A stretch of DNA of 64,000 nucleotides, from the NCBI GenBank assembly GCA_965225945.1, contig CBDDBZ010000031.1:1-64000 (forward strand). Direction: 5' to 3'. The DNA is from Alphaproteobacteria bacterium. GTDB lineage: Bacteria > Pseudomonadota > Alphaproteobacteria > GCA-2731375. The position numbers and the translations under genes were made by a program. Below are positions 1 to 64,000 of this stretch, piece after piece. How positions within the stretch are numbered: the first letter of the stretch is position 1; every line of letters begins with the position of its first letter. The notes beneath the pieces were generated by a model. That model searched no databases, had not been told where the DNA came from, and saw only the letters and a program-made list of their open reading frames with translations.

Positions 1-666
1 CGCATGATGAAGGCGGCGCGCCGGTGGCCCGAGCGGTTGGCGTTGGAGCCATGCACCATGTAAACGTCGAAGATCGCCATCTGGCCGGCTTCCAGCGTCA
101 GGTCGCGGGCCTCGGCCTCGTCGAACTCGCTTCCGTCCAGGGCCAGCTCCAGCAGCACTTCGGTCTGATCGGTCGGCACGTGGCGGCCGGTCCTGCCCAT
201 CCTGTGGGAACCCGGAATGTAGCGCAGACAGCCATTCTCGAGCGTGCTGTCGTCGAGGGCGAGCCAGACCGTGGTGTTGGCGAGCGGGCGGATCGGCCAG
301 AACTCGCCGTCTCGATGCCAGGGAATCGTCTTGCCCGATCCCGCCGGCTTGCCGAAGATCGTCGTGCCCCAGAGCAGGAAGTCGGGGGCCGATGCATTGC
401 GCCACCATGTCGAGGATCGGCTCGAGGCGGGCGAAGTCCATCCATTCCTCGTCGCCGACGGTGCCCTGCGCCACGCCCCGGCGGAGGTGCGGCGTGAACA
501 TCTGATCGCGCGGCACGTCGGGGTTCTCGGCGAGGAAGCGGTCGAGCATATCGCACATGCGGGCCAGCATAGCGTCGGGCAGCCGGTAGCTCGGCACCAC
601 CAGGCCCTCGTCCCGGTAACGGGCGACTTCCTCCGCGCTCAACACGTTGGAACCGCTGTTCGTCAT
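1..666 (-). pseudogene. Phytanoyl-CoA dioxygenase (PhyH) family protein, frameshifted, runs off the window edge
   Basis: ATG at 666 gives MTNSGSNVLSAEEVARYRDEG...CIGP. After one extra base in the G5 run at 384-388 it continues DFLLWGTTIFGKP..WHRDGEFWP..ENGCLRYIPGSH..HGSNANRS..R, which carries the PhyH HxD...H motifs. Confidence 0.8.
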
Positions 667-692
667 CTTATCGACTCCCGGCGCGCAGTTTA

Positions 693-1094
693 TCATGCAT
701 CGAGCTGGCGGCGCAGGTCCTCGAGGTCGCCGAGGACCCAAAGCTCGGCGATCCGCCCCTCGGCGAGGGCGAAGAACGCCGCGCCCGCCCAGGTGACCTG
801 GCGGCCCGTGGCCGCGACGCCTTGAAAGACCTCGCGGTGAACGCCGGTGAAGTGCATCCGTGCCGCCGCCCGATCTCCCTCCACCAACAATTCGTCGATG
901 ATGCACCGGTAGTGGCCAAGGGCGCGATGGACGCCGCGCATATAGTCGATGAAACTGTCCGCTCCCGTCCGCGTCTGGCCGAGCGAGCCGCGAAATCGGA
1001 AGTCGGGACTCAGGATCTCGCGCGCCAGCCTCTCGTCGGCCCGGTTCCAGACCTCGACATAGAATTGCTCGACCAATTCGCGGGGCGTCGTCAC
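693..1094 (-). CDS. SnoaL-like ester cyclase family protein
   Basis: GTG start at 1094. The sequence LVEQFYVEVWN...FTGVH..F.GV.ATGR.V.W is typical of the SnoaL/NTF2-like family. Confidence 0.8.
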   Translation of the reverse strand: MTTPRELVEQFYVEVWNRADERLAREILSPDFRFRGSLGQTRTGADSFIDYMRGVHRALGHYRCIIDELLVEGDRAAARMHFTGVHREVFQGVAATGRQVTWAGAAFFALAEGRIAELWVLGDLEDLRRQLDA

Positions 1095-1319
1095 GGCGTC
1101 ACCAGGCCCTTGAGCGGGCAGCCTCGAAAAGCGCCGGCAGAGCCGCCTTCCGGACCTTGCCAGTGCTGGTCGGCGGCAAGCGGTTCGTTCAGCAAGGCCG
1201 GTACGGTCCGGCTCGGGGGTTTCCGCATGGCTCTCGCATCTCCCGTCGGCGTCGTCCACGGGAGGGGAGGTTACATGGCTTCGCCGAGCGCTGGCGAGCC
1301 CGGTGCAAAGGCACGGCCC

Positions 1320-1830
1320 TCAGGTGGCCACGGCGGAGAAATCCCGCTGACCGAAGGTGCCGAAGATGTAGCCGGCGCCGTCCGGCGTCGATCTCGTCGA
1401 GCGTGCCGGCATGAAGACCGAGCGAAACCGAATTTCGCACCCGTTCCGGCGGCGATAATCGCCCCTCGCAAGCAACCGGTCGACTTTCGGTGCGCGCGTG
1501 CTGGATCGCTTGCTTGATCTTGCGGATAATTTCGCGAGGTATCGCCTCGCCGAGCGTGAGTCCCACCGGATTGTCGGGGAACGCCATTCGGACGGCATCG
1601 CCACAGAGCACGAACACCGATAGCTCGACCATTTCGTCTTCACGCAGCAGGAAGCTCACGTCCTCGAGTTCGGCGTTCCGCCCGAGATCGAGATCCGCGA
1701 GGGAGGGCACATCGTCGCCTTCGGCCTTGACGCGGCTCCAATGATCCTGGACGCGCCAACCGGCCCGCCGCTCGTTCGGGAGTTTGACGACACCATGGGG
1801 AGAATCCGGACCAGCCGATGCATGGGACAT
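1320..1830 (-). pseudogene. PAS-like domain protein, frameshifted
   Basis: The N-terminal frame (MSHASAG..HWSRVK..VPSLADLDL..) joins the C-terminal frame (DYRRRNGCEIRFRSVFMP..GYIFGTF) if one base is removed from the C4 run at 1462-1465. Confidence 0.55.
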
Positions 1831-1911
1831 GGACACGCGAACCTCTGGCGATAACATGGCGAACCGCGCGATCCTTAAGAGCCTCAACCCACTTATAATC
1901 GTTGGTCCATC

Positions 1912-1927
1912 GTTAATATATACTTAA
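1912..1927 (-). promoter_or_regulatory. CtrA binding site
   Basis: Minus strand reads TTAA-GTATATA-TTAAC, an exact match to TTAA-N7-TTAAC, ~80 bp upstream of the PAS-like gene. Confidence 0.6.
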
Positions 1928-2019
1928 TACGAAACCGAAAACAAGATCTCCACGCGCGGCCTTTCGAAGAATCGGACGAAGTGCATGTCATGCGGGCGAG
2001 GGGGGACGAAGTCGCGGCC

Positions 2020-2418
2020 ATGGCGAGGGCGGTGGACGAAACGCGGCTCTGGACGACGTTGATGGAGATGGCGAGGGATCCGGACGATGCCGTGCGTTTC
2101 ACCGTCGGGCGCCTCGACGTCAGCCCCAATTCAGCCAATGGCGTTCCCAATCGCGTGCGCTTCTCGATCGATCTCCGCCATCGCGATGCCGAGAGGCTGA
2201 TAGGTCTGGGCGATGCGATCGCGCCGCTCGTCGACAAAACCGTCGCACCCGCATTCCATGATGCCGCCTTCTACGCCGAGCATTGCCCCACGGCGATGGT
2301 CTTCGTGCCCTGCGAGCGCGGCGTCAGTCACCATCGGAGCGAAAACGCGAAGCCCGGCGAACTCGCCACCGGGGTCAGGGTCGTGGCGATGGCCCTCCTC
2401 GCCGCCGCCGAGGTCTGA
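2020..2418 (+). pseudogene. M20-family Zn amidohydrolase (hydantoinase/carbamoylase type), internally deleted remnant
   Basis: The N-terminal motif RLWTTLMEMAR is fused directly to RFTVGR..PNSANGVP.RVRFSIDLRH and then to AFHDA..PTAMVFVPC..GVSH. The ORF is 132 aa versus roughly 400 aa for the family. Confidence 0.75.
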
Positions 2419-2688
2419 AATTCCGACTCGAACACGGCGTGGCGGGCGTTCGCCGCCCGCGCCCGGCTCGGCGGCTGGACCGGTTACCAAGGTAAGCCCG
2501 GACCCGTGGTCATGCTCCGAGGCTTGTACCAATTCAGAGCCATACGTCACGGCCGGGGCCTCGCACGATATGTGTGGATCTCGTAGCCAACCACCGCGAG
2601 GGTACGCTCCCATGGGTGGCTTGGCCGGGGGAGCGGGTGGCCCGGCAATTCGGTTTTAACCTGAAGCGCTCTAAGTTCTGGAAGTCGT

Positions 2689-2733
2689 TGGAGGCGCGGA
2701 CCGGATTCGAACCGGTGTGAACGGATTTGCAGT
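2689..2733 (-). other. 3' half of tRNA-Cys(GCA), probable att-site duplicate
   Basis: Minus strand ACTGCAAATCCGTTCACACCGGTTCGAATCCGGTCCGCGCCTCCA covers the anticodon loop, T arm and CCA. The 5' half is absent. Confidence 0.8.
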
Positions 2734-3537
2734 TTCAAATTGCCAGTTTTCCAAGCCTTTGACGCGTAAGAGATTTTTGGATCGCTGGCGCTCGACCCTA
2801 TATTTTTCAAAGTATTGACTGTCATTTTAAGAAGACGCTTGCAGTCATAGGGCGACACTGGTACCTTATTTTCCTGTTGACATAAATTTGACGGGAGAGT
2901 GTGTACGGATGACGAGCGAGCGACAACCCAACCTCCAGCCGGGGACCATGAGGGACAAGGCCGCGACGGCGGTTCCTATCCCGGCGACAGGCCAACGAAT
3001 TTATTTCTGGCAAGAGGATCTGGGCGGGTTCGTATGTATGATTTTATACCATTGATTTAATTGATAATTTATATGTTATCATTTCTCCCGTAAGCGAAAC
3101 GCAAGCGAATTCAGTCAAACTCCAGCGCTTGCGGGCGCATCTCTGACGTAGCTCCCGCCCGCCCCTCTTGAAGATACCTCGGCGGCCCACCGGGGGTTGC
3201 GGAAGCAGGCCGGGATCGAGGGGGTACACGAATTCACGATCTGAGACACACTTGTGCCGCACCACCGTATCTTCTAGCTGCATAAATTATCGTAAACCAT
3301 TGTAATTACGTTTCTTTTACTTTCCTCTCTCGTCGGCCAGATTTCGCCAATTTCCAATCCGTGTACAAGCGGTCAGCGGATTGGAGTCAATGCGTGTCGT
3401 GACAGGTCCGTCTGAAACTATGATTCGCCGGCTCACCGGCCTTCACCAGTAACGATTCGATCGTCGCGGGAGGTCGTCGCCAAGGCGGACGGAGTTTCCT
3501 TGTGTATCGCACCCGGTTCCTTGGACACAAGTTTGTC

Positions 3538-4449
3538 TCATGCGGCGGGCCTGAGTGACATCGCGGTGTGCCACGCCTGACGAGCTTGAGCGGGGCTCAG
3601 GTAGCCGTTCTTCTCCACGATCCACTGGGCATTGTACTGTTCGACGAACCCGCGGACGGCGTTCCGCAGCTCCGCGATGTTGCGGTAGATGCGGCCATGG
3701 ATGATCTGTTCCTTGAGCGTGCGATTGAACCTCTCGGCGACGCCGTTGGTCTGGGGCTGTTCGACGAAGGCGTAGGACGGCTGGATGCCCCAGAACTTGA
3801 TCTGGTTGGTGAAGTGGTCCGACAGATACTGGGAGCCGTGATCCATCCGCAAGGCCAGCCCCCGCGCCGCACCGGCGGAGGTCGAGGCATACAGCCTCGC
3901 AAGCCCCATGGAGATTGGCTGAAGGGCGGCGAAGCGGTCGCCTCGCTTGCACACATGCCAGCCGACGCACTCGGCGTTCCAATGCTCGATGGCGGTGAAT
4001 ATCCAGCCCCAGCCGTCGTCCACCGTGAACACCCGAACGCCGTCCGTGCCCCACATGAGGTTGGGGGCATGGGTGATGATCTCACCGACATGGGGATTTC
4101 CGCCACGGCGGCGGCAGCGATGGGGCGAGAGCAGGTTGTTCTCGCGCATCACCCGGAGCACCCGCTTGCGGGAAACACGGATGCCACGACAGACCCGAAG
4201 CCGAGCCCAGACCTTGCGGTGTCCCTCGCCCTCCCAGGGGGATGCCTCCAGGTCGGCCTCGATGGCCACCAGCAGAGCCTCGTCCGAGATCGAGGGCTTC
4301 GGTCCCCGGCGCTTTGCTGGTGGGCGCTCAGCGGTGGCCTGCTGCCGGGATTTCATGGCGTAGAACGAGGAACGGGCAAAACCCCAGGCCGCACAGACCC
4401 GCTGGAGGCCGTAGGCCAAACCCGTGCCGGGAGAGGTGGCGGCACTCAT
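3538..4449 (-). CDS. IS3-like transposase OrfB (rve/DDE)
   Basis: DDE motifs: WGTD...DHGSQY...NGVAERFNRTLKE. Confidence 0.9.
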   Translation of the reverse strand: MSAATSPGTGLAYGLQRVCAAWGFARSSFYAMKSRQQATAERPPAKRRGPKPSISDEALLVAIEADLEASPWEGEGHRKVWARLRVCRGIRVSRKRVLRVMRENNLLSPHRCRRRGGNPHVGEIITHAPNLMWGTDGVRVFTVDDGWGWIFTAIEHWNAECVGWHVCKRGDRFAALQPISMGLARLYASTSAGAARGLALRMDHGSQYLSDHFTNQIKFWGIQPSYAFVEQPQTNGVAERFNRTLKEQIIHGRIYRNIAELRNAVRGFVEQYNAQWIVEKNGYLSPAQARQAWHTAMSLRPAA

Positions 4450-4856
4450 CGCCGCGACCTCCGCCGCCCCAAAGGGCCGGACGTCTCCGTCTTGGCCTCC
4501 AGCAGTTCCACCTGCATGATCAACTCCCCGATCCGCTTCATGGCGATGTCCAGTTCCGCCTTTACCGGATCGCCCTTGCGTTCCTTGAGCGAGGCATCGA
4601 TCCCGGCGATCGCCTTCTCACGCCACTGCTCGAGCCGGAAAATCTCCACGCCCAACTGCCGCGACAAAAGTTCCACCGGCTCGCCACGCAAAAGCCGCAG
4701 GGCAACCTCACGCTTGCGCGTCACCGTCCACCGCTGGCCAAGTCCCAGCGGGCCTGCCGGCGAAACCTGGCCCGGGGAAAACGTGGACGAGCCAAGCTCG
4801 CCCTCGTTTACCACAGGCCCATCAACAGCAACTTTGTTCTCAAAATTGTCGGTCAT
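4446..4856 (-). CDS. IS3-like OrfA (HTH)
   Basis: RWTVTRKREVALRLLRGE...LSRQLGV. Overlaps orfB by ATGA. Confidence 0.8.
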   Translation of the reverse strand: MTDNFENKVAVDGPVVNEGELGSSTFSPGQVSPAGPLGLGQRWTVTRKREVALRLLRGEPVELLSRQLGVEIFRLEQWREKAIAGIDASLKERKGDPVKAELDIAMKRIGELIMQVELLEAKTETSGPLGRRRSRR

Positions 4857-4922
4857 GTTCCGGTCCTCCTTGGACACTTCGATTAAGCCAATTCTGTGTC
4901 CAAGGAAATCGGGTCCGACTCA

Positions 4923-5378
4923 GAACCACCTGTTGATGGCACGAGGCGCAGTTGAACAGGCGGGCGGTGTTCTTCATCGCGCAGCCGATGAGAACGGGGT
5001 GGACCCACGCCCAAACCCGCACGATACTGCGCATATGGGTCGTGCCTTGCATGGCTCGGGGGGTGCGGTGCCGGTCGTTGCCAGCAAGCAAACGGGGCCG
5101 GCGCCGCATCGTTCTCAGCGGCCCGAGTGTACTCCCGCGGCTCCCCTTGTCAGGTCCGCGGAACCGCCGCCGCCAGCCAGCCAAAACAGGAATCGAGACG
5201 CCCGCCCGCGGTGGATAAGCAGCCCGCCGCCGCCAGACTCTTGGCGGTCGCCGCGGCGGGCTACTTACCCACCGCTGCGCCGAGCCAACTCCCGCCTGCA
5301 AACCACGCAGCTACAGCGCCACGATGCCCGATGTCGCTGAAATCACCATCTAAGCGCGGTTTTTCATCGCCACCGACA
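4923..5378 (-). mobile_element. IS21-like element end remnant, inserted in the IS91 transposase and cut off by the IS3-like element
   Basis: The minus strand starts TGTCGGTGGCGATGAAAAA exactly where IS91 homology stops. It ends in a truncated Cys-rich ORF start, MKNTARLFNCASCHQQVV. Confidence 0.45.
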
Positions 5379-5629
5379 GCCAGCCATTCGCGCGCGACCT
5401 GGCCTTGGCATTTGGGACAATGGCGGTTGCGACAGGAATTGTAGGCGATGTGGTTCTGCCCGCAGTCCTCGCAGGCCGCGACATGACCGCCGAGCGCGGC
5501 GGTGCGGCAACACTCGATCGCCGACATGACCTTCAGTTGGCCGAGGCTCAGACGACCGGCCCGGGCCCGACGGAAGCCGGGCCCGTGGTCGCGGAAGATG
5601 TCCTGGACCTCGAGCGCGGGACGCGGCAC
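5379..5629 (-). pseudogene. IS91-family (Y2) transposase N-terminal Zn-binding fragment
   Basis: CRTAALGGH..C..C....AYNSCRNRHCPKCQ motif. Truncated after EWLA. Confidence 0.85.
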
Positions 5630-5642
5630 CGAGGCCGCCGGC

Positions 5643-6542
5643 TCACTTCGGCGGCTTGGTCTTGGGCGTCGGCGGCTCGAGCAGGTCCAGTGGGCTCTTG
5701 GCGCGCCGCAAGGTGGTGCTGGCGACCTGGGTGTAGTGAGCCGTGGTCTCCAGCTTCTTGTGCCCCAGTAGAACCTGGATCACGCGGATGTCGACGCCCT
5801 GTTCGAGGAGATGGGTGGCGAAGCAGTGGCGCAGCGTGTGAAGCGAGATCCGCTTCTCGATCCCCGCCCCCGCCTTGGCGCCATCGAGGGCGCGACGGAG
5901 CTGGCGGGTGGTCAACGGGTTGACCGGGTTCTGGCCTGGAAACAGCCAACCGCCGGGCAGCATCACGCCGCGGGCGCGGCCAAGCAACCACCAGACCCTG
6001 AGCTGCTCGACGGCGCGATCCGAGAGCATGGCGTAGCGATCTCGGCGGCCCTTACCTTGCTCGATGCGAAGCGTCTTGCGGTTGCTGTCGATGTCCGGGA
6101 CCTTGAGATGGACCACCTCCGAAGCGCGCAGGCCGGCGCCATAGGCCAGCGAAAAGGCCGCCTTGTATTTGGGACCGGGGGCGGCATCGAGAAGCCGCGC
6201 CATTTCCTCGACGCTCAGGATCACCGGCAGCTTGCGCGGCATTGCCACCGTCGTCATGCCGATCTCGGCGTCGCCTCGGCCGAGCGTGACGCCGAAGAAG
6301 AACCGCAATGCCGAGACCGCCGCGTTCATCGTCGTCGCCGATGCGCCTGCTTTGCGCATATGCACTTGATAGCGCCTGAGATCCTCCGCCTCCGCCCGAT
6401 CCGGAGAGCGTGCGAGAAAGTCGGAAAAGCCGGCCACCGCACTGATGTAGCCGCGCTGCGTGTTGGCACTGAAGCCGCGAAGCACCATGTCGTCGATCAT
6501 GCGCTGGCGCAGCGGGCTGATGGTCTTGTCACTATCGGTCAT
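5643..6542 (-). CDS. Tyrosine recombinase/integrase associated with an IS91-like element
   Basis: Intact catalytic set: GLRASE, GKG, HTLRH, LLGH, TAHYT. SAM-like N-terminus LRQRMIDDM..RG. Confidence 0.9.
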   Translation of the reverse strand: MTDSDKTISPLRQRMIDDMVLRGFSANTQRGYISAVAGFSDFLARSPDRAEAEDLRRYQVHMRKAGASATTMNAAVSALRFFFGVTLGRGDAEIGMTTVAMPRKLPVILSVEEMARLLDAAPGPKYKAAFSLAYGAGLRASEVVHLKVPDIDSNRKTLRIEQGKGRRDRYAMLSDRAVEQLRVWWLLGRARGVMLPGGWLFPGQNPVNPLTTRQLRRALDGAKAGAGIEKRISLHTLRHCFATHLLEQGVDIRVIQVLLGHKKLETTAHYTQVASTTLRRAKSPLDLLEPPTPKTKPPK

Positions 6543-6859
6543 GGGTCTGCTCCCGTGTTGCGTGAGCTTCGGAACTCCAAACCTCAACACAGGATCGACC
6601 CATCCGTTACGCCACCGACCTCACCGCCCGGCACCACGAACTACCGCTGAAAGCGGTTTCGTTCGTTGGGCCATTGAGGCCCCGCGAGCCCATGCGAGCG
6701 AAGCCAAGCGCCCGGATGGGCGCGCCCGGCGTCTGAGGGAACAAGAAGAATCCGGGGCCATCGCGTTCACGCGATTGCCCTGCCGCGAGGGGGCGATTGT
6801 CTCGCCGCGCCGCCGCCCCTAAACTTCTCGCCGACCACCAACCGGAGGAGATGCGAGCG

Positions 6860-7923
<1,064 letters not shown>

Positions 7924-8005
7924 AAGGCAGCCGAGGGCGCCCTCGCCGCCTCGCGCGCCCCGCTGCCATGATCGAGCGCGCCCGGCCGGGCGTGGGGAGA
8001 GTGAA

Positions 8006-9205
8006 ATGCAACGCAGCACGAAGCGCATTCTGACGACGCATGTGGGCAGCCTGCCCAGGCCCGCCGATCTGGTGGCGCTGATCCGCGACAGGCTCGCCGG
8101 CCGGGCGGTCGACGAGGCCGCCTTCGAGGCCCGGGTCGAGAGCGCGGTGGCCGAGACCATTCGCCTCCAGGCCGAGCGCGGGATCGACGTCGTCAGCGAC
8201 GGCGAGATGGGCCGCATCGGCTTCATCCCCTACATCAACGAGAGACTGCGGGGCTTCGAACCCAATACAGGGCCCTCCTACGTCCCCGGTGGCAGCTATT
8301 GGGGCCAATCGCGCGAGGTGAAGGCCTTTCCCGGGTTCTACGAATGGGCCGCCAAGCTGCCGGGAACGGCCGGCGACGTCGGTCCCACGCGCTGGGTCTG
8401 CACCGGGCCGATTTCCTACCAGGGCCAGGCGGCGATCCAAGCCGACATCGCGCGGCTGCGCCGCGCGCTCGACGGCGTCGACGGGCAAGAGGCCTTCATC
8501 CCCGCGATCTCCCCCGCCAACATCGAGGACTGGCACTCGAACGAGCATTACGGCAGCCAGGAAGACTATCTGGCGGCGATCGTCGAGGCCTTGCGCGAGG
8601 AGTATCTCGCCATCGTCGAGGCCGGCTTCCTGCTGCAGATCGACGATCCGCTGCTGGCGACCTATTACGTGCTGCACTCGGAGCTCTCGGTCGCCGAATG
8701 CCGGGCCTGGGCGGAGCGCCGGGTCGAGGCCCTGAATTACGGCTTGCGCGGCATCCCGCAGGAGAGGATCCGCTACCACACCTGCTATTCCATCAACATG
8801 GGTCCCCGGGTCCACGACATGGAGCTGAAGGACATCATCGACATCATGGTGAAGGTCAACGCCGGGGCCTATTCCTTCGAGGCGGCGAACCCCCGCCACG
8901 AGCACGAATGGCGGCTTTGGGCCGAGGTCGACCTGCCGGAGGGCAAATCGCTGGTGCCGGGCGTGATCACCCACAGCTCCGTGCTGGTGGAGCATCCCGA
9001 GACCATCGCCGAGCGGCTGGAGCGCTTCGCCCAGGTGGTCGGCGCCGAGAACGTCATCGCCGGCGCCGACTGCGGCTTCGCCAGCTTCGCCACCACCTTC
9101 GAATGCCATCCCGAGGTGGTCTGGGCCAAGCTCGCCGCGCTTGGCCAGGGTGCCGCCATCGCCTCGAAGCGGCTCTGGTCCGGCCGAGGCCGGCCGGCCG
9201 AATGA
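8006..9205 (+). CDS. Cobalamin-independent methionine synthase II / core MetE-like family protein
   Basis: TTHVGSLPRP, SDGE, HTC (Zn), NPRHEHEW, PGVI..H and DCGF motifs. Confidence 0.85.
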   Translation: MQRSTKRILTTHVGSLPRPADLVALIRDRLAGRAVDEAAFEARVESAVAETIRLQAERGIDVVSDGEMGRIGFIPYINERLRGFEPNTGPSYVPGGSYWGQSREVKAFPGFYEWAAKLPGTAGDVGPTRWVCTGPISYQGQAAIQADIARLRRALDGVDGQEAFIPAISPANIEDWHSNEHYGSQEDYLAAIVEALREEYLAIVEAGFLLQIDDPLLATYYVLHSELSVAECRAWAERRVEALNYGLRGIPQERIRYHTCYSINMGPRVHDMELKDIIDIMVKVNAGAYSFEAANPRHEHEWRLWAEVDLPEGKSLVPGVITHSSVLVEHPETIAERLERFAQVVGAENVIAGADCGFASFATTFECHPEVVWAKLAALGQGAAIASKRLWSGRGRPAE

Positions 9206-9283
9206 GCTTTTCACGGACCCCTCTCGGCTACTTGAAAGCAAGTGTCTTCGCCCCTCCCATCTCGTGACCGAGACTTAATGTTA

Positions 9284-10308
9284 GGCTCAATTCGTGAATT
9301 GTATGCGTCACCTTGTTACGGCGGCGGCGAGGCAGGCTCGGTCATTGGCGCCGGGGGCGAGGCCGACGAGGTGGAACCAGCTCAGGTAGTTGTCCAGATA
9401 GCGGGTGGCGATGCCGCGGCGGGGACGCAGGAAGTCCTTCAACCGGCTGTGGCGGCTGTTCACCGTCTGCACATGCAGATCGCCCCGAACCCGTTCCCCC
9501 ATCGAGCGGTTGAGTGCTTCGTGGCTCACCCCGAGCGCGGCGGCGCACCGTGGGTAGCTCGCGCCGCCGTCGGAGACCAGCAGGGCGTCCTTCGCGACCA
9601 CCGGGTCGAGGGCAGCCGTGAGCGCCGCCGCATCGACCCTGGGCAGCACCGCGCTGACCGTCGTTCCGCTCCGGTCCGCCGCCATGAGAACCGGTACCTG
9701 CTCGCGCGAGAGGCCGCGCTTCTTCGCCTTGCCGCCCCGCCGCCGTGCCTTGCGCCCCAGCCCGCGCGCGCCCTTCCGGCTCTCCAGGACGTAGGTCTCG
9801 TCCGCTTCCACGATCCCCTTGAGCACCTCCGAATCGCTCCGCGCCGCCGCCAGAAACCGGTGACGCCAGCGGAACGCCGTGCTCACCGCCACGTCGCAGC
9901 GCGCCGCCGAGGCCTTCACCGTCTCCCCCTTCGCCAGCGACGCCCCGAACGACAGCCAGCGTTCCTTGTGGTGCAAGCCCGACAGCGGCGTACCGCTCAG
10001 CGCGTTGAAGGTCCTGCCGCAGCCCTTGCACTGGTAGCGCCGCAGACCCCGCGCCATACCGCGCGAAACCGCCCCTTCGCTCGCGCAGTGCGGACAGCGC
10101 CGGGCCTCGTCCACACCAAGCTCGATCGCGGCCTTCGATGCCTCGCCCTCGCTCCGGCCCGACAGCACCGCGAGCGCCTCGCGCCGCTGCGCGCGCGTCA
10201 GCCCGCGCGCCGCCGAAAGCCACACCTGGAAACCCTTGCCGTCCATAACCCAACCTCCTGACGTTCCAGGCACTCTATCACTAATGCATACAATTCACGA
10301 ATTGAGCC
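9284..10308 (-). mobile_element. IS1595-family element type A, copy 1 (1025 bp); transposase 9308-10246
   Basis: 23-bp perfect IR GGCTCAATTCGTGAATTGTATGC, 8-bp TSD TAATGTTA, CPHC..C..C Zn ribbon, EADETY, SDG, NSRHS. Confidence 0.93.
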
Positions 10309-10316
10309 TAATGTTA

Positions 10317-10389
10317 AGCGTTGTCGGACACCTGCCGAGGCGCAGGGGTTGCATCCGGCGGACTGGATCGGCAGGTGTCGGACAACGCT
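10317..10389. repeat. Hairpin palindrome at the terminus of the IS91-like element (second copy at 11416-11488)
   Basis: 22-bp arms with one mismatch: AGCGTTGTCGGACACCTGCCGA...TCGGCAGGTGTCGGACAACGCT. Confidence 0.8.
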
Positions 10390-10394
10390 CAAGG

Positions 10395-11149
10395 CTTGCC
10401 TATCCGGTTATCACCCACACCCACTATATGTAGTGTGCACCCATTTTCCTGAGTAAAGCTCGGTGCAGGTCGAAGCGGAGATATTTCCGGCGATGCCGAG
10501 CAGGGACTCGGACGGCATTGTAGCGCCTTTTAGGCGACACTTTAGCGTGGTGGAAATCCTAATCATTGAGTCGGATTTGGCAAAACGCCACGTTGCATAA
10601 AGGACCGTCACTTCATTGAAATTTATCTGAAATCGGAGGTGAACGACACCGATGGAATATTCCAGGAAATCAGAGCTTCATTGAATTGTAGGATTCGAGT
10701 GCCGGATTATTCACAAATAGCTCTGTGAACTGGTTTTCAAGTTCGCTCAATACGTCATATGAAGTAAACGGATTGAGGATCACGTTCTTGCGTGTCGCTT
10801 CGTCTTCGCTGCGACTCAAAACGCGCAGGAGACTAACAGGCGCGGACGGGTTCTTCGCAACGATTCGTGCCAGCGCGTCGCTTTCTTCGACTAGTGCCGT
10901 CAATCGCTCAGACGATGTCGTTTCATCAGCAGCTTCCCGTCTGGCCGTGGGTTTCTTCGTTTTTCCCTTGGTCGCCACCGTTCCGTCCCCCGATGTTAAG
11001 TACGTGACGTGAATTAAACTCCGGTTCGGTTTTCAGAACAATCAAGAATTAGCCGGATCGCCTCCTCAATGCGCCTGCGCCGGCCCTTGCCTGCAGTCCA
11101 AGGAGACACACTACATATAGTGGGTGTGGGTGATAACCGGATAGGCAAG
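10395..11149. mobile_element. Non-autonomous IS1595-type mobile cassette with passenger gene
   Basis: 43-bp perfect terminal IRs (10395-10437, 11107-11149). 8-bp flanking duplication GCTCAAGG/GATCAAGG. The empty site is visible at 11486-11493. No transposase. Confidence 0.8.
10670..10978 (-). CDS. Small variant-leucine-rich-repeat-like helical protein (passenger gene)
   Basis: LARIVAKNPSAPVSLL..LS.SED..TRKNV..NP.T..DVL pattern. Lower GC than the host genes. Confidence 0.55.
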   Translation of the reverse strand: MATKGKTKKPTARREAADETTSSERLTALVEESDALARIVAKNPSAPVSLLRVLSRSEDEATRKNVILNPFTSYDVLSELENQFTELFVNNPALESYNSMKL

Positions 11150-11151
11150 GA

Positions 11152-22797: not shown

Positions 22798-23242
22798 GGC
22801 ATGTCCTCCGGTTGAAAACACCCCATCGTGGCACACAGGGCTTGTATTTGCTAGGGCTTGTATTTCCTGGTCACACGAACTTACGCCGCGCCTGTCGCGC
22901 AAACGCCGCGTCCTTTTCCATCCGCTCCGACACGATGCGCTCCACCAGTCGCGAACGGCGCGAACACTCGCCGTTTGGTTCGTTACGTAATGCAGGCCTC
23001 CCAGAATGACCGAGTTGGGTCGATATTCTCCTGTTAGCACCTGCTAATATTAATGAGGTGGACGGCCCCACACAGCATCTATGTGCCAGAGAGTGGTAGC
23101 TGTTAGCGATCCACTATCAAAGCAGCGGTCCTATGACAGAAGTTAGCACGATTGGTTTGGATCTGGCGAAGAACGTCTTTCAGGTTCACGGAGTTGACGA
23201 TGCGGGCGAGGTCGTGGTCCGCCGTCAGCTGAGGCGAAGCCA

Positions 23243-25663
23243 GCTTGTGTAGCGTGAGGTCTGGAAATTTGGCTTCGCCCCGCGCCGGGGTATACCCCGG
23301 CGCGGGGCGATCCGTCATTTTGGTTATCCATGAAAGCGTCCAAACAAACATGGAGAACCAGTATGCGGAAAGACCAGGATAGCGCTGTCGAGGCTTTGGT
23401 GGAACAATTGATCGAAGGCGGTAGCGAGAACATGGCGACGGTCTTCGCCGGCCTTTTCAATCTCGCCATGCGGATCGAGCGGGAGAGGTTCTTGGGCGCC
23501 GGCCACTATGAGCGCACGCCGGAGCGGCGGGGATACGCCAACGGCACCAGACCCAAGAAGATCGACACCCCGGCCGGTACGGTGAGGCTCGAGGTTCCCA
23601 AGACCGCCGGTCATGAGGCGCCTTTTTACCCCCAAGCCCTGGAGCGCGGACGGCGCTCCTGCCGCGCTGTCATGCTGGCCGTGGCGGAGATGTATATCAA
23701 GGCTCAATTCGTGAATTGTATGCATTAGTGATAGAGTGCCTGCAACGTCAGGAGGTTGGGTTATGGACGGCAAGGGTTTCCAGGTGTGGCTTTCGGCGGC
23801 GCGCGGGCTGACGCGCGCGCAGCGGCGCGAGGCGCTCGCGGTGCTGTCGGGCCGGAGCGAGGGCGAGGCATCGAAGGCCGCGATCGAGCTTGGTGTGGAC
23901 GAGGCCCGGCGCTGTCCGCACTGCGCGAGCGAAGGGGCGGTTTCGCGCGGTATGGCGCGGGGTCTGCGGCGCTACCAGTGCAAGGGCTGCGGCAGGACCT
24001 TCAATCCAGGCCTCGGCGCCGCGCGCAAGGCCGTCCTCGGCCGCGACATCTGGCGCGCTGAGCGGTACGCCGCTGTCGGGCTTGCACCACAAGGAACGCT
24101 GGCTGTCGTTCGGGGCGTCGCTGGCGAAGGGGGAGACGGTGAAGGCCTCGGCGGCGCGCTGCGACGTGGCGGTGAGCACGGCGTTCCGCTGGCGTCACCG
24201 GTTTCTGGCGGCGGCGCGGAGCGATTCGGAGGTGCTCAAGGGGATCGTGGAAGCGGACGAGACCTACGTCCTGGAGAGCCGGAAGGGCGCGCGCGGGCTG
24301 GGGCGCAAGGCACGGCGGCGGGGCGGCAAGGCGAAGAAGCGCGGCCTCTCGCGCGAGCAGGTACCGGTTCTCATGGCGGCGGACCGGAGCGGAACGACGG
24401 TCAGCGCGGTGCTGCCCAGGGTCGATGCGGCGGCGCTCACGGCTGCCCTCGACCCGGTGGTCGCGAAGGACGCCCTGCTGGTCTCCGACGGCGGCGCGAG
24501 CTACCCACCGTGCGCCGCCGCGCTCGGGGTGAGCCACGAAGCACTCAACCGCTCGATGGGGGAACGGGTTCGGGGCGATCTGCATGTGCAGACGGTGAAC
24601 AGCCGCCACAGCCGGTTGAAGGACTTCCTGCGTCCCCGCCGCGGCATCGCCACCCGCTATCTGGACAACTACCTGAGCTGGTCCACCTCGTCGGCCTCGC
24701 CCCCGGCGCCAATGACCGAGCCTGCCTCGCCGCCGCCGTAACAAGGTGACGCATACAATTCACGAATTGAGCCTATATCAAAGGCGTCTCCACCCGTGAC
24801 GCCGAGGCGGTGATGCGCGAGTTCGGCCTGGAGAGCCTGTCGTCGAGCCAGGTCAGCCGCGCCGCCAAGCTCTTGGATGGGGAGCTGGATGCCTGGCGCA
24901 ACCGGCCGCTGGGCGAGATCCGCTACCTGCTCCTCGACGCGCGCTATGAGAAAGTCCGAGAGGGTGGCGTGGTGCGCGACGCCGCCGTGCTCTCGGTGAT
25001 CGGCATCGGCCCCGACCAGCGCCGCCGGGTGCTCGGTGTTTCCTGTGCGCTCTCCGAGGCCGAAGTGCACTGGCGCGCCTTCCTGGAGACCCTGGTTGCC
25101 GGTGGCATGCGCGGTGTCGCCTATATCGTTTCCGATGATCATCCAGGCCTCGGCGCCGCGCGCAAGGCCGTCCTCGGCGGCGCCGTCTGGCAGCGCTGTC
25201 AGTACCATCTGGCTCAAAACGCCATCCATCACGCCCCCAACCTCGCCATCCGAAAGGCCATCGGCAAGGAGCTGCGCCGGGTCTGGAACGCCGCCGACGG
25301 CAAGGCCGCCGAGGCCGAGCTGGGCCATCTGGTGGCGGCCTACCGCGACAGCGCCCCCAAGCTCGCCGATTGGCTGGAGACGGCGATCCCCGAGGGCCTC
25401 GCCGTCTTCGCCCTGCCCGAGCGCCACCAAAAGCGCATGCGAACCTCGAACCCCATGGAGCGATCCATCCAGCAGGAGATCAAGCGCCGCACCGTAAAGG
25501 TCAGGGTCTTTCCCAACGAGGCCTCGCTCGAACGTCTGGTCACCGCCATCCTCGTCGAAATCGACGAGAAATGGGAAACCACCGAAAAACCCTACATCAC
25601 TTGGAAAGCAGAGGATGACTGATCAACGGCGTTCCGAATTTCCACACATCAGGTTGCTCAATC
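23243..25663 (+). mobile_element. IS256-family copy B, interrupted by IS1595
   Basis: 8-bp TSD CGAAGCCA (23235-23242, 25664-25671). Matches copy A. Confidence 0.92.
23701..24773 (+). mobile_element. IS1595-family type A, copy 3, frameshifted (49-bp insertion, 1-bp deletion)
   Basis: TSD TATATCAA. 1073 bp versus 1025 bp for the other copies. Confidence 0.9.
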
Positions 25664-26167
25664 CGAAGCCAGGTCATTGCCTTCTTCAAGAAGCTGAGGC
25701 GAAGCCAGGTCATTGCCTTCTTCAAGAAACTGCCGCTGTGTCTGGTCGGCATCGAGGCCTGCGCGACGTCGCACCATTGGGCTCGCGAGCTGCAGGCGCT
25801 CGGCCATGAGGTGCGGATCATGCCGGCCCATTACGTGAAGGCCTACGTGAAGCGGAACAAGAACGATGCGGCCGACGCGGCAGCGATCTGCGAGGCGGTG
25901 GCGGGCGGTGGGGCGGCCAAGTATGCGCTTTGTGGCGGTGAAAAGCCCGGAGCAGCAAAGCTTGCTAATGCTGCACCGCAGCCGCTCGCTGCTGGTTTGC
26001 CAGCGCACCATGCTGGTGAACGCGATCCGTGCCCATTTGGCGGAGTTCGGCATTGTCGCACCGCTTGCCGGGCAGGCGTGAAGGCGCCGCTGGCGGTGAT
26101 CGCCGATCCAGACGAGGCCCGTCTCCCAGGCCTGGCCCGGAGCTGTCTGGAAAGTCTGGTCGCCGCC

Positions 26168-26509
26168 ACGGTGGCGATCGTGGTGCTGACGCTGATCGGC
26201 GATCCGGTCATGTTCATCGTCGGCGTCTCGGTGCTGGGCTTCGCCCTCTTCGCCGTGCGCCCGGTGCTGCAGGGCTGGATGATGGACCTGACGCCGAGCG
26301 CTCTCGGCGGTTCGGCGACGAGCTTGATGTTCGGCGTGCAGGCGCTGTTTTCGGTCATGGCGCCGGCGATCGGCGGCCTGATCGCCGACAGCCATGGACT
26401 CCTGGTGGTGTTCTATTGCCTGGCCGGCTCCATGTGCATCGCCAACCTGCTCGGCTATCTGCTGCCGAAAGACGCGCCGACCCGCGCCCGAGCCGGCGCC
26501 GGGGATTGA
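26168..26509 (+). pseudogene. MFS transporter C-terminal fragment
   Basis: Hydrophobic helices, with MDLTP....GSA.S.MFG and APAIGGLIADSHG. Fused to the IS110 remnant. Confidence 0.7.
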
Positions 26510-26738
26510 GGCCGCCCGATGGGTGACTCCCCTGTCCCCACCCCCATCGAGGGACGATCCCTGGAGGTGGATCCGTTCTCGGGGAGGCGGACCACGACCT
26601 TCATGCACGGCTGCGTCCGGCACCGACATGACTGGCGACGTGGCCGAAGACGACCCTCGACGAATGCACTGGTCGTGAACGGTGTTTGTCGTATACCTTC
26701 GGAATTAGAGCATGATCCATGTGGCCGGAGACTAGACG

Positions 26739-28367
26739 TTGCCTAAGGAAAATCTGCTGGTCTATGTGGTCGACAAGGTAGGCGAGACCTTCGAGGGACG
26801 TATCATCGTCGCCCGCAATCAGCGAATATCCGATTTTCTGAACGCGGAGAACGCCTTCGTCCCCATCGAATTGCATGACGGGACGATCCATCTGCTCGGT
26901 CGGCGCGCGATCAGCCGCGTGGCGCCACGAGAGGAGGAGGAAGGTGGCGCGCCGAGCCAAGGCGCCTACTACCTCCTAGGAATATCCGACAAGCTGACCA
27001 AGCGGAAGTCCGCCGTCTCGGTGCTCACCGGGGACGGCGAGGTCTTCGAGGGACATTTCTTCGTCACCGGCGATCAGCGACTATCCGATCTGCTGAACAG
27101 GGAAAGCGTCTTCGTCCCCTTCGAATTCCTTGACGGAAAAATTCAATTGATCCATCGCAGTACGATCAGCCGCGTGGTACCACGAGAGGAGGAGGAAGGT
27201 GGCGCGCCGAGCCAAGGCGCCTACTACCTCCTAGGAGTATCCAACAAGCTGACCAAGCGGAAGCCCGCCGTCTCGGTGGTCACCAAGGACGGCCAAATCT
27301 TCGAGGGACGTTTCTTCGTCACCGGCGATCAGCGAATATCCGATTTGCTGAACGGAAGGAACGCCTTCGTCCCCTTCGAAATTCATGGCGCTACAATCCA
27401 TCTGCTCGCTCGCAGCGCGATCGGCCACGTGGTGCCGCGAGAGGACGACAGTGACGCGTCGGCCCACGTTTACCAAGCACAAGCGCCTTCCAAGCGGACC
27501 AAGCGGAAGTCCCCCGTCTCGCTAGTCACCGAGGACGGCGAATTTTTCGAGGGACATGTCTTCGTCGCCAGCGATCAGCGAACCTCTGATGTGCTGAACG
27601 ATGGCAGCCTTTTCGTCCCCTTCGAATTCCTCGACGGAAAAATTCATCTGATCCATCGCAGTACGATCAGCCGCGTGGTACCACGAGAGGAGGAAGGTGG
27701 CGCGTCGGAAGGCATTTACTTCGGACAAGCACCTTTTCGGCAGTCGAAGCGGAAGTCCCCCATCTTGGTGGTCGCCAAGGACGACGAAGTCTTCGAGGGA
27801 CATTTCTTCGTCGGCGGAATCCAGCGAATTTCCGATCTGCTGAACGCGGAGAGCGAGTTTGTTCCCTTCGAACTCCTCGACGGCACGATCCATCTGCTCG
27901 CTCGCAGCGCGATCCGCCGCGTGGTGCCGCGAGAGGACGACGGCGGCGTGTCGGAAGGCTCCTACCTCACACAAGCACCTTTCAAGCAGTCGATGCGGAG
28001 GTTCCCCGCCGCGGTGATCACCAAGGACGACGAGGTCTTCGAGGGACACTTCTTCGTCCCCGGGCGTCAGCGATTATCTCAGGTTCTGAAAGTAGAGAAC
28101 GCCTTCGTGCCCTTCGAACTTCTCGACGGTACGATCCAGCTGCTCAATCGGAGCACGATCAACCGTGTGGTCCCGCGAGAGGACGAGGACGAGGACGAAC
28201 CTTCGGCCCAATTCGTTCGCGATGTCTTCAGTAGATCGGCGTGGGTACCAGACTTGGTGATGGAAGGCCCCGCCGAAGCCGAGCAGGGCGTTGATCTTCG
28301 CGAATTTGAGAACGGCGTGGCGGCGCTTGCAAGCGCCGATTACGAAACGGCGCGCGGTGTCTTTTAG
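26739..28367 (+). CDS. Protein of six tandem ~82-86-aa Sm/Hfq-like (DUF6812-like) domains
   Basis: Repeats start near 26739, 26997, 27252, 27498, 27744 and 27990. Consensus KRKSxVxVxTxDGExFEGHFFV..QRxSDLLN...FVPFE..DG.I.L..RS.I.RVVPRE. Confidence 0.75.
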   Translation: MPKENLLVYVVDKVGETFEGRIIVARNQRISDFLNAENAFVPIELHDGTIHLLGRRAISRVAPREEEEGGAPSQGAYYLLGISDKLTKRKSAVSVLTGDGEVFEGHFFVTGDQRLSDLLNRESVFVPFEFLDGKIQLIHRSTISRVVPREEEEGGAPSQGAYYLLGVSNKLTKRKPAVSVVTKDGQIFEGRFFVTGDQRISDLLNGRNAFVPFEIHGATIHLLARSAIGHVVPREDDSDASAHVYQAQAPSKRTKRKSPVSLVTEDGEFFEGHVFVASDQRTSDVLNDGSLFVPFEFLDGKIHLIHRSTISRVVPREEEGGASEGIYFGQAPFRQSKRKSPILVVAKDDEVFEGHFFVGGIQRISDLLNAESEFVPFELLDGTIHLLARSAIRRVVPREDDGGVSEGSYLTQAPFKQSMRRFPAAVITKDDEVFEGHFFVPGRQRLSQVLKVENAFVPFELLDGTIQLLNRSTINRVVPREDEDEDEPSAQFVRDVFSRSAWVPDLVMEGPAEAEQGVDLREFENGVAALASADYETARGVF

Positions 28368-28370
28368 CCC

Positions 28371-28712
28371 TTGGCGGAACACGGTCTCGCCAGGGCGCAA
28401 GTCCAGCTCGCTCTCATTTACGAAAATGGCCACGGCGTGCCGCGAGATTACGATGAAGCCCGCAACTGGTATCTAAAGGCCGCCGAACAGGGCGATTTCC
28501 AGGGTCAATTGGCAGTCGGGCGCATCTATTCCAAGGGCCTTGGGGTTCCGCAGGACCTGGTCTGGGCATCCATGTGGTTCATCATCGCGGCGGCGAAGGG
28601 AGTCGAAGATGCCGCCGTAAACCGCAATGAAGTTGAGGATTTGATGACCCGGGCCGACGTATCCAAGGCGCAACGCCTCGCCCGCAAGTGGATGGCCAAG
28701 CACGGGAAGTAG
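28371..28712 (+). CDS. Sel1-like repeat module, in frame with the upstream ORF beyond a TAG
   Basis: LAEHG.A.AQ..L..IY..G.GVPRD..EA..WY.KAAEQG. Confidence 0.85.
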   Translation: MAEHGLARAQVQLALIYENGHGVPRDYDEARNWYLKAAEQGDFQGQLAVGRIYSKGLGVPQDLVWASMWFIIAAAKGVEDAAVNRNEVEDLMTRADVSKAQRLARKWMAKHGK

Positions 28713-29139
28713 GCGACCGTTTTATTGAGGGCAAAAACCGCAAAGACGTCGCCCTCGCGCGCGCGTTTTTGGGCGTCGCAACCCCCGACGCGTCATGCCC
28801 TCACGATCTCCTTCCCTGACGTTGATGCTGCTCGCCAGCGTGAGCACCTAGATGCTGGACGTCCGGTGCGACCGCTGGGAGGATCGGAGTCCTTCTGGGA
28901 GACGCGGGAAGGGCTACTGGACGTCGCCTTGCCACATAACCGCGTGCGGCCGACCGAGGCCGCTTCCCGGCTCTTGAAATCGTTCCCACCGCACTACGAG
29001 CCCGGCGCCCTCGGCGCGCTGGTGGTGCGGGAGGCGGCAGAGTGAACGACGACCAGCTTTCCCCACGGCCGGTTGGGAACATCCCCAACGGACCTGGGCC
29101 CGATGGGTTCGCGATCGAAATTGAGGAATCGCCGCTCGA

Positions 29140-29492
29140 GCCGGAACTCGATCGCTCGGATGTTGTCTCTGGCCTTGGATTTCGGGCCCCGGCTTTTCCG
29201 GAGAGCGCCGATAGCGGGGACGTAGTTCTCGCCCTCTACGGAAGCGGCGTTTCCTGCCGCTCCGGGCCGCCCTCGGCCGGGAACTCGATCAACGTCGCCC
29301 TCACACGACCTCGTCGGCCTCCCGCTCCTGGGGCAGGCTCGGGTTCTCCGGCAGCAGGCTCCGCAGTAGCTCGTGGGCCTCGTGGCTCTTCTGGTCGAGG
29401 TGCTTGTCCATCTGGCCGCTGCGGCGGAGCTGGTTGAACATCCGAGGGGCTTGGTCCCTCATCGCCAGTAGGAACGGGAGCTTGAATTCCAT
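29140..29492 (-). pseudogene. Probable phage/ICE remnant: small frameshifted ORF plus a DarB-like methylase/helicase N-terminal motif
   Basis: MEFKLPFLLAMRDQAPRMF..EREADEVV continues RATLIEFP after a TG duplication. The overlapping frame reads GENYVPAIGAL..SRGPKSKARDNIRAIE. Confidence 0.35.
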
Positions 29493-29656
29493 CTTCCGTC
29501 TCCTGTTGGACAGGTGGTGTCGGGCCGCGCTCCGGCCATCGTTCGGGTCGAACTCGTCGAAGCGGCGTCTAGCTGTGTTACCTAAATCTGTTACCTATTG
29601 GCGGTCTCTAAACGCTACAAGGAGCTACGATTTCTCCTAACTCCTTGTTTTTTTAA

Positions 29657-29732
<76 letters not shown>

Positions 29733-29735
29733 ATG

Positions 29736-30056
29736 TCACGCCCGCGGCTTTTCCTCCGCCTTCCCCTTCGTCTCCCCATCGTCGTCGTCGTCGGCGCCGT
29801 CCTCTGTGGTGTCGTCGTCCGGGCCGCCGCCGCCGTCCTCGTCGACGGCCGCCTTGGTGGTCTCCTCGCTCGGGGCCTTCTTGGCCACCGCCTCGGTCCG
29901 CCGCGGCGCCGTGCGCGCCCGCTTGGTCTTGCTCGAATTGGCCGTCACGAAGGTCGTTTCGCACTTCGGGCAGACGATCGGTGCACGGGCGAAGTCGTAA
30001 AACTTGGCCCCACAATTCAAGCAAATGCGCTTGCTACCCCATCCCGCTTTGGCCAC
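29736..30056 (-). CDS. TIGR02300 / FYDLN-acid family protein
   Basis: AKAGWGSKRIC..CGAKFYD....PIVCPKC plus an acidic tail. Divergent from aroA, as usual in alphaproteobacteria. Confidence 0.88.
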   Translation of the reverse strand: MAKAGWGSKRICLNCGAKFYDFARAPIVCPKCETTFVTANSSKTKRARTAPRRTEAVAKKAPSEETTKAAVDEDGGGGPDDDTTEDGADDDDDGETKGKAEEKPRA

Positions 30057-30272
30057 CCGCCGACTCCCATCCGCTGCCCACGATCGCCGCCTGGGGGGAA
30101 GCGCATCTCGCCTTCCTGCGCCGCTTCCCCTATTACCCGAACGGCGCGCCCAATGCCATGTCGCGAGGCGGCTGTCAATGCCGTTGGCGACACGGCCAGG
30201 GCCGGCGCGTGGACGCGCCATCCCCCCCCGTGATAGAGAAGCCGCCGCCAGCTTGGAGGCGCCGCCGCCGCC

Positions 30273-31613
30273 ATGACCTCGTTCGTCTCCCGTCCCGTGT
30301 CCAGAATCGCCGGCGATGTCGAGGTGCCGGGCGACAAGTCGATCTCCCATCGCGCTCTGATGTTGGCGGCGCTGGCGGTCGGACGCAGCACCATCGCCGG
30401 CCTGCTCGAGGGCGACGACGTGCTGGCCACGGCCTCGGCGCTCCGCGCGCTCGGCGCCGAGATCGCGCGCGAGGGTGATGCCTGGCGCATCGACGGTGTC
30501 GGCGTCGGTGGTCTGGTCGAACCCGACGACATCCTCGATCTCGGCAACTCCGGGACCGGCGCGCGCCTCTTGCTCGGGCTTCTGGCGAGCCATCCGCTGA
30601 CCGCCGTCGTGACCGGCGATGCCTCGCTGCGCGGCCGCCCCATGGCCCGCATCACCGAGCCGCTATCGCGCCTCGGCGCCCGCTTCCACGGGCGCGCCGG
30701 CGCTCGCCTGCCGATGGCGGTGATCGGCGCCGACCCGGCGATGGCGATCGAGCATAGCCCCCGGGTGGCCTCGGCCCAGGTGAAGTCGGCGGTCCTGCTC
30801 GCCGGCCTGAACGCAGCGGGCGAAACCGTGGTTCACGAGCCCGTGGCGACGCGGGACCACAGCGAACACCTCCTGCGCCACTTCGGCGCCGAGGTCCGGG
30901 TCGAGGCCGGGGCGAGGGGCGGGCGGACGATCCGGCTCGCCGGCCAACCGGAACTGGCGCCCCGCGACGTGCACGTCCCGGGGGATCCGTCTTCCGCCGC
31001 ATTCCCGCTGGTCGCCACCTTGATCGCCGAGTCCGGCGAGGTCCGGTTCCGCGATGTCGGCCTCAACCCGCTTCGCGGCGGCTTGTTGGAGACGCTCTTG
31101 GAGATGGGCGCCGACATCGGGATCGAAAACCGGCGGCTGCGACAGTTCGAGCCGATCGGCGATCTCGTCGTCCGCTCCGGCCGGCTCCGGGGGGTGAGGG
31201 TGCCGGAGGCGCGGGTGGCCTCGATGATCGACGAATATCCGATCCTCGCCGTGGCCGCGGCCTTCGCCGAGGGCCGAACCGTGATGCGGGGCGCGGCCGA
31301 GCTCCGGGTCAAGGAGAGCGACCGGATCCGCGCCATGGCGCGCGGTCTGGCCGCGCTCGGCGTCGAGGTGGAGGAGCTGGAGGACGGCCTGATCGTCACC
31401 GGCGCCGCCGGCCCCCCGCCGCCCCTCGCCGACGGGGATGTCGTGCTGGAGACCGATCACGACCATCGTATCGCCATGTCGTTTCTGGTTTTCGGCTGCG
31501 CCGCCCGAGGCGCCGTGACGATCGACGATGCTCGGCCGATCGACACCAGCTTTCCCGGTTTCACAGCCGTGATGAACGCTCTCGGCGCCGACATGGCCCC
31601 GGCGGCGCCGTGA
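30273..31613 (+). CDS. aroA: 3-phosphoshikimate 1-carboxyvinyltransferase
   Basis: [34 protein letters not shown]. Confidence 0.97.
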
Positions 31614-32230
31614 TCATCGCCGTCGACGGACCGGTGGCGGCAGGCAAGGGCACGCTGGCGCGACGGCTCGCGGCGCATTGCGGCCTGGCCTATCTCGACA
31701 CCGGTTCGCTCTATCGCGCCGTGGCGCTGGCGCTCCTCGACCAGGGACTCTCGCCCGACGACGCCGAGGCGGGCGTCGCCGCCGCCGGGCGGCTGAGCCC
31801 CGAGCGGCTCGAGGATCCGAGGCTTCGCGAAGAGTGGGTCGGCGAGGCGGCGAGCCGGGTTGCCGCGTTGGCGCCGGTCCGCGCGGCCTTGCTGGCCTTT
31901 CAGCGGGCATTCGCCGCCCGGCCGCCGGGCGCCGTGCTCGATGGCCGCGATATCGGCACCGTGGTCTGCCCCGAGGCCGAGGTGAAGCTCTTCGTCACCG
32001 CCAGCATCGAGGCCCGCGCCGGGCGCCGTCACGCGGAACTCCGGGCTCGCGGGGCGGACGTCTCGCTCGCCGAGGTGCGCGCCGACCTCGAGCGTCGCGA
32101 TGCCCGCGACCGCGAACGGCGGATCTCGCCGCTTCGCCCCGCCGTCGATGCCCGCTTGCTCGAAACGTCGAATTTGGATATAGAAGCCAGCTTCCAGGCC
32201 GCTCGTGCGATCATCGAGGGGACGCGGTGA
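31610..32230 (+). CDS. cmk: Cytidylate kinase
   Basis: [29 protein letters not shown]. Confidence 0.95.
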
Positions 32231-32297
32231 ATCTTACCGCTTTCCCGCGACCCTAAGCTCCGCGACGAAAAGGGCAGTGACGAAAAGGGCCTGGGCG

Positions 32298-32354
32298 ATC
32301 GAAGACCGCCGGGGACAACCGGCCGGCCAGTAACGAAATTACGAGGACGCACGC
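32298..32354 (+). promoter_or_regulatory. Putative structured rpsA leader
   Basis: Short GC stems (GACCGCCGGGGACAACCGGCCGGCC) just upstream of the rpsA RBS, resembling alphaproteobacterial rpsA leaders from memory. Confidence 0.35.
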
Positions 32355-34319
32355 ATGACTCAGACCGACATCGCCCCGGACGCGGCCGCAACGCTTCCCA
32401 GCACGGACGAATTCGAGGCTCTTCTGGAGAACAGCTTCATCGCCAAGGAAAATCTCGAGGGATCCGTCGTCAAGGGTACGGTCATCGACATGGACGACGA
32501 CGCGGTCACCGTGGACGTCGGCTTGAAGACCGAAGGTCGGGTTCCCTTACGCGAGTTCTCCAAGGCCGGCGAGGACGCCGAGCTCAAAGTCGGCGATGTC
32601 ATCGACGTCTATCTGGAGCGGATCGAGAACGCCCTCGGCGATGCGGTCCTGAGCCGCGACAAGGCGCGCCGGGAAGAGGCCTGGAACGTCCTGGAGGTGG
32701 CCTTCAACAAGAACGAGCGGGTCGAGGGCCAGATCGTCAATCGGGTGAAGGGCGGCTTCACCGTCGATCTGTCGGGCGCCATGGCCTTCCTGCCGGGAAG
32801 CCAGGTCGACATCCGGCCGGTTCGCGACGTCACCCCGCTGATGGGCATGACGCAGCCCTTCCAGGTGCTGAAGATGGATCGCCGGCGCGGCAACATCGTC
32901 GTCTCCCGCCGCGCGGTGCTGGAGGAGACGCGGGCGGAGCAACGCTCGGAATTGGTCGCCAACCTGAGCGACGGCCAGGTCCTGGAGGGCGTCGTCAAGA
33001 ACATCACCGACTACGGCGCCTTCGTCGATCTCGGCGGCATCGACGGGCTGCTGCACGTCACCGATATGTCCTGGCGTCGCGTCAACCATCCGACCGAAGT
33101 CCTCTCGATCGGCGAAACCGTGAAGATTCAGGTCATCAAGGTCAATCCGGAGACCCAGCGCATCAGCCTCGGCATGAAGCAGTTGCAGCAGGACCCGTGG
33201 GACGGCATCGAGATCAAGTATCCGGCCCAGACCAAGTTCACGGGCCGCGTCACCAACATCACCGATTACGGCGCCTTCGTGGAGTTGGAGGCCGGCGTCG
33301 AGGGCCTGGTTCACATCTCCGAGATGAGCTGGACCAAGAAGAACGTGCATCCGGGCAAGATCGTCTCGACCTCTCAGGAGGTCGAGGTGATGGTGCTGGA
33401 GGTGGATCCGGACAAGCGCCGCATCAGCCTCGGCCTGAAGCAGTGCATGGACAATCCCTGGCTGGTCTTCGCCGATCGGAACTCGGTCGGGTCCACGGTC
33501 GAGGGCGAGGTCAAGAACATCACCGAATTCGGTCTCTTCGTCGGTCTCGACGACAACATCGACGGCATGGTGCATCTCTCGGATCTCGACTGGAACCGGC
33601 CCGGCGAACAGGCGCTGGCGGAATACCGCAAGGGCGACACGGTCCGTGCCAAGGTGCTCGATATCGATACCGACAAGGAACGGATCAGCCTCGGCGTCAA
33701 ACAGTTGTCGGACGATCCCTTCTCCGCCGCCGACACCTTGAAGCGTGGCGCGGTGGTCACCTGCACCATCGCCCAGGTCACGGACAACGGCATCGAGGTG
33801 ACGCTGGCCGGGGGTCTCAGGGGCTTCATTCGCAAGTCGGACCTGTCGCGCGATCGCAGCGAACAGCGCCCGGAGCGTTTCGCCGTCGGCAACAAGGTCG
33901 ATGCCCTGGTGACCAGTCTCGATCGCTCGCAGCGCCGTATCGGCCTGTCGATCAAGGCCCGCGAGGTCCGGGAGGAGAAGGAGGCGGTGGCACAGTACGG
34001 CTCCTCCGACTCGGGCGCGAGCCTCGGCGACATCCTGGGCGCCGCCATCACGCGCGCCCGGCGCGACGCCGAGGGGAGCGAGGCCGAGGCCACCGAGGGT
34101 GACGAGCCGGACACCGTGGCCGAGGTCGAGGCGACGAACGGTGACGAGCCGGACACCGTGGCCGAGGTCGAGGCGACGGAGGGTGGCGAGGCGGACGCCG
34201 TGGCCGAGGTCGAGGCGACGGAGGGTGGCGACGCGGACGCCGGGATCGAGGTCGAGGCCGTGGAAGCAACTCCCGACGAGGCCCCCGCCGACGAGCCATC
34301 GACGACGGACAAGGCCTGA
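32355..34319 (+). CDS. rpsA: 30S ribosomal protein S1 with acidic repeat tail
   Basis: Six S1 domains (VKNITDYGAFVDLG etc.). Located after cmk. Confidence 0.98.
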   Translation: MTQTDIAPDAAATLPSTDEFEALLENSFIAKENLEGSVVKGTVIDMDDDAVTVDVGLKTEGRVPLREFSKAGEDAELKVGDVIDVYLERIENALGDAVLSRDKARREEAWNVLEVAFNKNERVEGQIVNRVKGGFTVDLSGAMAFLPGSQVDIRPVRDVTPLMGMTQPFQVLKMDRRRGNIVVSRRAVLEETRAEQRSELVANLSDGQVLEGVVKNITDYGAFVDLGGIDGLLHVTDMSWRRVNHPTEVLSIGETVKIQVIKVNPETQRISLGMKQLQQDPWDGIEIKYPAQTKFTGRVTNITDYGAFVELEAGVEGLVHISEMSWTKKNVHPGKIVSTSQEVEVMVLEVDPDKRRISLGLKQCMDNPWLVFADRNSVGSTVEGEVKNITEFGLFVGLDDNIDGMVHLSDLDWNRPGEQALAEYRKGDTVRAKVLDIDTDKERISLGVKQLSDDPFSAADTLKRGAVVTCTIAQVTDNGIEVTLAGGLRGFIRKSDLSRDRSEQRPERFAVGNKVDALVTSLDRSQRRIGLSIKAREVREEKEAVAQYGSSDSGASLGDILGAAITRARRDAEGSEAEATEGDEPDTVAEVEATNGDEPDTVAEVEATEGGEADAVAEVEATEGGDADAGIEVEAVEATPDEAPADEPSTTDKA

Positions 34320-34352
34320 TCCCAGGCGCCGGGCCAGCGGAAAGCCGACCCC

Positions 34353-35249
34353 GTGGATACCGAGGCTCTCCTCGACCGCTATCGGCTGAAGCGACGCCTG
34401 GCGATTTGGCGGACGGTGGCGATCCTTGCCATTGTCGGCTTCGCCGTCACCATGGTGGCGCGTTTCGTCGACGCGCCGGGGGAGCATATCGCGCGGCTTT
34501 CCGTCGACGGGATCATCGTCGAGGACGCGCGGCGCGAGGCGGCGCTCTACCGCCTGGTCGAGGACGACGAGGCGCTGGCGCTGATCGTCCGCATCAACAG
34601 CCCGGGCGGCACCACGACGGGGAGCGAGGCCCTGTTCCGCAATCTCCGCCGGGTCGCGGAGGAAAAACCGGTCGTCGCCGTGATCGGCACCATGGGCGCC
34701 TCGGGTGGCTACATCGCCGCCGTGGCGGCGGACTACATCATCGCGCGTGAAACCTCGCTTACCGGTTCCATCGGCGTGATCCTGGAGACGGCCGAATTCA
34801 GCCGCCTGTTGGAGAAGATCGGCATCACGGCGGAAGCCGTCACCAGCGGACCGCAGAAGGGTCAGCCCTCGCCGATCGCGCCGATGACGGAGGAGACGCG
34901 CGCCGCCGTTTCCGCGGTGGTCGGCGATGCCTTCGATTGGTTCAAGGGATTGGTCGCCGAGCGGCGAAAGTTGAGCGAGGAGGAGATCCTGGTCGTCAGC
35001 GACGGGCGAGTCTTCACCGGCCGCCAGGCGCTGGGTCACAAGCTGATCGACAGAATCGGCGGCGAGCGGGAAGCCATCGGGTGGCTGGAGCGGGACCGCG
35101 AGATCCCGGAGGACCTTCCGATCGTCGAGCTGGAGTACCACGAACTGCCTCCGCTGATCGAACGAGTGGCAACCAGATGGGCCGGAAAAGTCCTGTCCTT
35201 TGAACCACTTATGCTTGACGGGCTGCGTTCCGTCTGGCACCCTCGCTGA
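34353..35249 (+). CDS. sppA: Signal peptide peptidase SppA
   Basis: INSPGG, ASGGY, TGSIGV, DGRVFTG.QA. Confidence 0.92.
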
Positions 35250-35292
35250 TCCCGTCGGGGAGGATCGAGGTCGGCGGGAAGGGGAGGGGGCG

Positions 35293-35583
35293 ATGATCAA
35301 GTCGGAATTGATCCAACGTTTGGCCGAGGCCAATCCGCACCTCTATCAGCGCGACATCGAGCGTATCGTCGGCACGATCTTCGACGAAATCGCCGCTGCC
35401 CTGCAGCGCGGGGACCGGGTCGAGCTTCGCGGCTTCGGCGCCTTTTCCGTCAAGCGTCGTCCGGCCCGGATCGGCCGCAACCCCAGAACCGGGGAGCGGG
35501 TCGATGTCGCCGAGAAACACGTGCCGTTCTTCAAGTCGGGCAAGGAATTGCGCGAGCGGCTGAACGCCGGCGGCAATGAATAG
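35293..35583 (+). CDS. ihfB: Integration host factor beta subunit
   Basis: MIKSELI...[11 protein letters not shown]...GRNPRTG...[12 protein letters not shown]. Confidence 0.96.
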
Positions 35584-35608
35584 CGCGGTTCCGGGAGGTT
35601 TTGCCGCG

Positions 35609-35944
35609 GTGAAAATCCTGATCTGGATCGTGCTGCTGCCGCTGGTGTTGATCGTCATCGCGCTCGCCGTGGCCAACCACGAGGCGGTCGTGATCAGCCT
35701 GGAGCCGCTTCCCTTCCGCTTCGCGCCGCCGCTCTACCTGTTGGTGCTGGTCTTCGCCTTCCTGGGTCTGCTCGGCGGTCTTTTGGTCGGCTGGACCCGC
35801 GGCTTGCGCTGGCGGGTCCGGGCCGGGCAGGCGGAACGCGAGGTGGCGCGCCTGGAGGGTGAGCTCAGGCGCGAGCGGGAGATGACGAGTCCTCCGAGGG
35901 GGCACGGCGGCGGCCTGCCGGCCAGGATCGGCCGCGCGGCCTGA
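35609..35944 (+). CDS. lapA: LapA-family (DUF1049) membrane protein
   Basis: Two TM segments with AVAN..V...L.P and a coiled-coil tail. Follows ihfB. Confidence 0.75.
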
Positions 35945-36047
35945 GGCCCGTCCGCCGCCGCCCGCGCTACCCTCGACATGTTCGATCTGCTATAACGCGC
36001 CGCCCGCCAGGCCTGGGTGGGATGTCCGACAACACACGGCGACGCCG

Positions 36048-36755
36048 ATGCGAAGCCCCTTCTTCTGTGCCATCGACACCACCGATATCGATTCTGCGCG
36101 GCGGCTGGCGGCGATCGCCTCCGCCGTCGGCGCCGGCATCAAGGTCGGCAAGGAATTCTTCACCAGCCACGGGCCCGAGGGCGTTCGCCGCCTGCGTGAG
36201 GACGGCCCGGCATCGCTCTTTCTCGATCTGAAGTTCCACGATATCGCGAACACGGTGGCGGGTGCGGTGCGGGCGGCGGCGGCGCTCGGTCCAGCGATCG
36301 TCAACGTCCACGCGGTGGGCGGCCGGGCGATGATGCGGGCCGCCCGGGAAGCGGCCGAGGCGGCGGAGGGCCAGAGGCCCAAGGTCATCGCCGTCACCAT
36401 CCTCACCAGCCTGGACGAGGGCGATCTCGACGAGGTGGGTCTTGCCGGCCCGGTGGCGGCGCGGACCGTGGCGCTGGCGCGGCTCGCGCGGGACTGCGGG
36501 CTCGACGGCGTGGTCTGCTCGCCTTGCGAGATCGCACCGCTTCGCGACGCGTTGGGAGCCGATTTCCTGCTCGTGGTGCCGGGGGTCAGGCCGGCGGGCG
36601 CCGCGCCGGGCGACCAAAAGCGGGTGACGACGCCCGTGGAAGCGCTCCGCCTCGGTGCCGATTTTCTGGTCGTCGGCCGCCCGATCAGCGCCGCCGCGGA
36701 CCCGGCGGCCGCGGCCCGAGGGATTGCCGAGGAACTCCGGGAGGCGGGATCGTGA
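36048..36755 (+). CDS. pyrF: Orotidine-5'-phosphate decarboxylase
   Basis: [34 protein letters not shown]. Confidence 0.96.
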
Positions 36756-37405
36756 GCGGGGCCGTGACGGCGAAGATTTGCGGCATCAACGATGCAGACG
36801 CGCTGGCGGCGGCGGTCGCGGGCGGCGCGGCGCTGCTGGGGTTCGTTTTCTATCCGCCCTCGCCCCGCGCGCTCAGCCCCGGGGCGGCGGGTGCGCTCAC
36901 CCGCCTGGTGCCGGAAGGAGTGCGCCGCGTGGGTCTCTTCGTCGACGCGGCGGACGACACCATCGCCGAGGTTCTGGCCGCCGCGGAGCTCGACCTGTTA
37001 CAGTTCCACGGCGACGAAAGCGTGGCGCGGGTCGCGCGCGCGCGCGCGCGTTTCGGCCTACCGGTCGCCAAGGCCATCAAGGTGGCGGCGCGCGAGGACA
37101 TCGAGGCGGCGCACGCCTACGAGGCGGCGGCGGACCTGCTGCTGTTCGACGCCAAGGCGCCGACGTCGATGCGCGACGCGCTGCCCGGCGGCAACGCCCT
37201 GGTGTTCGATTGGAACCTGCTCGCCGGCCGCCTCTGGCAGCGGCCTTGGATGCTCTCGGGTGGACTGGATGCGGCGAACGTGGCCGAGGCGGTCCGGATC
37301 AGCGGCGCCACCTCGCTCGACGTCTCCTCCGGGGTCGAGCGCGCGCCCGGAGACAAGGATCCCGCGCTCATCAAAGCATTCCTTGACGTCATCCGGACCC
37401 TATGA
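36752..37405 (+). CDS. trpF: Phosphoribosylanthranilate isomerase
   Basis: [30 protein letters not shown]. Confidence 0.95.
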
Positions 37406-37422
37406 GCTAGGTTCGCCGCACC

Positions 37423-38634
37423 ATGGAAAGTCCCAATTCCTATCGCGCCGGACCCGACGCATCGGGACATTTCGGCATCTTCGGCGGCCGTTTCGTGGCC
37501 GAAACCCTGATGCCGCTGATCCTGGAGCTGGAGACCGCCTATCGCCAGGCCCAGGCGGACCCGAAGTTCCGGGACGAGCTCGACGGCTATTTGCAGCACT
37601 ACGTCGGTCGGCCGAGCCCGCTCTATTTCGCCGCGCGGCTGACGGCGCATTTCGGCGGCGCCAAGGTCTATTTCAAGCGCGACGAGCTGAACCACACCGG
37701 GGCCCACAAGATCAACAACTGCATGGGCCAGATCCTGCTGGCCCGGCGCATGGGCAAGACTCGGATCATCGCCGAGACCGGGGCCGGCCAGCACGGCGTC
37801 GCCGCGGCGACGGTGGCGGCGCTTTTCGGGCTCCCCTGCACCGTCTACATGGGCCAAACGGATATCGAGCGGCAGAAGCCAAACGTCTTCCGCATGCGTC
37901 TTCTGGGAGCGGAGGTGCGGCCCGTCACCAGTGGCTCCCGCACCCTCAAGGACGCGCTGAACGAGGCGCTGCGCGACTGGGTGACCAACGTCGAGGACAC
38001 CTTCTACATCATCGGCACGGTGGCGGGGCCGCATCCCTATCCAGAGCTGGTGCGGGACTTTCAGTCGGTGATCGGCCACGAGGCCAAGGCACAGATGGAG
38101 GAGGCGGAGGGCCGGCTGCCCGACACGCTGGTCGCCTGCATCGGCGGCGGCTCCAACGCCATCGGCCTATTCCATCCCTTCCTCGATGACGAAGCGGTCG
38201 AGATGCACGGGGTGGAAGCCGCCGGGCGCGGCCTCAAGAGCGGCCAACATGCCGCCTCCCTGACCGCCGGCTCGCCGGGCGTGCTGCACGGCAACCGGAC
38301 CTATCTGCTACAGGATGACGACGGCCAGATCATCGAGGCTCACTCGATCTCGGCCGGCCTGGACTATCCCGGTATCGGGCCCGAGCATTCCTGGCTGCAC
38401 GAAATCGGGCGGGTCGAGTATGTGACCGCGACCGACCGGGAGGCCCTGGACGCCTTCCAGCTCTGCAGCCAGCTCGAGGGCATCATCCCGGCCCTGGAGC
38501 CGGCCCATGCGCTGGCCCATGTCGCCCGGATCGCGCCGGAGCGGCCGGCCGATCACATCATCTTGATGAACCTGTGCGGGCGCGGCGACAAGGATATCTT
38601 TACCGTCGCCGAGGCCCTGGGGATAGACTTGTGA
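37423..38634 (+). CDS. trpB: Tryptophan synthase beta chain
   Basis: [32 protein letters not shown]. Confidence 0.98.
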
Positions 38635-39479
38635 GCGGCGGCCGGGCACGGATCGAGGCGCGCTTCGCCGAGCTTCGGAGCGCCGGGCGGGGTGGCCTGA
38701 TCACCTTCCTGACGGCGGGCGATCCCAACTACGAGCTATCGCGCGAGATCCTCTTCGGCCTGCCGGAGGCAGGCGCCGACCTGATCGAGCTCGGCATGGC
38801 CTTCACCGATCCGATGGCCGACGGGCCGGCGATCCAGCGCTCCGGCCGCCGCGCGCTGGACGGCGGCATCACGCTCGCCCGCACGGTGGAGCTGGTGGCC
38901 GAGTTTCGCCGCGTCGACGAGACCACGCCGATCATTCTCATGGGCTACTACAATCCGATTCACCACTATGGCGTCGCCGGCTTCCTCGCCGATGCCCAGG
39001 CGGCCGGCGTCGACGGGCTGATCGTCGTCGACCTGCCGCCGGAGGAGGACGCGGAGCTCTGCCTGCCGACGCTCGAGGCCGGGCTCGGCTTCATCCGTCT
39101 GGCGACGCCGACGACCGACGACAAGCGGCTGCCGGCGGTGCTCGCCAATGCCTCGGGCTTCGTCTACTACGTCTCCTATACGGGCATCACCGGGGCGCGC
39201 GCGATCGACAAGGCGGTGGTGGCGGAAGCCCTGGCGCGCCTCGCCCGGCATACCGATCTGCCGCTCGCCGTCGGTTTCGGCATCCGCGAGCCGGATCAGG
39301 CCCGGGCGATCGCCCGGGTGGCCGACGCGGTGGTGGTCGGCTCGGCCCTGGTCGACGTGATCGCCAAGGCCGTGGACGCCGACGGCGCCGCCGACAGGTG
39401 TGTCACGGCCCGGGTGCATGCGCGAGTCCGGGCGCTGGCCGAGGCTGTCCGGGGCGCCCGAAACCGGGTCGAGGCTTAG
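38631..39479 (+). CDS. trpA: Tryptophan synthase alpha chain
   Basis: AGDP, IELG..F.DPMADGP.IQ, MGYYNP, GFGI. Confidence 0.96.
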
Positions 39480-39490
39480 GATAGCTCGCG

Positions 39491-40771
39491 GTGAACTGGC
39501 TCACCAACTTCGTCCGCCCCAAGATCCGCGCCCTGGTGCGTCGCACGGAGGTGCCGGACCAGCTCTGGACCAAGTGCACCGGCTGCGGGCAGATGTTGCA
39601 CCACAAGGCGGTCGCCGAAGCGCACTACGTCTGCCCCGAGTGCGATCACCACATGCGGGTCTGTGCCAGGGACCGCTTCGAATTCATGTTCGACTCAGGG
39701 ATCTATAGCGAGGTCACGGTGCGGGAGGTGCCGACCGACCCGCTGCGCTTTCGCGATCAGAAGCGCTATATCGACCGGCTGAAGGACATGCGCGGCAAGA
39801 CCGGTCAGGACGACACGATCGTCGTCGGCCGGGGCCGCATGGGCGGGCACGCCGCCGTGGTCGCGTGCCAGACCTTCGACTTCCTCGGCGGCTCGATGGG
39901 CATGGCGGCGGGCGAGGCGGTGATCGCGGCGGCCCGCGCGGCGATCGAGGACGATGCCGCCCTGATCATGGTCACCGCCGCCGGCGGCGCCCGCATGCAG
40001 GAAGGCATCCTGTCGCTGATGCAGATGCCGCGCACCACCATCGCGGTGCAGATGGCGCGGGAGAACGGCCTGCCCTATATCGTCGTCCTGACCGATCCGA
40101 CCACCGGCGGCGTCACCGCCTCTTACGCCATGCTGGGCGACATCACCATCGCCGAGCCGGGGGCGTTGATCGGCTTCGCCGGGCCTCGGGTGATCGAGAG
40201 CACCATCCGCGAGCGCCTGCCGGAAGGCTTCCAGCGGGCGGAGTACCTGCTCGAGCACGGCATGATCGACATGGTGGTCCACCGCCACAAGCTTCGCGAA
40301 ACGCTGATCCGGATCGTCGATCTGCTGCGCGTGCCGGACCGCGGGGCGCGGGGCGGCGAACCGGTGACCGTCCTCACGGTCCCGCTCGAGCCGGATCCGG
40401 TGGCGCCTCCGGACGACGAGCCTAGCCTCGAGCCGCCTACGCCCGAGCTTCAGCCGCCGATCGAGCCGGCGAGTGCGGCGCTGCCGGATCGCGAGCCGGA
40501 CGAGGACGAGACACCATCCGAAGACGCCACCTCCGAGGACCAAGCGCCGGAGACGCCGATCGTCGAGACCGAGGCCCCGGAACCCGAGGCCGCCGATGCG
40601 GCGCCTTCCGAAATCGAGGTCGAGATCGAGGTCGAGGTCGAGGAGGTCGCGATCGTCGCCGAGGAGGTGCCGGCCTCGCAAGCGCCGGTGGAAGAGGCGA
40701 CGGCGGAGGCGGAACCGCTGGTCCTCGATTTGGAGGTCGAAATCCCGGAACCGCGTCGCCGCGATGAGTGA
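39491..40771 (+). CDS. accD: Acetyl-CoA carboxylase carboxyltransferase beta subunit with long Pro/Glu-rich tail
   Basis: WTKC..C..C..C Zn finger, [30 protein letters not shown]. Confidence 0.96.
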
Positions 40772-42089
40772 GGGCGCCGCGCGCAGCCCGCTCGACGAGA
40801 TGCTGCGTCGCCTCGAGGGGCTGCACCCTCGGGTGATCGACCTATTCCTCGGCCGGATCGAGCGGCTGCTGGCGGCGTTGGGCCATCCCGAACGGCGCCT
40901 CCCGCCGGTCGTCCATGTCGCCGGGACCAACGGCAAGGGCTCGACCATCGCCTATATGCGCGCGGCGCTCGAGGCGGCGGGCCATGGGGTTCACGCCTAC
41001 ACCTCGCCCCATCTGGTCCGCTTCAACGAGCGAATCCGACTTCGTGGCCGGATCATCGACGATGCCCGGCTGCTCGAGGTGCTGGAGGCGGCCGAGCGGG
41101 TCAACGGCGGCGCGACCATCACCTTTTTCGAGATCACCACGGCCGCGGCCTATCTCGCCTTCGCCGAGACGCCGGCCGACATTCTGTTGCTCGAAACCGG
41201 GCTCGGCGGCCGGCTCGACGCCACCAACGTCATCGAGCCTCCGGCGCTCTCGGTCATCACGCCGATCTCGATCGATCACCAGCAGTTCCTGGGCGAGTCC
41301 ATCGTGGAGATCGCCGCCGAGAAGGCCGGCATCCTGAAGCCCGGCGGGCACGCCGTTATCGGCCCCCAGTCGCGGGCGGTGCTGGACGTGCTTCGGGCGC
41401 GCGCGGGAGCGCTCGACGCGCGCCTGGTGACGCATGGCGCGGGCTGGCGCGCGCGGCTGTCGGGCGATGGCCTGATCTTTCAGAGCGCCGAAGGCGAGCG
41501 ACGGTTTCCCCACCCGGGCCTTGCCGGTGGCTATCAGGTGGAGAACGCCGGACTGGCGATCGCCTGCCTCGACCAGCTCGCGGCGTTCGAGGTGGGGGAC
41601 GAGGCGATCGCCGAGGGACTTCGGCGCGTCGAATGGCCGGGGCGGCTGCAGCGCTTGACGCGGGGCCCGCTGGTCGAGGCGGGCCCGAGGGGAATGGAAC
41701 TCTGGCTCGACGGCGGCCACAACGCCGGTGCCGGCGTCGCCTTGGCGCAGGCGCTGCTGGACTGGTCGATGCGCGACGCGGTGGAGCGGCCGCTCTACCT
41801 CGTCTTCGGTATGGTGGTCAGCAAGGATCCGGCCGCTTTCCTCGCCCCGCTCGCGAGCCTCGGGCCGCGCCTGGCCTATGTGGAAATTCCGGGCGAGCAC
41901 CAGAACTTGCCGAGCGCCACGGCGCTCGAGGCGGCGGAAGCCCTGGAACTTTTCGCCCGCGCGATGCCGGATCTAGCGAGCGCGATGGCCTGGATCGCGG
42001 GCGAAACCGAGCAATCGGGGCTGCCGCCCCGAGTCCTTATCGCCGGCTCGCTCTACCTCGCCGGCGTCGTTCTGGCGGAAAACGGATAG
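40764..42089 (+). CDS. folC: Folylpolyglutamate/dihydrofolate synthase
   Basis: [47 protein letters not shown]. Confidence 0.96.
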
Positions 42090-42094
42090 TCGGA

Positions 42095-42430
42095 TCAGGC
42101 TCCAGGGCCTCCGATCGACTGCTCGATCCATTCGACGATCTTGCCCTTGGGCACGGCGCCGATCTTGGTCGAGACCACCTCGCCGTCCTTGAACAGGATC
42201 AACATCGGAATGCCGCGGACGTTGTATTTCGCCGGCGTCGAGGGATTGTCGTCGATATTGAGCTTGGCGACGGTCAAGCGAGCGCCCATCTCGCTCGCGA
42301 TCTCCTCCAGCGCCGGGGCGATCTGCTTGCAGGGCATGCACCATTCCGCCCAAAAATCGACCAGCACCGGTTCGGAGGATTGCAGCACGTCTTCATCGAA
42401 GGATGTGTCGCTGACGGGCTTGCTTGTCAT
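42095..42430 (-). CDS. trxA: Thioredoxin (WCMPC active site)
   Basis: VLVDFWAEWCMPCK, VRGIP. Downstream of addA. Confidence 0.92.
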   Translation of the reverse strand: MTSKPVSDTSFDEDVLQSSEPVLVDFWAEWCMPCKQIAPALEEIASEMGARLTVAKLNIDDNPSTPAKYNVRGIPMLILFKDGEVVSTKIGAVPKGKIVEWIEQSIGGPGA

Positions 42431-42519
42431 GGCTCTTTCCCTGCGTTCGTGGCCCGCGCTCCCGAGTTCTCGGTCTGACGGCTCCCCTCGGGAAAAACTA
42501 GGAGGGCGGCGAAGGACCG

Positions 42520-45500
42520 TCAAGGCGCGTGTCGGTCGAGGAGATCGTCGGGAATTTCCATCAATCGCGGCGACGCGGTCCACAGCAGTGCCGAGCGCAC
42601 CCGCCGAGAGGGATAAATCCCTTGCAATACGGCGCGATAGGCAGCGAGTTGGGCCAAATAGACCGGCGCCACCTCGGCCGCGGTCCCGGGCGCCGGGCGA
42701 TTGCTCTTGTAGTCGACGATCAGCACCTCCTCGTCGAGGATCGCCAAGCGGTCGATCTGGCCGGAGACGATTCGCGCGCCGACCAGGCCAGCGATCGGAA
42801 CCTCGGCGCGCGAGCCGGGGCCGAACAAGGCGGCGAATTCGGGCGTATGGAGGACCGCGATCGCCTCCGACGCGAGTTCGCCCCGGGCGGCCGCGTCGCC
42901 GACGCTCGCCTGGCGCAACAGCCGCTCGGCCACCGCCTCTCGCTCGGGTACCGGCACCTCGGACAAGTGTTGCAGAAGACGGTGCAGCAAATTTCCCCGG
43001 CGGAAGCGCGCGCCCCGGTCACCGCCGAGCGGCGGCTCGACGGGCGGCCCCTCCGGCCCGGCGTCGGAGGGGGCGAGCGGGCGGGGCGGCATCGGCTCCG
43101 GGGGCGCCGGACGCTCCAGCCATGCCGCCGGCGTCTCCCCGTCCCGGCCGATCGGCGCGGCGGCCGCCGCCGCGACCGCCTCGAGCTGGGGCGTCTCGTG
43201 GCGCAATACCTCGGCACCGTCGGCGAGCCGCGCCGGCCTCGCCAATTCGGCCATCGCGCGCTGGACCAGGTCGTACCAGCAGCCTTCCGGCAGGCTAGCG
43301 CGGGTCTGCCAACCGGCGATATACAGGCGATCGCGTGCCCGCGTCATCGCGACATAGAGCAGACGGTGATATTCCCGCTCGCGCTCGCGCATCGCCGCTC
43401 GTTGCAGCGCGCCGCAGTGGGCGGGCTCGATGCGCCGCCGAGGCACCCAGAAAAGCAGTTCGGAGCCGTCGTCCGCGTGGTCCCAATAGAGCGGCGGATC
43501 GCTTCGAGGCAGCCTCATGGTGTCGGCCAGGATCACGATCGGCGCTTCCTGCCCCTTGGCGCCGTGGACGGTCATGACCCGGACCTCGTCGCGAGCCCGT
43601 TCCATATCGCGCTTGACCTCGCCGCGACCGCCCTCGATCCAATGCAACAGGCCCTGCAGCGAGGGCGTGTGTTGCTGCTCGTGGGCGAGCGTCAGGGCCA
43701 GGAACTCGTCGATCGCCTCGTCCGCTTCCCGGCCGAGGCGTTCCAGCAGCCGGCGCCGCCCGCCCTCCACGTCCAGCACTGTCGAATACAATTCGAAGGG
43801 CGCGGTGAAGTCGGCCGCGGCGCGCCAGCGGCGAAGCCGCTCGTGGGCGGCGCTCAGCTCGGGATCGTGGCGCCGTCGCGCGCCCAGGGTCCGCCACAGG
43901 CCGCGCCCCGGCCCACGATCCCGGGCGGCGCGGTAGAGCGCCTCCTCGTCCAGACCGACCAGCGGGCTCTTCAACAGGGCCGCGAGGTTGAGGTCGTCTT
44001 CCGGCAACAACAGAAAGCGGCCGAGCGCCAGCAGATCCATCACCGCGAGCTGCTCCACCAGCACCATGCGGTCGACACCGGCGACGGGCACCTGCTTCTG
44101 CTTCAGCCGTCGAACCACTTCGGTGACGAAGGGGCCGCGTCGTTGCACCAGTATCATGATGTCGCCGGCGCGAATTGGCCGCCCCTCGGAGGCGAGATTT
44201 TCGCCCCCGTCCAACCACGCCCGAATGCGCTCCGCCAGGGTCTCGGCGAGCCGGGCCAGCGGGCGTTCGACTCGTTCCTGCGTCACCGGCGGATCCCAGG
44301 GCTCGGCCGGGGCCTCGTCGAGCGGAACCTCGGGCGGCCAGAGCTCGACCCGTCCGCCCTGGCCCCGGCGGTGCGGATAGTGCCTCGCCGTCCCGCCGGC
44401 GGGGATCACGCCGTCGCCGGCCGAAGCGTCCTGGAAAACCGCGTCGACGAGATCGAGCACGGCCGGGGTCGAGCGGAAGGAGAGCACCAACTCGAGATCG
44501 TGCCAGGTCTCGCCGACGTTGCGCGCGCGGGCGGCGAAGTGGCCCGCCATGTCGACGAAGCCCTGGGGATCGGCGCGTTGAAAGCCGTAGATCGATTGCT
44601 TGGGATCGCCAACGGCGAAGACCGTGCGGCGGACCTCGCGGGCGCTCTCGCCGGCGAAGAACTCCTCCGCCAAGCGGCGCACGACCTCCCACTGTTCGGG
44701 ATTGGTGTCCTGCGCCTCGTCGATCAGGATGTGGTCGATTCCGCCATCGAGTTTGAACAGCACCCAGGGCGCGGCGGCCGGATCGGCGAGGAGATCGCGG
44801 GTCGCCAAGATCAGATCCTCGAAGTCGACCAGACCGCGCCGCCGCTTTTCCGCCTCGTAGGCCTCGATGACGCGAAACCCGAGGCCGAGGAGGGCGGCCG
44901 TCGCCTCGGCCACGGCGATCGCGCGAAGCTTGTCGTCGAGCGCCTGCAGCCGCGCCCCTTCCGCCGCCAGGACCTCCTCGCCGTCGGGCTCCAGCGCCAG
45001 CGCTTGTTTGTATATGAGGCTGGCTCGAGGCTCGCCTTCGCGGGTCAGGAATGCGGCCATGTAGTCGTCGATGCCCGCCACGCGCGCCGCCGGGTTTTCC
45101 AGCCACTCGGTGATGCGCCGGCCGTTCTCCCGGTCCCGCTTGCCGCCCTCGAGCATGGCCTCGCCGACACGGTAGAGGTTCGCGCCGTCGAAGGCGGCCT
45201 CGCCCGAAGCCGCCGCCAGGACACCCGCCGCATCGTCCTCCGGCGCCAGGGCGAGCCGCGCGCGGGTCCGGCGCATGACCGCGTCCAGGGTCGGCCCGCT
45301 ACGGGCGAGGCGGGTGAGCCGGGCCCGCGCGCCCGCCAACGCGCGCATCACCGCCATGTAGCGCTCCTCGTCGACATGGGCGGCCAACACCGCGCTCAGG
45401 GGCTCGGGTCGGGCCACGTCCTCGGCGAGCACCCGTTCCCTGGCCTCGGCCAGGAGTTCCTCGGCGGTTCGCTCGTCGACCACGTCGAAGCGCGGCGCCA

Positions 45501-45918
45501 GCTGGGCCTCCACGGGAAAGCGCGCCAGCAGCGACTGGCAGAACGAATGGATGGTCTGAATCGCCATGCCGCCGGGAGCATCCAGCACGCGACAGAATAG
45601 GCGGCGCGCCTGGTCCGGGTCATGGGTTTCGGGCGGCTGGCCGGTCAGCCGAAAGAGCGCCCGGCGCAAGCCCTCGTCCTCCATCACCGCCCATTCGCCG
45701 AGCCGCCGGTTCAGCCGATTGGCCATTTCCGCCGCCGCCGCCTTGGTGAAGGTCAGGCAGAGGATGCGCTCCGGCGGCGCGCCGGCGAGCATCAAGCGCA
45801 GAACCCGCGAGGTCAGCACATGGGTCTTGCCGGTCCCGGCCGAGGCCGAGACCCAGGTCGAGGCCTCCGGATCGCCCGCCTGGAGCTGGCGCTCGATCGA
45901 ATGGTCGGCGCTGCTCAT
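42520..45918 (-). CDS. addA: Double-strand break repair helicase/nuclease AddA
   Basis: ASAGTGKT, DEAQDT, GDPKQSIY, TVHGAKG, YVAMTRA, GQIDRL..VDYKS. Confidence 0.96.
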   Translation of the reverse strand: MSSADHSIERQLQAGDPEASTWVSASAGTGKTHVLTSRVLRLMLAGAPPERILCLTFTKAAAAEMANRLNRRLGEWAVMEDEGLRRALFRLTGQPPETHDPDQARRLFCRVLDAPGGMAIQTIHSFCQSLLARFPVEAQLAPRFDVVDERTAEELLAEARERVLAEDVARPEPLSAVLAAHVDEERYMAVMRALAGARARLTRLARSGPTLDAVMRRTRARLALAPEDDAAGVLAAASGEAAFDGANLYRVGEAMLEGGKRDRENGRRITEWLENPAARVAGIDDYMAAFLTREGEPRASLIYKQALALEPDGEEVLAAEGARLQALDDKLRAIAVAEATAALLGLGFRVIEAYEAEKRRRGLVDFEDLILATRDLLADPAAAPWVLFKLDGGIDHILIDEAQDTNPEQWEVVRRLAEEFFAGESAREVRRTVFAVGDPKQSIYGFQRADPQGFVDMAGHFAARARNVGETWHDLELVLSFRSTPAVLDLVDAVFQDASAGDGVIPAGGTARHYPHRRGQGGRVELWPPEVPLDEAPAEPWDPPVTQERVERPLARLAETLAERIRAWLDGGENLASEGRPIRAGDIMILVQRRGPFVTEVVRRLKQKQVPVAGVDRMVLVEQLAVMDLLALGRFLLLPEDDLNLAALLKSPLVGLDEEALYRAARDRGPGRGLWRTLGARRRHDPELSAAHERLRRWRAAADFTAPFELYSTVLDVEGGRRRLLERLGREADEAIDEFLALTLAHEQQHTPSLQGLLHWIEGGRGEVKRDMERARDEVRVMTVHGAKGQEAPIVILADTMRLPRSDPPLYWDHADDGSELLFWVPRRRIEPAHCGALQRAAMREREREYHRLLYVAMTRARDRLYIAGWQTRASLPEGCWYDLVQRAMAELARPARLADGAEVLRHETPQLEAVAAAAAAPIGRDGETPAAWLERPAPPEPMPPRPLAPSDAGPEGPPVEPPLGGDRGARFRRGNLLHRLLQHLSEVPVPEREAVAERLLRQASVGDAAARGELASEAIAVLHTPEFAALFGPGSRAEVPIAGLVGARIVSGQIDRLAILDEEVLIVDYKSNRPAPGTAAEVAPVYLAQLAAYRAVLQGIYPSRRVRSALLWTASPRLMEIPDDLLDRHAP

Positions 45919-48860
45919 TCACCCTCCTCCAGGCCGCTGGTCCATTCGGAGAGGCGCGCCAGGTGTCCATAGTCGGAGAAGCGGGGCGCCGCGTTGCTCC
46001 GGGGTTGGGCGCGATAGGGGGTGTCGGGGTCGTCGAAGGCGGCGACGAGACGGGCGAGGCCCTCGCGCGCGACGTTGGCCGCGTCCTCCGCGTCGATGCG
46101 GAGTTCGCGAATTTCGCCGGCCGGCTCGCCCCCGCCGAGCCGCCAGTAGGCCAGCGTCCCGATCGCCGCCGCCGGCACCTCGGCGAACCCGCCCGCCCGC
46201 GCGATCGCGGCCTCGAGCGGCAGTTGCGGGGCGAGGCCCTGGGCGACCTCCTTGGCGGTCGGCGGCATGCCGGTCTTGTAGTCCACCACGGCGAGGCGGC
46301 CGTCGGCGAGCGAATCGATCCGATCGGCCCGGGCGGTGAGCGTGAAGTCCCCGCCCGGACCGGCAATGGTCAGGCTGCCCCGGGCCTCGGCGGCGAGGGG
46401 ACGGGCACCCTCGCGATACGCCGCCTCGTGGGCAACGAACCAGCGTGCCACCCGCTCGAAGCGGGGCCACCAGAAGGCCCGGATGCCCGGCCGCGCCAAC
46501 AGCGAGCCGAAGGCCGCCCGGCCGAATTCGAGCAGGCGGGGCAGCGCGTCCGCCGGCAGTTGGTCCGGGAAGGCTCGGGTAAATTGGTCCAGGGCGTGGT
46601 GAATGACGCTGCCGCGATCGGCCGCGCCGGCCTCGGCGTCGATTCCGTCGAGGGCAACGAGGCCGAGGATGTAGCGCGCGTAGATCGCGTAAGGATCGCG
46701 CATCCAGGTCTCGATCCGGGTTGCCGAGAGGCGACGCGGACGGGCCGCGACGGGCGGGCGCGGCTCCGGTGGCGGGCTCGGCGCGTAGACGGCGGGCCGC
46801 GACAAGGCGTCGCGCCAGGCGTCCCACCGTCCGGCCGCCGCGCGATCCCACGACAGTCCGGCACCGCTCAAGATCGCGTCGAGCCGCGAGAGCCAACGGG
46901 ACGGCACGGTCTCCGTCCCCTCGATCTTTTCGGCCCGGGTCAGCACCACGCGGGGCGCGGATGCGGCCTGGACGAAATCATGTGCCGCGAGGCCGATTCG
47001 ACGCTCGGGCGACGCCAGGCCCAGCCGTGCGCGCATCGGTCGGCTGAGCCAGGGATCGATTTCTGCCTCGGGCGGCCAGACGCCTTCGTTCAAGCCGCCG
47101 AGAACGACCAGGTCGACGCTCTGTAGGCGTGCTTCCAACGGTCCCCAGATGTGCAGGCGCGGATGGCGTCCATGGGCCGGTCGGACCACCCGGCCCGCCA
47201 GCAGTTCGGCGAACATCGCCGCATAGCTCGCCGTCTCGACCGGGCGCAATCCGGCGGCGGCGGCGGCGATCTCGTGCGCGAGGTTCGCCGCCGCCTCGCC
47301 CGCCTCCCCGTCCCAGAGCACCGGCCGCCCGGTCTCGTCGTGGCTGAGGCTCTCGGCGGCGCCGACATGGGCCCGAACCAGGTCGTCGAGCGAGGCCAGG
47401 CCGGCCCTCTCGAGAGCGCGAAACGGGCGGGAGGCCTCGTCGAGCAGATCCAGCAGCGCCAGCAGCGCCGGCGCCTCGCGATCCTCGGCCACGAGGGCGC
47501 GCAATCCGGCGATCCCGGCGGCGGGCCGAGGGCCCCGGAGCGCCAGCAACTCCAGCCGGCGGGATCGGCCGCGCACGCGGGCGGGCGTCGTCCCGGCCCG
47601 GAGAAGCGGATGCTTCAGCACGGCGAGCAGGGCAATGGGCGTGAAATCGGCGGTGAGAGCCTCGGCGACCAAGCGCAGGAAGACGCCGGGCGGCGTCCGG
47701 CCGAGCGGAATTCCGGCGCTATCGTCGATCTCCACGCCCCACCGGCGCAGGATCACCACGACCCGACGCGCGAGCTCGCGATCCGGCGTCACCAGCGCAG
47801 CCGTCGCGCCCGGCCGCTCCACCGTCTCGCGCAGGCGCAACGCCACGATCTCCGCCTCTTCGCGGGGGCCGGCGCAGTCGTGACGCTCCAGGCCGTCTAG
47901 CCCAGTGGCCGAGAGGCGATCGAGCGCGCGCCAGGCCTGGCTGGTCTCGGCCGGACGCAGCGCCTCGCGCAACAGCTCGGCGCGGGCGGCCCGGGCCGGC
48001 GACGTCGTTTCCACCCATGGCCAGGGGGCGACCTCGTCCCGGGCCACGCCGAGCCGTTCCAGAAGCTGCTTCAAGCCCGCCTGATGGTGACCCTCGGGAA
48101 TTGCTTGCCAGCTCTCCTCGTCGATTTCCCGGTCCAGCCCGGGCAGCACCACCGCGCCCCGGGGGAGGTGTGCGACGACGCTCAGCAACTCCGCCGTCGC
48201 CGGAATGCTGCCGGTCGAGCCGGCGGCGACGACGGGGTCTACCGGCGGCGCCCGGCGCCAGCGCTCGGCCTCCAGCCGCAGGATCGCGTTGCGCCGGGCG
48301 AGCGCGTCCATCGCGCCCTCGGCGGCGAGCAGGTTGCGCCACGGCCGGTCGAGGATCCGGAGAAACGCCAGCGTCCGCTGCCAGTGCCGGGCGAACTCGT
48401 CCGGCACCAGGTCCGCGAGATCGTCGAGGGAACGGTCCTCGCGCTCCAGGGAGTCGAGGAGACGGGCGAGCTCGCGCCCCAGCCCGAGCGCCCGGGCGGC
48501 GTCGAGGCGGCCCATGACGGCGCTGGCGCGGACCAGCTCGCCCAACAAAAGCACGCGTCTCGTCGCCGTCGGGGCCGGCGGCAGGGCCAGCGCCTCGCCT
48601 TCGTCGCGCGCATCGAGCAGCACTTCGTCCTCGTCCGCGTCGCCGAGCGGGCGCATCGCCGGCAGCAGTATCGCGCGACCCTCGCCGAGCCGAAGGAAGG
48701 TTTCGCCGAGCGCGCGGCAGGCGCGCCGGGTCGGCAGCAACACGGTCGTGCGGGCCAGCGCCTCGCCGTCACCCGCCGCCATCGCCAGCAGGCCACGCGC
48801 CAGCGCCTCGAGGAAGGGCGCCCCCGCCGGTATGGAATGGATCCTAGGGGTTTCGGCCAT
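45915..48860 (-). CDS. addB: Double-strand break repair protein AddB
   Basis: LPTRRA, AGSTGS.PATA, PDR.LARRV, RADRID..DYKTG, PQLPLE. Confidence 0.95.
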   Translation of the reverse strand: MAETPRIHSIPAGAPFLEALARGLLAMAAGDGEALARTTVLLPTRRACRALGETFLRLGEGRAILLPAMRPLGDADEDEVLLDARDEGEALALPPAPTATRRVLLLGELVRASAVMGRLDAARALGLGRELARLLDSLEREDRSLDDLADLVPDEFARHWQRTLAFLRILDRPWRNLLAAEGAMDALARRNAILRLEAERWRRAPPVDPVVAAGSTGSIPATAELLSVVAHLPRGAVVLPGLDREIDEESWQAIPEGHHQAGLKQLLERLGVARDEVAPWPWVETTSPARAARAELLREALRPAETSQAWRALDRLSATGLDGLERHDCAGPREEAEIVALRLRETVERPGATAALVTPDRELARRVVVILRRWGVEIDDSAGIPLGRTPPGVFLRLVAEALTADFTPIALLAVLKHPLLRAGTTPARVRGRSRRLELLALRGPRPAAGIAGLRALVAEDREAPALLALLDLLDEASRPFRALERAGLASLDDLVRAHVGAAESLSHDETGRPVLWDGEAGEAAANLAHEIAAAAAGLRPVETASYAAMFAELLAGRVVRPAHGRHPRLHIWGPLEARLQSVDLVVLGGLNEGVWPPEAEIDPWLSRPMRARLGLASPERRIGLAAHDFVQAASAPRVVLTRAEKIEGTETVPSRWLSRLDAILSGAGLSWDRAAAGRWDAWRDALSRPAVYAPSPPPEPRPPVAARPRRLSATRIETWMRDPYAIYARYILGLVALDGIDAEAGAADRGSVIHHALDQFTRAFPDQLPADALPRLLEFGRAAFGSLLARPGIRAFWWPRFERVARWFVAHEAAYREGARPLAAEARGSLTIAGPGGDFTLTARADRIDSLADGRLAVVDYKTGMPPTAKEVAQGLAPQLPLEAAIARAGGFAEVPAAAIGTLAYWRLGGGEPAGEIRELRIDAEDAANVAREGLARLVAAFDDPDTPYRAQPRSNAAPRFSDYGHLARLSEWTSGLEEGE

Positions 48861-49563
48861 CGCCGGCTTCCGGGTGCGCGGCGAAGGTCTCGCGCGCCAC
48901 GGCCAAGCCCTCGGGCGTCTTCAGGTTCATCCATTCGCCGTCGTGGGCGAGGCCGAAGAGCCGGCCCGCCGCCTCCGCCCGGTCGTAGAGCCGATTGAGC
49001 GAGAAGGCGCCCTCGGGCGCGTCGACGAAGAGTTCCGGCGCCAGGATCTGCACGCCGGTGAAGACGTGCCGGGCGGTCTGCCCCGCCCCGCGTCGCGACA
49101 GACGGCCATCGGACAGCAGATGAAAATCGCCCGCGCCGTCGTAGCCGACCGCGCGCGTGATCGCATGGACGAGCAACAGCGCGTCCATGCCGTCGGGGTC
49201 GAATTCGGCGGCGAGACGGCCGAGGGCCGGTCGCGGCCCGTCCAGCCAGAGGGAGATCGCGTTGACCACGAAGAAGGGCGCCGCGCCCAGGCCTCCGAGC
49301 GCCAGGCGGACGCCACCACCGGTATCGAGTAGGGCTTCCGCCTCGTCGGAGAAGGCGACGGCCGGTACCTCGCGATTCCCGAGATGGGCCCGAAAACGGG
49401 GCCCCTGATGGTGAAGATTGACCACCGCGCGGCGGACGCCGGCCCGGGCCAAGTGGTCGAGCACGCGATCGAGCGTTGCCGTACCGCCCACCGCCAGCAG
49501 CGACTTCGGGCTCGTATCGCTCGAGGGACGCATGCGCCGGCCGCGTCCGGCGGCCAGCACCAT
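48844..49563 (-). CDS. murU: Nucleotidyltransferase (MurU-like)
   Basis: MVLAAG.G.RMRP....PK.L, LDTGGG. Upstream of addB. Exact start uncertain. Confidence 0.8.
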   Translation of the reverse strand: MVLAAGRGRRMRPSSDTSPKSLLAVGGTATLDRVLDHLARAGVRRAVVNLHHQGPRFRAHLGNREVPAVAFSDEAEALLDTGGGVRLALGGLGAAPFFVVNAISLWLDGPRPALGRLAAEFDPDGMDALLLVHAITRAVGYDGAGDFHLLSDGRLSRRGAGQTARHVFTGVQILAPELFVDAPEGAFSLNRLYDRAEAAGRLFGLAHDGEWMNLKTPEGLAVARETFAAHPEAGDGRNP

Positions 49564-49735
49564 GGCCGTCAGGGGGATCGATATGCCCTTGGCGATGAGG
49601 CGCCTCCCGGATCCGACGAATCAATACCGATCCGGACCAAGCATAGTCACGAGCGCCCCGGCGACAAAGCGCCGGGGCGGCCCAGGGCGGGCCAGGGTGG
49701 CCCAAGGCGGAAAGTGTGGCGCGCGGACGTCGCTC

Positions 49736-50137
49736 TCAGAGTTCTTCCGACGCTCGGCGGCGATAGCGCCGCTTGCGGCCGGCGATGCTCTTTACCAGGC
49801 CATTGATCGAGGCCCGCAGATCGGGATCGGTGATTTCGGAGAAGTTGTGCACCAGTTCGATCACCGAACGGTTCTTGCCGCCATGTTCCAGCGGCGGCAC
49901 TTCCATGTCGACGTCCATGCCTTCGTAAAAGTAGGCGACCTCGACATTGAGGTTGAGCGCGACCTCGTAGAGCCGCCCGGCGCTGACGCGATTGGTTCCG
50001 GCCTCGTACTTCTGCACCTGCTGATAGGAGATGGCGAGGAGGTTCGCCAAATTCTCCTGGGTCAGTCCCATTTCGGTCCGGCGTTCCCTGATCCGGCCAC
50101 CGACAAACGCGTCTACTCGCCTGGATAGTCTGTCCAT
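49736..50137 (-). CDS. XRE-family HTH transcriptional regulator
   Basis: VD..VG.RIR.RR..MGLTQE.LA..L.ISYQQVQKYE.G.NRVSAGRL. Confidence 0.9.
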   Translation of the reverse strand: MDRLSRRVDAFVGGRIRERRTEMGLTQENLANLLAISYQQVQKYEAGTNRVSAGRLYEVALNLNVEVAYFYEGMDVDMEVPPLEHGGKNRSVIELVHNFSEITDPDLRASINGLVKSIAGRKRRYRRRASEEL

Positions 50138-50463
50138 CGCTTCCCCCGCCCCGAATTTTCGGCATTTCCCCCATTCGCGCGACGACAAATGCGGGAAATG
50201 TCAACGAATTAGATCAATCCATATTTATATCACCATGGCCCCGCGCGAACCATAGTGCAAACACGAGATCGAGGTGTCCCAACATCGGCGGGAGGCCGTT
50301 GTGGCGCCTGACGCCCCGTCCCCGCGAGCCCCCATGGATAAGCGCCAACTTGCCGGCGCCTTGGAGGCTGGACCGTGATATAGTTGCGTGAGTCGTGGTG
50401 CCCAGCGTGGCGGCGAATCTTTTCGCTGCGACAGGTCCCTCGAGCGGCGAGGATGGAGAACCG

Positions 50464-51303
50464 ATGCACCGCTTCGAATCTCTCGGCGTCAGGCCGTTTC
50501 GCGCGGCGAGGGAGCAGTGTCTGATCGTGCTGGCCGTGCTCGTGCTCGCGGCTTGCGGCACGGACGACCCGGAATACTTCGAGCGTCCGGTCGAAGACCT
50601 CTACAACGTCGCCATGGACCAGTTGCAGTCCGGCGATCCGGCGGCGGCGGCGCGCAGCTTCGACGAGGTGGAACGCCAGCATCCGTACTCCGCCTGGGCG
50701 CGCCGCGCGCAGGTCATGGGCGCCTACTCCTACTATCTGACCAACGAATACGACGAGGCGATCCTGGCGGCGCAGCGCTTCATCCAGCTCCATCCGGGCA
50801 ACAAGGACGTCGCCTACGCGCAGTATCTGATCGCCACGTCCTATTACGAGCAGATTACCGACGTCGGGCGCGATCAAAAGAACACCGAACGGGCCTTGGA
50901 GGCGTTGACGGAGATCGTCAAACGCTATCCCGATTCGGAATATGCCCGCGATGCCCGCTTGAAGATCGATCTCGCGCACGACCATTTGGCCGGCAAGGAG
51001 ATGGAGATCGGTCGTTACTATTTGACCCGGCGCCAATATCCCGCGGCGATCAACCGCTTCCGCGTGGTCATCGAGGACTACCAGACGACGACGCACGCGC
51101 CGGAAGCGCTGCACCGTCTGACCGAGTCCTATCTCGCCCTCGGCGTGGTGCCGGAAGCCCAGACGGCGGCTGCGGTACTGGGGCACAATTTTCCCGGCAG
51201 CGACTGGTACGAGGACAGCTACGCCCTGCTGACCGACAAGGAACTGTCGCCGGAGCGGCACGACGAATCCTGGATCGGGCGCGTCTGGCGCGGCATCTTC
51301 TGA
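50464..51303 (+). CDS. bamD: Outer membrane protein assembly factor BamD
   Basis: Lipobox LAAC, F.EVERQHPYS.WA, GRDQ, LAGKEMEIGRYY. Precedes recN. Confidence 0.94.
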   Translation: MHRFESLGVRPFRAAREQCLIVLAVLVLAACGTDDPEYFERPVEDLYNVAMDQLQSGDPAAAARSFDEVERQHPYSAWARRAQVMGAYSYYLTNEYDEAILAAQRFIQLHPGNKDVAYAQYLIATSYYEQITDVGRDQKNTERALEALTEIVKRYPDSEYARDARLKIDLAHDHLAGKEMEIGRYYLTRRQYPAAINRFRVVIEDYQTTTHAPEALHRLTESYLALGVVPEAQTAAAVLGHNFPGSDWYEDSYALLTDKELSPERHDESWIGRVWRGIF

Positions 51304-51310
51304 AGTCTCG

Positions 51311-55071
<3,761 letters not shown>

Positions 55072-55176
55072 CCGCTAGCGATTGACCCAACCAGGCGGCG
55101 CCTTTAGATCACAAGTCACCTCGCCGCCAATCGGCGGGAAATTGGGACACTCGCCAGGACCAAGGGGAACTCGATC

Positions 55177-56580
55177 ATGGGCAGCGCCTCGAAGACCCGC
55201 GTGGAAAGCGATTCCTTCGGCCCCATCGAGGTGCCGGCGGATCGCTATTGGGGCGCCCAGACCCAACGCTCCTTGCAAAATTTCCGCATCGGCTCGGAAC
55301 GGATGCCGGCCTCGATCGTGCACGCCTTCGGGATCGTCAAGCTGGCGGCGGCGCGTGCCAACGTCAAATTCGGCGAGCTGCCGCCCAAGCTCGGCCGTGC
55401 CATCGAGCGGGCGGCCAGGGAGGTCGCCGACGGCAAGCACGACGACCACTTCCCGCTCGTCGTCTGGCAGACCGGTTCCGGCACCCAGAGCAACATGAAC
55501 GCCAACGAGGTGATATCGAACCGGGCGATCGAGCTCTCGGGCGGCGAGAGGGGCTCGAAGACGCCGATCCACCCGAACGACCATTGCAACTTGGGCCAGT
55601 CCTCGAACGACACCTTCCCGACGGTGATGCACGTCGCCGCCGTTGGCGAAATCCGCGACCATCTGCTGCCGAGCCTCGAGGCGCTGCGCCGGGCCCTCGA
55701 CGCCAAGGCCAAGGACTGGCGGCGAATCGTCAAGATCGGTCGCACCCATATGCAGGACGCGACGCCGCTAACCCTCGGGCAGGAGTTCTCCGGCTACGCG
55801 ACGCAGATGAAATACGCCGTCCAACGGGTGAAGGGGACGTTGCCCCGGCTCTATCGCCTGGCCCAGGGCGGCACCGCCGTCGGCACCGGCCTCAACGCGC
55901 GGAAGGGTTTCGACAAGGCCGTGGCGGCGGAAATCGCCTCGATCACCGGCGTGGCGTTCAAGCCGGCGGAGAACAAGTTCGAGGCGATGGCGGCGCACGA
56001 CGCGATCGTCGAGGCCTCGGGTGCGCTCAACGTGGTGGCGACGAGCCTGTTGAAGATCGCCAACGACGTCCGCCTGCTGGGCTCCGGCCCGCGTTCGGGG
56101 CTCGGCGAGCTGGCGCTGCCGGAGAACGAGCCCGGTTCCTCGATCATGCCGGGCAAGGTCAATCCGACCCAGTGCGAGGCGCTGAGCATGGTGGCGATGC
56201 AGGTGATGGGCAACCACGCCACGGTGACCTACGCCGGTGCCGGCGGCTTCCTGGAACTCAACGTCTTCAAGCCGGTGATGATCTACAACCTGTTGCAATC
56301 GATCCAACTGCTGGGTGACGGCGCCGACAGCTTCCGGCGCAACTGCGTCGAGGGGATCGAGGCGCTGAGCGACAACATCGAGGCGCTGATGGGCCGCTCG
56401 CTGATGCTGGTGACCGCGTTGACGCCGCACATCGGCTACGACGCCGCCGGCAGAATCGCCAAGCATGCGCATGCTCGCGGCATGACGCTCAAGGACGCCG
56501 CCGCCGAGCTCGGCCTGGTCGGGGCAGAGGACTTCGAGCGCTGGGTCCGGCCGGAGAGGATGATCGGGCCGAGGACGTGA
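55177..56580 (+). CDS. fumC: Fumarate hydratase class II
   Basis: [30 protein letters not shown]. Confidence 0.97.
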
Positions 56581-56840
56581 GCGCTGCCACGTCGGCGGCG
56601 CCGCTGAAGCGCTCCGTCCGCCTCGCCGGCCATCCGACCAGCATCTCGCTGGAAGCGGCCTTCTGGGTCCAGCTCCGCGCCATCGCCAAGCTCGAGGGAC
56701 TGTCGCTCAACGCCCTGGTGACCCGGATCGACCGGGAACGCGGCGGCGGCCTTTCCGGCGCGGCGCGAATTTTCGTGCTCGAGTGGATCGTCGCCAACGG
56801 TGCGCCGCCGGCGCCGCAGCCTGCAGATCATCCGACCTGA
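56577..56840 (+). CDS. Ribbon-helix-helix domain protein
   Basis: KRSV.LAGH.TSISLE..FW..L. Confidence 0.85.
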
Positions 56841-57020
56841 GCGAGCCTCAGCGCTCTTTGTCGATGGCCGCTCGCGCGGCCCGCCGGGGCCTCCCGCTCC
56901 CCCGCCCATCCACCCAGGAGCGGGAGGCCCCGGCGAGCCGCCTGACCCGGCCGGCGCGCTCGGGTGGTTTGGCCAGGGGGGCGGGGCGCACGAGACTGTC
57001 GTCCGTCGGTTGGTATAACT

Positions 57021-60000
57021 TCAGCGCGACGCCCGGACGCGGCGCGCCATCGCGCGCGCCAGCCGCTCGAGGTTGAGCGCCACGCGGGCCTCGGAGAGCG
57101 GGCCCGCGATCGCCACCTCCAGGTCCGGACCCTCGGCCCCCACGGCGGGAAGCCGAGCACGGGCGTCGAGGTCGAGCCGCCAATTCGCCACGTCGACTTC
57201 GCCTCGAAGCGTCACGGCATAGGTGTCGAGCCAGCCGGCGCTGTCGAGGGTACGGGCGATGCCGCCGGCGAGATTCCAACGCCCGGCGAGCGACAGCTCG
57301 GCGCTTTCGCCGGAGAGCGCCCGCGTCAGCGCCGCGCGGTCCGGCGGCCCTTCGTCGCGCTCGGACAATCGCGCATCGAGCCGGGCGAGGGCGAAATCCG
57401 CCACCGCGCCTTCAGAGATCTCGACCTGGAAGCCGCCGGAAAGACCCCGTGCCATGTCCCTGGGACTGGCGCCCAGCGCATCGAGGGCACCCAGAATCGT
57501 GATCCGGCCCGATACCCGGGCAGCGCCCCCGGTCGCCCCGATCAAGGCGGCGAAATCCGCCTCGGCGAGGTCGACCCGAAAGGAGGCGCCCGGCGTGCCG
57601 CGTAACAGTACCTGGCCTCGAAGGTCGAGCTGTCCACCGAAGAGGCGGCCGGCGAAGCGCTCGACCTCGACCACGCCGGGACGAACGACGAGCGCCAACC
57701 GGGGTTCGTCGACCACGATGTCGCCGATCCGAAGCCGCGCGCCTTCGAGCGTCAGACGCACATCGACGTCGGGTATCGCGGCAAATTCGAAGGGGGCGCG
57801 GGACCAAGGCGCCCCGTCCTCGTCGAGGGGCGGCCACGGTGCCGGCGCGGCCAAGACGACGTCCTCCGCCCGCAGGCGTAGCTCGACGCGATTGCGAGGC
57901 CCCTCGGTGTCGAGGCTGGCGCTTCCCTCGAGCTTCAAGCCGCCCAGTCGTAGCTTCAGCTCCTCGAACGCGAGCCGTCCCAGCGGGCCGGCGATCCGCG
58001 TCGAGAGCTCGGCGTCCCGCGCGGCCGTGGCGGCCCCCGGGGCGGCCAGTGGCGGAAAGCCCCGGTCACGGCCCAACAGCGCCGCCGGATCCTCATGGCT
58101 CAAGCGGACGGCGAGATTCAGCCGGGGCGCCGTGATCGGCTTTGCGATCCGGCCCAGAATCTCGGCTCGCCCGCCCGCCCCCTCGAGCCGCGCGTCGAGC
58201 ATCAGCGCGCGGCGATTGCCGCTGACGGTGGCGGAGCCCGCGAGCGCGCCGGCTAGCGGCGAGAGCGACCAGCCCAAGGCCGTCGCGAACTCTCCGACGT
58301 CGGCGTGCTCGGCCTCGAGGCGCAGCTCGATCGGCAGGTCGTCGCGCGCGTGGTCGATCCGACCGTCCAAGGTGGTGCGCAGTCCCAAGACCGTCACGGC
58401 GGCTTCGAAACCCACTCGCTCGAAGTCCAGTTCCAAGTCGCCCTCGACGCTGGCGCGCCCCAGTTCCTTCGCCGCCGACGCGTCGGGGATGGCGAGCCGG
58501 TGGGCGAGCTCGCTCAAATCGTCGCTCGCGGCTTGGAATCGGGCCTTCAGCTTCGGCGCCGTGGCGAAGCCGCCGGCGGTGGCGGTGAAGGCGACGCTGG
58601 CGCCCGCCAGCGCCCCGATCCGGGCGCGCCGCATCGTCATGCGCCCCTGCCTCAGGCCGACGTCGAGTTCGATCCGCTCGAGCGGCAGACCGGCGAGCGT
58701 CAGCTCGCCCACCGCGAGTTGCAGATTGGCGTCGAAGTCTTCGAGGCGCGCCAGCAACGGGCGCAGCGTGTCGGCTGGCGGTGCCCGGGCGAGCCCGGAC
58801 CTTCCGGCTATCGCGGCCGGCTGGACGTAGGAGTCCAGGTCGAGGCGGTCGAGGCTCAGAGCCGCGCCGAATACCGGCCGCTGCTGAATGAGGTAGGTAA
58901 TTTCGCCCTCCAGGCGGCTGTCGTCGAAGCGGGCGAGGATGTCGGCGAATTGCAGCAGATCGCCGTCCACCTTGGCCTCGCCGGTGAGGGAAAGGCCAGC
59001 GAGCCGGCCCGACGGTATGGCGGCGACATCGAAGCCGAGCCAATCGAGAAAGCGGGAGAGATTGTCGGAATTGAGCGCGATCCGGCCTTGCAGTCGGCCG
59101 GGCCGCTCCATCTCGCGGGCGACGCCGGTGAACTCGAAGCGGGAGCCGCCGGGGAGCAGGGTCGCGATCTTTTCAACCCGCATCACGCCTTCGGCGCAGA
59201 TCGCGCTTATCCGCGTTTGCCGCAACACACCGCCTCGGTAGGTGAGACCGCCCAGATCGAGATCGATGCGGCCGAAGAGCCTGCGTGGCGCCCAGGCAAC
59301 GGCACCCGACACCATGCGCACCGCCTCGGTCCAGTTCCACTGCGCCCGGGGCAACATGGCATCGAGGTCGATCCGATTTGCCTCCAGCGCCAGATCGAAA
59401 CGAAGCGGGCGGCCGATCACCACCGACAGCGCGCCCGAAAACCGGGCGCCGGCAAGGCTCAGGTTGATGTCGTCGAGGGCGAGCTCGCGTCCCTGGCCCT
59501 CGACCCGCGCCGTGAGCGCCAGCGGTCCATGGGGCAGCGGTGCCGGGCCTTCGCCGCCCAACGCCTCGCCCAGCCGGGCGAGGTTCGGCGCCTCCAGCGA
59601 GATCGATCCTTGCAAGCTGCGCCCGCCTTCGTGCGGGCGAAGGCTGCCGGAAAAGCCGAGCTTGGCGCCGGCACGGACGATTCCGACCCGGAGCCTGGGT
59701 ATCGCGACCGTGCCGTCTGGGCGAAGTCGGGCGACATTCAAGGTAAAATCGACCTCGATGCCATCGATCACGGCGCGGCCTCGGGCCGAGAACGGACCGT
59801 CCAGCGAGCGCGCCGTGCCCTCCCCCTCGATGTCGCCGACCGTCCAGCTCGAGTGGTCCCGAGGATCCGCCACGCGAAGCCTCCCCCCCTCGACCTCGAT
59901 GACCTGGAAAGCGGTCCCGGGCGTCAATCGGGCGAGCGGTCCGGTGGTGGCCGCCGCGGGCGGGTGGCCGGCGGCACCCAGCACCACGTCGACCTCTGGC

Positions 60001-60317
60001 GCGACCAGGGTCAGACGGCCGACCTCCACCCGGCCGAGCAGCAGCGGCAGCAGTTCGACGCGAGCACGAACCGAGCGAACCGCGATACTGACTCCACGAT
60101 CGTCGGATAGGCGCAAGCCGTCCAGTGCGAGGATCGGCTCGGGCAGGAGGCGGAAGCGAATGGCGCCGTCGATCACTACCCGCCGCCCCGTGAGGTCGCC
60201 GGCCGCGGCGGCGATCTCCTCTCGGTAGCGATTCCAGTCGACGACGCTCGGCAGCGTCAGAACGACCCCGATCGCGGCGACGACCAGGACGAGCGAAGCG
60301 ATGGCGAACTTGCGCAA
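57021..60317 (-). CDS. AsmA-family protein
   Basis: N-terminal TM then P..VDWN.YR..I......TGR.V.I.G.I..RLLP.P. Long beta-rich body. Confidence 0.85.
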   Translation of the reverse strand: MRKFAIASLVLVVAAIGVVLTLPSVVDWNRYREEIAAAAGDLTGRRVVIDGAIRFRLLPEPILALDGLRLSDDRGVSIAVRSVRARVELLPLLLGRVEVGRLTLVAPEVDVVLGAAGHPPAAATTGPLARLTPGTAFQVIEVEGGRLRVADPRDHSSWTVGDIEGEGTARSLDGPFSARGRAVIDGIEVDFTLNVARLRPDGTVAIPRLRVGIVRAGAKLGFSGSLRPHEGGRSLQGSISLEAPNLARLGEALGGEGPAPLPHGPLALTARVEGQGRELALDDINLSLAGARFSGALSVVIGRPLRFDLALEANRIDLDAMLPRAQWNWTEAVRMVSGAVAWAPRRLFGRIDLDLGGLTYRGGVLRQTRISAICAEGVMRVEKIATLLPGGSRFEFTGVAREMERPGRLQGRIALNSDNLSRFLDWLGFDVAAIPSGRLAGLSLTGEAKVDGDLLQFADILARFDDSRLEGEITYLIQQRPVFGAALSLDRLDLDSYVQPAAIAGRSGLARAPPADTLRPLLARLEDFDANLQLAVGELTLAGLPLERIELDVGLRQGRMTMRRARIGALAGASVAFTATAGGFATAPKLKARFQAASDDLSELAHRLAIPDASAAKELGRASVEGDLELDFERVGFEAAVTVLGLRTTLDGRIDHARDDLPIELRLEAEHADVGEFATALGWSLSPLAGALAGSATVSGNRRALMLDARLEGAGGRAEILGRIAKPITAPRLNLAVRLSHEDPAALLGRDRGFPPLAAPGAATAARDAELSTRIAGPLGRLAFEELKLRLGGLKLEGSASLDTEGPRNRVELRLRAEDVVLAAPAPWPPLDEDGAPWSRAPFEFAAIPDVDVRLTLEGARLRIGDIVVDEPRLALVVRPGVVEVERFAGRLFGGQLDLRGQVLLRGTPGASFRVDLAEADFAALIGATGGAARVSGRITILGALDALGASPRDMARGLSGGFQVEISEGAVADFALARLDARLSERDEGPPDRAALTRALSGESAELSLAGRWNLAGGIARTLDSAGWLDTYAVTLRGEVDVANWRLDLDARARLPAVGAEGPDLEVAIAGPLSEARVALNLERLARAMARRVRASR

Positions 60318-60412
60318 ACGTTCCTCCGCGATAGCGCCGCCGAAACCGTGACGCTAGCATTGCGATGGCAGGGTGGCGGGATCATTCCGCGCGAGCGGAT
60401 AATGCCCCAGCC

Positions 60413-60697
60413 TAGTGGATAGAATCCAACATATGGTAGCCCTACGATCCCATATCCTGGTTTCTCGCCAGGAGGGCGCCCGCCGGCGATGCCGGCACAT
60501 CGTCAAGGGTGCCCGACGCAGCGAGAAGCCAGGATTTGGGAGAAGCCAGGATATGGGACCCGAAGGGCGGCTTCCCGAGCCCGCCGGACGCGTTGCCCGG
60601 CGCTTGTGATGCGCCCCCATCACGGCGCACCGGGCGCCTTTCCGGAAGAACTCGGGAAACCGTCGTAGGGGTACCATATGTTGGATTCTATCCACTA
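60413..60697. mobile_element. MITE-like element (285 bp) with 35-bp terminal IRs and internal hairpins
   Basis: 60413-60447 pairs with 60663-60697 (34/35 complementary). Both termini are TA. Confidence 0.6.
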
Positions 60698-60816
60698 AAC
60701 CATCGTCCGAGCCGGCTGAACCACCCGGCCCCGGGCATTCCACCGATGCTTTCGATAAGGTTCCGGCCTCGCCCGGGCGGATCATGCTCTGGCTATCAAA
60801 TCTCCTGACCGATCAC

Positions 60817-62588
60817 CTACGTGGGTAGTCCGGCCTTGCCCAGACCTTCGCGATGGTGGTCTCTGTCGGCGGATAACTCGTAGGGCAGGATCGAGAGATA
60901 GCTCTCGATCGAGAAATCCGGCTTCAACCGAAGCGTTTCGGCCACCTCCCTCTCGCAATCCGATGCATTTCCCATCTGGGCATGGCACGCGCCCAAGTCA
61001 GCGTGATGTTGGTAGCGCGATACGCCGATCTGCATATACGCCTTGATCGCCTCGGCGTAGCGCTGCTCGGCGTACAACGCTCGGCCCAACAGGTGCGAGA
61101 AACTGTTGACACCCAGGGGGTCGAGACGCATCGCTGTTTGCACCCACTCGAGGCCCTCGGCATGGCGACCCATCCACGTCATCAGCTCGCCACGTTGCGC
61201 GGCCATACGGGGATCGTTCGGGTTCATCGCGAAGGCCCGGTTGTGGTACAGTTCGGCCTGAGCCAGCTCGCGCTGTTCCATGTTGATCTCGCACAGGATC
61301 CTGAGACACTCCATGTCGTTTTCATCCAGCGCCAGCGCCTTCTGTGCGTTTTCCACCCTCTGCTCGCCGGCAAGGTCGGGCTTTTCGGCATAGCCGCGAA
61401 GCACGGCTTGGCGAAGCGTGCACGCCTTCCAGGCATAGGCCGGGGCGTAGTTTGGATCGACTTCGATGGCTTTGTTCAGCGAATCGAGCGCCTCCGAGTT
61501 GGCCTCCTTCGTACCGACGTGATGGAGGATCTTGCTGCGCAGCACGTAATCGTATGCCGCCATGTCCCGCGGCGGCTTGCGCTTGATGCGTTCGATGTCC
61601 GCCACCTCGAGGCGCGCCGGCAGCGCACCGACGATGGCACGCGTCAATTCGTCCTGGAGCTCGAAGATGTCCGACAGTTCCCGGTCGTAACGCTCGGCCC
61701 AGACGTGCTGCTCGCTCGCCGCCTCGATCAGCTGCACGGTCACACGGATACGATTTCCGGCTTTGCGGATGCTGCCCTCGACGAGATAGAGCACGCCCAG
61801 CTCGCGGCCGACATCCTGCATGCGGACGGCCCGCCCCTTGTAGGTGAAGGCCGAGTTCCGGGCGATCACGAAAAGGCTCGGATATCGCGCAAGCTCGGTG
61901 ATGATGTCTTCCGTAATGCCGTCGGCGAAGAATTCCTGCTCGGGGTCGTCGCTCATGTTGACGAAGGGCAGCACCTCATGTTGACGAAGGGCAGCACCGC
62001 GATGGACGGCTTGTCGGGCGGCGGCGGCGCCTTGCCGTCGGGCGCGGTCACAACCGGAGCGGCGTTGAGCGGCCAATGCCAGACCTGGACCGGCCGGGCG
62101 ATGTTCTTCATTGCCTGAGCGCCGCCATCGGCGAATTCGATGCCGAGTTTTCCGAGCACCTCGGCGTGCACCTTCTCCGAGATACAGACGCCACCGGGTT
62201 CGGCGATCTCCTGCAATCGAGCGGCGACATTCACGCCGTCGCCGTAAATATCGTCGCCGTCCACGATGACATCGCCGAGGTTCACGCCTACCCGGAATTC
62301 AATCCGCCGGTCATCGGGCTCCTCGGCGCTCAGCTCCGCCACCTTGGCCTGGACCTCGACGGCCCAATTCACGGCGTCGACGACGCTCGGAAATTCGGCC
62401 AACAGTCCGTCCCCCATGAGCTTCACGACGCGACCGCCGTGCTCGGCGATCTTGGGCTCGACCAGTTCCGAAAAACGGGCCCTGAGGCGAGCGTGGGTGC
62501 CAACCTCGTCCACGCCCATGAGACGCGAATAGCCGACCACATCGGCGGATACGATGGCCGCCAATCTGCGTTGTGTCCGTTCCGTCAT
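60817..62588 (-). pseudogene. Adenylate/guanylate cyclase with TolB-like and TPR domains, frameshifted by a 23-bp tandem duplication
   Basis: RRLAAI..ADVVGYSRLM, GDGVNVAARL, KPSIAVLPF, FADGITEDII. CTCATGTTGACGAAGGGCAGCAC occurs twice at 61952-61997. Confidence 0.9.
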
Positions 62589-62776
62589 GGTTCGAGTCTA
62601 GCGGAGCTCGCGAGCGGTAGGAACAGCAATCTCGGTTCTTCGAGATGCGTGGATGCAGCAGTGACAGCTAAACGGCAACAATTGGCGATGCCCGGGCGTG
62701 GCCCAGGCGACGGCGCGCCGGGGAATTTACCCCCGCGTCCGGATCTCCGGTTCAACCGCGAAAGGTAAAGCGGTCG

Positions 62777-63304
62777 TCACTTCGATGGGTAGGAGTCGAT
62801 GGGGACCATGATGTGCGCATAGGGCGTATTGGGCCACATGATCCAGGGCCCGCCATTGTTCGGGTCGGTGGAAATATTGTCGAACATGGCCTGGTCCGGC
62901 ACCAAGATCATCAAATGCGCCTTTAGGCCCTCGACCCAATCGCCGTCTTCCTTCTTGCCGCCGGGCGTGATGTTGCTGATCGGCGCATCGCCGGCCAGCA
63001 TGTAGCCTATGCCGACCTTGTCGTAGCTCGGCGCCTTGCCGTTCGTCAGGGCATCGAGCAGGTTCTTCCAGGAGGCGTCGATACACCAGGGATCGGTGCC
63101 GCCGTTGTTCGGGATGTCCGGGAGGCAGGTCCAGCCGTTCGTTCCCTTGCGCAATACCTCACCCTTTCAGTCCATGATGGTGGCGTTTTTCGTCAAGGAA
63201 TCGGGCCCGGCGGAGAGGGCGCTTTGAATTTTCGCCTGATCCGCGTTGGCGGCAGTGGCAAGGAATACGGCAAATGCCGACGAGACCAGAGTTCTAAAGA
63301 ACAT
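62777..63304 (-). pseudogene. Secreted hypothetical protein with in-frame TGA at 63167-63169
   Basis: Signal peptide MFFRTLVSSAFAVFLATAANA. ATIMD-TGA-KGEVLRKGTNGWTC stays in frame. Confidence 0.7.
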
Positions 63305-63491
63305 TTCCCCCCCTTTCAGCCCGAAGGCCGAGCGATCCGATCCGAGGCAAGTACGAAGCAACTCCCACGATACAGAAATCGCCCAGATGCTCACAATGCC
63401 CAGATGCCTAGATTGATTGGGAAATTATAAATACTACTTGAAATCGTCCTCCTGACTCCCCATATTTCAATTGTAGAGAGGGAGACAGGAA

Positions 63492-64000
63492 ATGCCCCGC
63501 AAAGCCCCCGGAAAAGCCCATCGCGAAGGTCTGACGCTGGTTCAGATGATGGAGATGTTTCCGACGGATGAGGCCGCGACGGCGTGGTTCGAGTCGGTGG
63601 TATGGCCGGATGGGCGGCATTGTGGAAAATGTGGTTCGGTCAACACGCGGGAAGTCCCGAACGCGAAGCCGATGCCCTATTGGTGCACCGATTGCCGATC
63701 CTATTTCAGTGTCCGCACAGGCACGCCGATAGCTCGCTCCAATGTCCCTCTGCGCAAGTGGGCAATCGCGATCTACCTCTGCCTGACGAGCCTCAAGAGC
63801 GTGTCGAGCATGAAACTTCACCGGGACATTGGCGTTTCCCAGCCCACAGCTTGGTTCATGTTGCATCGCATCCGGGAAGCATGGGCAGTTGACGATGACG
63901 ACGACTTGGACGGGCCGGTAGAAGTCGACGAGACCTATTTCGGCGGGAAGCGCGAGAACATGCCGCTGTCGAAGCGGAGGGCGCTCACGGGCCGGGGGCC
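63492..64000 (+). mobile_element. IS1595-family transposase type D (partial, runs off window)
   Basis: MFPTDEAA..WFE...WP.G..C.KCGS..YWC.DC..YFSV.TGT, VEVDETYFGG. Confidence 0.85.

Follow-up and report, generated by a model that had tools for sequence, protein, structure and literature searches.

The open frame at positions 26739..28367 (+ strand) of the window, by which we mean the whole stretch of 64,000 nucleotides analysed here, encodes six tandem domains of the protein family DUF6812. The explanation we favour, and hold with about even confidence, is that these domains are Sm/Hfq-like barrels, that they are predicted to form a six-domain ring, and that the window carries a damaged paralogue of the gene.

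Results

The frame comprises 542 codons, starts with TTG and is ended by an in-frame TAG. It consists of six domains of about 82 amino acids followed by a tail of 60 amino acids. Tandem Repeats Finder reported an array with a period of 246 nt, 5.7 copies, 73% matches and a score of 1196, and in a second row with a period of 492 and 2.8 copies. The FEG anchor motif recurs at residues 18, 103, 188, 270, 352 and 434 (spacing 85, 85, 82, 82 and 82), while the linkers between the repeats measure 18–21 amino acids and begin with acidic runs (EEEGG, DDSDA, EEGGA, DDGGV). Thus the six tandem repeats joined by acidic linkers, as noticed in a preliminary description of this DNA, are confirmed, and the strings which that description had quoted for repeat 4 are present in the translation. 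Upon alignment the 64-amino-acid cores are 52–78% identical to repeat 4 and share 20 invariant columns out of 64. Where Hfq reads YKHAI, the window repeats read (H/A/N/G)R(S/R)(T/A)I. A basic KRK leader is kept in five of the six repeats, while repeat 1, unlike that of intact relatives, is devoid of it. The 492-nt period prompted us to consider an origin of the array as (AB)x3, which was rejected: the one pair that is set apart is repeats 2 and 4 (77% amino acid identity compared to 50–69% for the other pairs).

The window copy is a rearranged and damaged paralogue of a six-repeat gene on contig C22 of the organism's own genome (G000, locus L009). Upstream of the repeats lies a duplicated fragment of an MFS transporter gene, which is whole (409 aa) at L009 (Table 1). 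It is followed by a string of about 21 nt. With two differences the same string is found at L009 about 3737-3757, at the head of the IS5 fragment that lies upstream of the C22 paralogue and encodes the N-terminus of a DUF4096 transposase. This string is probably a terminal repeat. Such an IS5-type end replaced the native MYYA...KRK start in the window copy, and it contains a GGAG located 8 nt upstream of the TTG. All three six-repeat copies examined (window, C22 of G000, and G002) start at the same codon of repeat 1 with IS5 sequence adjoining and without the MYYA leader, and the G002 copy in addition carries a CGA>TGA change at a nearly invariant R of repeat 5.

Two further lesions are found behind the repeats. 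By blastn, 26745-28278 aligns with L009 4342-5875 and 28280-28600 with L009 6114-6434, and the protein alignment with the paralogue has a corresponding gap of 79 columns, through which the window copy has lost the linker together with its only membrane helix. In the read-through product of the window copy no 19-mer with a KD of at least 2 was found (maximum 1.33), whereas the C22 protein attains 2.78. The TAG then separates the repeats from the Sel1 part, within which the listed ORF (113 aa) spans 28371..28712. Consequently, the coupling to Sel1 repeats that had been proposed does not hold for the window copy: it is broken by the TAG, and the membrane helix that intervenes in relatives is deleted. 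Reading this TAG as an amino acid was considered and dismissed, as the Sel1 frame is likewise terminated by a TAG (28710-28712) near the ends of its relatives, which read CAG or CGG at the inner position. The database entry P0001 nevertheless reads the window gene through as one 657-aa protein with Q at the stop; this Q could reflect either a CAG allele or a gene caller that used another code. Contigs of the public runs X1 and X3 cover 28336-28800 with one differing letter, the place of which is not listed, and the contig break at 28364/28336 is due to a 30-nt stretch common to the window and the paralogue.

Table 1. Positions of the repeat cores, lesions and flanking features in the window.
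Feature	Position	Strand	Remarks
Duplicated 3' fragment of MFS transporter gene and spacer behind it	26161..26703	+	99.8% identity over 543 nt to L009 3148-3690
Putative IS5-type terminal-repeat remnant	26727..26747	.	contains GGAG, in-frame TAG 26733-26735 and TTG start
Repeat 1 core	26742..26933	+	begins PKENLLVYVV, no KRK leader; 52% identity to repeat 4
Repeat 2 core	26997..27188	+	78% identity to repeat 4
Repeat 3 core	27252..27443	+	59% identity to repeat 4
Repeat 4 core	27498..27689	+	repeat used for modelling; AF2 pLDDT 88.4
Repeat 5 core	27744..27935	+	64% identity to repeat 4
Repeat 6 core	27990..28181	+	56% identity to repeat 4
Junction of 237-nt (79-codon) in-frame deletion relative to paralogue	28278..28280	+	blastn blocks, protein alignment
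In-frame TAG inside first Sel1-type helix pair	28365..28367	+	C22 reads CGG, G002 reads CAG; frame unchanged on both sides
Sel1-repeat part, separated from repeats	28368..28712	+	PF08238, E 8.3e-20, 70.9 bits (cut-off 30.7), 2 stretches

The window protein matched Pfam DUF6812 (PF20660) in six stretches with an E-value of 2.8e-30 and 104.5 bits (cut-off 27.1); therefore the family named in the preliminary description was right for all six repeats. One repeat alone scored 24.4 bits, slightly below the cut-off. DUF6812 is an uncharacterised family, and a full-text literature search for its name found no paper. Modelled by AF2 from an 87-row alignment, repeat 4 (pLDDT 88.4) displays five strands plus one short inserted helix, thus the predicted structure has the five-stranded small barrel of the Sm-like fold. 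The N-terminal alpha-helix that precedes strand 1 in the Sm fold is absent from this model, in which residues 1-15 are coil with a pLDDT of about 70. The inserted stretch of 12 residues, which holds the QRxSDLLN motif, sits between beta2 and beta3; it is the most conserved motif of the family and is absent from Hfq.

Structure and profile comparisons of this unit point in the same direction. Foldseek of the repeat 4 model against the PDB listed Hfq in 18 and YgdR/DUF903-type lipoproteins in 11 of the 31 rows shown, with no match at E 0.001 (best 6.2e-3, 3fif). VIA-align wide gave a best Z of 6.1, with Hfq, Sm or LSm in the titles of 20 of 50 rows; no Z was as high as 8, which according to the tool may mean only a common arrangement. 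All 17 matches of the family profile to PDB sequences (E up to 10) were Hfq, at E-values of 0.11-1.4. Employing hhalign against 16 Hfq sequences delivered a probability of 69.9% and an E-value of 4.1e-5 over 55 columns with one 12-residue gap, pairing the KRK leader with the RKxK segment of Hfq and K/R-S-x-I with K-H-A-I. With Pfam Hfq (PF17209) the window protein gave no match at an E-value of 1 or lower, so that the similarity to Hfq is remote and does not support placing the protein in the Hfq family itself; SM-ATX and Hfq_1 each matched one of 150 relatives below threshold. An NCBIfam scan of the repeats gave nothing relevant, and the ESM Atlas search gave DUF6812 or unnamed clusters only. 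Taken together, these lines are weak singly but agree that the DUF6812 unit is a predicted Sm/Hfq-like barrel. The Sm/Hfq-like domain with an extra QRxSDLLN insert, as proposed in the preliminary description, is accordingly supported at the level of prediction by AF2, Foldseek, VIA-align, the PDB profile search and hhalign, whereas the Sm1 and Sm2 (YKHAI) sequence motifs of Hfq are not matched.

For window residues 1-490 (7-row alignment) the best of five AF2 models reached a pTM of 0.71 and a pLDDT of 72.0, with the low-confidence stretches confined to linkers and ends, while the other four remained at pLDDT 50-58. Judged from the pTM alone, ring closure in the best model is plausible. Foldseek with this model was uninformative on domain arrangement, as it returned scattered propeller, Tudor and KOW-repeat matches with a query-normalised TM of at most 0.15. 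Modelling three copies of the two-domain relative P0008 gave a median score of 0.88 against 0.02 for the best control, with a partner pLDDT of at least 86 and at least 89% of the contacts common to the runs. This score describes a relative, not the window protein, and the partner copy alone; the mark used for comparison was calibrated on two copies, where 20 of 30 solved pairs attained it, as did 1 of 23 single chains. In the P0008 trimer model the partner contacts both other copies, residues 56-60 lying antiparallel to 137-142 (beta4-beta5'), and the interface includes R108, N114 and F46, that is three of the five nearly invariant columns of the family. The trimer might have passed through its likeness to solved Hfq rings. 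The single-chain hexameric ring that had been suggested for the window protein thus gained support, by prediction, from one of five chain models and from the beta4-beta5' pairing of the P0008 trimer.

All counts among relatives refer to the matches listed (150 of 277 representative matches). Among the 154 proteins covered 119 have one DUF6812 domain, so that the family is usually single-copy, as stated in the preliminary description; 28 have two, 2 have three, 4 are of the six-repeat type and 1 is spurious. Two of the four six-repeat-type proteins were called as five, being N-truncated. Repeat counts do not vary freely, since 1, 2, 3 and 6 only were found, while this pattern is anecdotal because the three-repeat and the six-repeat proteins represent one lineage each. 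As a further multi-repeat relative we considered P0023 (3041 aa, 8 stretches), an adhesin-like repetitive protein matching profile positions 10-41 only; it was dropped from the counts because our own profile gave no domain in it. A second protein search with residues 1-260 of P0006 gave five matches, all of them known, and no more multi-repeat proteins.

Intact relatives share one layout: one, three or six DUF6812 domains, a disordered linker, one membrane helix and Sel1 repeats. Between the domains and Sel1, hydrophobic 19-mers have a KD of 2.08-2.93 in P0002, P0006, P0010 and P0024, and of only 1.44 in P0016. K+R counts are higher before than after the membrane segment in four of these five relatives and level in P0024 (2 and 2). 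By the positive-inside rule, the DUF6812 domains would thus probably face the cytoplasm and the Sel1 repeats the periplasm.

Discussion

According to the models, DUF6812 domains would join head to tail: beta4 of one domain would pair with the beta5 strand of the domain that follows, and the conserved helix of the insert (QRxSDxLN) would pack against the FxPFE segment of the neighbour. Six such domains would close a ring, which would make the six-repeat chain a single-chain pseudo-hexamer, while two-domain proteins would be trimers and three-domain proteins dimers. The ring might serve as a platform for assembly or for the binding of a ligand, perhaps of a polyanion such as RNA; such a putative role is proposed because a KRK patch is kept at the place of the basic rim patch of Hfq. 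The product of the window copy, if made at all, would be a soluble six-domain protein. One might speculate further that DUF6812 is an unrecognised Hfq-related branch which always builds a six-domain ring, split as 6 x 1, 3 x 2, 2 x 3 or 1 x 6. This would make the six-repeat protein the first single-chain ring of Sm type known from nature, with six independently diverging faces, and its intact form would be tethered to the inner membrane and linked by one helix to periplasmic Sel1 repeats. It might retain RNA or some other polyanion at the membrane or, in the fusions with J domains, serve to recruit DnaK. This wider proposal is tentative, and we hold it with less than even confidence.

The six domains might instead be of no present significance, if all six-repeat copies of the genus were dead or dying IS-derived pseudogenes without a product. 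The common start of the three copies beside IS5, the TAG and the lost membrane helix in the window and the TGA in G002 fit to such relics, and selection on the six-repeat copies is relaxed: dN/dS is 0.71, 0.74 and 0.85 for the repeat region and 0.69-0.94 for the Sel1 part. A scan for promoter-like sites, with 0 found against 0.4 expected by chance, leans the same way, being uninformative by itself. However, stops are rarer than neutral drift predicts. The six-repeat frame contains none and its indels are all in-frame, while a neutral simulation against C22 expects 2.9 stops (P of none 0.05); likewise, one stop was seen where 4.8-5.1 are expected, P being about 0.04-0.05 in these comparisons. 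Furthermore, frameshifts are absent over about 1.5 kb, the cores (dN/dS 0.51-0.83) are somewhat more constrained than the linkers (0.86-1.01), and the GGAG stands 8 nt before the start codon. RNA-library contigs of two studies overlap parts of the repeat region, which is a weak hint only because DNA carry-over is possible; X17 and X19 have no RNA-library contigs in 23 of 30 bins each, which is not evidence of silence. An ancestral six-repeat gene would, moreover, still need explaining. We consider a mere relic somewhat unlikely.

Six independently folded domains on a string, without a ring, would yield a multivalent cytoplasmic adaptor in which each barrel has its own ligand or partner. The low confidence of four of the five chain models and the linkers, predicted to be disordered, are in line with it, as is the presence among the structure matches of YgdR/DUF903 lipoproteins, RimP and biotin ligase C-terminal domains, which to our knowledge do not form rings. 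In contrast, a pTM of 0.71 for 490 residues, about 90 of them disordered, would be unusual for independent domains, the P0008 trimer far exceeds its control and uses both partner faces, and the most conserved residues of the family fall into the predicted interface. Such an adaptor is unlikely in our view. Still less probable is a true Hfq-type RNA chaperone, that is a ring binding sRNAs and mRNAs that would be membrane-tethered in its intact forms, in spite of the exclusively Hfq matches in the PDB profile search, the pairing of basic segments by hhalign and the basic leader in most repeats. The organism already possesses canonical hfq, which matched twice in G000 with 110.8 bits each, the insert carrying the strongest conservation has no counterpart in Hfq, and the histidine of YKHAI as well as the N-terminal helix are missing. 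In addition, the fusion partners among the 150 relatives (J domains 19, Sel1 6, receiver domain 1) include no RNA-related domain. Around 29 loci belonging to the same class, each Pfam family is present in at most two of the 55 neighbouring frames, and no conserved RNA-related neighbour was found; thus gene context gave no functional lead.

The predicted ring of DUF6812 barrels resembles several known systems. With Hfq (PF17209), which provided the best sequence and profile matches, it shares the predicted five-stranded bent barrel, a basic patch ahead of beta1, a K/R in the loop that joins beta4 to beta5 and, compared with the homohexameric ring, predicted beta4-beta5' pairing of neighbours and six domains per ring. 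It differs in that DUF6812 has no Pfam Hfq match, lacks the N-terminal helix in the model and contains a 12-residue helical insert. Moreover, six non-identical domains are here united in one chain, and the relatives have fusions with a membrane helix and Sel1 or with J domains. Eukaryotic Sm/LSm hetero-heptamers and archaeal SmAP rings (matches at Z 4.5-5.4) likewise arrange diverged Sm-type barrels in a fixed order. Their subunits are separate gene products, mostly in rings of seven, whereas here the diverged subunits are covalently joined and their predicted number is six. YgdR/YgdI (DUF903) gave the best Foldseek matches (3fif, E 6.2e-3, target-normalised TM 0.72). However, these are secreted lipoproteins of about 55 aa without tandem arrays and without a sequence motif in common, while DUF6812 domains have no signal peptide and are predicted on the cytoplasmic side. 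Sliding clamps, finally, offer an analogy only: PCNA consists of 2 domains x 3 chains and the bacterial beta clamp of 3 domains x 2 chains, so that a six-domain ring is variously split among chains, as might be the case for DUF6812 proteins with 1, 2, 3 and 6 domains. Their fold is unrelated, and DUF6812 rings are only predicted. Within its own family, where most members have one domain, the window protein is set apart by its six.

In databases the window gene should carry a mark as interrupted and rearranged, and should not be read through as a 657-aa protein as in P0001. Sm/Hfq rings are the textbook case of function depending on oligomer number, and all those known to us are assembled from separate chains; full-text literature searches on tandem Hfq or Sm domains revealed no example of a single chain. 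If the predicted ring is true, the series of one, two, three and six barrels would suit the study of the steps that lead from a homo-oligomer to a single asymmetric chain. An uncharacterised family with fusions to J domains, a receiver domain and membrane-anchored Sel1 repeats would likewise gain a fold and a testable assembly.

Repeat Array and Predicted Fold of a Single Domain

The six tandem repeats lie where the preliminary description had placed them. They form one open frame in the ORF listing, Tandem Repeats Finder called a period of 246 nt (5.7 copies, 73% matches, score 1196) besides a second one of 492, an FEG motif recurs six times at intervals of 85, 85, 82, 82 and 82 residues, and Pfam assigned DUF6812, the family named in the preliminary description, to six stretches of the frame (E 2.8e-30). 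The 64-aa repeat cores are 52–78% identical to repeat 4, with 20 of 64 columns invariant among the six, and the inter-repeat linkers comprise 18–21 aa with an acidic run at the start of each. Direct reading of the DNA revealed a lone TAG that divides the repeats from a downstream ORF in the same reading frame, and the part behind the repeats matches Pfam Sel1 (E 8.3e-20). Linkers 1 and 2 are near-identical in the window (EEEGGAPSQGAYYLLG...) and differ in two further copies, a paralogue on contig C22 of the same genome and an orthologue in the same-genus genome G002; this likeness points to recent gene conversion between adjacent repeat units of the window copy. Four long minus-strand frames over the repeats, repetitive themselves, look like shadow frames of a GC-rich repeat gene rather than genes.

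Coordinates of features in the window and of hfq matches elsewhere in the same genome
Feature	Position	Strand	Remarks
IS1595/ISXO2-like transposase	23890..24741		PF12762; upstream of repeats
Mutator/IS256-type transposase, N-truncated	24810..25622		profile positions 127-377 of 379; IS cluster 23890-25622
IS110-like/MFS frame	25811-26509		IS110-like N-terminal stretch (by eye), C-terminal part of MFS transporter (PF07690)
Match to end of C22 MFS gene and spacer	26161-26703		99.8% identity
Six-repeat open frame	26739..28367	+	542 aa, TTG start
Match to C22 repeat gene	26745-28278		91.5% identity
Linker 1	26934-26996
Linker 2	27189-27251
Shadow frames	26601-26960, 27231-27482, 27522-28049, 28074-28433	-
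Microsatellite	28179-28198		GAGGAC x3.3; codes acidic EDEDED tail behind repeat 6
Match to C22 Sel1 part	28280-28600		88.5% identity
Dividing TAG	28365-28367	+	CAG>TAG relative to G002
Downstream Sel1 ORF	28371..28712	+	113 aa
RNA-library contigs, run X17	27808-28231
RNA-library contigs, run X19	27396-27536, 28044-28278
tRNA-Ala (GGC)	29657-29732	-
aroA	30273-31613	+	EPSP synthase
cmk	31610-32230	+	cytidylate kinase
hfq match, L067	C22:101932-102123	-	110.8 bits
hfq match, L077	C36:414159-414350	+	110.8 bits

Repeat 4 was modelled together with its linkers by AF2, using 87 aligned rows of relatives (mean pLDDT 88.4). The model has five strands, the second and third of which are joined by a short helix, and it lacks an N-terminal helix. 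Comparison of this model against the PDB by Foldseek, as proposed beforehand, did bring up Hfq, yet no match at E 0.001 or better: among the 31 matches listed, 18 were Hfq, 11 were YgdR/DUF903-type lipoproteins (best E 6.2e-3) and two were others. Z values from VIA-align against 48,161 representatives peaked at 6.1, short of the 8 below which a match may mean a common arrangement only; 20 of 50 rows were titled Hfq, Sm or LSm. At the sequence level, the family profile matched 17 PDB entries within an E-value limit of 10, every one of them Hfq (best E 0.11), and hhalign aligned 55 columns of DUF6812 with 16 Hfq sequences from related genomes (probability 69.9%, E 4.1e-5), with a single 12-residue gap exactly at the conserved QRxSDxLN segment. 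Sub-threshold Pfam matches to SM-ATX and Hfq_1 were found in two relatives. Individually these results are non-significant, but they are concordant, and we accept DUF6812 as a predicted Sm/Hfq-like barrel with an insert, as had been seen by eye.

Membership in the Hfq family itself fails, however, as the repeats have no Pfam Hfq match, lack the YKHAI motif and show no N-terminal helix in the model. A KRK patch in five of six repeats aligns with the basic segment of Hfq. Canonical hfq is represented in the same genome by two matches with identical translated cores; one of the two lies downstream of the repeat-gene paralogue on C22, about 5.4 kb away. The pair could reflect a duplicated region or a strain mixture (genome contamination estimate 5.58%).

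Relatives and Domain Architecture

An exhaustive DUF6812 profile search of 1.84 billion representative proteins yielded 277 with E of at most 0.001; 27 of these reached 1e-10 and two reached 1e-30. When our own profile was applied to 154 proteins among the matches listed, 119 had one domain, 28 two, two three (P0005, P0006) and four six (P0001–P0004, two being N-truncated calls scored as five); one spurious protein had none. No further multi-repeat protein emerged when 5.8 billion clusters were searched twice by a word-based method. Within the same class, 51 of 401 sampled genomes carry the domain, and no conserved gene neighbour of its loci was found in this sample.

Among the matches listed, Pfam analysis of 150 relatives detected DnaJ in 19, Sel1 in six and a receiver domain in one. 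The Sel1-bearing relatives share a common plan: a MYYA...KRK N-terminus, one (P0010, P0016, P0024), three (P0006) or six (the six-repeat type) DUF6812 domains, then a linker of low complexity and a hydrophobic segment ahead of the Sel1 repeats. The best hydrophobic 19-mer reaches KD 2.08–2.93 in P0002, P0006, P0010 and P0024 and only 1.44 in P0016, while K and R are more numerous before the segment than after it in four of five relatives (P0024 is level, 2 and 2). We infer a cytoplasmic DUF6812 part and a periplasmic Sel1 part.

The DnaJ proteins, about one in eight relatives, are fusions of about 150–190 aa with a C-terminal J domain (for example P0033, P0036, P0051; loci L028, L030–L033, L035, L038, L039, L041, L044, L045, L049, L050); in two congeneric genomes, G257 and G383, such genes stand next to each other in groups of two or three (L049, L050). 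The 283-aa protein P0007 combines a receiver domain of the response-regulator type with two DUF6812 domains behind it, which suggests that the module can serve as output or assembly domain in signalling.

Predicted Assembly of the Repeats

The preliminary description had proposed that the six repeats could close into a single-chain hexameric ring. For residues 1–490 of the window protein, modelled by AF2 on a 7-row alignment, the best model reached pLDDT 72.0 and pTM 0.71, with every stretch below pLDDT 50 falling in linkers or at the ends. Such a pTM is not expected from six independent domains. The other four models reached pLDDT 50–58. In the natural two-domain protein P0008 (three copies, 28-row alignment), the complex prediction gave a median score of 0.88 versus 0.02 for the best control, with partner pLDDT of at least 86 and at least 89% of contacts shared between runs. 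In a calibration that applies only roughly here, 20 of 30 solved pairs and one of 23 single chains attained the mark used; the pass may be owed to likeness to solved Hfq rings. In the scored copy, domain 1 (residues 18, 44–48, 56–60, 62–63) contacts one neighbour and domain 2 (92, 108–110, 113–114, 134–135, 137–142) the other. Residues 57–60 run antiparallel to 141–137, corresponding to beta4 and beta5 by alignment to the repeat model; the anticipated beta4–beta5' pairing is thus predicted, though in this relative. The predicted interface holds R108, N114 and F46, which correspond to three of the five nearly invariant columns of the family. The conserved insert could be explained in this way, as it would form part of the domain–domain interface.

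Every divisor of six (1, 2, 3, 6) occurs as a domain count among the matches listed and no other count does; no protein with four, five or seven domains was seen there. This pattern is suggestive only, since the three-repeat and six-repeat forms represent one lineage each. Taken together, the chances that the six-repeat chain forms the predicted six-membered ring are about even. The earlier interpretation finds partial support, and the window's own copy is damaged.

Damage to the Window Copy

Between the repeat and Sel1 blocks, 238 nt of C22 are replaced in the window by 1 nt. The net loss of 237 nt is in-frame and removes 79 codons, the membrane helix among them. The TAG breaks the coupling to Sel1 repeats that had been proposed for this gene. 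The public entry P0001 (657 aa) corresponds to the window frame with TAG read as Q and the repeats joined to the Sel1 part; its source is either a CAG allele or a gene caller using a code where TAG is sense. The native leader is absent from all three copies. In C22, a DUF4096 transposase fragment (IS5-type element) is joined in frame to repeat 1, while the window retains about 21 nt of the element's end, the source of an in-frame TAG, a GGAG and the TTG start. The G002 orthologue adjoins a whole IS5-type transposase gene, shares its first codon within repeat 1 with the other copies and has lost the conserved R in repeat 5 to a stop (CGA>TGA). All three align repeat by repeat, and the six-repeat array is therefore older than their divergence. 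Since a whole MFS gene stands beside the C22 paralogue, the locus in the window resembles an incomplete duplicate bounded by IS elements. The genes downstream of the IS-ridden stretch (tRNA-Ala, aroA, cmk) are ordinary housekeeping genes.

Selection on the six-repeat copies is strongly relaxed: Nei-Gojobori dN/dS among the three is 0.71, 0.74 and 0.85 for the repeat region, and by part 0.51–0.83 for cores, 0.86–1.01 for linkers and 0.69–0.94 for the Sel1 part. Nevertheless, no stop was seen between window and C22 where neutral simulation expected 2.9 (P about 0.05), and one in the pairs with G002 against 4.8–5.1 expected (P about 0.04). No frameshifts occur among the aligned copies. The stop deficit and the kept frame speak against complete death of the gene.

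Eleven public runs contain at least half of the sampled words. In X1 and X3, which come from two studies, 30 of 30 bins are covered by contigs. Variant contigs of lower depth are also present and are consistent with the paralogue. No joint turned up in these runs, so repeat-number variants are absent there. A 6-nt length difference in the microsatellite separates the window from the C22 paralogue and from contigs of two RNA libraries, the 3' contigs matching the C22 copy in this GAGGAC insertion and in C>G at 28209. These contigs weakly suggest that one or both copies are transcribed; such libraries can contain DNA.

Implications for the DUF6812 Family

Full-text literature searches found no mention of the family name DUF6812 and, among the matches listed, no protein with Hfq, Sm or LSm domains in tandem. 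The partners to which DUF6812 is fused suggest a module for assembly or recognition in the cytoplasm rather than a classical RNA chaperone. With its KRK patch the domain may bind a polyanion. We favour a ring-forming platform, on which, in the intact proteins, the domain number would set whether six, two or one membrane helices and Sel1 domains are carried per ring. At the level of the family, this ring idea is worth testing.
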